Part shown: positions 1 to 43,876 of the stretch, piece by piece
How the letters are laid out: every line of letters starts with the position of its first letter
Position numbering within the stretch: the first letter of the stretch is position 1
Assembly (NCBI GenBank): GCA_046715035.1
Contig: JBKJZR010000168.1
Span: forward strand, 1-43,876
Reading direction: 5' to 3'
DNA length: 43,876 nt
Source: Burkholderiales bacterium
Lineage (GTDB): Bacteria > Pseudomonadota > Gammaproteobacteria > Burkholderiales > SG8-41
Made by a program: the position numbers and the translations under genes
Notes under the pieces: model-generated
Databases searched by the model: none
The model's input: only the letters and a program-made list of their open reading frames with translations
Told to the model about the DNA's origin: nothing

Positions 1-454
1 CGACGCTGAACCCGTACTTTTCGTATGCCGCCAGCGCGGGGCCGTTGCGCCTGTTGACCGCAAGCACCAGCGACCGGCAGCCACGCGCCCGCGCGATGGC
101 GATGGCGCGGTCCAGCAGCATGCCGCCGTAACCCCGGCGCTGAAAATCGGGATGCACGTAGAGCTTGTCGACCTTCATCGCGTCCGACGGCGCCAGCACG
201 AAGTAGGAACAAAAACCGGCCATCGTGCCGTCGAGCAGAAGCTGGTCCCACCAGATGTCGCCGCGCTCCAGCTCCGCACGCACGATCCGCGGATCGTAAC
301 GCTGCTGCAGCATGAATTCTATCTGCGCGGCGCTGATGATACCGGGGTAATGCCGGCGCCAGATCTCGCCCGCGAGCGCGCATAGCCGTTCGACGTCCTG
401 TGGCCTGAGCGGCACTACGCTCGCCTGGACAGCGGCATCGGTCTCACGCTTCAT
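1..454 (-). CDS. GNAT family N-acetyltransferase (3' end outside window)
   Basis: Manual translation from ATG at 454 (GGAGGGAG RBS): MKRETDAAVQ...KVDKLYVHPDFQRRGYGGMLL...LAVNRRNGPALAAYEKYGF; acetyl-CoA motif QRRGYG and C-terminal N..A..YEKYGF motif. Not in the ORF track because it runs off the edge. Confidence 0.9.
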   Translation of the reverse strand, partial: MKRETDAAVQASVVPLRPQDVERLCALAGEIWRRHYPGIISAAQIEFMLQQRYDPRIVRAELERGDIWWDQLLLDGTMAGFCSYFVLAPSDAMKVDKLYVHPDFQRRGYGGMLLDRAIAIARARGCRSLVLAVNRRNGPALAAYEKYGFSV

Positions 455-482
455 GTCCGCTCCCTCCGAGTTTGGCAAGCAA

Positions 483-1370
483 TCATTCGACTGCCGGCGG
501 GCGTTCGTACGGACTGGATTCGCCCGGCGGACGCGTCTTGAAGCGCTTATGCAGCCAATAATACTGTTCCGGCATTTCGCGCACGCGCTCTTCGATGAAA
601 GCATTCATGCGGCGCGTGTCAGCCGCGATGTCGTCTCCCGGGAAATCCTGCCACGCCGGATAAAAGCGCAGCTCGTAGCCCTGCGCACCAGGAAGCTGGC
701 GGGTTACCGCAGGCACGACGACGGCGCGTCCCAGCTGCGCGAGGCGCGGCAGCGCAGTGACGGTCGCGGCCGGCACGCCGAAGAAAGGCACGAACAGCGA
801 ATCGCGCGGGCCCAAATCCATATCGGGCAGGTAATAAAACGGGACACCTTCGCGTATGGTCTTGACCACTGCGCGGATTCCGTCCTGGCGCGCGAACAGC
901 ACCGGCTTCACGAAGCGGGTGCGGCCGTGGAGCAGTATGCGGTCGAAAACCGGGTCCTTCTGCTGGCTGTACATCGATGCGCCGCGCCATTCGGTGATGA
1001 TGCGCGAGCCGCCCATATCGAGTCCGACGAAATGTGGCGCGAGCCAGATCACCGGCCGGTCCGCGACGGCTCGCCAGTGCTCGAGGCCTTCGACGCGAAC
1101 CATGCGCTGAATGCGCGCCTGGGAGCCCCACCACAAAACGCCGTGCTCGAGCAGGCTGCGGCCGAACGCGCAAAAGTGCTGTTGCGCGAGCGCGCGCCTT
1201 GCCGCGCGATCGAACTGCGGAAAACACAACGCCAGGTTGGTGAGCACCACGCGGCGGCGCGAACGGGCCAGCGCATACAGGACCAGGCCGAGACCGCGAC
1301 CGAGCGGTGAGAGCAACGGCAGCGGCAGGAAATGCAGTAACCAGATAAGCACGAGGCCCAGGCGCTCCAC
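483..1370 (-). CDS. lpxL: Lipid A biosynthesis acyltransferase (LpxL/HtrB family)
   Basis: N-terminal membrane anchor, HxxxxD (PHFVGLD), YLPDMD, FVPFFGVPA and EQYYWLHKRFKTRP motifs. Confidence 0.85.
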   Translation of the reverse strand: MERLGLVLIWLLHFLPLPLLSPLGRGLGLVLYALARSRRRVVLTNLALCFPQFDRAARRALAQQHFCAFGRSLLEHGVLWWGSQARIQRMVRVEGLEHWRAVADRPVIWLAPHFVGLDMGGSRIITEWRGASMYSQQKDPVFDRILLHGRTRFVKPVLFARQDGIRAVVKTIREGVPFYYLPDMDLGPRDSLFVPFFGVPAATVTALPRLAQLGRAVVVPAVTRQLPGAQGYELRFYPAWQDFPGDDIAADTRRMNAFIEERVREMPEQYYWLHKRFKTRPPGESSPYERPPAVE

Positions 1371-1539
1371 TATGCGCCCCCCGCGACTGCTGCCGCAGTT
1401 GCGCTACCGTCCACCGTGTAGTGTGCTGCGAGCGGAACGCGCCGCGGCCCGGGCGCGTCTGGCATGAAATTCGCTTTAGGGCCTGGCTGCTGTTTGATAT
1501 ATACTCTCGCGCTTTGTCACTTCCGCCCGCCCTATCCCC

Positions 1540-2700
1540 ATGAGTGATTTTCTATTTACTTCCGAATCGGTTTCCGAAGGTCATCCGGACAAGGTCGCGG
1601 ACCAGATTTCGGACGCCGTGCTCGACGCCATCTTAGCCCAGGACAAACACGGTCGTGTAGCCGCCGAGACGCTAGTCGCCACCGGTCTGGTGGTGATGGC
1701 GGGCCAAATCACCACCAGCGCGAAGGTGAATTACAGCGAAATCGCGCGCGACGTCATCAAGAAAATCGGCTATGACGATTCGGCTATCGGCTTCGACTAT
1801 CGCAGCTGCGCCGTGCTCACCGCCTACGATGCGCAATCCGTCGACATCGCGCAAGGCGTGGATGAAGGCAAGGGCCTCGACCTCGAGCAGGGTGCCGGCG
1901 ATCAGGGCCTGATGTACGGTTACGCGTGCGATGAGACGCCGCAACTCATGCCCGTGCCGATCTATTATTCACATCGCCTGATGGAGCGCCACGGCGAACT
2001 GCGCAAGGATGGGCGCCTGCCGTGGCTGCGGCCGGACGCGAAGTCGCAGGTCACTGTGCGCTATGTCGACGGCAAGCCGGTGCAGATCGAAACCGTCGTA
2101 ATCTCGACACAGCATCACCCCGACGTCACCCACGAGCAGATCAAGGAAGCGGTCATCGAGGAAATCGTCAAGCCGGTATTTCCCAAGCACATGCTGAAGG
2201 AAGATACCAAGTATCTGATCAACCCAACCGGGCGTTTCGTGATCGGCGGGCCCATGGGCGACACCGGCCTGACCGGCCGTAAAATCATCGTCGACACCTA
2301 CGGCGGCTATTCACGTCACGGGGGCGGCGCGTTTTCCGGCAAGGACCCGTCCAAGGTCGACCGCTCGGCGGCCTATGCTGCGCGCCATGTCGCGAAGAAC
2401 ATCGTGGCCGCGGGCCTCGCCAGCAAATGCGAAGTGCAGGTCGCGTATGCGATCGGCGTCGCGCGCCCGGTCAGCGTCCATGTGGACACGTTCGGCACGG
2501 GCAGGATCGCGGACGATAGAATCGGCAAGCTGGTCGAGCAGCATTTCGACCTGCGTCCCAAGGGCATCATCCACGCGCTGAATCTGCTGCGCCCGATCTA
2601 TTTCAAGACCGCGGCTTACGGGCACTTCGGCCGCGACGAGCCCGAGTTCTCATGGGAAGCGACCGACAAAGTCGCCGCGCTCAAGGACGCCGCCCGCTAG
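1540..2700 (+). CDS. metK: S-adenosylmethionine synthetase
   Basis: [28 protein letters not shown] signatures. Confidence 0.99.
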
Positions 2701-2722
2701 CGCACCGCAAACAGCGTCATTC

Positions 2723-2796
2723 CACCCTGAGGGGCGCTGCAGCGGGCGTCCGTCCGCCACGCTCAGGGTGCGCAAGCACACCCGCAAGGGCGCCCA
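2723..2796 (+). ncRNA. SAH riboswitch
   Basis: P1 CACCCTGA/TCAGGGTG enclosing GAGGGGCGCTGCAGCGG...CCGCCACGCTC; pseudoknot strand GGGCGCCCA at ~2788-2796; lies directly upstream of ahcY, the canonical context. Confidence 0.9.
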
Positions 2797-2827
2797 TTCG
2801 ACTTGCAATCTGAATGGAGGACGCATC

Positions 2828-4243
2828 ATGAAAGCCGCAGTCAATCCCCAGTTTACCGACTACAAAGTCGCCGCTATCGGCCAGGCTGAATTCGGCCGTA
2901 AGGAAATCGCCATCGCCGAGACTGAAATGCCCGGTTTGATGGCGGTGCGCGAAGAGCATAAAGGCAAGCAGCCCCTAAAAGGTGCGCGCATCGCCGGCTC
3001 GCTGCACATGACCATCCAGACCGCGGTGCTGATCGAAACGCTTGCCGCGCTCGGCGCGGAAATCCGCTGGGCATCGTGCAATATATTCTCGACGCAGGAC
3101 CACGCCGCAGCCGCGATCGCCGCCCGCGGCATTCCGGTATTTGCGTACAAGGGCGAAACGCTCGAGGATTACTGGGAATACACGCACCGCATCCTCGACT
3201 GGTCGGACGGCGGCACGCCCAACATGATCCTCGACGATGGCGGCGACGCGACGCTGTTGGTGACCCTCGGCGCGAAAGCCGAAAAAGACCCGAAGGTTCT
3301 TCCCGAGGCCACGAACGAGGAAGAGCGCGTGCTGTTTGCGGCGATCCGCAAGACCCTCAAGGAGCGGCCCGGCTTCTATTCGCGGATCCAGGCCAACATC
3401 AAAGGCGTCGCCGAGGAGACGACGACCGGCGTGCATCGCCTGTACCAGATGGAGAAAGAGGGGCGCCTGCCGTTTCCCGCAATCAACGTCAACGACTCGG
3501 TGACCAAGTCCAAGTTCGACAACCTCTATGGCTGCCGGGAGTCGCTGGTCGACGCGATCAAGCGTGCTACCGACGTGATGATCGCCGGCAAGATCGCCGT
3601 GGTCGCGGGTTACGGCGACGTCGGCAAGGGCAGCGCGGAGGCTTTGCGCGCGCTGTCCGCCCAGGTGTGGGTGACCGAGATCGATCCGATCTGCGCACTG
3701 CAGGCGGCGATGGAGGGTTTCCGCGTCGTGACCATGGATTACGCGGCTGACAAGGCGGATATTTTCGTCACCGCCACCGGTAATGTCAGCGTGATCACGC
3801 ACGAGCATATGAAGCGCATGAAGCATAATGCGATCGTGTGCAACATCGGCCACTTCGATTCCGAGATCGAAATCGCTGCGCTCAAAGCTTACCCGTGGGA
3901 CAACATCAAGCCGCAGGTCGACCATGTCGTGTTCCCCGACGGCAAGCGGTTGATCCTGCTGGCCGAAGGCCGGCTGGTGAACCTCGGCTGCGGCACCGGC
4001 CATCCATCGTTCGTGATGTCCAATTCATTCACCAACCAGACCCTCGCGCAGCTCGAGCTGTTTACGAAGGGCGACCAGTACGAGAACAAGGTCTATGTGC
4101 TGCCCAAGCAGCTCGACGAGAAGGTGGCGCGCCTGCACCTGAACAAGCTCGGCGTCGACCTCACGGTGCTGACCGAATCCCAGTGTAATTATCTGAACGT
4201 GCCCATCGAGGGGCCGTACAAGTCCGACCACTACCGCTATTGA
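2828..4243 (+). CDS. ahcY: Adenosylhomocysteinase
   Basis: [41 protein letters not shown]-terminal [10 protein letters not shown]; start set at ATG 2828 after GGAGG. Confidence 0.99.
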
Positions 4244-4250
4244 TAGCCGC

Positions 4251-4315
4251 TTGACGGCTTTGGGCGAGCGGCTCCATAATGGCTCCATAGTGGAAGTTAT
4301 TTGGAGCCATTATGG
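4251..4315 (+). promoter_or_regulatory. TA operon promoter with autoregulatory inverted-repeat operator
   Basis: TTGACG (4251-4256) N18 CATAAT (4275-4280); perfect 14-bp inverted repeat CCATAATGGCTCCA (4274-4287)/TGGAGCCATTATGG (4302-4315). Confidence 0.75.
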
Positions 4316-4626
4316 CTGTTAACCTATCGATTAAGAATGTGCCTGACACGCTCGCAGAAACGTTGCGCGCGCGGGCCGAGCGCAATCACCGCTCGCTGCA
4401 AGGCGAGTTGATGGCGATCCTGGAAAGTGCGGTCGATGCGCGCGTCCCCGCATCGGAGGCAGCAACTTCTCCGGTACGCAAGCTTTCAATCGACGAAGTC
4501 GCCGAGCAGGCGCGCAAGCTTTTTCCACGGGGCACGCCCAGTTCCACTGGCTTTATCCGCGCCATGCGGGACGGCCGCTACGGCGAGGAATGGGCGCGCA
4601 CCGGGCGCCACGATCAGCCGGACTGA
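4312..4626 (+). CDS. FitA/Arc-like ribbon-helix-helix antitoxin (VapB-type)
   Basis: NLSIKNVPDTLAETLRARAERNHRSLQGELMAIL RHH pattern; 3 nt upstream of a PIN toxin gene. Confidence 0.88.
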   Translation: MAVNLSIKNVPDTLAETLRARAERNHRSLQGELMAILESAVDARVPASEAATSPVRKLSIDEVAEQARKLFPRGTPSSTGFIRAMRDGRYGEEWARTGRHDQPD

Positions 4627-4629
4627 GTA

Positions 4630-5073
4630 ATGGCGAGGCTCATCGTTGCGGAACCGCCGGCAACCTATGCGCAACGGCCCGCGTTGGTCGTCGACGCCAG
4701 CGTGCTGACTGCGGCGGTGTTCGCTGAAACCGAGCAGGAGCAGGCGTTGGCCTGGATGCGGGGACGCGCATTGTGCGCCCCGGAAGTGGTGGATCTCGAG
4801 ATGACCAATGCCGCCTTGAACAAGCTCCGCCGCAGGCTCGCCTCCGTGGAAGCTGCCACCGCGGCGCTGGCCAAATTCGCTGCGCTGGACATCGAACGCC
4901 GCTCCATCGCGACCGATGGCGTCTTTGATCTTGCCGTGCGGTGGAAGCTATCCGCGTACGACGCCGCATACCTCTGGCTGGCGGCCGAGATCAAGGCGCC
5001 GCTGGCGACGTTCGACACGCGGCTGGGTGAAGCGGCCAAGGCGCATCTCGAAAATCTCGGGAGAAAAGCGTGA
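4630..5073 (+). CDS. vapC: VapC family PIN-domain toxin
   Basis: LVVDASV, E(M)TNAL, LSAYDAAYLWLA, LATFD PIN acidic motifs. Confidence 0.92.
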   Translation: MARLIVAEPPATYAQRPALVVDASVLTAAVFAETEQEQALAWMRGRALCAPEVVDLEMTNAALNKLRRRLASVEAATAALAKFAALDIERRSIATDGVFDLAVRWKLSAYDAAYLWLAAEIKAPLATFDTRLGEAAKAHLENLGRKA

Positions 5074-5346
5074 CGCCGCGCGAACGCTTTCTCGCGTTGC
5101 TCAAGCACGACATACTCAAGCTCGACCTCGCAGAACTTAACTTCGGATCTGCTGCATGAGTTTAAGACACTGACGCTCGACGTGTTGCCCACCCGCAGTT
5201 ACTTGGTCAGCGCAACAACTTTTTCGGCGATTGAAGCGCGCGAGCCCGGCGTATCGCGCGCGAGTCTTCGTGATCGCGGCATGCTGATGCAGGCGAAGAC
5301 CTGCGGAATATACCAACGATTTCGGACGATCTACGCACCGCGCTAA
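5070..5346 (+). pseudogene. Probable deletion scar: Type III R-M Mod N-terminus fused to Res C-terminus
   Basis: GTG 5070 overlaps the vapC stop and gives MTPRERFLALLKHDILKLDLAELNFG (stop 5159); a second frame 5146-5346 reads DLLHEFKTLTLDVLPTRSYLVSATTFSAIEAREPGVSRASLRDRGMLMQ. Resemblance is from memory only. Confidence 0.45.
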
Positions 5347-5388
5347 TAACCGCCGTGGCAGAATAAATTATTGTTACAGTGACTACCC

Positions 5389-6234
5389 ATGCAATCACAA
5401 AGGAAATTCACGCGCACCTTCAGCTTCGAGTTCTTCCCGCCCAACTCGGAGGAGGGGCAGGAGAAGCTGCGGGCGACAACGCGACAGCTCGCGCAGCTGA
5501 CGCCGAAGTTTTTCTCGGTGACGTATGGCGCAGGCGGCTCGACGCGCGAGCGCACGCTCGGCACCGTGCTCGAGATCCGGGCGACCGGCCATGCGGCCGC
5601 GCCGCACATCTCCTGCGTCGCGTCGACGAAGGAGAATATCCGCGAGTGGCTGCAGCGCTACCAGGATCACGGCATCAAGCATCTCGTGGCGCTGCGGGGC
5701 GACCTGCCCTCGGGGCTGGGGGCGACCGGCGAGTTCCGCTACGCCAACGAGCTCGTGGCATTCATCCGCGCCGAGTTCGGGGACACGTTCCATATCGAAG
5801 TCGCTGCCTACCCCGAGTTTCATCCCCAGTCCAGCCGCGCGCAGGACGACCTGCTCGCCTTCAGGCGCAAAGTCGAGGCGGGTGCCGATTCGGCGATCAC
5901 GCAGTACTTCTACAATGCCGATGCTTATTACCGTTTCATCGATGAATGCGAAGCGATGGGTATCGATATCCCCATCGTTCCGGGCATCATGCCGATCGGC
6001 CGTTTTTCGCAGCTCGCGCGCTTCTCGGACGCCTGCGGCGCCGAGATTCCGCGCTGGATCCGCAAGAAATTCGAAGGCTACGGCGACGATCTCGCGTCGA
6101 TTCGGGCTTTCGGCCTAGATGTCGTGACGGCGCTCTGCGATGACCTGTTGAAGCAGGGCGCGCCCGGGCTGCATTTTTACACCCTCAACCAGGCCGGGCT
6201 CACCACGACCATCTGGCAGCGGCTGGGACTGTAA
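5389..6234 (+). CDS. metF: 5,10-methylenetetrahydrofolate reductase
   Basis: FSFEFFPP, SVTYGAGGS, ALRGD, AAYPEFHP, ITQYF, GLHFYTLN. Confidence 0.98.
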   Translation: MQSQRKFTRTFSFEFFPPNSEEGQEKLRATTRQLAQLTPKFFSVTYGAGGSTRERTLGTVLEIRATGHAAAPHISCVASTKENIREWLQRYQDHGIKHLVALRGDLPSGLGATGEFRYANELVAFIRAEFGDTFHIEVAAYPEFHPQSSRAQDDLLAFRRKVEAGADSAITQYFYNADAYYRFIDECEAMGIDIPIVPGIMPIGRFSQLARFSDACGAEIPRWIRKKFEGYGDDLASIRAFGLDVVTALCDDLLKQGAPGLHFYTLNQAGLTTTIWQRLGL

Positions 6235-6277
6235 CGCGAGCGGCGTGCGGCGCTACAGGGCTTTGGTCTGACCTAAC

Positions 6278-6392
6278 CGCGTTACAGCGCTCGACCCCCG
6301 GCCCTGAACTTCACTCCAGCGGGTGACGGGCGAGCGCTGCGACGGTCCTCAGGACAAGCGTCGAGCGCAGCCTCGAGGTCGGCCGGTTTTTT
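6278..6392 (+). other. Putative structured RNA leader ending in a U-tract
   Basis: Mutually exclusive helices 6280-6293/6331-6344 and 6287-6295/6360-6368; CCGGCC (6298-6303)/GGCCGG (6381-6386) followed by T6. Confidence 0.35.
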
Positions 6393-6428
6393 GATGCTCA
6401 ACAATGATGTCTCAAAGGAGGAAACGCC

Positions 6429-6542
6429 ATGCCCCGCGCGAGCCGGAAGGGTTCGGCCATCGCCGCAAGCGATGACTGCGTCGTTGTCGAAGGCAACAGG
6501 GAGCGCATCGCTTTCTGGAAAGGCGTAACGGTCGAAACGTAA
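6429..6542 (+). CDS. Small hypothetical protein (37 aa) or gene remnant
   Basis: SD AAAGGAGG (6414-6421) 7 nt before ATG; MPRASRKGSAIAASDDCVVVEGNRERIAFWKGVTVET. Confidence 0.45.
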   Translation: MPRASRKGSAIAASDDCVVVEGNRERIAFWKGVTVET

Positions 6543-6574
6543 GCCGCCCCCGCACGCACATTCCGCCGCCAGCC

Positions 6575-8353
6575 ATGAGCGACCCGCGGCCCGTCCCGCC
6601 CACGCGCGAGCTGCGTCAGCTCGCGCGCATTCTCGGCTTCCTCAGGCCCTACCGCGCGCGCATCGCCGGAGCGCTGGTCGCCCTCGTGGTCGCTGCAGGC
6701 GGCGTCCTCGTGATCGGCCAGGGCCTGCGTCACGTGATCGACCGCGGCATCGTCGGCGCCGACGCGGCGCTGCTCGATCAGATCCTGTTCGGTCTGCTGT
6801 TCGTGGTTACGGTACTGGCAGTCGCAACGTACACGCGGTTTTATCTGGTTTCGTGGGTAGGCGAGCGCGTCGTCGCCGATATCCGCGGCGCGTTGTTCGC
6901 GCACCTGCTCACGCTGTCTCCTGAATTCTTCGAAACCACCCGCACGGGCGAAGTCATTGCCCGCGTGACCGGCGACGTCGCGCAAATCGAGACGGTGATC
7001 GGCACCAGCGTTTCCATGGCGCTGCGCAATGTGCTGCTCCTGATCGGGGGACTGGCGCTGCTCTTCGTCACCAGTCCCAAGCTCACGCTGCTCATCCTGC
7101 TGATCGTGCCGCTGGTGGTGCTGCCCATCGTCATGCTGGGGCGGCGCGTGCGCCGCCTGTCGCGCGCCAGCCAGGACGGCATTGCCGAGGTGGGCGCGTA
7201 CCTCGACGAAGCGCTGCACGAGATACGCACGGTGCAGGCGTACGGCCACGAAGCGCACGATCGCGCATCATTTGGCGCGCGCGTGCAGGCTGCGTTCGGC
7301 GCCGCGGTGGCGCGCCTGCGCCAGCGCGCCCTGCTGATCGCGTTCGTCATATTCCTCGTTTTCGGCGCCGTCGGCGTCGTGCTGTGGATCGGCGGCCACG
7401 ACGTGCTGGCCGGTCGCATCAGCTCCGGCGACCTTTCGGCGTTCGTCTTCTACGCGGTCGTCGTGGCGGGATCGGTGGCCGCCATCAGCGAAGTCATCGG
7501 CGAGCTGCAGCGCGGCGCGGGCGCAACCGAGCGCATCATGGAGCTCCTCGCGGCCGAGCCGGTGATCAGGGCGCCGGCACGGCCGGTAGCGCTGCCGCAT
7601 CCGGCGCGCGGCGAGGTGCGCTTCGAGCACGTTACTTTTCGTTATCCGCTGCGCCGCGATGCGCCTGCGCTCGACGACTTCAGCCTCGCGGTCGCGCCGG
7701 GTGAGAAGCTTGCGCTCGTCGGCCCGTCCGGCGCTGGCAAGACGACGGCCTTTCAGCTGCTGCTGCGGTTTTACGACTGCGACAGCGGTTCGATCACGCT
7801 CGACGGGGTGGAGCTGAAGCAGGCGGATCCCGTGGCGGTGCGCAGCCGCATCGCGCTCGTCTCCCAGGACCCCGTGATCTTTGCCGCAAGCGTTGGCGAC
7901 AATGTGCGCTATGGCCGCCCGGACGCGACCGATGCCGAGGTGGAACGCGCCTGCGCCGCGGCATTTGCCGACGAGTTCATACGCCGTATGCCGGACAGCT
8001 ATCGCACCTTTCTTGGCGAGCGCGGCACGCGGCTCTCGGGAGGCCAGCGGCAGCGCATCGCCATTGCGCGCGCCATACTGTCCAGCCGCCCCGTGCTGCT
8101 ACTCGATGAGGCGACCAGCGCGCTCGATGCCGAAAGCGAGCGCGTCGTGCAGCTTGCGCTGGCCGAACTCATGCGCGGGCGCACCACGCTCATCATCGCT
8201 CACCGTCTGGCGACGGTAAAAAGCGCCGACCGCATTGCGGTGATGGACCATGGCCGTATCGTCAGCATCGGCACGCACACCGCCCTGCTCGGCGAGAATG
8301 GCTTGTACGCGCATCTCGCCGCCCTGCAGTTCACGCTCGCTACGCCAAACTGA
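6575..8353 (+). CDS. ABC exporter, fused permease/ATPase (MsbA-related)
   Basis: Multi-TM N-terminal half; GPSGAGKT Walker A, LSGGQRQR, LLLDEATSALD, IAHRL. Confidence 0.95.
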   Translation: MSDPRPVPPTRELRQLARILGFLRPYRARIAGALVALVVAAGGVLVIGQGLRHVIDRGIVGADAALLDQILFGLLFVVTVLAVATYTRFYLVSWVGERVVADIRGALFAHLLTLSPEFFETTRTGEVIARVTGDVAQIETVIGTSVSMALRNVLLLIGGLALLFVTSPKLTLLILLIVPLVVLPIVMLGRRVRRLSRASQDGIAEVGAYLDEALHEIRTVQAYGHEAHDRASFGARVQAAFGAAVARLRQRALLIAFVIFLVFGAVGVVLWIGGHDVLAGRISSGDLSAFVFYAVVVAGSVAAISEVIGELQRGAGATERIMELLAAEPVIRAPARPVALPHPARGEVRFEHVTFRYPLRRDAPALDDFSLAVAPGEKLALVGPSGAGKTTAFQLLLRFYDCDSGSITLDGVELKQADPVAVRSRIALVSQDPVIFAASVGDNVRYGRPDATDAEVERACAAAFADEFIRRMPDSYRTFLGERGTRLSGGQRQRIAIARAILSSRPVLLLDEATSALDAESERVVQLALAELMRGRTTLIIAHRLATVKSADRIAVMDHGRIVSIGTHTALLGENGLYAHLAALQFTLATPN

Positions 8354-8400
8354 GTGCGCGGTATGATGGAAGCCCGCTTACCCATTCAGAGGCGCGCGGC

Positions 8401-9291
8401 ATGAACCATCGGACCCTTCAGAAAGCCGCTTGCGGCGGGGTCGGCATTGCGGCTGCGCTCATCGCGCTCGCCATTGCCGGGTGTGCAACACCCGCGCTCG
8501 ATCTGCCCAGTGCAGCGGCGCTCGCCGAGCTCGCGCCCAAGGGCTCGCTGCGCGTGACGCTCATCCTTGCGAACCCGGTGCAGGCAACCAAAGACCCCAA
8601 GACGGGCGAGCTGCATGGTCCCGCGATCGATCTCGCGCGCTCGCTGGCGAATCGCCTGGGCGTGCCGCTCGAAACGAGCGGCGTCGGGCGCGCCGAAGAA
8701 ATCGTCGCGGGTGCGGGATCGGACAAGTGGGATGTCGCTTTTCTGGCCATCGATCGCGAGCGCAGCAGCGTGATGGACTTTTCGCGGCCCTATCTCGAAG
8801 CGCTCAACACCTGCCTGGTGCCCGCGGGATCCGGCATCCGCACCCTCGCCGATATCGATCGTCCCGGCGTGCGGATCGGCGTCGGGCAGGGCGATGCGAT
8901 AGACCTGCACTTCACACGCACGCTCAAACACGCCCAGCTCGTGCGCACTACCGGCGGGCTGCCGGCGGCGCTCGAACTGATCAAGTCGGGCAGGGCCGAT
9001 GCCTACGTGGCGAACACCCACCGGCTGCTGGAACTTTCGGCCCGCCTCCCCGGGTCGCGGGTGCTCGACGGCAGCGTGCTCGCGGCACAACAGGCGATCG
9101 CAGTACCCAAAGGACGGTCCGCCGGACTCGCCTACGTCAACCAGTTCCTCGCTCAGGCCAGAACGTCGGGTTTCGTGCAGCGCTCGATCGAGCGCGCCAA
9201 TCTGCGGGGCGTAAAGGTTGCTGCCGGTGCCGCAGCGGATGTCTCCGCTACCTCAGCGCGGGCGCAGGCGCGGGTTCAGACCGACCGCTGA
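8401..9291 (+). CDS. Family 3 (amino-acid type) periplasmic solute-binding lipoprotein
   Basis: Lipobox IAGC; GPAIDLARSLA, WDVAFLAIDRER, DIDRPGVRIGV, QQAIAVPKG. Confidence 0.85.
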   Translation: MNHRTLQKAACGGVGIAAALIALAIAGCATPALDLPSAAALAELAPKGSLRVTLILANPVQATKDPKTGELHGPAIDLARSLANRLGVPLETSGVGRAEEIVAGAGSDKWDVAFLAIDRERSSVMDFSRPYLEALNTCLVPAGSGIRTLADIDRPGVRIGVGQGDAIDLHFTRTLKHAQLVRTTGGLPAALELIKSGRADAYVANTHRLLELSARLPGSRVLDGSVLAAQQAIAVPKGRSAGLAYVNQFLAQARTSGFVQRSIERANLRGVKVAAGAAADVSATSARAQARVQTDR

Positions 9292-10735
9292 GCGCGCTTT
9301 CGCCACGCGTCGTCCAGCTGCCCCCCAGCGCTTTGAAAAGATCGGCGATCGCGGCGCGTTGGGTACGCAGCGCGTCGATGCGGTTTTGCTCCGCTGCGAG
9401 CAGGTTGCGTTCGGCATCGAGCACGTCGAGTTGGCCCGCCAGCCCATTGTCGTAGCGCAGCTTCGCGAGGCGCAGCGTTTCGCGCAGTGCCGTCACGCGC
9501 TGCGTTTCAGCCGCGAGCCGCGCGCGGGCAGTGACCTGCGCCGCCAATGCGTCGCGAACCTCGCGAAACGCGTTCTGGATCGCACCTTGGTACTGCGCGA
9601 GCGCCTGCCGCTCGCGCGCGGTCGCGCCCTCGACCTGCGAGTCGATGCGCGCCCCGCCGAATAGCGGCTGGGCCAGCGCGATCGCGAGTCCCCAGATCCC
9701 GGCCGGCCCCGTGAACAGGCTGCCCAGCGCAATGCTTTCGCTGCCGAGGTAGCCCGTCAGCGAAATCGCCGGAAAGTACAGCGCCCGCGCAGCGCCGATG
9801 CGCGCATTCGCCGCGACCAGCCGTTGCTCGGCCTCGACGAGATCCGGGCGTCGCAGCAAAAGCTGCGAGGGCATATCCGACGGCACTGCGACCACGGCAG
9901 TCGCGTTCTCAGGATCTGTGCCGGCATCTACCGTGTCTTCGTATATCGCTTTGGGGCTGCGGCCCAGCAGGACGGCAAGTGTGGTCTCCTGCTGCGCGCG
10001 GCCGCGCTCGAGCACGAACAATTGCGCACGCGCGGCGGCGGCTTCCGCCTGGCGCTGGCGAAACTCGAAATCCGACAGCACGCCCAGCTCGACGCGCCGC
10101 TGCTGAATCCTCAGCGATTCGGTATACGATTCGAGCGACCTGCGCGTCGCGCCGAGCTGGTCATCGAACGCGCGCAACGCGAAATACACCTGCGCCACAT
10201 CTGCAACCAGGGTCATACGCACCGTATCGCGCGCCGACTCGGTAGCGAGCAATTCTGCGCGCGCGGCCTGGGTGGCGTTGCGTAACCGTCCCCAGAGATC
10301 GAGCTCGTACGCAACGTCGACGGTTACTCGGTAATTGCTGCTGACCGGCTCACTGCGATTCGTCGAGGATTGCGAGGTGCGGCGCGAAATACGCGATCGT
10401 GAGGCGTCCAGGTTGATAATCCCACTGGGCGTCTCCTCAGACGCTGTTCCTGCCAGAACGGCGCGCGCTTCCTCGACGCGCGCTGCGGCCACAGAGAGAT
10501 TCGCATTCTTGATGAGCGCCTCGTCGATCAACCGCTCGAGCACGGGGTCACCGTAGACCGTCCACCAGCGTGCATCCCTGACCTCGACGCCTCCCGCGGG
10601 CGCTGGAGACCACGTAGCGGGCAGTTCCATCTCGGGCCGTTGATAGGCGGGACCGAGCGAGCAACCGGCGACAACCAGCACCGTTCCCATCGCGGCCACC
10701 AGGGCTCCGCGCACCTTCGAGAGGCGCGCGCTCAT
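9248..10735 (-). CDS. RND efflux outer-membrane lipoprotein (OprM/NodT family)
   Basis: Start ATG 10735 overlaps the permease stop; lipobox VAGC; YELDLWGRLR, LLLRRPDL, LFKALGG. Confidence 0.93.
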   Translation of the reverse strand: MSARLSKVRGALVAAMGTVLVVAGCSLGPAYQRPEMELPATWSPAPAGGVEVRDARWWTVYGDPVLERLIDEALIKNANLSVAAARVEEARAVLAGTASEETPSGIINLDASRSRISRRTSQSSTNRSEPVSSNYRVTVDVAYELDLWGRLRNATQAARAELLATESARDTVRMTLVADVAQVYFALRAFDDQLGATRRSLESYTESLRIQQRRVELGVLSDFEFRQRQAEAAAARAQLFVLERGRAQQETTLAVLLGRSPKAIYEDTVDAGTDPENATAVVAVPSDMPSQLLLRRPDLVEAEQRLVAANARIGAARALYFPAISLTGYLGSESIALGSLFTGPAGIWGLAIALAQPLFGGARIDSQVEGATARERQALAQYQGAIQNAFREVRDALAAQVTARARLAAETQRVTALRETLRLAKLRYDNGLAGQLDVLDAERNLLAAEQNRIDALRTQRAAIADLFKALGGSWTTRGESALSGRSEPAPAPALR

Positions 10736-13700
10736 GTGCCACTCTCCGCGGGCGCCGCCGATGGCAACGCGTCGTGCTGGGGCGAAGGCCGGGGTTTGCG
10801 CGCGAGCAGCGCGAAAAACAGCGGTACGAAAATCGGCGCCACGAAGGTCGCGATCACCATGCCCCCGAAAACCCCCGTGCCCATGGACTGCCGCGCCGCG
10901 GCGCCGGCGCCGGTCGCAAGCACCAGCGGCAACACCCCGAACACGAATGCCAGGGAGGTCATGACGATGGGACGAAAGCGCAGGCGCGCGGCTTCGCGCG
11001 CCGCCACCGCCGCCGGCTTGCCCTGTTCCATGCCCTGCATCGCGAATTCCGCGATCAGGATCGCATTCTTGGCTGCCAGGCCAATCAGCACGATCAGGCC
11101 GATCTGAAAATAAATATCGTTGTTCATGTCGCGCAGGAACACGAACCCGAGCGCTCCCAGCAGCGCGAACGGCACCGCGAGTATCACCGCCAGCGGCACG
11201 CCCCACCGCTCGTACAATGCGGAGAGGATCAGGTAGACCATGATGATCGCGAATCCGAAAGCGAAAATCGACGCGGCTCCGGTACGCTTTTCCTGGAATG
11301 CCTGGCCCGTCCATTCGATGCTGTAGCTCTGCGGCAAGGTCGCCTTGGCGACCTCCTCGACTGCGGCGATCGCCTCGCCGGAACTGAAGCCGGGCTTGGC
11401 ATTGCCCAGCACCTTGGCAGCGATATAGGTGTTGTAGCGCTCGATCTGCTCGGGGCCGATGATGTTGTCGACCTTGATCAGCGCCTTGAGCGGAATCATG
11501 CTGTTGGTGGTCGCCGAGCGCACGTAGACGCTGCCGAGATCTTCGGGCTTGGATCGATACGGCGCATCAGCCTGGATCGTCACCCGATAGGTGCGGCCGG
11601 AGCGGTTGAAGTCGTTCACGTACAGCGAGCCCATTTGCGCCTGCAGCGCGATGAACACCTCGTTGACCGGAACCCCCAGCGCCAATGCTTTTTCGCGATC
11701 GACTTCCACGCGCAGTTGCGGCACGGTCGGGCGAAAGAACGTGTTGATACCGGTGAGCGCAGGATGCTTGTTGAGCGCAGCGACGAATTCACCGGTTACC
11801 TGGGCGAGCTTCTGCGGATCCGCTTCGGTGCGCCCCTGGACGTATACTTCGAACCCGCCTGCGGCGCCCAGACCCTGGATGGCCGGCGGATTGAACGCGA
11901 ACGCGATGCCGTCCGCCAGCATGAAGCCCTTGCCGCTCACCTCGTTCGCGAGTGCGACCGAAGTCTGCTTGCGCTGGTCCCACGGCTTCATCGGCGCGAA
12001 GATCGTCGCCGCGTTGCCTTTGTTGCCGCCGCCGATCAAATCGAAGCCGTTGACGATGAAAAAGTTCTCGATCGCCTGGTTGTCGGCCATCATCTGGCGC
12101 AACTGCTCGGTCGTTCTGCTGGTGCGCTCGAGGGTGGCGCCATCGGGCAACTGGACTGCGGCGATGATGTAGCCCTGGTCTTCAGGAGGCACGAAGCTGC
12201 CCGGGATGCGCCAGAACAGCACGCCGACGACAGCGAGCAGCGCCGCAAAGGCGATTCCCGCCAGCACACGGCGCGCCAAAGCGAGGTCGACCGCACCGAT
12301 GAAACGCCGCGTAGTCCATTCGAAGCCCCGGTTGAACCACCGGAAGGGGCGCTCCAGCCAGCCGCCCGTGTGATCGCCCTGCTTGAGCAGAATCGCGCAC
12401 AGCGCAGGCGTGAGCGTCAGTGCGGTTACTCCGGACAGGACGACCGCGATGGCGACCGTGACCGCGAACTGGCGGTAAAGCTGCCCGGCGATGCCGCCGA
12501 GGAACGCGACCGGTATGAACACCGCGCACAATGCCAGCACGATGCCGATCACCGCGCCCTGCACTTCGCGCATCGCCTCGATCGCCGCATCGAAGGGCTG
12601 CATCTTTTCCTCGCGCATCAGGCGCTCGACGTTCTCGAGCACCACGATCGCGTCGTCCACCACGATACCGATCGCCAGCACCATCGCGAACAGCGTCAGC
12701 GTGTTGATCGAGAAGCCGAACAGCCAGAGACCGGCGAAAGTGCCGATCAGCGAGACCGGCACGGCCAGCATCGGAATCAGCGTGGCGCGCCAGGTCTGCA
12801 GGAAAACGAAGACGACGAGCACGACGATCAAGGCCGCCTCGACGATCGTGTGCACGACCTCCTTGATCGAGGCGGAAACGAAGCGCGTCGTATCGTAGGG
12901 AATGCTGTAATCCACGTCGCCTGGAAAGCGCTCACGCTTCAGCTCCGCCATCTTGGCCTTGACCGCGTGGGCTACGTCGAGCGCGTTGGCGCCGGACTGG
13001 AGAAACACACCGAGCGGCATGGCGGGCTGGCCATTGATCGTGCTCGACGCGTCGTAGTTTTGCGCGCCCAGTTCGATGCGTGCGACGTCCTTGAGCTTGA
13101 GCACGCCCGAGCTGCCGCTGCCCACGCTGCCCACGTTGCCCACGTTGCCCGAACGCAGCACGATGTCGCCGAACTGCTCGGCTTCTACGAGCCGGCCACG
13201 CGCCGTAACCGTGTAGACGAGCGACTGGCCCCTGGGCGCGGGCTCGGCGCCGATCTTGCCCGCCGCATACTGCGCGTTCTGAGCGGCTATCGCGGCCTGG
13301 ATGTCTGCGGTCGTCACGCCGAGCTGCGCCATGCGGTCGGGCTTCAGCCACACGCGCATCGAATAATCGCGTGCCGCAAAATTCACGACGTCGGCAACGC
13401 CCGGGATGCGCTTGATGTCGTCGATGACGTTCAGCGTCGCGTAGTTGGACAGGAACAGTGTGTCGCGCGTGCTTTTCGGCGAGTTGAGCGAGATGACCAG
13501 CAGGAAATTCTGCGAGCGTTTCGCCACCGTGACGCCGTTGCGCCGCACTTCGTCCGGCAGGCGCGGCGTAGCCAGCTGCACGCGATTGTTGATGTTGAAA
13601 GTGGCCTTGTCGACGTCGGTGCCGATTTCGAAAGTGGCGGTGATCGTGATCAGGCCGTTCGAGGCCGAACTGGAGCTGAAGTAGAGCAGGTTTTCGACGC

Positions 13701-13911
13701 CCGAAAGCTGTTCCTCGATCGGCGCGGCCACGGTCTTGGCGAGCGTTTCGGCGGACGCCCCGGGATAGCTGGCCGTGATCGTCACGGTCGGCGGCGCGAT
13801 CTCGGGATACTGCGCAATGGGCAGAATCTTCGCGGAAACCAGGCCCGCGAGCACGATGATGATCGCAATGACGCACGCGAAAATGGGACGTTCGATGAAG
13901 AATCGGGACAT
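10732..13911 (-). CDS. RND efflux permease (AcrB/MexB/HAE1 family)
   Basis: MSRFFIERPIFA start, AIGIVVDDAIVVLENVER, GLAAKNAILI, RFRPIVMTS. Confidence 0.97.
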   Translation of the reverse strand: MSRFFIERPIFACVIAIIIVLAGLVSAKILPIAQYPEIAPPTVTITASYPGASAETLAKTVAAPIEEQLSGVENLLYFSSSSASNGLITITATFEIGTDVDKATFNINNRVQLATPRLPDEVRRNGVTVAKRSQNFLLVISLNSPKSTRDTLFLSNYATLNVIDDIKRIPGVADVVNFAARDYSMRVWLKPDRMAQLGVTTADIQAAIAAQNAQYAAGKIGAEPAPRGQSLVYTVTARGRLVEAEQFGDIVLRSGNVGNVGSVGSGSSGVLKLKDVARIELGAQNYDASSTINGQPAMPLGVFLQSGANALDVAHAVKAKMAELKRERFPGDVDYSIPYDTTRFVSASIKEVVHTIVEAALIVVLVVFVFLQTWRATLIPMLAVPVSLIGTFAGLWLFGFSINTLTLFAMVLAIGIVVDDAIVVLENVERLMREEKMQPFDAAIEAMREVQGAVIGIVLALCAVFIPVAFLGGIAGQLYRQFAVTVAIAVVLSGVTALTLTPALCAILLKQGDHTGGWLERPFRWFNRGFEWTTRRFIGAVDLALARRVLAGIAFAALLAVVGVLFWRIPGSFVPPEDQGYIIAAVQLPDGATLERTSRTTEQLRQMMADNQAIENFFIVNGFDLIGGGNKGNAATIFAPMKPWDQRKQTSVALANEVSGKGFMLADGIAFAFNPPAIQGLGAAGGFEVYVQGRTEADPQKLAQVTGEFVAALNKHPALTGINTFFRPTVPQLRVEVDREKALALGVPVNEVFIALQAQMGSLYVNDFNRSGRTYRVTIQADAPYRSKPEDLGSVYVRSATTNSMIPLKALIKVDNIIGPEQIERYNTYIAAKVLGNAKPGFSSGEAIAAVEEVAKATLPQSYSIEWTGQAFQEKRTGAASIFAFGFAIIMVYLILSALYERWGVPLAVILAVPFALLGALGFVFLRDMNNDIYFQIGLIVLIGLAAKNAILIAEFAMQGMEQGKPAAVAAREAARLRFRPIVMTSLAFVFGVLPLVLATGAGAAARQSMGTGVFGGMVIATFVAPIFVPLFFALLARKPRPSPQHDALPSAAPAESGT
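13117..13150 (-). repeat. In-frame 9-bp tandem repeat inside the RND permease gene
   Basis: GCTGCCCAC GCTGCCCAC GTTGCCCAC GTTGCCC, encoding GNVGNVGSVGS. Confidence 0.8.
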
Positions 13912-13922
13912 GGCGGGGCGCT

Positions 13923-15146
13923 TTAGCCGGCTTTTTTCGGGGGCGCCGCTGCGGGTTTGCCCGCGGGTGCGGGAGCGCCCGGTGCAGGCCCACCCGGCGC
14001 AGCCCCCGGCTGGTGCGGCTGCACCGCGGCGCCCGGACGTATCTTCAGCAGGTTGTCGACGATGACCGGGTCGCCCTCGACCAGTCCCTTGCGCACAATC
14101 CAGTTGTTGTCGGACCACGCTGTCGCCTCGACCGGGCGCATCGCGGCCTTGCCGTCGGGTCCCGCAAGCCACACGAAGCGGCCCTGTTCGCCCTGCATCA
14201 CGGCCGCATGTGGCACGAGAAACGCTTCCTCCTCGCCGGTGAGCGCCTGGACCCGCACGAACTGCCCCGGCAGCAGCCCGAAGCCCGGATTGGCAAACTC
14301 GGCGCGCAACTGCACGGTCCCGAGCCTAGGATCGACCGTCGATGCGGCGAAGTTCACCCGCCCGGTCGACGCAAACATTTTTCCATCGGGCAGCACGAGC
14401 CTGATCTGCGCTTTCTTCGCGGCACTGCGCAATTGCGCGTACTCGAATTCGGAGAAGGAAAAGCGCACCCAGATCGGGTCGATCTGGGCAACGGTCGTCA
14501 GCAGCGCGCTGTCGGTGCCGGCCGTCACCAGACTGCCCTCGGAACGCTGGGCGCGCCCCGTCACACCGCCGATGGGCGCGGTGACCGCGACATAGGACAG
14601 GTTGAGCTCGGCCTCGCGCACCTTGGCCTGGGCTGCCATCAACGCGGCTTCGGATTGCTTGAGCGTCGAAGCAGAGTCGTCGTATTCCTTCTGACTGACT
14701 GCGCGCTCCGCCGCGAGCTGCTTCATGCGCCCCGCTTCGCGCTGCGCCTGCTCGATACGCGCGTTTTCCTGCGCCAGCGAGGCCTTGACCTGATCCAGGG
14801 CTATCTCATAGGGCGCGCGATCGATGACGAACAGCACCGCGCCGGCGCGCACCGATTCGCCCTCCTGATAGAGCCGCTTTTGCACGATCCCGGAAACCCG
14901 CGCGCGCACCTCGACTTCGCGCGATCCTTCCGTCTGGCCGACCGCCTCGGTCAATGCGGGCACCCGCTGCGGCTTGGCGTGCAACACCGTGACGGGTAAC
15001 GCCATCATGCCTGGTGCGGGCCCCTTGGCCGGATTCTGGGTGCCGTCTCCGCACGCAGCGAGAAAAAACGCGGCAACGAAACCCGCCGCCAGTGCGAACG
15101 GAACAGCGGAAAAGCGGACGTGGGGCGAGCGCAAGTCGGGAACCAT
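13923..15146 (-). CDS. RND efflux periplasmic adaptor (AcrA/MexA family)
   Basis: Lipobox LAAC; EVRARVSGIV, VTAPIGGVTG, GLLPGQFVRV. Confidence 0.95.
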   Translation of the reverse strand: MVPDLRSPHVRFSAVPFALAAGFVAAFFLAACGDGTQNPAKGPAPGMMALPVTVLHAKPQRVPALTEAVGQTEGSREVEVRARVSGIVQKRLYQEGESVRAGAVLFVIDRAPYEIALDQVKASLAQENARIEQAQREAGRMKQLAAERAVSQKEYDDSASTLKQSEAALMAAQAKVREAELNLSYVAVTAPIGGVTGRAQRSEGSLVTAGTDSALLTTVAQIDPIWVRFSFSEFEYAQLRSAAKKAQIRLVLPDGKMFASTGRVNFAASTVDPRLGTVQLRAEFANPGFGLLPGQFVRVQALTGEEEAFLVPHAAVMQGEQGRFVWLAGPDGKAAMRPVEATAWSDNNWIVRKGLVEGDPVIVDNLLKIRPGAAVQPHQPGAAPGGPAPGAPAPAGKPAAAPPKKAG

Positions 15147-15276
15147 GTCAGGAGTTGTCCGTATTGGTCATTTATTGGGATCGCGGGATCGCGGGGCGTC
15201 GTACGCGGCAAACGAAGCACTGTGAGCGCTGCGCGCGGAACGGTGTGGACGAAGCGCGCTTAATCGGTTACGATTA

Positions 15277-15300
15277 TACATACATCCTTGAATGTATGTA
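15277..15300. promoter_or_regulatory. AcrR-type TetR operator palindrome
   Basis: TACATACATCCTTGAATGTATGTA, a 24-bp dyad between the divergent adaptor and tetR genes. Confidence 0.85.
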
Positions 15301-15331
15301 AAGAGGTTTGCCAAACTGATCGAAGGGACGA

Positions 15332-15994
15332 ATGGCCCGCCGCACCAAAGCAGCAGCGCAGGAAACCCGCACCCGCATCCTCGACACGGCCGAGCAGGTC
15401 TTTCTCGACAAGGGTGTCTCGCACACATCGCTCGATCACATCGCCGCAGCGGCGGGCGTGACACGCGGGGCGATCTACTGGCACTTCAAGAATAAAGCCG
15501 ATCTGTTCGGCGCCATGACGCAGCGCGTGGCGCTGCCGATGGAGGAGATCGCAGCGCGCGCCGCGGACCCTGACGCGCGCGACCCGCTCGAATCGGTGCG
15601 TGCCTGCGCGCTCAGCGTGCTCAAGCGCCTGACTTCCGATGCGCAGTGCCAGCGCGTGTTCGAGATCTGCTGCCACAAGGTCGAGTACGTGGACGACATG
15701 AGGCGGGTGCGCGCGCGTCATATCGAATGTCGCAACGCGTGCCTCAAGTACATCGAGCGCGGACTGCGCAACGCGGCAAAAAAGAAATTGCTCGCGCCGT
15801 CAGTGAACCCGCGTTTGGCAGCAATCGCTTTGCACGCGCTCGTCGACGGCCTGATCGTCAACTGGGTGCTCGACCCCAAGTATCTGAACCTCGCCTCGGC
15901 TGCCGAGCCGCTGATCGACAGCTACATCGACGGGCTGCGAACGGCGGCACGCTCCCGCCCACGCCAGTCCGGCCGCCAGCCAGCCCAAGGCTGA
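15332..15994 (+). CDS. TetR family repressor (AcrR/TtgR-like)
   Basis: MARRTKAAAQETRTRILDTA...AGVTRGAIYWHFKNKADLF; divergent from the RND operon. Confidence 0.95.
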   Translation: MARRTKAAAQETRTRILDTAEQVFLDKGVSHTSLDHIAAAAGVTRGAIYWHFKNKADLFGAMTQRVALPMEEIAARAADPDARDPLESVRACALSVLKRLTSDAQCQRVFEICCHKVEYVDDMRRVRARHIECRNACLKYIERGLRNAAKKKLLAPSVNPRLAAIALHALVDGLIVNWVLDPKYLNLASAAEPLIDSYIDGLRTAARSRPRQSGRQPAQG

Positions 15995-16212
15995 GCACGC
16001 CGCCGCGCCGTCTTAAGGGGCCGGAGCCACCGCGCGATAGTGGCCAACTGCATCAGCGCCCCTGTCCCAGCCCTGCCCGGTCAGCAAGCGTGACGCATTG
16101 CACAGCGATGTTTAATTGAATCTGGATTTGTCCTCCTTATTTGCTTAAACTGGCTGCTCGGTAATTCCACCCCTGCGCGAGCTCCCGCCTTGGAGCACAG
16201 GCTCTGCTCGAT

Positions 16213-16902
16213 ATGAAAACCGGAAGACCAGCCCTCGTTCTTGCCGCTGCACTGTTGTCGGTGACGACCGTTTGCGCGCAGGGTTTCAGTTTCTCCAGGG
16301 AGGAAGAGGCCAGAAAGGCGAAGGAGCAGGAACGCCAGCAGGCGCGCGACGAGGTGATCGCCGACCGGCTGTCGACGCCCTGCCGCGCGCAGCTCAAAGA
16401 CAAGAAGATCATGGTGATCATCGGCGAGCAGCAGTCAGGCGGCATGATTTCGGCGAATCAGCAGAACTACGGTCCGCATTTTCAGGCGATCAATCAGCGG
16501 CTGCGCGGGCTGGGCCTGAGGACGTATACGCCGGAAGAGATCCGCAGACAGATCGCGCAGGCCGAGATCGACGCCTATTTCAAGGGCAATCCCGACGCCG
16601 CGCTTTCCGCCTCGCGGCGACTCGGCGCGAGCTTTATACTGCGTGGCCTCATCACCACGCAGGCGGCGGTCAACCGCATCATCAACGTCAATGAAGTTAC
16701 CGTCGGCATGGGCTTCACGCTCGTGGACACCAGCGGCCGCATGATTTCCGACGCCTCCGCTCAGGACGGCTCGTACTCGGGCAGCGACACCCGCGCAATG
16801 GCGTCGAAATTGATCAACGAGCATGCCGACGAAGTCGTCACCAAGCTTTACAGCGACTACTGCACCAAAGCAGTGACCGCCGAGCCCAGGCGAAAAAAGT
16901 AA
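16213..16902 (+). CDS. Secreted hypothetical protein, TolB-N/CsgG/FlgT-middle-like alpha/beta fold
   Basis: Sec signal (..VTTVCA|Q); pattern KKIMVIIGE, RLGASFILRG, FTLVDTSGRMI; two Cys in the mature region. Confidence 0.7.
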   Translation: MKTGRPALVLAAALLSVTTVCAQGFSFSREEEARKAKEQERQQARDEVIADRLSTPCRAQLKDKKIMVIIGEQQSGGMISANQQNYGPHFQAINQRLRGLGLRTYTPEEIRRQIAQAEIDAYFKGNPDAALSASRRLGASFILRGLITTQAAVNRIINVNEVTVGMGFTLVDTSGRMISDASAQDGSYSGSDTRAMASKLINEHADEVVTKLYSDYCTKAVTAEPRRKK

Positions 16903-16956
16903 TCTCGCTCAGCACACGTTCGCACCGCGAGCGGCTGTCCATTAAGGAGAATCCAC

Positions 16957-17772
16957 ATGAATAATCAGTTTGCGAAGGCCACGATGATCGCTGCGACCGG
17001 CGCCCTGCTGGCATGGTCCGGCGCGACCTGCGCGCAGCCGCGCTGGGGCTCCGACAGCAGCCCCTCGCCGTCCACCTCGACTTCGCAGAAGACCAATGAA
17101 GCCGCCGATCGCGCAGTCTACAAGCCGGTCGAATACACGAACGCCAGCAAGCGTGGCCCCGCGTTGATCGTGATACCCGGTGAGATCAAAAGCAACAACG
17201 CGACGTTCACGCAGAAGTTCGGCTCCAACAACATCGCCGACTTCGCCGAGATCGAGCTCTCCAACGCGAATTTTCAGGTGCTCGAACGCACCAACCTCGG
17301 ACCACTGCTTAACGAGTTCACGCTCGCGTACAACCTGGGAGACCCTGATCAGGCCCGCAAGATGCTCGGGCGCGGCAAGCTGAAAACCACCAAGTGGGTC
17401 GTCAAGTTCGACGTCCTCAAGACCGAGCAGGTGGCCGCCGCGCAGCAGGGATTCGATGGCCGCGCGTTGGGAAATATCGTGGGCATACTCGGCGGCTCGC
17501 GCGGCGCGGCGGCCGGCGGCACTGCGGTCGGCTCGGTGCGCAATCAGGACACGAGCGGCGTATGGATCATCGGCATGCGCTACAAGATCATGAACGCGGA
17601 AACCACCGAGCAGGTAGCCCAAGGCTACACCGAGGAAAAGATGGAGGTAGGCACGACTTCCACTTCCGTGCTGGGCATCTCGTCGGCGCAGCAGGGCGGC
17701 GTTTCGCTCGACACCATGGTGCAGCGCCTGATCCAGAAGACGGTCTGGGAAATCGACAACCGCTACAAATAA
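16957..17772 (+). CDS. CsgG/HfaB-like secreted protein
   Basis: AGGAG RBS, signal peptide, ANFQVLERTNLGPLLNE, glycine-zipper-like segment, MRYKIMNAETTEQV. Confidence 0.75.
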   Translation: MNNQFAKATMIAATGALLAWSGATCAQPRWGSDSSPSPSTSTSQKTNEAADRAVYKPVEYTNASKRGPALIVIPGEIKSNNATFTQKFGSNNIADFAEIELSNANFQVLERTNLGPLLNEFTLAYNLGDPDQARKMLGRGKLKTTKWVVKFDVLKTEQVAAAQQGFDGRALGNIVGILGGSRGAAAGGTAVGSVRNQDTSGVWIIGMRYKIMNAETTEQVAQGYTEEKMEVGTTSTSVLGISSAQQGGVSLDTMVQRLIQKTVWEIDNRYK

Positions 17773-17802
17773 GGCCGGCCACGCCGGCCGACGGGAGCGT
17801 TC

Positions 17803-20187
17803 ATGAGCGAACAGATACCCGCCAAGCTCGGTAAATACGAAATCCTGCGCGAGCTGGGCCGTGGCGCGATGGGTGTCGTCTATGAGGCCTTCGATCCGGC
17901 GATCGAGCGCACTGTCGCGCTGAAGACGATCCGCCGCGATCAGCTCGACGGCGCCGAGGCCGAAGAGCTGCTCGTGCGCTTCCAGCGCGAAGCCAAAGCC
18001 GCAGGCCGTCTCAATCATCCGAATATCGTTTCGATCTACGATTTCGGCGACGACCACGGCGTTTCGTTCATCGCCATGGAGTTCGTGCGCGGGCGCGAGC
18101 TCAAGAGCTATTTCGAGAAGAGCGAGCGTTTCCCGCTGCCGGAGATCGTGCGCATCATGGCCCAGCTGCTCGATGCCCTCGATTACTCTCACAACTACGG
18201 CGTCGTGCACCGCGACGTGAAGCCGGCGAACATCATCATTCTCGCGAACGGCCAGATCAAAGTCGCCGACTTCGGCATCGCCCGCATCGAATCGTCGCAG
18301 TACACGCAGGCCGGCACGGTGCTGGGCACCCCCGCCTACATGTCGCCGGAACAGTTCATGGGTCAAACCGTGGACCGGCGCACGGATGTTTTCTCTGCCG
18401 GTGTCGTCCTCTACCAGTTTCTGACAGGAGAACGTCCCTTCTCGGGCGCAGCGACGACGATCATGCACAAGGTATTGAGCGTCGATCCACCGCCGCCATC
18501 GCTGCTGAACGTGCAGGCACCGAGGCCTTTCGATGCGGTCATCGGCAAGGCGATGGCCAAGCGGCCCGAAGACCGGTTTCAGTCCGCGCGCGAATTTGCC
18601 GAGGCGATCAAGCTCGCCGCGGAGGGGAAGTCCGCTCCCGGCCTCGCCGTCCCGCCCGCGGCGGGGTCCGACCAGACGGTGCTCAATACCGATGCGGGGG
18701 CAACGGCCAAGGTGGCCGCAATCGTGCCTTCGGTACCGCCGGCTGCGCCGCTGCCAGCTGCGCCGGCAGCGCCGGTCGCCCAGCGCAAATCGCCGGTGCT
18801 GGCGGTGACTGCGGTGGCGGCAGTCGTCATCGGCGTCGGCATCGCGAGCTATTTCGTCATGCCCCGCACGCCGGAGGTCGCTCCCGCCGCCGCGACGTCC
18901 GCGCCACCCTCTGCTCTGTTGGCAGCGGCGCCGGCGCCAGTTGTAGCGCAGGCCGCCCCCGCTTCACCAGTGGCAGTGGCAGCGGTCAACAGCGAACCCG
19001 GAACGATGATCATCAGCGCGGTCGGGCTCGCGGACCCGCACGACCAGAAGTACCAAACCGACAAATCGCTGCTTGCAGCCGACGTGCGGGCCGATTCCAA
19101 GAGCCAGCTCGTCGAGAAAGCGATCGCGCTCTATCTCGACCGGGCATCGCTTGCCAAGAACTACGATGTGCTGCGCGACCGTCTGCTTTCCAAGAGCGGC
19201 AACTATATCGCCAGCATCGTGCAGGAAGGCGAGCCGCGCCTCGGCAAGGACGGGCTCATGTACGTGACGACACAGGCGGCAGTCAAAGTGCGTGAAGTGC
19301 AGAAATCGCTCAATCAAATGTCGCGCGATGAGCGCATCGAGTTTATCCGCAACAATGGCGATCCCAGAATTTCGGTAGGCATCAACGTGCGCGGGGAGCG
19401 CGGCGACGCGCCCGCGCAAAATTCGCAGGTCGCCGAGAACCTCCTGAAAGAGCGTATCAAGTCGTTCGGATTCCGCACCTGGTCGGACGACGCAAAGGCG
19501 CCGCCGTCATCGCCCGCCGATTTTTCAGTGGTTGGCGAAGCGCGGCTGAAAAAACTTTCGGCGCGGCTCGAGGCTTCCGGCATCACGATCGACAAGTACC
19601 TGTTGACTTCATGGACCGTCAAATGCATCGACAGGCAGACGGGCGAAGAGATCTACTACAACAACAAGCTGCCGGTGGGCGCGGGGTCGTGGGCCACCGA
19701 GGAACAGGCGCTGGCTGCGATCGGCGGCAAGATTGCCGACGAATTCTCGCGTGATTTTTTCGTACGTCATTTCAACGCCAGCGGTCGCCGCGTTACCCTC
19801 AAGGTCGATGGCCTGCCAGACAGGAGCACCGAAGACGCGATCGTGCGCGAGTTGATTGGGCTGCAGCCTGTCATCGCTGCCGCTCGGCGGGCGGGCGCGG
19901 CAGCGATTTATGATTTGCAGTTGTCCGGGGGAACGGGGCCGGTGACCGACCTCGTCGCCGCGACCATCCTCAAGCCGCTCAACGCCAAAATCGGTCAGAC
20001 CTGCTTCAATCTGGGGGCGACGAGCGGTGACCAGATCAATGTGGCTTTCGATCCGGCATGCAGCGATAAGGCCGTGCTCGCGCGGCTCGATACCAATCCG
20101 CCTGCATCGCTGTATGCGGCACCTCCCGCGCGGCAGAAAGCCGTGCTCAAGGATCCCGCTGCGATCAAGAAGCTGACGACGATCTAA
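17803..20187 (+). CDS. Membrane-anchored Hanks-type Ser/Thr kinase with large periplasmic C-terminal region
   Basis: LGRGAMGVVY, VALK, HRDVKPAN, DFG, GTPAYMSPE, DVFSAG; Ala/Pro linkers; TM VLAVTAVAAVVIGVGIASYFVM; ~400-aa C-terminal region. Confidence 0.95.
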   Translation: MSEQIPAKLGKYEILRELGRGAMGVVYEAFDPAIERTVALKTIRRDQLDGAEAEELLVRFQREAKAAGRLNHPNIVSIYDFGDDHGVSFIAMEFVRGRELKSYFEKSERFPLPEIVRIMAQLLDALDYSHNYGVVHRDVKPANIIILANGQIKVADFGIARIESSQYTQAGTVLGTPAYMSPEQFMGQTVDRRTDVFSAGVVLYQFLTGERPFSGAATTIMHKVLSVDPPPPSLLNVQAPRPFDAVIGKAMAKRPEDRFQSAREFAEAIKLAAEGKSAPGLAVPPAAGSDQTVLNTDAGATAKVAAIVPSVPPAAPLPAAPAAPVAQRKSPVLAVTAVAAVVIGVGIASYFVMPRTPEVAPAAATSAPPSALLAAAPAPVVAQAAPASPVAVAAVNSEPGTMIISAVGLADPHDQKYQTDKSLLAADVRADSKSQLVEKAIALYLDRASLAKNYDVLRDRLLSKSGNYIASIVQEGEPRLGKDGLMYVTTQAAVKVREVQKSLNQMSRDERIEFIRNNGDPRISVGINVRGERGDAPAQNSQVAENLLKERIKSFGFRTWSDDAKAPPSSPADFSVVGEARLKKLSARLEASGITIDKYLLTSWTVKCIDRQTGEEIYYNNKLPVGAGSWATEEQALAAIGGKIADEFSRDFFVRHFNASGRRVTLKVDGLPDRSTEDAIVRELIGLQPVIAAARRAGAAAIYDLQLSGGTGPVTDLVAATILKPLNAKIGQTCFNLGATSGDQINVAFDPACSDKAVLARLDTNPPASLYAAPPARQKAVLKDPAAIKKLTTI

Positions 20188-20331
20188 AGCTAAAGCGCGG
20201 GCGGCGCGCCCGGTCCTGGCAGCGTTTCATAGGCGCACCAAAGCGGGGCGGCTTGGCAGTGGTTGTTCCTGCCTTAGGACAACGTGGACACCCTGATTGT
20301 TTCCGGCGCCGGGAGCGCCCTGGGTTGCGCG

Positions 20332-21222
20332 TCAGTTCGAGACGAAGGTGACGATCTCCGCATCTGCCGCGCCCGACGTGTGGCCTAGGCTGATCACGCC
20401 GCGGCCGCGCAGCATGAACTGCTCTCGCTTGAGCAGCATCTCCGGGTCGCCGCCGACTTTCACGTACGTGCCGTTGGTGCTTTGATCGACGAGCAGAAAC
20501 TTGCCGCGCCGATACTCGATCTTGCAATGCACGCGCGACGCCATCTTGTCCGCAACGACCAGATCATTGCCCGCGTCGCGGCCGAGGGATGCCGACGGCT
20601 GGTCGGCGCCGAGCTCGAGTGTGATTCCCCCGTACGACAACGCGAGCGTCGCTTCATGGGCTGCAGGCGCTTCGTTGCGGATCGCCATCGTGGTGAGATC
20701 ATCGCTATCCTGCCAAAGCACCTCGAAAACGCGGATCTGGTCCTGCTTGCCTTTCACCGACATCGCGTCCAGGTCGCGGGTGGCAGAGCGCAGCAACGGC
20801 GACATGGCCTCGACCGTCGCCTCGGTGGTGATGATTTGTCCACCCTTGGCAAGACCCGCCATGCGCGCCGCGGTGTTGACGGCGTCGCCGAAAAAGTCGC
20901 CGCCCTCTTCGATTGCCGGGCCGAAATGAAAGCCCGCACGGATCGCCAGGCGCGCGCTCTCGATGGGCGGAATGGCTGCGACCCGGTTCTGCATGTCGCA
21001 AGCCGCCTGCATTGCGGCGTCCGCGGTTGGCAGCACGGCCATGATCTCGTCGCCGATGGTTTTTATCACACGGCCGCGCTGCACCGCGACCGACTTGCGC
21101 AGCTCGGCGAGCACCGAGTCGATCGCCGCGAGCGCGCGCTGATCGCCGAGCTTTTCGTACAGCGTCGTGCTGCCGCTGACGTCGGCGAAGAGAATGGCGC
21201 ATTGCGGGGCGGCGGAGGTCAC
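20332..21222 (-). CDS. Class III adenylate cyclase with C-terminal FHA domain
   Basis: FADVSGST, KTIGDEIM, DFFGDAVNTAARM; FHA LGR...SRVH...STNGT. Start GTG 21222 or TTG 21231 uncertain. Confidence 0.92.
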   Translation of the reverse strand: MTSAAPQCAILFADVSGSTTLYEKLGDQRALAAIDSVLAELRKSVAVQRGRVIKTIGDEIMAVLPTADAAMQAACDMQNRVAAIPPIESARLAIRAGFHFGPAIEEGGDFFGDAVNTAARMAGLAKGGQIITTEATVEAMSPLLRSATRDLDAMSVKGKQDQIRVFEVLWQDSDDLTTMAIRNEAPAAHEATLALSYGGITLELGADQPSASLGRDAGNDLVVADKMASRVHCKIEYRRGKFLLVDQSTNGTYVKVGGDPEMLLKREQFMLRGRGVISLGHTSGAADAEIVTFVSN

Positions 21223-21266
21223 TGCGCGCAATTATAGCTCGGTGCCCCCTTGGACCGGCGAAGCGT

Positions 21267-21446
21267 CTCCTTAGGCAAAACCGCCTCGAAAAAAATGCGC
21301 AAGTATTGTCAAAAAAGCCATCGAAATGTCGTTGCTGCGTACTCACCGAGGTGAAACGGCTGTGGAATCAGACATTCTTCAGAAAAAATGGGGCGGTTTT
21401 CCTTTAGCAGCCTGTCGGACCCTCTAAGTCCGACAGGCTGCTAGGC
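21267..21446. repeat. Composite MITE-like repeat, copy 1
   Basis: About 92% identical (hand count: 14 substitutions, 1 indel) to 24793-24973; TIR-bounded unit plus hairpin TAGCAGCCTGTCGGAC-N7-GTCCGACAGGCTGCTA (21405-21443). Confidence 0.9.
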
Positions 21447-22964
21447 AGGCTGTGCGATTCTTTTCTTCTTCGCCTGCGCGGCGCGCGCGTGGAGCGAGGC
21501 GTATGCGCCATGGGCGGCTGCTTCGGCGTCGCCGACGTGGATGGGCAGGCCCATGTCGGCGAGCACCGACCCGAGTGCGGACAGGCACAGCATGACGTTT
21601 TCCGGCTTGCACGAGTATCCCATCAGGCCGATGCGCCAGATCTTGCCGGCCAGCGGTCCCAGGCCGGCGCCGATCTCGAGATTGAACTCGGTGAGCAGTG
21701 TCTTGCGCACATCGGCTTCGCGCTCGCGCACCGCTTCGGGCACATGTATCGCGTTCATCTGTGGCAGCCCGGCGCCCTCGCGCACCAGAAACTTGAGGCC
21801 CATCGCCTCCAGGCCGGCCTTCAGCGCGAGGTGGTGGCGCATGTGCCGCGCCCACGAGTTCTCGATGCCTTCTTCTTTGAGGATCACCAGCGCCTCGTGC
21901 AACGCGTAAAGGCTGTTGGTCGGCGCGGTGTGGTGATACGTGCGCGTCGTCGCGCCCCAGTAGCCCAGCAGCAGATTCATGTCCATGAACCAGCTGTGGA
22001 TCTTGTCCTTGCGGGCCTTGACCTGATCGACCACGCGCTCGGTGAACGACACCGGCGAGAGCCCCGGCGTGCACGACAGGCACTTCTGGCTCGCCGAGTA
22101 GACCGCGTCGAATTTCCATTCGTCTGTCAGCACGGGTGTGCCCGCGAGCGAGGTGACGGCGTCGACGATGGTCAGCGCCTCGTGCCGGTGCGCGATCTCG
22201 ACCAGGGTCTTCGCGTCGGACTGCACGCCCGTGGACGTTTCGGCGTGGACGAATGCGACTAACCTGGCGTCGCGGTTGTTGGCGAGCGCGTCCTCGAGCT
22301 TCTGTGGATCGACGGGCTCGCCCCAGGCGTCCTCGACGACGATCGGCACGCCGCCGCAGCGCTCGACGTTTTCGATCATGCGGCCGCCGAATACGCCGTT
22401 GCGGCAGACGATGACCTTGTCGCCCGGGGTGACCAGATTCACGAAGCAGTATTCCATGCCCACCGATCCCGGCCCCGAGATCGGAAAAGTCAGCGGATTG
22501 CGGGTCTGGTAGACATAGCGCAGCAAACCCTTGAGCTCTTCCATCATCTCGACGAAGACCGGATCGAGATAGCCGATGGCGGGCAGGCTCATCGCCGCCA
22601 TTACCCGTGGGTTTATCTCCGACGGCCCTGGCCCGAGCAGGGTGCGCTGCGGCGGATGGAAGGACGTGACGCGTTTTGCTGGCGCAAACTCATTCATGGT
22701 TTCAATTCCTGTGGTGGACGACCCGAACAGGCTCTCGCCGTCGGGCCGGGATTTCATTCGCAGCGGCTTGCGGGCGGTAGCCTCGGTCAGCACGTCTGCC
22801 GCGGCGACCTGGCCGCGCGTGGCGTTCTCGATCTCCATCGCCCAGCGCGCGGGCACGTAGCCGGCCTTGACCCAGTTGTTGACGACGGCGCGGTCGAGCC
22901 GCAGTTGACGCGCGACTTCGGCCTGGGTGCCGAAATAGGCGACGAGCCGTTCAACGCAATTCAT
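21441..22964 (-). CDS. Class V PLP aminotransferase (alanine-glyoxylate/serine-pyruvate type) with N-terminal Cro/YdaS-like HTH
   Basis: LLGPGPS, HAETSTG, VDAVTS, SASQKCL (PLP Lys), WRIGLMG; N-terminal FGTQAEVARQLRLDRAVVNNW; alternative internal start ATG 22697. Confidence 0.9.
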   Translation of the reverse strand: MNCVERLVAYFGTQAEVARQLRLDRAVVNNWVKAGYVPARWAMEIENATRGQVAAADVLTEATARKPLRMKSRPDGESLFGSSTTGIETMNEFAPAKRVTSFHPPQRTLLGPGPSEINPRVMAAMSLPAIGYLDPVFVEMMEELKGLLRYVYQTRNPLTFPISGPGSVGMEYCFVNLVTPGDKVIVCRNGVFGGRMIENVERCGGVPIVVEDAWGEPVDPQKLEDALANNRDARLVAFVHAETSTGVQSDAKTLVEIAHRHEALTIVDAVTSLAGTPVLTDEWKFDAVYSASQKCLSCTPGLSPVSFTERVVDQVKARKDKIHSWFMDMNLLLGYWGATTRTYHHTAPTNSLYALHEALVILKEEGIENSWARHMRHHLALKAGLEAMGLKFLVREGAGLPQMNAIHVPEAVREREADVRKTLLTEFNLEIGAGLGPLAGKIWRIGLMGYSCKPENVMLCLSALGSVLADMGLPIHVGDAEAAAHGAYASLHARAAQAKKKRIAQPA

Positions 22965-22972
22965 AGGATGAG

Positions 22973-23001
22973 AACGTAGCATGACAATATAATTTTGACA
23001 A
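22973..23001 (-). promoter_or_regulatory. sigma70-type promoter of the HTH-aminotransferase gene
   Basis: TTGTCA N17 TACGTT, 8 nt before ATG 22964; a second TTGTCA lies in the spacer. Confidence 0.6.
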
Positions 23002-23105
23002 CCTTTACGCAGCGACTGGATAGACAATTCGGTCTGATAGCACAACGACGCTGGATTGATGCGGTTGTATCTGTGAGTGTGAGCTCACATCATGCGGGCG
23101 GTACG

Positions 23106-23987
23106 TTACACGAGCGACACTGTTTCGTCCTCGGCGAATGCCGTAACGGCGGGAAGTTCGTCCGCATCGAAGGCCCGATCGCCTTCCGCAATCGCCACCC
23201 CCGAGGCCGCCACGGCAGCAAAATCGTGCAGCTTGCGGTCCATGAGGTGCGTAGCGCGCACGTCGGAGAGCGCGCGGAAGATGCTCTGCACCCGGCCCGG
23301 AAATTTCTGCTCCCACTCGCGCAGCAGCGCCTTGATCTGCTTGCGCTGCAGCGTCGGCTGCGAGCCGCACAGGTCGCAGGGAATGATCGGGAACTGCCGC
23401 AGTTCGGCATAGTCCGCCAGGTCGCGCTCCTCGACGTAAGCCAGCGGCCGGATGACGACGTGGGCGCCGTCGTCGGAGGCGAGCTTGGGCGGCATCGCTT
23501 TGAGCTTGCCGCCGAAAAACAGGTTGAGGAAAAACGTTTCGAGGATGTCGTCGCGGTGGTGGCCGAGCGCAATCCGGGTCGCGCCGATCTCCTTGGCGAC
23601 CCGGTACAGCACGCCGCGGCGCAGCCTCGAGCACAGCGAGCACATCGTCTTGCCTTCGGCAATGACGCGCTTGACGACCGAATACGTGTCCTGCACCACG
23701 ATGTGATAAGGCACGCCGAGCGCGGCGAGATAGGCCGGCAGCACGTGCTCGGGATAGCCGGGATGGCGCTGATCGAGATTGACCGCGACGATCTCGAAAT
23801 CGATCGGCGCGTGGGTGCGCAGGCTCAGCAGCACGTCGAGCAGCGCGTAACTGTCCTTGCCGCCCGACAGGCACACCATGACGCGATCGCCCGCGCCGAT
23901 CATTGCATAATCGCCGATCGCTGCGCCTGCCAGCCTGCGCAGACGTTTCTGCAGCTTGTTGCCTTCGTAAACCTGCTTTTGCGTCAT
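23106..23987 (-). CDS. ttcA: tRNA 2-thiocytidine(32) synthetase
   Basis: SGGKDS PP-loop, [26 protein letters not shown]. Confidence 0.97.
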
Positions 23988-24024
23988 CGTGGCGTTCGCA
24001 CTTTCAGTTCCGGTGCCGCCTGGG

Positions 24025-24983
24025 TCATATCGTCACGCTGCGGCCGCCATCCACGGCGATCACCTGCCCGGTTACGTAGGGAGCCGAGCTCACCAGAAAC
24101 TCGACCGCTTTCGCAATGTCGTCAGGCTCGCCGATGCGCTGCAAAGCCGTCTGGCCGATGATACGCTCGCGCGCCGCCTCATCTGCCCAGGTGCCGTCTG
24201 CCGGCCAGAGGATCGTTCCCGGCGCCACACCATTGACCCGGACTTCAGGCCCCAGCTCGCGGGCAAGCGAGCGGGTCAGCGCCAGCAGACCGCCTTTCGC
24301 CACCGAGTATACGAGATAGTTTCGCATCGGCAGCTCGGCATGAATATCCACGATGTTGACGATGCATCCGCTGCGCCTGCGCAGTTCCGGGGCCGCCTCC
24401 TGCGCCAGAAACAGCGGCGCCTTGAGGTTGGTGCCGATCAGATCATGCCATCCCGTTTCCGTGATCTCTCCCAGTGGCGTCGCAAAAAAACTCGACGCGT
24501 TGTTGACCAGCACGTCGAGCGCGCCAAAACGCGCGACCGTGTTCGTGACCAGGCCCGGGAGGCTCGCGGCGTCGAGCAGATCAGCCTGAACGAGCGCGAC
24601 CGAGTCCGCGCGCAAGCGATTGAGCTCGTCGCGCAGTGCGTTCGCCTCGACCACCGAGGCGCGATAATGCAGCATCACGCGCGCGCCGCGTGCATGCAGC
24701 CGCCGGCAAATCGCCGCGCCGAGTCGTTTGGCGCCGCCGGTTATCAGCACGACCTTATCCGCCAGGAGCTTGTCGGACTCGAGTCCGACAAGCTCCTTAG
24801 GCAAAACCGCCCCGGAAAAAATGCGCAAGTGTCGTCAAAAAAGCCATCGCAATGTCGTTGCTGCGTGCTGCCCCAGGTGAAACGGCGGTGGAATCAGACA
24901 TTATTCAGAAAAAATGGGGCGGTTTTGCTTTTAGCAGCCTGTCGGACCCTCTAAGTCCGACGGACTGCTAGGCTTGCCGTCAT
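24025..24983 (-). CDS. Pteridine reductase (FolM/PTR1-like SDR), 5' end interrupted by a 206-bp repeat insertion
   Basis: [29 protein letters not shown]. Intact body 24025-24765; probable original ATG at 24983 is now out of frame; possible in-frame restart at TTG 24804 or 24828. Confidence 0.8.
24764..24797. repeat. Perfect 34-bp palindrome
   Basis: AGGAGCTTGTCGGACTCGAGTCCGACAAGCTCCT; shares the TGTCGGAC/GTCCGACA core with the hairpin in the composite repeat. Confidence 0.9.
24793..24973. mobile_element. Composite MITE-like repeat, copy 2 (non-autonomous)
   Basis: 13-bp perfect TIR GCAAAACCGCCCC (24801-24813)/GGGGCGGTTTTGC (24916-24928), then hairpin 24935-24967; units separated by YTAG-like sites; no transposase in window. 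Confidence 0.75.
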
Positions 24984-25024
24984 ACTCGCATCATCCACCG
25001 ATACGGGATTTTAGCGCACGCGTG

Positions 25025-26203
25025 ATGAGCCATCCTTTGCCCGCTGACGTTGCGGGCCTGCCAGCACCCGGCGCGGAAGCGCTGGCGCATAGCAGCCGTC
25101 TCATTGCGCTCATCGCCGCCGAAATCGCCGCAGCGGGCGGCATGATCAGCTTTGCGCGTTTCATGGAGCTCGCACTCTACGCACCGGGCCTCGGCTATTA
25201 CAGCGCCGGCGCCCGCAAATTCGGGCGCGGCGGCGATTTCGTTACTGCGCCTGAGCTCGGCCACTTGTTTGCGCGCGCGATCGCGCGCCAGGTCGCACAG
25301 TGTGTGGAAGCCGGATTGCGCGATATTCTCGAGATCGGCGCCGGCACCGGACGGTTCGCGCGCAACCTGCTCGCGGAACTTGCGGCCCGTGACCGGCTCC
25401 CGCGCCGTTATTTGATACTCGAGACCAGCGCCGGGCTGAAATCACGTCAGCGCGAGCTGCTGCACCATGAACTCGAGCGAGGCGCGGTGGACATCGCCTG
25501 GATCGACGCGCTGCCGTCCGCCTTTGATGGGCTGATCCTGGCCAACGAGGTCCTCGACGCGATGCCTGTGCACCGCGTGGCGACCCGCGACGGCATGCTG
25601 CTGGAACACTGCGTGGCGCTTGGGGAGAGCGGGGCCCTGCAGTGGAGCGAGCGCCCCGCCGCCGAGCCGTTGCGCGTCGCGGCCGCGCCGCTGAAGCTTC
25701 CTCCACACGACTATGTCACCGAGCTTCCGCTGGCCGCGCAGGCCTACACCCGCACACTGGCATCCCGGCTACGCCGCGGCGTGGCGCTGTTCGTCGATTA
25801 CGGATTTGCGGCGCACGAGTACTATCACCCGCAGCGCGCGATGGGCACGCTGATGTGCCATTACCGCCACCGCGCGCACGATGACCCCCTGGCCCTGGTC
25901 GGGCTGCAGGATATCACCGCCCACGTCGATTTCAGCGCGATTGCGCGCGCTGGAAGTGAAACGGGACTGAACGTCCTGGGATATGCGAGCCAGGCCCGGT
26001 TTCTCGTCAATTGCGGCATCACCGAAATTCTGAGCGCCGCGGACCCCGCCGACCCGGCCGCTTACCTGCCGCTCGCTGCAGAGGCGCAAACACTGCTGAG
26101 CCCAGCCGAAATGGGTGAGTTGTTCAAGGTCATCGCGTTGGGAAAACACGCCGATATCGCCATGCTGGGATTCAGGCGCGGCGATAAGCGGCATACCTTG
26201 TAG
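25025..26203 (+). CDS. SAM-dependent methyltransferase, MidA/NDUFAF7 family
   Basis: FMELALY.PGLGYY, GDFVTAPE, EIGAGTG, ANEVLDAMP, DYG, QDITAHVDF, EMGELFKV. Confidence 0.93.
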   Translation: MSHPLPADVAGLPAPGAEALAHSSRLIALIAAEIAAAGGMISFARFMELALYAPGLGYYSAGARKFGRGGDFVTAPELGHLFARAIARQVAQCVEAGLRDILEIGAGTGRFARNLLAELAARDRLPRRYLILETSAGLKSRQRELLHHELERGAVDIAWIDALPSAFDGLILANEVLDAMPVHRVATRDGMLLEHCVALGESGALQWSERPAAEPLRVAAAPLKLPPHDYVTELPLAAQAYTRTLASRLRRGVALFVDYGFAAHEYYHPQRAMGTLMCHYRHRAHDDPLALVGLQDITAHVDFSAIARAGSETGLNVLGYASQARFLVNCGITEILSAADPADPAAYLPLAAEAQTLLSPAEMGELFKVIALGKHADIAMLGFRRGDKRHTL

Positions 26204-26245
26204 CGGCTGATTGACCGGGCGGTCCGGACCCCCTTAAGGTAGCGC

Positions 26246-26923
26246 ATGAACCGTGCGATCCCATTTCTGATTGCAGCTGTGGCGTTCATCGGCGCCCTCG
26301 GCACTGCGCTCGCCCAGCCCGCGTGGAATGGGGGCGCGACGCGCAGCGCGCAACGTTGGGAGCAAAGCCGCCACGGCGGCATGCTGGAACGCATCCTGCC
26401 GCCGACGGTAGAGCCGAGGCTCCTGCCCGAGCCGGATTCAAGCGGCGCCCGGCTGACCGTCGCCTACTGCGTGCAATGCCACCATCTGCCCAACCCGTCG
26501 ATGCACAACGCCGCGAAGTGGCAGCCGGTCGTGGAACGCATGGTGTGGCGCATGCAGGGCAAAGGCAACCTCGGCACGCTGATGAAGGAATTGATGGGCG
26601 ACGTAAAGGCGCCGTCTCCCGACGAGCAGGGCATCCTGGTCAGCTACCTCCAAAAGCACGCGCAGCAGGAGATCGATGCGGCGAAGTATCCCGAGCTCAA
26701 GTCTTCCCCGGGACAAATGTTCAGCATCGCGTGCTCGCAATGCCACGTGCTTCCAGACCCGCAGCGCCACACCGCGCGCGAATGGCCCGGCGTGGTGGAG
26801 CGTATGCAGCGCAACATGGCATGGGCGAACCGGGTGATTGGCGACCCGGCGCTGCGCACGCTGCCGGAGCTCGACACCGCACAGATCGTGCGCTTTCTGC
26901 AGCGGCACGGCCGGCTCCGCTGA
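26246..26923 (+). CDS. Secreted diheme c-type cytochrome
   Basis: Signal peptide; CVQCH and CSQCH in two internally duplicated units (CxxCH.LP.P..H....W..VVERM). Confidence 0.85.
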   Translation: MNRAIPFLIAAVAFIGALGTALAQPAWNGGATRSAQRWEQSRHGGMLERILPPTVEPRLLPEPDSSGARLTVAYCVQCHHLPNPSMHNAAKWQPVVERMVWRMQGKGNLGTLMKELMGDVKAPSPDEQGILVSYLQKHAQQEIDAAKYPELKSSPGQMFSIACSQCHVLPDPQRHTAREWPGVVERMQRNMAWANRVIGDPALRTLPELDTAQIVRFLQRHGRLR

Positions 26924-27073
26924 CGGAAGTACGGCGCTTCTGACGCGCGCTTTCAGCGCGCCGGTTCGAGCACGATACTGCACCGCTCGCGAATATCAAT
27001 TGTCTGCGTTTCATATCGCCTCGCTCTGCGGGGACTGCAGGGAGATGTTCTTGCGCCTTGCGCCTCGCGGCCG

Positions 27074-27697
27074 TCAGGCCGCCACCGGCACGCTCATACC
27101 GCGCTGCACCGCCGGGCGCGCCGCTATCGTGTCGTACCAGCGTTTAACGTTGGGGAACTCGGCGAGGTCGACCTGGTGCCACTCGAAACGCGCGACCCAC
27201 GGGTAAGTCGCGATGTCGGCGATCGAGTATTCGCTCGCCAGATACTCATGACCCGCCAGGTGCCGGTCGAGGACGCCGTACAGCCGGCGCGTTTCGGTCT
27301 GATAACGCTCGATGGCGTACGGGACCGGCTCTTTGGCGGCACGCAGAAAATGGTGCACCTGGCCGAACATCGGCCCTACACCGCCCATCTGGAACATGAG
27401 CCACTGCAGGGCATCGTACTTGCCGCGTTCCGACCGCGGCAGCAGCCGGCCGGTCTTGCCCGCGAGATAAACGAGGATCGCGCCGGATTCCATCATCGTA
27501 TAGGGCTGTCCGCCGGGGCCTGCGGAATCGACGATCGCGGGAATCTTGCTGTTCGGGTTGATCGCAATGAAGGCGGGATTGAACTGGTCGCCTTTGCCGA
27601 TGTTGATCGCGTGCACTTGGTACGGCAGCTCTACTTCCTCGAGCATGATCGACACCTTGCGGCCGTTGGGCGTAGTCCAGGTGTATAGATCTATCAT
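27074..27697 (-). CDS. Glutathione S-transferase (YfcG/Nu class-like)
   Basis: MIDLYTWTTPNGRK, INPNSKIPAI, ESGAIL, WLMFQMGGVGPMFGQ; start overlaps the cca stop. Confidence 0.93.
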   Translation of the reverse strand: MIDLYTWTTPNGRKVSIMLEEVELPYQVHAINIGKGDQFNPAFIAINPNSKIPAIVDSAGPGGQPYTMMESGAILVYLAGKTGRLLPRSERGKYDALQWLMFQMGGVGPMFGQVHHFLRAAKEPVPYAIERYQTETRRLYGVLDRHLAGHEYLASEYSIADIATYPWVARFEWHQVDLAEFPNVKRWYDTIAARPAVQRGMSVPVAA

Positions 27698-28851
27698 TCG
27701 TCCTCCTTGGCCGGCGCGCGACGGGCCCGGGGAAGCGCCGCGCCGAGCGCGTCGCGGATCGCCGCGGTCCTCGCGCGCGCAACCTGCTGTTTGATTTTCT
27801 GTGGCTCGGTTTCCTGGCTGGCGATGGCGCCGGCATCGACTGCCTGGGCGGCGGCGAGGGCCGCCCGCAGGCACGCGGACTGCGGAAACGATGCGTCGTT
27901 TTCGCGCAGCGCGCGCACCTCGCAAACTTCGAGCATCTCCATGAAACGTTCCGGTCTGCGCAGCGCGTCCACTGACTGCAGCAACCGCAGGACCGCGTCC
28001 GCCCTGACCGCCGCGACTTGGCTGATATCCGCGCAATAACGCGCAGCGAGCAGCGCCAGCTCGCCCACATCCTGGGGCACCCGCAGGCGCTCGCACAATT
28101 CGGCTATCGCGGCTTCACCGGCGCCCATCGCCAGGACGGCAAAGCGCTGCGCCAGCCCGAGACCACGTGTGGCGGCCGCATCGACCACCTGCGGCGTGCG
28201 CTTGCCCGCGAACCCGGCAAACTGTCCCGCCAGCTCGGGCAGCACCATCGCCAGCGCCCCGCAGTCGTCGAGCACGCGAAACATGCGCGACGGCTCGCGC
28301 TCCATCAGGCCGCGCGCGAGCTCCTGCCACACGCGCTCTGGAACGAGCGCGTCGACTTCCCCATTGGCGACCATTTCGCCCATCAGCGTGAGGGTCTCGG
28401 GAGCGAGGACGAAGCCAAACCGCGCGCTGAAGCGCGCGACCCGCAGTATGCGCACGGGATCTTCGACGAAAGCGGGACCGACGTGACGCAGGACGCGCGC
28501 GGCCAGGTCGGCTGCTCCGCCGAAAGGATCGATGACGTTGCCCGCCTCGTCCTTGGCGATCGCGTTGATCGTGAGGTCGCGCCGCTCCAGATCCTGCTCG
28601 AGCGTGATCTCCGGCGCAGCCTGAAACTCGAAGCCGCGATAGCCCCTCGCGATCTTGCGCTCGGTGCGCGCCAGCGCGTACTCTTCGTGCGTCTCGGGAT
28701 GCAGAAAGACCGGGAAATCATTACCCACCGGTTTGTAGCCGAGCGCGATCATCTGCTCGGGCGTTGCCCCCACCACGACGTAGTCGCGATCCTGCACCGG
28801 CAAGCCCAGCAGCTCGTCGCGCACCGCTCCGCCGACCGAATAGATTTTCAC
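27694..28851 (-). CDS. cca: CCA tRNA nucleotidyltransferase
   Basis: GTG 28851; VGGAVRD..LG..DRD, RRDLTINA, EDPVRILR..RF. Confidence 0.93.
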   Translation of the reverse strand: MKIYSVGGAVRDELLGLPVQDRDYVVVGATPEQMIALGYKPVGNDFPVFLHPETHEEYALARTERKIARGYRGFEFQAAPEITLEQDLERRDLTINAIAKDEAGNVIDPFGGAADLAARVLRHVGPAFVEDPVRILRVARFSARFGFVLAPETLTLMGEMVANGEVDALVPERVWQELARGLMEREPSRMFRVLDDCGALAMVLPELAGQFAGFAGKRTPQVVDAAATRGLGLAQRFAVLAMGAGEAAIAELCERLRVPQDVGELALLAARYCADISQVAAVRADAVLRLLQSVDALRRPERFMEMLEVCEVRALRENDASFPQSACLRAALAAAQAVDAGAIASQETEPQKIKQQVARARTAAIRDALGAALPRARRAPAKEDE

Positions 28852-29510
28852 GGTGTTGCGTAGGGCTCGTCGGCGGCAACGAATGCGCTTTCCCGGCGCG
28901 CGGCCGCCATCCATTCCTGAACCGCTGGCAGCGCGCGCACCGCATCGGCGTAGGCTCGCGCAACCGGCGGCAGGTCGACTGCATACGTCATGAAACGCAT
29001 CACCACCGGTGCGTAGTAGGCGTCCGCCACGCCAAAGCTGCCGAAGAGCAGCGCGCCGTTGCGGCCGTAGTCCTCCCGACACGACTGCCAGATGGCGGCG
29101 ACGCGGTCGATATCCCTGCGCACGGCGGGATTCATGCCCTTGCCGGGATGAGCGCTGCGGATGTTCATCGGCATGGATGCCCGCAGATCACGGAAACCGG
29201 CGTGCATTTCCGCGCAGATCGAACGCGCCACCTGGCGCGCACGCGCTTGCGCCGGCCACAGGCCTTGCTGTGGATGCATTTCCGCAATGGTCTCGCAGAT
29301 CGCCAGCGTATCCCATACCGGCGCGCCATTCGCCAGCAACACCGGCACCAGTCCTGTCGGCGAGTAGGCTTCAGCGCCTTGTGCGCGGGCGTCGGCGTTG
29401 AACTCGAGCTGCACTTCCTCGAACGCAATGCCGGCCTGGCGCAGCAGCACCCAAGGGCGCATCGACCACGACGAGTAGTTCTTGTTGCCGATAACGAGGG
29501 CATATTCCAC
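28848..29510 (-). CDS. Glutathione S-transferase family protein
   Basis: GNKNYSSWSMRPW, SPTGLVPVL, AEMHAGF, ADAYYAPV; start GTG 29510. Confidence 0.92.
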   Translation of the reverse strand: MEYALVIGNKNYSSWSMRPWVLLRQAGIAFEEVQLEFNADARAQGAEAYSPTGLVPVLLANGAPVWDTLAICETIAEMHPQQGLWPAQARARQVARSICAEMHAGFRDLRASMPMNIRSAHPGKGMNPAVRRDIDRVAAIWQSCREDYGRNGALLFGSFGVADAYYAPVVMRFMTYAVDLPPVARAYADAVRALPAVQEWMAAARRESAFVAADEPYATP

Positions 29511-29514
29511 AGCT

Positions 29515-30465
29515 TCAGCGCTCCACCGGCCGGCCCGCGCGATCCCGATAGCCACGGTAGCGCGCCCGCGGAAAATCGCTGCCGAGATAAGTCGGTGCGA
29601 CAACTTCGATCGCCGTCGGCTGAATGCCGAACGGGAATGGCTGGCTGCACACGTTGTCGACTTTCATCGAATGATAATTGTCGCGGCTCATCAGCTTCAC
29701 CGGCAGTAATTCGAGTAACCAGGCCTGCAGATAGGACAGCGGGTCGCTGAGTCCGATGATCGGGCGTTGGCGCCCGGTCATCGCGCCGACGAGCGTTACC
29801 AGCTCGCGCAACGTGTACGCCCGCGGCCCGCACAAACTGTACGTTTGACCAAACGTTGCACGGTCTTCGAGAGCGCGCACGTACGCACTCGCGACGTCTT
29901 CGACATGTACGGGCTGGAAGCGCGCCCGGGGGCTCGCGAGCACCATCACGGGAAACCATCTGAGCAGGCCGGCGAACATGTTCAGGAAGCGGTCCCCTTG
30001 GCCGAACACGACCGACGGACGGAAAATCGTCCAGTCGAGCCCCGACCCACGCACGATTGCCTCGGCCTGGCCCTTGGTGCGCTGATACTTGCTCGGCCCC
30101 TGCTCGTCAGCGCCGAGTGCGCTCATATGCAAATACCGGGCGCAGCCGTTCGCGCGGGTCGCTGCGATGACCTTGCGCGTCAGCTCGACGTGCGCCTGTT
30201 CGAAGCCGCGCTCGCCCGGTGCATCGTGCAGCACCCCCACGAGGTTGATCACTGCGTCCGCGTCGCGCGTTAGGCGAACGAGCTCGATTTCATCGTGCAC
30301 GTCCGCGTCGACCACATCCACTGTCGGCAGCAGAATCAGCCGCTTCGCGGCTTCGCGCCGCCGCGTCGGCACGCACACCTGGAACTTCGCGGTGCTCAGC
30401 AGTTGCACGATGTGGCGCCCGACGAAGCCGCTGCCGCCCAGCACCATTACTCGCTTGATTTCCAT
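29515..30465 (-). CDS. Complex I NDUFA9-like NAD(P)-binding protein
   Basis: GGSGFVG, HMSALGA, YQRTK, RPSVVFG, QPVHVEDVA. Confidence 0.9.
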   Translation of the reverse strand: MEIKRVMVLGGSGFVGRHIVQLLSTAKFQVCVPTRRREAAKRLILLPTVDVVDADVHDEIELVRLTRDADAVINLVGVLHDAPGERGFEQAHVELTRKVIAATRANGCARYLHMSALGADEQGPSKYQRTKGQAEAIVRGSGLDWTIFRPSVVFGQGDRFLNMFAGLLRWFPVMVLASPRARFQPVHVEDVASAYVRALEDRATFGQTYSLCGPRAYTLRELVTLVGAMTGRQRPIIGLSDPLSYLQAWLLELLPVKLMSRDNYHSMKVDNVCSQPFPFGIQPTAIEVVAPTYLGSDFPRARYRGYRDRAGRPVER

Positions 30466-30498
30466 CTTGTCGCTGCTGGCCCAGCCATTGGCTTGCCG

Positions 30499-32433
30499 TC
30501 AGCCTCCCGGTTCGTCCAACGGCCTGTCGGCGCTGCGCGGGCGCGGTGCAATGATGCCGATGCGCTCCTTGAGCGTAATCATGGACTGGCCGAACAGCTG
30601 GCCATAGTAGGTGGCATTGCTCATCACTTTCTTGACGTAATCGCGCGTCTCGTTGAACGGTATGCTTTCGGTATAGATCGCGGCCTCCATCGGTCCCTCG
30701 CCGCGCCAGGCGCGAGCGCGGCCCGGGCCGGCATTGTAGGCGGCAGATGCGAGCACCGGATGATTGTCGAGCGTTTCGAGCACGTGTTTCATATACCACG
30801 TGCCGAGATTGATGTTGGTCTCGATCTCGTTGGTCTGCGCACCGCTGAAGTTCCTGAGGCCGAGCTTTTGCGCCACCCAGCGAGCGGTGGCGGGCATGAG
30901 CTGCATCAGCCCGCTCGCACCCGCGCTCGACTTCGCGTTGGCGATAAAGCGGCTTTCCTGACGGATGAGGCCATGAACCCACGCTTCGTCCAGTCGCTGC
31001 TGGCCGGCGTAGTCCTTCGTCACTTCGCGATAGGGCGCCAGGTAGCGCATGCTGAAATCATGCAGCTCGCGAGTGCGATCGGCCGTGTTGATCGCGCGAT
31101 CGTAAAGATCGTTGCGACGGGCGAGCTCCGCCGCCGCCAGCAGCTCCTTGTCGTCGAGGCCGCGGATCGTCCAGTTCCACTCGCGGTTGCCTTCGAAGCG
31201 CAGGTTCAGCCGATAAAACGCCAGCGCGCGCTGGAGCCCGGGGAGCCTGCCGATCGCCTGCACTTCCTCCCTGGAGGGTTTATAGGTCGCGGGCGGCGCC
31301 TGATTGCGCAGGCCCAGTTCTTCCGCCGCGAGCTGGCCATAGAAGCTGTACTCCGCAGCCAGCGGTGTAAGCAGTGCTTGCGCCTCGGCCGGACGCCCCT
31401 GTGTTTTCAGCGCTCGCGCTTTCCAGTATCGCCACGCGGGATCCTGCGCCTCCTTGGCCGACATCGCGTCGATCCCCGTCAGGACATCGCCCCAGCTGCG
31501 CGCGCGCAGCGCCGTGCGCACCTTCCACGCCAGCTGAAAATCGGCAAGATCGCCGGCCTGCGCAAACCAGCGCAGTGCGCTCGGATCGTGGCGTTGCGCG
31601 CCATTTAGCGCTATCAGCCCCCACACGTAGCCGCGCTCGGCTACGCTGAAGCGCTCGCTGAGCTTCACCCATTGTTGCGCCGCCAGCTGCGGGGACGTGC
31701 GCGCGAGCCGGTGGACGGCGAACATCACCGTCTCGCGCCCGGCACGCGACTGGAGGTTGTAGGTTTTCTTGTCGAGATAGGCCTGCGCATTGACCGCAAT
31801 CGAGGCCAGGGCCTGCGGGTCGGGCTGCTCGCCCGCGGGCAGGAACTCGGCCACGCGACGCGCGACGCCGGTATTTCCCGACTCGAGCGCGAGCCGGATG
31901 CGCGTCCAGACATCGTCTGCGGACAACCGCCTGCGCTCCGCCAGCCCATTGAAAACTACGTTGCAGCTCTCGGGTAGCTCGCGCCCCGAAAACCACAGCG
32001 TGCGCGCATGGCTGAGCGCTTCCGAGCCCCCGGCGCGCAGCCGGCTCTGCAGCGAATAACACAATAGCTCGGTATCTTCGGCAGTCAGCTGGGGGTATTC
32101 CGCATCGAAGAGCTCCCATTGCTGCTTCATGCCCAGCAGCTTGAGCCAGTCAGCGCGCAGACGATCGGCGAGCGGCCCGTCCTTAAGGCGCTCGATCGTC
32201 GCACTGATTTCGGCAGGGGCAGCGCTGTCGAGCCGGAGCTTCAACAGCCAGTAGGCGACGTAAGGCTCGAGCACGTGTTCGTTCAGGGCCCGGGCATAGC
32301 GTTCGAGCTTGACGAGATCGCCGGCGCGGAACGCATCGCGTGCCACGAGAAAGTTGTCGTCCTGACCGGCGGCATGGCCCGGCAGCGCCAACCACGCCCA
32401 GCCAACCATCGCAATGATGCAGAAGTGTTTCAC
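30499..32433 (-). CDS. slt: Soluble lytic murein transglycosylase (Slt70-like)
   Basis: IRQESRF, GASGLMQLMP, AAYNAGP, ETRDYVKKV. Confidence 0.93.
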   Translation of the reverse strand: MKHFCIIAMVGWAWLALPGHAAGQDDNFLVARDAFRAGDLVKLERYARALNEHVLEPYVAYWLLKLRLDSAAPAEISATIERLKDGPLADRLRADWLKLLGMKQQWELFDAEYPQLTAEDTELLCYSLQSRLRAGGSEALSHARTLWFSGRELPESCNVVFNGLAERRRLSADDVWTRIRLALESGNTGVARRVAEFLPAGEQPDPQALASIAVNAQAYLDKKTYNLQSRAGRETVMFAVHRLARTSPQLAAQQWVKLSERFSVAERGYVWGLIALNGAQRHDPSALRWFAQAGDLADFQLAWKVRTALRARSWGDVLTGIDAMSAKEAQDPAWRYWKARALKTQGRPAEAQALLTPLAAEYSFYGQLAAEELGLRNQAPPATYKPSREEVQAIGRLPGLQRALAFYRLNLRFEGNREWNWTIRGLDDKELLAAAELARRNDLYDRAINTADRTRELHDFSMRYLAPYREVTKDYAGQQRLDEAWVHGLIRQESRFIANAKSSAGASGLMQLMPATARWVAQKLGLRNFSGAQTNEIETNINLGTWYMKHVLETLDNHPVLASAAYNAGPGRARAWRGEGPMEAAIYTESIPFNETRDYVKKVMSNATYYGQLFGQSMITLKERIGIIAPRPRSADRPLDEPGG

Positions 32434-32614
32434 AGGTACTTAATTCTAACGGTTTTTTGGCGGCGCTCTGCCAGCAATTCGACGGTATAAAGCAGCATAG
32501 CTACGCCAACGGCCCAAAGCGCGGCGCAGATGACAACGGCAGGGTCGGTGACATGCGGTGCCGGCTTTCTGCTGGCGGTCGCTGACTGCGCGGTACACCT
32601 GTGAACGGCCGCCG

Positions 32615-34126
32615 CTAACCGAGAAACAGGCGGTAGGCGGGATTGCGCGTCTCGTCCGAATACGGGTAACCGACCCTGGCCAGAAACGCTTTGTACTTGG
32701 ACTTGTCGCCCGGCGGGACCTGCATGCCCACCAGCACGCGCCCATAGTCCGCACCGTGATTGCGGTAATGAAAAAGGCTGATGTTCCAGCCATGCTGCAT
32801 GCTGTTGAGAAACTTGAGCAGGGCGCCGGGTCGCTCGGGAAACTCGAAGCGGTAGAGTATCTCGTGCTCGACGGCCGGGGCGTGTCCGCCGACCAGATGG
32901 CGCACGTGCAACTTGGCGAGCTCATTGTCACTCAGGTCCAGCGCGTGCAGGCCCTGCCTGCGCAGGGCGCGCACCAGCCGCGCGGTCTCCGCGCTGTCGT
33001 GCACCTGCACCCCGACGAATACATGCGCCGCGCGGCTGTCCGCGTAGCGATAGTTGAACTCGGTCACGTTGCGCGGCCCGAGCAGGGAGCAGAACTTGCG
33101 GAAACTGCCGGGCTGCTCGGGGATGGTGACCGCCAGCACCGCCTCGCGCTTCTCGCCCAGCTCGGCCTCCTCGGCGATGAAGCGCAGCCGGTCGAAATTC
33201 ATGTTCGCGCCGCAGGCCACCGCCACCAGCGTCTTGCCACGCACCCCGCGGCGCGCGACCCACGCCTTGGCCCCCGCGATCGCCAGCGCTCCGGCGGGCT
33301 CGAGAATCGCGCGCGTGTCCTCGAAGACGTCCTTGATCGCGGCGCAGATCGCATCCGTGTCGACCCGCACGACCTCGTCGACCAGCTCGCGGCAGATGCG
33401 GAAAGTCTCCACGCCGACCTGCCTGACCGCGACGCCGTCGGCAAACAAGCCCACCTGCTCGAGCCGCACGCGCCTGCCGGCCTTGAGCGAGCGGTACATC
33501 GCGTCGGCATCGACGGGTTCGACGCCGATCACCTTGATCTCGGGGCGCAGGCGCTTCGTGTAAGCGGCAATGCCGGAGATCAGCCCGCCGCCACCGATGG
33601 CCACGAATATCGCGTCGATCCTGCGCTGCGTCTGTCGCAGAATTTCCATCGCGATCGTACCCTGTCCGGCGATCACGTCCGGGTCGTCGTAAGGGTGCAC
33701 GAACGTGAGCTTGTGCCGCCGCGCGAGCAGGCGCGAATGCGCGTACGCCGCATCGTAAGAATCGCCTTCGAGCACGACCTTCGCGCCACGCGCCGCCACG
33801 GCGCTGATCTTGATCTGCGGGGTCGTGATCGGCATCACGATGGTGGCGCGGCATTTCAGCTTCTGCGCCGCAAGCGCCACTCCCTGGGCATGGTTGCCTG
33901 CCGAAGCAGCGATCACGCCGCGAGCGAGCGCCGCGGGAGAGAGCCGGACCATCTTGTTATAGGCGCCACGCAGCTTGAACGAGAATATCGGCTGCATGTC
34001 CTCGCGTTTCAGCAGCAGGGTATTGTTCAGCCGCGCGGAGAGATTGGGAGCGCGCTCGAGCGGAGATTCGATGGCGACATCGTAAACGCGCGCCTTGAGT
34101 ATGCGCTCCAGGTAATCGATCTTCAT
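32615..34126 (-). CDS. ilvA: Threonine ammonia-lyase, biosynthetic
   Basis: KREDMQPIFSFKLRGA, SAGNHAQG, GGGGL, two ACT-like domains (PEQPGSF, PERPGAL). Confidence 0.98.
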   Translation of the reverse strand: MKIDYLERILKARVYDVAIESPLERAPNLSARLNNTLLLKREDMQPIFSFKLRGAYNKMVRLSPAALARGVIAASAGNHAQGVALAAQKLKCRATIVMPITTPQIKISAVAARGAKVVLEGDSYDAAYAHSRLLARRHKLTFVHPYDDPDVIAGQGTIAMEILRQTQRRIDAIFVAIGGGGLISGIAAYTKRLRPEIKVIGVEPVDADAMYRSLKAGRRVRLEQVGLFADGVAVRQVGVETFRICRELVDEVVRVDTDAICAAIKDVFEDTRAILEPAGALAIAGAKAWVARRGVRGKTLVAVACGANMNFDRLRFIAEEAELGEKREAVLAVTIPEQPGSFRKFCSLLGPRNVTEFNYRYADSRAAHVFVGVQVHDSAETARLVRALRRQGLHALDLSDNELAKLHVRHLVGGHAPAVEHEILYRFEFPERPGALLKFLNSMQHGWNISLFHYRNHGADYGRVLVGMQVPPGDKSKYKAFLARVGYPYSDETRNPAYRLFLG

Positions 34127-34296
34127 TCGGTTGCAACGGGCAGCGGTGGAGCTAGAGAGTAGCAGGGTCGGACGCTTTTTACCACGCGCGGCCCCCTCCC
34201 TGATGGGGGGTACGCGGCTCGTCGGCGCGCGCCGGCGTGTACCTGCTTGGAGGCGCGCGGGTTTACCGTCGCTCGCATAGCGATTACCATGGCCGC

Positions 34297-34956
34297 ATGA
34301 CCCAGGAGCAAATGAAGCAGGCTGCCGCGAGGGCTGCGCTCGCTTACGTGCCGGCGGGGAGCATCGTCGGCGTAGGCACCGGCTCGACTGCGAATTTCTT
34401 CATCGATGAGCTCGCACGCATCCGCAGCCGCTTCGATGGCGCGGTGGCGAGCTCGGCAGCGACGGCGCAGCGGCTCCAGCGCTGCGGTATCGAGGTCCAC
34501 GATCTGAACAGCGTCGATGAGCTGCCGGTCTACGTCGACGGCGCCGACGAGATCACGCACCATCTAACGATGATCAAGGGCGGCGGCGGCGCGCTCACGC
34601 GCGAGAAGATCGTCGCTGCGGTGGCGGCAAAGTTCGTCTGCATCGGCGACGAATCCAAACTCGTCGACGTGCTCGGCAGGTTCCCGCTTCCTGTAGAGGT
34701 CATTCCGATGGCGCGATCCTATGTCGCGCGCGAGCTGGTCAAGCTCGGCGGACAGCCGGCGCTGCGCGCGGGATACACCACCGATAACGGCAATCTCATC
34801 CTCGACGTGCACAAGTTGCAGATCGTGAAACCCCTGGAGCTGGAGAGCACGCTGAACCAGATCGTCGGCGTGGTTGCGAGCGGGCTGTTTGCACGCCGCG
34901 GCGCAGACGTGCTGCTGCTCGGCACCGCTGCGGGGGTGCAGACGCTGACCCGCTGA
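34297..34956 (+). CDS. rpiA: Ribose-5-phosphate isomerase A
   Basis: [33 protein letters not shown]; start ATG 34297. Confidence 0.98.
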
Positions 34957-34960
34957 GCGT

Positions 34961-35005
34961 GTGTCATGATTGCGCAACATGTTTGTCACAATCCGCTGTT
35001 AGACT
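34961..35005 (+). promoter_or_regulatory. Pho-box-like promoter of phoU
   Basis: GTGTCAT (34961) and TTGTCAC (34983) 22 bp apart; TAGACT -10 element starts 10 nt after the last repeat. Confidence 0.6.
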
Positions 35006-35029
35006 TTTCCTTCTGCACAGGAGCCGAGG

Positions 35030-35746
35030 ATGCCCAGCTCAGAACACACCTCCAAGAAATTCGATGCCGAGCTCGAAGCGGTGCGCGCCCGCGTGCTGCA
35101 GATGGGTGGCATCGTCGAGGACCAGATCGTGCGCGGTCTCGATGCGCTGGCCAAAGGCGACACGGCATTGGCGGCGCGCGTGGTCGAGGATGATCATCGT
35201 GTCAACGCGCTCGAAGTGGCGATCGACGAGGATTGCAGCACCATCATCGCACGCCGCCAGCCGGCGGCCGGCGATCTGCGCATGCTGCTGATGATCGTCA
35301 AGACCATAACCGACCTCGAGCGCATCGGCGACGAGGCCGCTAAAATTGCGCGCATGACGCAGCGCATCTATGAATCGGACCGCCACCACATACCGCGGTC
35401 GACCGAAGTAAAACACGTGGCCGACATCGCGCTCGGCATGCTGCGCAATTCACTCGATGCATTTGCCCGCCTCGACCTGACGATCGCCGCCAAGGTCGTG
35501 CGCCAGGACGAGCAGGTCGACGACGAGTTTCGGCTCATTATTCGTCAGCTGATCACGTTCATGATGGAGGATCCCCGCACGATCTCGCATGCGCTCGAGA
35601 TTCTGTTTATCGCCAAGGCGGTCGAGCGCATCGGCGATCATGCGAAGAACATGTCCGAATACGTCGTCTATATGGTCAAGGGCAAGGACGTGCGGCACAC
35701 CGGGGTCGAAGCGATCGAGCGCGAAGCCCTGACCGCGCACCCGTGA
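35030..35746 (+). CDS. phoU: Phosphate signalling complex protein PhoU
   Basis: RRQPAAGDLR, DLERIGDEA, ERIGDHAKNMSE. Confidence 0.97.
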   Translation: MPSSEHTSKKFDAELEAVRARVLQMGGIVEDQIVRGLDALAKGDTALAARVVEDDHRVNALEVAIDEDCSTIIARRQPAAGDLRMLLMIVKTITDLERIGDEAAKIARMTQRIYESDRHHIPRSTEVKHVADIALGMLRNSLDAFARLDLTIAAKVVRQDEQVDDEFRLIIRQLITFMMEDPRTISHALEILFIAKAVERIGDHAKNMSEYVVYMVKGKDVRHTGVEAIEREALTAHP

Positions 35747-35846
35747 CGCGGCAAGAATCCGTAGCTTCGATATACAAGATTACCTATACTAAGAGCCGAA
35801 CCTGACCAGACACTGCGCACGATAACTGCGGGCCGATGACTCAATA

Positions 35847-37367
35847 ATGGCGGTCTATTCCACCCTCGCCGCGGTCGATCTCGGATCGAACTCCTTCCAC
35901 TTGCAGGCCGCCCGCGTCGTCGGCGACCAGATCTATCCCCTCGATGCACTGCGTGAGCCCATCCGGCTGGGGGCAGGTCTTACCCGCGACAAGCGCCTCG
36001 ACGAAGACTCCCAGCAGCGCGCGCTCGACTGCCTGAAGCGGTTCGCCGAGCGGCTGCGCGGTTTCGATCCACACGCGGTGCGCGCGGTCGGCACCAACAC
36101 GCTGCGGGTCGCCAAGAACGCCGGCGGCTTCCTCAAGCAGGCGCAAGCCACGCTCGGGTTCCCGATCGAAGTCGTGGCGGGGCGCGAGGAAGCGCGCCTG
36201 ATCTATGTGGGGGTATCACACAGCTTGCCCGCGTCGAAGGACAAGCGCCTGGTCGTCGACATCGGCGGCGGCTCGACCGAGTTCATCATCGGGCGCGGAT
36301 TCAAGCCGCTCAAGCTGGAAAGCACGTACATGGGCTGTGTAAGCTACAGCCTCAAGTATTTTCCCGGCGGCAAAGTCACCAAGGCCGCGATGAAGGCCGC
36401 CGAGCTGGCGGCACGCAACGAGCTGCAGACCATCATCGCCGGCTTTGCCAAAGGCAACTGGCAGCATGCCGTGGGCTCGTCGGGGAGCGCACGCGCTCTC
36501 GCGGAAATACTCCAGCTCAACGGCTACGCCGAGGCCGGCATCACCCCCGGCGGCCTCGAGCGGCTGCGCTCGGCGATGATCAAGGCCGGCGACGTCGCAC
36601 GCCTCGACCTCGAGGGTTTGAAAAGCGACCGCATCCCCGTGCTGCCCGGCGGACTCGCGATCATGAGTGCCGCGCTGTCCGCGCTGGAGATCGAAGACAT
36701 GGTCGTGGCCGGCGGCTCGATGCGCCAGGGCATACTTTACGATCTGCTCGGCCGGTTCCAGCACCACGACATGCGTGATATCACCGTATCGCAGTTCATG
36801 CAGCGCTATCACATCGATTCCAGGCAGGCGCGGCGCGTCGCGAGCCTCGCGCTGACCCTATATCGCAGCTTTACCGCCGGCACCGACGATGTCGACGAGT
36901 CTGCGCCGCATTACATCTCATGGGCAGCCAAGCTGCACGAGATCGGCATCTCGGTCGCTTACAGCGGCTATCACAAGCACTCCGCCTACATCGTCCAGAA
37001 TGCCGACATGCCGGGGTTTTCAAAAATGGAGCAATGGCGGCTCGCCACGCTGCTGCGCGCCCACCGCCGTTCTCTGAAGAAGATATTCACGCGCGACGTC
37101 GAGGTGATCGACTGGCGCATGGTGATGGCGTTGCGGTTAGCGGCGCTCATTTACCGCAGCCGGGCCGACGTGGCATTGCCCGAAATCGAAGCCAGAGTCC
37201 AGGGCCATACCCTCCGCCTCGCCCTGGACCGGGAGTGGCTGGCGCAAAACCCGTTGACCGTGACCGCGCTCCACGAAGAAATCGAGGATTGGAACGCCAT
37301 CGACTACAAGCTCGACATCAAGTCGCTGCGCGAGCTGGAAGCAAGCCTGGAAGCGCAGGCGGCATGA
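35847..37367 (+). CDS. ppx: Exopolyphosphatase (Ppx/GppA)
   Basis: AVDLGSNSFHL, GREEARL, DIGGGSTE, LHEIG...YHKHSAY. Confidence 0.95.
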   Translation: MAVYSTLAAVDLGSNSFHLQAARVVGDQIYPLDALREPIRLGAGLTRDKRLDEDSQQRALDCLKRFAERLRGFDPHAVRAVGTNTLRVAKNAGGFLKQAQATLGFPIEVVAGREEARLIYVGVSHSLPASKDKRLVVDIGGGSTEFIIGRGFKPLKLESTYMGCVSYSLKYFPGGKVTKAAMKAAELAARNELQTIIAGFAKGNWQHAVGSSGSARALAEILQLNGYAEAGITPGGLERLRSAMIKAGDVARLDLEGLKSDRIPVLPGGLAIMSAALSALEIEDMVVAGGSMRQGILYDLLGRFQHHDMRDITVSQFMQRYHIDSRQARRVASLALTLYRSFTAGTDDVDESAPHYISWAAKLHEIGISVAYSGYHKHSAYIVQNADMPGFSKMEQWRLATLLRAHRRSLKKIFTRDVEVIDWRMVMALRLAALIYRSRADVALPEIEARVQGHTLRLALDREWLAQNPLTVTALHEEIEDWNAIDYKLDIKSLRELEASLEAQAA

Positions 37368-37409
37368 TCGAGGATCGAGGACTGAGGAGAAGGCGCAATC
37401 CTCGATCCT
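37367..37409. terminator. Heptamer-repeat hairpin between convergent ppx and sixA
   Basis: ATCGAGG ATCGAGG ACTGAGG; 11-bp inverted repeat 37371-37381/37399-37409. Confidence 0.5.
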
Positions 37410-37413
37410 GCTT

Positions 37414-37854
37414 TCATAGCAAATCCGGCGAAATCGCCGCCCGTAATCGGGCGCGTGTCGCGCGATGCGCAATCCAGACCACCGCGCCCTTTTCGATGCT
37501 CCACTGCTGGACGCTGCCGGTCAGCAATAAGGCCGCGACTTCGCCGAGTGTCGGCTGATGCCCGACGACCACAACGGTGCGGTCATCGCCCGACCAGCCG
37601 CACGCGACCAGTATCGCCTGTGCGGTCGCCGTCGTGCCGATGTCGTCGATCGTCCGGAAGTCGCGGGTCAGGGCCGCTGCGGTTTCCTGTGCGCGCCGGG
37701 CGGGGCTCACCAGCACCCCGGCCGCGTCGGGCAGATGGCGGCGCAGCCATTTGGCCATGCGCGCCGCCTGTTGGTGGCCCTTGGCGCTCAGCGGGCGCTC
37801 GCGATCGGGAGTGCCGTCCTTTGCATCAGCGTGACGCCATAGAATCAGATCCAT
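37414..37854 (-). CDS. sixA: Phosphohistidine phosphatase SixA-like
   Basis: LILWRHADA, R.LS..G, SPARRAQET, VGHQP. Confidence 0.88.
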   Translation of the reverse strand: MDLILWRHADAKDGTPDRERPLSAKGHQQAARMAKWLRRHLPDAAGVLVSPARRAQETAAALTRDFRTIDDIGTTATAQAILVACGWSGDDRTVVVVGHQPTLGEVAALLLTGSVQQWSIEKGAVVWIAHRATRARLRAAISPDLL

Positions 37855-37917
37855 CGCCGCTCCTCAGCGCCTGTAACACAAACGCAGCTTCTTTACCCGT
37901 AACCGGTGGTTCGCGAC

Positions 37918-40002
37918 TCACTCCCCGCCCCGGGCCGCCAGCGCCTCGAGCAGCACCCGCTGCACATCACCGCGCTTGCCGCGCCTGCCTTTGCGGCGTT
38001 TGTATTGGCCGGACGCGTCCATCTCCCAGGCCTCGATGTCGTTCGCCAGAAATGGGCGCAGGCCCTCGCGGATCACACGCCGCTTGAGCCGCGCCTCGAG
38101 GACCGGAAAGCACACTTCGATGCGCCGGAAAAAATTGCGGTCCATCCAGTCGGCACTGGACAGGTAAACATCCTCGGCACCGCCGTTGTAGAAGTAAAAA
38201 ACCCGCGTGTGCTCCAGAAAGCGGCCGAGCACGGAGCGCACGCGGATATTCTCCGAAACGCCGGGTATGCCGGGCCGCAACGCACACACGCCGCGCACGA
38301 TCAGCTCGATCCTGACGCCGGCCTGCGACGCCTCATAGAGGGCGGCGATGATCTCGGGCTCGAGCAGCGCGTTCATCTTGGCGATGATGCGTGCCTTGCC
38401 ACCGCCGGCCGCAATCCTGGTTTCGTTGTGGATGGCTTTCACGCTGCGCTGGTGCAGGGTGAACGGCGCCTGCCACAGGTGCCTGAGCTTCATCGCCTTG
38501 CCGAGGCCCGTCAGCTGCATAAACACCTCGTTCACGTCCGAGCAGACTTCGTCGTTGCAGGTGAAAAGCCCGAAATCCGTATAGAGCGTCGCCGTGCGCG
38601 AATGGTAATTGCCGGTCGAGAGGTGCACATAACGTCTCAGCACCCGCTCTTCGCGCCGCACCACCAGCGCCATTTTAGCGTGCGTCTTGTGCCCTACGAC
38701 GCCATAGATCACGTGCGCGCCGACTTCCTCGAGCCGCTGCGCCCAGTTGATGTTCGCCTCCTCGTCGAACCGCGCCATCAGTTCGAGGATGACGGTCACC
38801 GCCTTGCCGTTGCGCGCGGCGGAAATCAGCAGGTCCATCATCTGCGACTGGGCGCCGGTGCGGTAGACGGTCTGCTTGATCGCGACGACCTGCGGATCGT
38901 TGGCCGCCTGCTCGATGAAGTTGACCACGGGCAGGAAGGATTGATACGGATGGTGCAGCAGGATGTCGCCCCGCCGAATGCAATCGAAGATGTTCGGGAA
39001 GCGCGTCAGCTCGCGCGGGATGCCGGGGACAAACGGCGGAAATTTCAGCTCGGCGCGATCGACCTGCTCCGGAATCTGGATCAGCCGCACGAGGTTGACC
39101 GGACCATTGACCTGATAGAGGTCTTCGTGCGTCAGATTGAATTGCTGCAGCAACGCTTCCGCCATGCGCGGTGAGCACGAATCCGCGACTTCGAGTCGCA
39201 CGCTGTCGCCAAAGTGGCGTTGCAACAGCTCGCCCTGCAGCGCCTTGCGCAGGCTCTTCAGCTCGCGCAGCTCCTCCTCGTCGATGTAAAGATCGCTGTT
39301 GCGGGTAAGCTGAAACTGATAACAGCCCAGCACCGTCATTCCCGGAAACAGCTCCTCGACATGGGCATGCAGGATCGATGACAGGAACACGAAACCGTGC
39401 TCGCAGCCGGATATCGGGCGCGGCAGCGCAATGACGCGCGGCAGCACCCGCGGCGCCTGTACGATAGCCATGCTCGATTTGCGGCCGAAGGCATCCTTGC
39501 CCGCGAGCTCGACCACGAAATTGAGGCTCTTGTTCAGGAGCCGCGGAAACGGATGCGCGGAATCGAGGCCGATCGGCGTGAGCACGGGCATCAGCTCGCG
39601 GAAGAAATATTCCTTGACCCAATCTTTCAGCGCGGCGTGCCACTTGTTGCGGCGCAGAAACCGGATGCCCTCGGTGGCGAGCTGCGGCAGGATGTCGTCG
39701 TTGAGCACCTGGTACTGGCGCGCCACCAGCTCCTGGGTGCGGCGCGAGACCTCGCGAAAAACCTGGCGCGGTGAAATACCGTCCGGCCCGCTGGGCGCGT
39801 TGGCGGCGATCTCTTCCTTAAGACCCGCAACGCGGATCTCGAAAAATTCGTCGAGGTTGCTGTCGACGATGCACAAAAATCGCAGACGCTCGAGCGCGGG
39901 AACGGTGCGATCCTCGGCGAGGCCCAGTACGCGGCGGTTGAATGCGAGCTGGCCGAGCTCGCGATTGAGATAGAGATCGGATGCGACGTGACGTTTGGCC
40001 AT
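37918..40002 (-). CDS. ppk1: Polyphosphate kinase 1
   Basis: YLNRELGQLAFN, NLDEFFEIRVAG, LLHHPY, KTHAK, GRFLEH. Confidence 0.98.
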   Translation of the reverse strand: MAKRHVASDLYLNRELGQLAFNRRVLGLAEDRTVPALERLRFLCIVDSNLDEFFEIRVAGLKEEIAANAPSGPDGISPRQVFREVSRRTQELVARQYQVLNDDILPQLATEGIRFLRRNKWHAALKDWVKEYFFRELMPVLTPIGLDSAHPFPRLLNKSLNFVVELAGKDAFGRKSSMAIVQAPRVLPRVIALPRPISGCEHGFVFLSSILHAHVEELFPGMTVLGCYQFQLTRNSDLYIDEEELRELKSLRKALQGELLQRHFGDSVRLEVADSCSPRMAEALLQQFNLTHEDLYQVNGPVNLVRLIQIPEQVDRAELKFPPFVPGIPRELTRFPNIFDCIRRGDILLHHPYQSFLPVVNFIEQAANDPQVVAIKQTVYRTGAQSQMMDLLISAARNGKAVTVILELMARFDEEANINWAQRLEEVGAHVIYGVVGHKTHAKMALVVRREERVLRRYVHLSTGNYHSRTATLYTDFGLFTCNDEVCSDVNEVFMQLTGLGKAMKLRHLWQAPFTLHQRSVKAIHNETRIAAGGGKARIIAKMNALLEPEIIAALYEASQAGVRIELIVRGVCALRPGIPGVSENIRVRSVLGRFLEHTRVFYFYNGGAEDVYLSSADWMDRNFFRRIEVCFPVLEARLKRRVIREGLRPFLANDIEAWEMDASGQYKRRKGRRGKRGDVQRVLLEALAARGGE

Positions 40003-40107
40003 GCGATGCTTCAGTTCGAAGCCTTGGAGCGCCGGTCCCGTGCTGCGGGCCGAGAGCGAGGCGCAGACGCTCGGTCTTTGCCGCCGCCAGCGGCCGGGCA
40101 GCCGGGA

Positions 40108-40383
40108 TTACTTGCCGGGGGGAGGGACGTAACCTTGTGCCATATCGGCGCCACCGCCGAAGAAGTGCCGTTCCATTTGCTGCGCCAGATAGTCACGCGC
40201 TTTCTTGTCGGCGAGATTCAGCCGATTCTCGTTTACCAGCATCTTCTGCTGCTCGAGCCACTGCTTCCATGCTTCCTTCGAGACACCTTCGAAAATCCGT
40301 TTCCCGAGGTCGCCGGGATAGGGCGGAAAATCAAGACCTTCAGCTTCGCGCCCGAGCTTGACGCACTTGACCGTTCTTGCCAT
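40108..40383 (-). CDS. yggX: Oxidative damage protection / Fe(II)-trafficking protein
   Basis: [37 protein letters not shown]. Confidence 0.95.
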
Positions 40384-40434
40384 GGCAATCCTCCAGACGG
40401 GGCGTCGAGCGAAACCGACCTAGTCCGGTTTCGC

Positions 40435-40468
40435 ATTGTGACAATCGCGTGTTGCAGAATTGTTACAG
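40435..40468 (-). promoter_or_regulatory. Pho box promoter upstream of yggX-ppk1-sixA
   Basis: Minus strand CTGTAAC-AATT-CTGCAAC (40468-40451), then 10 nt, then CACAAT. Confidence 0.65.
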
Positions 40469-40576
40469 CGCACGTCGATTCTATCAGGAATGCGCGAATT
40501 CCTCGGCGGCGGCTGCAGGCACGGTGTGCGCTGTCCTGCGGTGATCGCCATGCGGTTTTTCCATGAATCGTTGTCG

Positions 40577-41896
40577 CTACAGGTGTTTGATGTACACCTG
40601 CGAACGACGCTGGTAGTTGTATAGATCCTGCTTGCGGCGCGGCAATTCCGAGACGGGAGCCGCGACGAAACCGCGCTCCACGAACCAGTGCCCGGTGCGG
40701 GTCGTCAGTACAAACAGTCGCTTGACTTTGTGCTTGCGGGCGCGCGCTTCGATCGCCTGCAACAGTCGCTCGCCGGCACCGGCGCGGCGATGATCGGGGT
40801 GGACGACGAGTCCGGCGAGCTCGGCCATTCCGTTGTCGTACTCGTAAAGACCGGCGCAGCCGATGATCATGCGGTCGTGCTCGAGCACGCAGAAACGGCC
40901 GATCTCGCGCTCGAGCAGTTCCCGCCCGCGTTTCACGAGCGTCCCGTCGGCCTCGAGCGGCTCGAGCAGGCGCAGGATGCCGCCGATGTCTTCGATGCCG
41001 GCCTGGCTCAGCTTTTCCACCGGATCCTGCGTCAGCATCGTGCCCACGCCCTGGCGCGTGAAAAGCTCCAGCAGCAGCGCACCGTGCGCGTGGCGCGAAA
41101 TCAGGTGCGCCCGTTTGACGCCGGCCCGGCACGCGGCGACTGCCCGCGGCAGGTAGCAGTGCACGTCACTCGTGAGCGCAGTGTTGCGCGCGAGCAGCCG
41201 CTCGGCCTCGCTGCACGTCAGCTCGCGCTTGAGCTCCGCACGCTTGCCGGTGACGATGCCGGCCGAATCCATCAAAAATATCAATTTTTCCGCGCCCAGC
41301 GCGATCGCTGCCGAGGCCGCCACGTCCTCGAGGGTCAGATTGAAAATTTCCCCCGTCGGCGAATAGCCGAGCGGCGACAGCAGCACCAGTTCGTTGTGAT
41401 CGAGGCGATCGCTGATGCCGGTCACATCGATCTTGCGCACTTCACCGGCATACATGAGGTCCACTCCGCCGACCACGCCGATCGGCTTTGCGGTCACGAA
41501 ATTCCCCGTGGCGACACGGATGTCGGCGCCCGCCATCGGTGAATTCGGCAATCCCATCGAGAGCAGAGCCTCGATCTCGACGCGGATCCTGCCGCTGGCT
41601 TCCTTGGCGCACGACAGGGCGACTTCGTCCGTGACGCGCACGTCGCCGACGTAGCGGGTGCGGTGCCTGAGCTGCTTCAGCCGGGCGTCGATCTGGGGAC
41701 GCGCCCCGTGCACGAGGACCAGCCGCACACCCAGGCTCGCCAGCAGATTGACATCGTGCGTCAATGCCATGAACTTGCCGTCCGCCACGACCTCGCCGCC
41801 GAACGCGATCACGAAGGTGCGTCCGCCAAAAGCGTGGATGTAAGTCGCCGCGGCGCGAAACCAGCGGACGAAGTCGGCGGGTGCTGACGATGCCAT
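40577..41896 (-). CDS. argA: Amino-acid N-acetyltransferase (N-acetylglutamate synthase)
   Basis: Kinase-like N-domain (LVHGARPQI, LGYSPTGEIFN), ELFTRQGVGT, C-terminal GNAT, YNYQRRS. Confidence 0.97.
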   Translation of the reverse strand: MASSAPADFVRWFRAAATYIHAFGGRTFVIAFGGEVVADGKFMALTHDVNLLASLGVRLVLVHGARPQIDARLKQLRHRTRYVGDVRVTDEVALSCAKEASGRIRVEIEALLSMGLPNSPMAGADIRVATGNFVTAKPIGVVGGVDLMYAGEVRKIDVTGISDRLDHNELVLLSPLGYSPTGEIFNLTLEDVAASAAIALGAEKLIFLMDSAGIVTGKRAELKRELTCSEAERLLARNTALTSDVHCYLPRAVAACRAGVKRAHLISRHAHGALLLELFTRQGVGTMLTQDPVEKLSQAGIEDIGGILRLLEPLEADGTLVKRGRELLEREIGRFCVLEHDRMIIGCAGLYEYDNGMAELAGLVVHPDHRRAGAGERLLQAIEARARKHKVKRLFVLTTRTGHWFVERGFVAAPVSELPRRKQDLYNYQRRSQVYIKHL

Positions 41897-42006
41897 CTTG
41901 AACTATATCAATCCTGAGTAATCAAATAGATGGATATTAAGCGAGAAATTCCCCGGGGAGAAGCGCCAGGGTTGACCCTGCGCATTACACAGGCTATGTT
42001 AGCGTC

Positions 42007-42408
42007 ATGAGTGTAAACCTGCGCCGCCAGACTGCGCGCATTTGCTGCGTTATCACGACCTGCCTGCTGTTCATGCAGTTCGCGGTAGCCGCCTATGCGT
42101 GTCCGGGACTGGGCGCCTCCAGCCTTCCGTCCGCCGCAGTCGTAACCGCACCCTCGGACATGGTCAACGGATGCGAAGTGCTCGACCCGGCAAACCCCAA
42201 CCTGTGTCTGCAGCACTGGCAGGCCGGCAGCCAGCTGCCGGACGCCGCCGCCATCGCCGTTCCACTTTCGAGTTTGGTGGCGATGGCGGAGATAGCGCTG
42301 CCCGATGTCGATGCTACCCTGAGCTCGTTCACTGCCGCCGCGGGTGACCTTCGCGCGCGCGATACTGCACCAGCGATTAACGTCCGCAACTGTTGCTTGC
42401 GGATTTAA
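42007..42408 (+). CDS. Small Cys/His-containing exported protein preceding a metal-efflux operon
   Basis: LFMQFAVAAYACP, PNLCLQHW, C-terminal NCCLRI; TTGACC N17 TATGTT promoter 6 nt upstream. Confidence 0.75.
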   Translation: MSVNLRRQTARICCVITTCLLFMQFAVAAYACPGLGASSLPSAAVVTAPSDMVNGCEVLDPANPNLCLQHWQAGSQLPDAAAIAVPLSSLVAMAEIALPDVDATLSSFTAAAGDLRARDTAPAINVRNCCLRI

Positions 42409-42486
42409 GACCTCCCGACTGCCCGCACGTCACCGCCGCGTCTTTTACGCGGATCGGTGTTTGGTTTGCTGCAATCTGGAGGTCCT

Positions 42487-43836
42487 ATGTACGTCTATTC
42501 CCAAGTCCCGGGCGACCGGGATAGTCCAACGCGCGTAACCGCGCGCCTGCTGCTCACCGGCGTGCTCATGTTCGCCGGTCACCTTCATGCGGGCGAAGCA
42601 CCCCTGACGCTGGCCGAGGCCCAGCGGCTCGCTGTCGAGCGCTCGCGCCAGCTCGACGCCAACGACGCTGTGGTTCTGGCCTCGCGTGAGCTGGCCGTTT
42701 CCGCCGCGCAGAATCCCGACCCCGTGCTGCGGCTCGGAGTCGACAATCTTCCCGTGGACGGCCCTGATCGCTTCAGCATCGGCGCCGATTTCATGACCAT
42801 GCGCAGGATCGGCGTGATGCAGGAATTCACGCGCGCTGAAAAACGCCAGCTGCGCGGCCAGCGCTACGAGCGCGAAGCCGACAAGGCAGTAGCCGAAAAA
42901 TCGGTCACGCTGGCCGATATTCACCGCGATACCGCATTGGCTTGGTTCGATCGCTACTACGCCGAAGCGATGGCAATGCAGATGGCAGAGCAGATCAGAC
43001 AGGCGCAGCTGGAAATCGAGGCCGCCGACAGCGCCTATCGTTCCGGCCGCGGCAGTCAGGCCGAGGTGTTCGTCGCGCGCGCGGCCAAGGTCGCACTGGA
43101 AGACCGCGCCAGCGAGCTGGACCGCAAGGTCCGCACCGCGACGACGGCACTGGCGCGCTGGGTAGGCAGTGGGGCGCAGGCGCTGCTGGGCGCAAAACCT
43201 GCGACCGACACCGTGCCTTTTCACATCCATGCCCTCGATATCGCGCTTGCCCGTCACCCGCGGATCGACGTCCTCGCCAAACAGGTGGAAGTGGCCGCGA
43301 CTGAAGCGAAATTGGCACAAGCGAACAAGAAATCCGACTGGAGCGCCGAAGTGGCCTTCAGTCAGCGAGGCTCGCAATATTCCAACATGGTGTCGTTCGG
43401 CGTTTCCATCCCCCTGCAGTGGGACCGCAGGAACCGGCAGGACCGCGAGGTGGCTGCCAAGCTGTCGCAGGTCGAGCGCGCGCGGGCAGAGCGTGAGGAA
43501 GCGTTGCGCGCCCATGTCGCCGAGGTCAGCGCGATGCTGGGCGAATGGGAGAACACCCGCGCGCGCCAGGCCCGCATCGAGCGCGAAATGGTACCGCTGG
43601 CCGCCGGACGCACGCAGGCGGCCATGAGCGCCTACCGCGGCGGCAAGTCGTCGTTGACCGATGCGCTCGGCGCGCGGCGCAGTGAGATCGAGGTGCGCCT
43701 GCAAGCGCTGCAGTTGGAGCTCGAAGCCGCGCGCCTGTGGGCGCAGCTCGCCTTTCTGCTTCCGCCCGATGAATCCTCGCTGCGTCCCGCGACGCCGGCT
43801 GCGTCCAGTGCGTCCTTCGGCGGAGGTGTCCGATGA
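42487..43836 (+). CDS. TolC family outer-membrane protein (CzcC-like heavy-metal efflux)
   Basis: GGAGG RBS before ATG 42487; LTLAEAQRLA, PDPVLRLG, DFMTMRRIGVMQ, GVSIPL. Confidence 0.88.
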   Translation: MYVYSQVPGDRDSPTRVTARLLLTGVLMFAGHLHAGEAPLTLAEAQRLAVERSRQLDANDAVVLASRELAVSAAQNPDPVLRLGVDNLPVDGPDRFSIGADFMTMRRIGVMQEFTRAEKRQLRGQRYEREADKAVAEKSVTLADIHRDTALAWFDRYYAEAMAMQMAEQIRQAQLEIEAADSAYRSGRGSQAEVFVARAAKVALEDRASELDRKVRTATTALARWVGSGAQALLGAKPATDTVPFHIHALDIALARHPRIDVLAKQVEVAATEAKLAQANKKSDWSAEVAFSQRGSQYSNMVSFGVSIPLQWDRRNRQDREVAAKLSQVERARAEREEALRAHVAEVSAMLGEWENTRARQARIEREMVPLAAGRTQAAMSAYRGGKSSLTDALGARRSEIEVRLQALQLELEAARLWAQLAFLLPPDESSLRPATPAASSASFGGGVR

Positions 43837-43876
43837 AAACAAAAAGACTGGCCATCGCGCTCAGCGTGGCGGGCTT
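43833..43876 (+). CDS. Start of next operon gene, probably an efflux periplasmic adaptor (partial)
   Basis: ATGA overlap with the TolC stop, GGAGG RBS, MKTKRLAIALSVAG signal/anchor-like start; product inferred from context only. Confidence 0.55.
   Translation, partial: MKTKRLAIALSVAG

Follow-up and report, generated by a model that had tools for sequence, protein, structure and literature searches.

How might a bacterial Ser/Thr kinase follow events in the cell envelope, and could its phosphorylation be passed on to a nucleotide cyclase? These questions are raised by a locus in a 43,876-nucleotide stretch of a Burkholderiales genome (contig JBKJZR010000168.1), the whole of which we refer to as the window. 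On the plus strand, the list of open reading frames gives gene A (16213-16902, 229 aa), gene B (16957-17772, 271 aa) and a gene for a receptor Hanks-type Ser/Thr kinase (17803-20187, 794 aa). A gene for a cyclase-FHA protein lies on the minus strand, convergent with the kinase gene (20332-21231, 299 aa from a TTG start). The coordinates bear out the closely spaced, co-oriented arrangement of A, B and kinase that an earlier note on this DNA had described, with gaps of 54 nt (A to B) and 30 nt (B to kinase); the convergent stops of the kinase and cyclase-FHA genes are 144 nt apart. The TTG start of the cyclase-FHA gene is at 21231, and position 21222, given in the earlier note, corresponds to a GTG three codons inside. 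The arrangement is not due to chance, because it recurs in dozens of genomes.

The flanking genes encode an RND pump, TetR, an aminotransferase, TtcA, an SDR protein and a methyltransferase. We detected no T6SS core, flagellar or Pel genes among the neighbours of the module in the window, and no CsgE, CsgF or CsgA among the window's neighbouring genes, in agreement with the earlier claim that curli, flagellar and T6SS genes are missing from it. Given the absence of such genes nearby, a curli, flagellar or T6SS role for the module was dropped. A scan of positions 15900-21500 returned no promoter-like sites and nine terminator-like sites (5.1 +/- 2.1 in shuffles), none of them usefully placed. 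Among the sequencing runs listed for this DNA there were no RNA runs and ten DNA runs, the best sharing 0.42 of the words.

The kinase matches Pfam Pkinase (PF00069) at residues 12-258, its cytoplasmic catalytic domain (17836-18576, plus strand; E 6.4e-53, 180.3 bits against a cut-off of 31.7). The VALK, HRDVKPAN and DFG motifs are conserved in 53 full-length orthologues, identifying it as a Hanks-type kinase, and the activation-loop residues S164/S165, T168 and T176 are conserved in the orthologue alignment. A single hydrophobic stretch read from the sequence (about residues 332-353; 18796-18861, plus strand) predicts one transmembrane helix. It is flanked by Ala/Pro-rich, poorly conserved linkers, and the 53-orthologue alignment shows no conserved Thr in the juxtamembrane linker. 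About 440 residues follow the helix, and the exported part comprises about 410. The kinase thus has the plan proposed earlier, with one membrane helix and a long exported C-terminal region.

The cyclase-FHA protein matches Guanylate_cyc (PF00211) at residues 9-166 (20734-21207, minus strand; E 1.3e-17, 64.4 bits against a cut-off of 21.9) and FHA (PF00498) at residues 215-258 (20458-20589, minus strand; E 7.2e-12, 46 bits against 20.7). Across 31 homologues, residues D17, K57, D61, D112, N119 and R123 of the cyclase domain are invariant or at least 90% conserved; from their spacing relative to Rv1625c, we take these to be the two metal Asp residues, the Lys/Asp pair for adenine and the transition-state Asn and Arg. 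The FHA domain has G217, R218, S232, R233, H235 and G254 in all 31 sequences and N253 in at least 90% of them. Pfam domains and alignment agree that the convergent gene retains intact catalytic and phosphothreonine-binding residues, as had been claimed, and by these features the protein is both a class III nucleotide cyclase, with cAMP as its predicted product, and an FHA protein. Within an otherwise variable linker, at least 90% of the homologues keep T180, which belongs to a D-L-T motif; at +3 most aligned sequences have Ala or Ser, which is not a typical FHA preference. The protein scores 36.2 bits against the TagH model TIGR03354 (cut-off 120.25), and TIGR03903 (TOMM kinase/cyclase, NCBIfam) matches only in part.

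Exported domains and their fold

The N-terminus of A, as read from the sequence, has a basic n-region, a hydrophobic core and an A-x-A motif ahead of Q, predicting a signal peptide of about residues 1-22. B has an SPI-type signal peptide of the same build (about residues 1-26). The A-x-A cleavage-type motif of both is retained in orthologues, and the earlier assignment of A and B as probable signal-peptide proteins stands. Among the B N-termini listed, 43 of 54 end in A-x-A before Q-P, as does the window's B, and 11 of 54 are lipobox-like, mostly second copies or variant loci. The window's A and B both lack a lipobox, the cleavage site of A being of the A-x-A type with no conserved Cys, and for this reason the description of the system as 'trans-envelope' has no basis in the window.

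Mature A begins with a conserved Q-GF(K/S)FS and contains two invariant Cys, C57 and C217, in the orthologue alignment. Its match to Pfam LpoB (PF13036; 12.7 bits against a cut-off of 22.3, E 0.12) is below the gathering score, as is that to DUF2066 (E 0.035). Sub-threshold LpoB matches were found in 27 of 45 A orthologues (best E 2.4e-5). Among named ESM Atlas clusters, those of LpoB/CsgG/GNA1162 come closest (scores 0.92-0.93), and the best relevant match of the A profile in the PDB, PelC 5t10, is not significant (E 0.12). Four matches to longer proteins containing A resemble gene-call fusions and are uninformative. We conclude that A is probably an LpoB/PelC-like alpha/beta domain; with its low score and no lipoprotein anchor, it falls outside the LpoB family as defined by Pfam.

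The window's B has no Pfam match at E<=1, CsgG (PF03783) included, and matches to that model in 20 of 47 B orthologues are all under the cut-off (best E 2.6e-4). The AF2 model of B is poor (pLDDT 55.5): a conserved N-terminal segment (residues about 27-56) is outside the model, and Gly-rich segments (160-201 and 232-248) are of low confidence. The best Foldseek match of this poor model is CsgG 4uv2 (E 1.9e-7, probability 1.00, TM 0.40-0.49), followed by FlgT 3w1e (2.6e-6), HpaA, GNA1162, PelC and LpoB. The JGI name 'CsgG' is attached to 8 among the 120 B homologues listed, and a CsgG-family search of the window's own genome found no match at E<=0.1. The model thereby indicates a distant, exported member of the CsgG superfamily, placed outside the CsgG family itself by the missing Pfam match and the absence of a lipobox.

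The ectodomain of the kinase yields a confident AF2 model (pLDDT 83.8, pTM 0.72), which Foldseek matches to HpaA (1.2e-5), CsgG (6e-5) and PelC (1.8e-4), each with probability 1.00, and to XCC0632 (6e-4, probability at least 0.99). The model places the ectodomain in the CsgG/PelC/LpoB-type fold class and divides it into three parts. D1 (residues about 402-509; 19006-19329, plus strand) is beta-alpha-alpha-beta-beta-alpha by DSSP and is possibly LPP20-like, a weak resemblance that comes from comparison of the ectodomain with an LPP20-domain protein of another locus (L125; hhalign E 0.0041, probability 8%). D2 (residues about 522-656; 19366-19770, plus strand), beta-alpha-beta-beta-beta-beta-alpha, contains the VKCIDRQTGEEIY hairpin pointed out in the earlier note. 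The Foldseek output carries no aligned ranges, hence the CsgG/PelC/HpaA-like match is placed on D2, tentatively, from the order of secondary-structure elements. D3 (residues about 662-749), beta-alpha-beta-beta-alpha-beta-beta, and a C-terminal helical tail (together 19786-20184, plus strand) contain a conserved Cys pair, C351/C370 in P0001 ectodomain numbering; for D3 there are weak Foldseek matches to the ACT-bearing PurU (E 1e-3, probability 0.35-0.54). The Cys pairs in A and the ectodomain, and the signal-peptide-like N-termini, agree with a periplasmic location.

Compared pairwise by hhalign, the three alignments (A, B and ectodomain) give no significant match to one another (E 0.039, 0.018 and 0.31), and the short aligned pieces fall on an equivalent first strand and helix. 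Because these E values are too weak, we do not claim homology by sequence. Neither single sequences nor profiles of the three gave a significant match in the PDB. A complex prediction run without controls on A (23-229), B (27-271) and the ectodomain (15-411), supplied with their alignments and with the ectodomain as partner, scored 0.02 against a mark of 0.32 and is given no weight here. The proposal that all three exported parts share a TolB-N/CsgG/FlgT-like fold therefore survives in part: it holds for the ectodomain, is indicated for B by the poor model and sub-threshold CsgG matches, is likely for A from sub-threshold LpoB matches, and the mutual profile matches do not sustain it.

Conservation of the unit and variant loci

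We surveyed 80 loci found through B. Counts were made by tblastn because a GC3-based gene caller, checked on the window, overlooked some genes, leaving B uncalled in 12 of 87 loci. A was present in 72 of the 74 B loci with room upstream and the kinase in 60 of the 71 with room downstream; of the 48 with room for it, 30 had a convergent cyclase-FHA gene no more than 1.6 kb away and 18 had no adjacent copy. A, B and kinase thus form a tight, conserved unit, to which the cyclase-FHA link is looser. The same gene order is still found at about 47-50% ectodomain identity, among other flanking genes, and the cyclase-FHA adjacency persists in three loci (L017-L019) despite changes in the other flanks. 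The module occurs mainly in Burkholderiales of soil and sediment, and Azospira sp. I13 and Ramlibacter sp. WS9 are among its cultured carriers.

When 300 genomes of the order were sampled once, cyclase-FHA (E<=1e-30) was found in 11 of 11 that have this ectodomain type and in 59 of 289 others; the genomes counted in this survey are related, so all the counts overstate independence. Coordinates place the two genes side by side in seven of those 11. When five genomes without an adjacent copy were queried, two gave only matches to the cyclase domain and not to full-length cyclase-FHA. Since 18 of 48 loci have no adjacent cyclase and orthologous cyclase-FHA genes occur in genomes without a detected module, the four genes are not an obligate unit. 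The co-occurrence expected from the earlier reading is accordingly strong for A, B and kinase, and present but not obligate for the cyclase. The tree of cyclase-FHA proteins (FastTree, midpoint root, no support values) offers a coarse picture only.

Cyclase-FHA genes also occur near other kinases. Away from the module, a different Hanks kinase lies within 7 kb in 9 of 37 sampled cyclase-FHA loci and within 3.5 kb in 7 of 37, against a chance expectation of roughly 1 in 37, a rough estimate from the seven Hanks kinases of the window's own genome (4.0 Mb, about 90% complete). Examples are an sCache/HAMP kinase (L110) and an operon of a TagH-like FHA protein and a kinase (L111). No kinase was found within 7 kb in 28 of 40 sampled loci. 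In L131 and L153, a cyclase-FHA gene of 50-52% identity adjoins the aminotransferase gene with the module absent alongside; L131 also has TtcA, and the whole genome containing it (G039) yielded no ectodomain match. Because of these neighbourhoods, the adjacency could be partly inherited synteny. As the window's genome encodes seven Hanks kinases and three FHA proteins, the pairing of this kinase with this cyclase-FHA is one of position only.

In two other orders (L124 and L125), the ectodomain homologue is a free exported protein of 466 and 484 aa, with a signal peptide, encoded between A and B; therefore A, B and the ectodomain are tied together whether fused to a kinase or not. One of these loci adjoins a kinase with a 57% identical catalytic domain. 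Three further genes upstream, which encode a TPR lipoprotein, a protein of unknown type and one with an LPP20 domain (27.5-28.3 bits, cut-off 25.9), make this a six-gene envelope cluster. The B protein of L125 is a lipoprotein and carries PG_binding_1 (5e-17), with a Porin_5 gene after it. There are no flagellar or Pel genes near either cluster. The larger cluster is absent from the window's genome, as judged from the lack of any LPP20-family match and the single B in this roughly 90% complete assembly. In eight kinase-less loci (L055, L056, L061, L063, L077, L079, L089 and L093), A is replaced by a protein with an A-like C-terminal domain. All three of these that were scanned (L056, L061 and L093) carry a caspase domain (Peptidase_C14, E 4e-32 to 4e-42), and the L061 protein has a signal-peptide-like N-terminus. 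A CHASE2-cyclase follows B in L084.

Proposed signalling route and alternatives

The gene order, the domain identities and intact residues, the fold likeness of the ectodomain and B, the co-occurrence of A, B and kinase and the linkage of cyclase-FHA to Hanks kinases lead us to propose a periplasm-facing Hanks-kinase signalling module with A, B and cyclase-FHA, a reading whose chances we consider evenly balanced. The exported part of the kinase, in the fold class of ring-forming envelope proteins (CsgG, PelC, LpoB, HpaA), would work with two soluble periplasmic relatives, the LpoB-like A and the CsgG-like B, produced from the same operon-like unit and presumably in physical contact with it. 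The signal may be a change in the envelope or in A/B assembly, which would alter oligomerisation and autophosphorylation of the kinase. The cyclase-FHA protein would read phosphothreonine through its FHA domain, the target being either the kinase or its own linker Thr180 once phosphorylated, and its single cyclase domain would pair up, presumably to produce cAMP. We speculate further, and think it unlikely, that A, B and the ectodomain join in the periplasm in a ring of mixed CsgG/PelC type, which the helices of the kinase would anchor in the inner membrane. The peptidoglycan or outer membrane, through its condition, would determine the assembly state of the ring, and this state would be the signal; in the sister loci, a periplasmic caspase would sit on the same A/B platform.

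A, B and the ectodomain may instead be primarily parts of envelope structure or transport and not a ligand sensor, one part having been fused in Burkholderiales to a kinase that monitors or controls assembly, with cyclase-FHA an old-synteny neighbour and at most one of several kinase clients. This is a doubtful but sizeable possibility, favoured by the free ectodomain homologues of other Gammaproteobacteria that cluster with a TPR lipoprotein and an LPP20-domain protein (and, in L125, a porin), by the mostly structural nature of the fold relatives CsgG, PelC, FlgT, HpaA and the XCC0632/DUF330 protein, by the lipobox-type minority among the B N-termini listed, and by the cyclase-FHA genes that stay beside the aminotransferase (and TtcA in L131) where the module is absent. 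However, the window's genome lacks the larger cluster, the kinase fused to the ectodomain is intact in dozens of genomes, which favours signalling as the function selected for in this lineage, and cyclase-FHA accompanies the module in every one of the 11 genomes. That last count, the adjacency that survives changed flanks, the pairing of paralogues with unrelated kinases at about nine times the rough chance estimate and the dependence of an FHA domain on a Ser/Thr kinase also make it improbable that cyclase-FHA is functionally unconnected to the kinase, its position marking a conserved chromosomal neighbourhood only. Such independence would suit the convergent orientation, owing to which the two genes are not co-transcribed, the many cyclase-FHA genes found without the module or any kinase nearby, and the recurrence of the aminotransferase and TtcA as neighbours.

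Where a functional tie does exist, it may not involve docking on the kinase. The cyclase-FHA protein could be governed mainly through its own linker: this or another kinase would phosphorylate Thr180, and the FHA domain would bind it in cis or trans, switching dimerisation as in DgcB or GarA/OdhI. We regard this as rather unlikely: the strong conservation of T180 in a variable linker and the lack of a conserved juxtamembrane Thr in the kinase speak for it, but the +3 residue is mostly Ala or Ser and the conserved activation-loop Thr of the kinase could still serve as docking sites. The FHA domain of DgcB is known to bind a phosphopeptide from DgcB itself (available part of PMC6733907), which also fits control through the linker. 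Finally, A and B could be a periplasmic docking platform for varied effectors, the set serving in stress, death or conflict and not in ordinary signalling. The A-like domains of the kinase-less loci, with their caspases, and the CHASE2-cyclase after B point in this direction, but toxin, immunity and mobile-element genes were not seen around the module, whose flanks are housekeeping genes, and we consider such a role highly improbable.

Relation to known systems and significance

The proposed module recalls the TagQRST-PpkA-Fha1-PppA pathway of Pseudomonas aeruginosa, in which a membrane Hanks kinase with a periplasmic domain, PpkA, acts with exported helpers and the FHA reader Fha1 triggers the output. 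The periplasmic domain of PpkA is a vWA domain, whereas the ectodomain here is CsgG/PelC-like; the output here would be a cyclase, the window has no T6SS genes, the TagH score is far under its cut-off, and no PP2C_2 phosphatase was found in the window's own genome, itself about 90% complete. With neither a TagH/Fha1-type FHA domain nor a T6SS core nearby, the locus lies outside what the available part of PMC5995506 names the T6SS threonine phosphorylation pathway. DgcB of Bdellovibrio likewise combines a nucleotide cyclase with an FHA domain that reads a phosphopeptide; in the available part of PMC6733907 it is a diguanylate cyclase gated by its FHA domain, whose ligand is a phosphopeptide of its own tail, and the cyclase here would be gated in like manner. 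In DgcB the FHA domain is N-terminal and GGDEF makes c-di-GMP, whereas here a class III cyclase with predicted cAMP output precedes the FHA domain, and the neighbouring gene encodes a dedicated receptor kinase. Myxococcus Pkn2 and the TOMM kinase/cyclase also couple a Hanks kinase to a class III cyclase, but as one polypeptide (a kinase-cyclase fusion is described in the available part of PMC1262709), and here the proteins are separate and presumably coupled through phosphothreonine and FHA.

Among envelope proteins, the CsgG curli channel shares its fold class with the ectodomain and, as a poor model suggests, perhaps with B, which is similar in length; B, however, fails the Pfam CsgG model and has no lipobox. 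LpoB is an outer-membrane lipoprotein that activates PBP1B. Like it, A is small, probably has the same alpha/beta fold and is so placed that it could act on an inner-membrane enzyme at its periplasmic part, but A scores under the Pfam cut-off, has no lipid anchor or long disordered linker, and its partner would be a kinase and not a PBP. The ring proteins PelC, FlgT/FlgP and HpaA are alike in fold class, a putative ring in the module being suggested by this resemblance, and no flagellar or Pel genes are near the module. The L124/L125 cluster of CsgG-like, LpoB-like and LPP20-domain proteins with a TPR lipoprotein recalls the FlgT/FlgP/FlgO sets.

Our literature search found no description of FHA-mediated direct coupling between Ser/Thr phosphorylation and cAMP. 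In its main text, a kinase atlas preprint (10.1101/2025.01.12.632604) makes no mention of CsgG, LpoB, cyclase or periplasmic, and its table S3 of domain architectures might list the kinase family. We judge the locus to represent Hanks-kinase/FHA signalling with a so far undescribed sensor module.

The input is known for few bacterial Hanks kinases, the main worked examples being PASTA domains and the PpkA/TagR pair. The module offers a defined, conserved and predicted three-protein extracytoplasmic sensor for such a kinase, with a fold hitherto known from secretion channels, polysaccharide export rings, flagellar rings and a PBP activator, and the free-standing ectodomain of the six-gene envelope cluster hints at the way in which a structural part of the envelope was drawn into signalling. 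Its presence in cultured strains makes the predictions testable by ordinary genetics and biochemistry. The cyclase-FHA protein is a candidate for a direct link, through its FHA domain, between Ser/Thr phosphorylation and cAMP. If the ring reading is true, the kinase would represent a new class of bacterial receptor kinase and, together with cyclase-FHA, the first phosphothreonine-gated adenylate cyclase pathway.

The four genes in the window

We identified three closely spaced genes on the forward strand of the window, encoding the exported proteins A (229 aa; 16213-16902) and B (271 aa; 16957-17772) and a Hanks kinase (794 aa; 17803-20187), and separated by gaps of 54 nt (A/B) and 30 nt (B/kinase). 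A reverse-strand gene for a 299-aa cyclase-FHA protein (20332-21231) converges on the kinase gene, with a stop-to-stop distance of 144 nt. The open reading frames are thus laid out as the earlier note described them. Pfam and NCBIfam searches place the Hanks kinase domain at residues 12-258 (E 6.4e-53), and a single hydrophobic helix at residues ~332-353 is followed by ~440 residues predicted to be exported (the ectodomain). The cyclase-FHA protein carries a class III cyclase domain (residues 9-166) and then an FHA domain (215-258), both exceeding the curated cut-offs. Protein A has only sub-threshold Pfam matches, to LpoB and DUF2066, and B has none.

The module (A, B and kinase) is flanked upstream by an RND efflux pair and a TetR regulator, and downstream by a class-V aminotransferase, the PP-loop enzyme TtcA, an SDR and a methyltransferase. 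The upstream set (10732-15994) comprises an AcrB-type RND pump, an HlyD-type adaptor and a divergent TetR/MAATS-type regulator directly upstream of gene A, and is not kept beside the module in distant loci. As previously noted, curli, flagellar and T6SS genes are absent from the window. The genome consists of 324 contigs, of which the window is one (C168), and is ~90% complete. Another of its contigs carries a second signalling cluster, an FHA-domain open reading frame followed by three Hanks kinase genes (G000:C229:13166-18101).

Folds of the exported proteins

Alignments were built from the collected loci for B (47 rows), the ectodomain (44 rows) and A (45 rows). AF2 modelled the ectodomain with confidence (mean pLDDT 83.8, pTM 0.72) as three units and a helical tail. 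Foldseek comparison of this model with the PDB recovered HpaA (1.2e-5), CsgG in its pre-pore and membrane forms (6e-5 to 4.6e-4), PelC (1.8e-4) and the DUF330 protein XCC0632 (6e-4), all with a probability of at least 0.99. From the order of secondary-structure elements in the model, we infer that the central of the three units (beta-alpha-beta-beta-beta-beta-alpha, kinase residues ~522-656) carries the CsgG/PelC/HpaA-like match.

AF2 gave only a poor model for B (pLDDT 55.5), whose best Foldseek matches nonetheless come from the group found with the ectodomain, led by CsgG (1.9e-7) and followed by HpaA, FlgT (2.6e-6), GNA1162, PelC and LpoB. Independently of the model, 20 of the 47 B orthologues have sub-threshold matches to Pfam CsgG (best 2.6e-4), and 8 of the 120 listed B homologues are named ‘CsgG’ by JGI. 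Among the 45 A orthologues, Pfam matches were to LpoB (27, sub-threshold; best 2.4e-5), DUF2066 (7), LptE (4) and FlgT_M (1); in the ESM Atlas, the closest clusters that bear a name are LpoB/CsgG/GNA1162. Profile-profile comparisons between the A, B and ectodomain alignments gave no significant match. The earlier proposal that all three exported parts share a CsgG/FlgT-like fold is therefore only partly upheld: it agrees with structure for the ectodomain and, through a poor model, for B, and with weak sequence evidence for A, and it finds no support as direct sequence homology.

The alignments contain two invariant cysteines in A and a conserved pair in the ectodomain, consistent with location in the periplasm. 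In the window, A and B both lack a lipoprotein signal; they show A-x-A before Q, like most orthologues. Lipobox-like N-termini occur in 11 of the 54 listed B proteins, mostly in second copies or at variant loci. The mature N-terminus of B (residues ~27-56; window 17035-17124; consensus NPSPTAGS-TSQKANE-AD-A) is highly conserved among orthologues, yet was modelled with pLDDT <50. The segment may be a docking peptide.

Conservation and variants of the module

Within the genus, 12 of 24 further genomes have the ectodomain type; among 16 genomes from the order's other families, it turned up in 1. All seven longer loci keep the order A, B, kinase and reversed cyclase-FHA, including three that are ~50% identical and have different outer flanks. 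Four of the seven lie on the same contigs as loci from a B-based scan, which used one genome per species and kept 80 of 315 relatives. Among the scan loci whose sequence extends far enough in the direction concerned, A lies upstream of B in 72/74 (at 40% identity or above in 63 of the 72), a kinase domain follows B in 60/71, and 30/48 have a convergent cyclase-FHA gene no more than 1.6 kb from the end of the kinase. The other 18 of the 48 have creatininase, patatin, GGDEF-EAL, solute-binding protein or oxygenase genes at that position. Five genomes without an adjacent cyclase-FHA were checked: three encode a full-length copy elsewhere, and two have only cyclase-domain matches. In Azospira, the cyclase-FHA gene adjoins TtcA and shares a contig with the module, ~70 kb away.

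We also drew 300 genomes evenly from the order, each at least 90% complete. Cyclase-FHA (E<=1e-30) was present in 11/11 genomes with the ectodomain type versus 59/289 of the remainder, a contrast that is not an independent-sample statistic because the 11 genomes, spread over 5 families, are mutually related. Coordinates put the ectodomain and cyclase-FHA genes side by side in 7 of those 11. Conserved co-occurrence, which the earlier note proposed to survey, is tight for A, B and kinase and looser for cyclase-FHA. An exhaustive profile search with the ectodomain returned 1148 representatives at E<=1e-3, of which 151 pass E<=1e-30; among them are kinase-fused (~750-860 aa) and free (~440-480 aa) forms and many fragments. 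Some contigs with this betaproteobacterial module (L025, L042, L061, L079 and L033) are filed under implausible names (uncultured Streptomyces, Streptomycetaceae, Actinomycetota, Micrarchaeota and Bordetella parapertussis MAG), probably through binning or labelling errors.

Variant loci and free forms indicate that the ectodomain goes with A and B both when it is fused to the kinase and when it is not. At eight kinase-less loci (L055, L056, L061, L063, L077, L079, L089 and L093), B follows a replacement for A of ~500 aa (1022 aa in L093), whose A-like C-terminal domain retains the GFxFS motif and both cysteines. All three replacement proteins scanned with Pfam (L056, L061 and L093) contain a caspase (Peptidase_C14) domain, and that of L061 (L061:5475-6986) has a signal-peptide-like N-terminus. 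Convergent cyclase-FHA genes follow B in L061 and L063, and some loci carry a second, lipoprotein-type copy of B. In a further locus, a 622-aa CHASE2 and class III cyclase protein (L084:7787-9655) directly follows a B homologue, representing a second kind of cyclase beside B, without kinase or FHA.

Across the class, the ectodomain profile matched 4 of 399 other genomes. The two strong matches come from other orders; there, a gene between A and B encodes the ectodomain on its own as an exported protein (466 and 484 aa). Both clusters (L124:5325-10302 and L125:7225-12715) encode, in order, a TPR lipoprotein, an unknown protein, an LPP20-domain protein, A, the ectodomain homologue and B. The B protein of L125 is a lipoprotein that carries the peptidoglycan-binding domain PG_binding_1; in this cluster a Porin_5 (porin-like) protein comes next, and a divergent 529-aa kinase has a catalytic domain of 57% identity, one transmembrane helix and a low-complexity outer tail.

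The cyclase-FHA family and the proposed signalling function

Cyclase-FHA proteins are common in the order, often in several copies or in tandem. Tandem pairs occur at G030:C2:255803-257553, G539:C203:80667-82425, G493:C62:22635-24493 and G456:C1:8860-10675, and some Burkholderiales relatives have up to 6 copies per genome. The catalytic and phosphothreonine-binding residues, reported earlier as intact, are indeed conserved in the family alignment, as is linker Thr180; K57, D61 and R123 are lost in both copies beside the kinase-less loci L061 and L063. In the kinase orthologue alignment, activation-loop Ser/Thr positions are conserved, and the juxtamembrane linker has no conserved Thr.

We consider the most likely function to be that of a periplasm-facing kinase module, in which the A/B/ectodomain set would act as the sensor and cyclase-FHA as a predicted phospho-dependent output producing cAMP. 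Alternatively, and as the main rival, the exported proteins may be parts of an envelope structure merely monitored by the kinase, with a loose link to the cyclase. Cyclase-FHA genes of 50-52% identity lie beside an aminotransferase in L131 (which also has TtcA) and L153 with no adjoining module, and a search of the whole L131 genome (G039) gave zero ectodomain matches; these copies count against a dedicated four-gene system. In a coarse tree, module-adjacent copies fall into a few neighbouring clades, among which such module-less copies are interspersed.

In our view, the recurrent pairing of cyclase-FHA genes with unrelated kinases is the strongest argument that the encoded proteins are clients of kinases. 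In 40 cyclase-FHA neighbourhoods from 33 genomes, a Hanks kinase domain lies within 7 kb in 12, three of which are the module itself; the other nine include seven within 3.5 kb. Our rough estimate of the chance expectation, from 7 kinases in the 4.0-Mb genome of the window, is ~1 of the 37 loci other than the module. Pfam identifies an sCache_3_2/HAMP kinase divergent from a cyclase-FHA paralogue (L110) and, in Ramlibacter, a 709-aa kinase encoded in one operon with cyclase-FHA and a TagH-like FHA protein (L111).

The closest worked analogues are the TagR-PpkA-Fha1 pathway and FHA-gated DgcB (PMC6733907); the window system differs from both in sensor fold, accessory proteins and cyclase output. 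The earlier note knew of no described system with this composition, and a literature search outside subscription journals and supplements turned up none. Overall, the observation is confirmed and its original interpretation as a signalling system partly supported: we read the system as a form of Hanks-kinase/FHA signalling whose conserved candidate sensor module is new to the literature covered.
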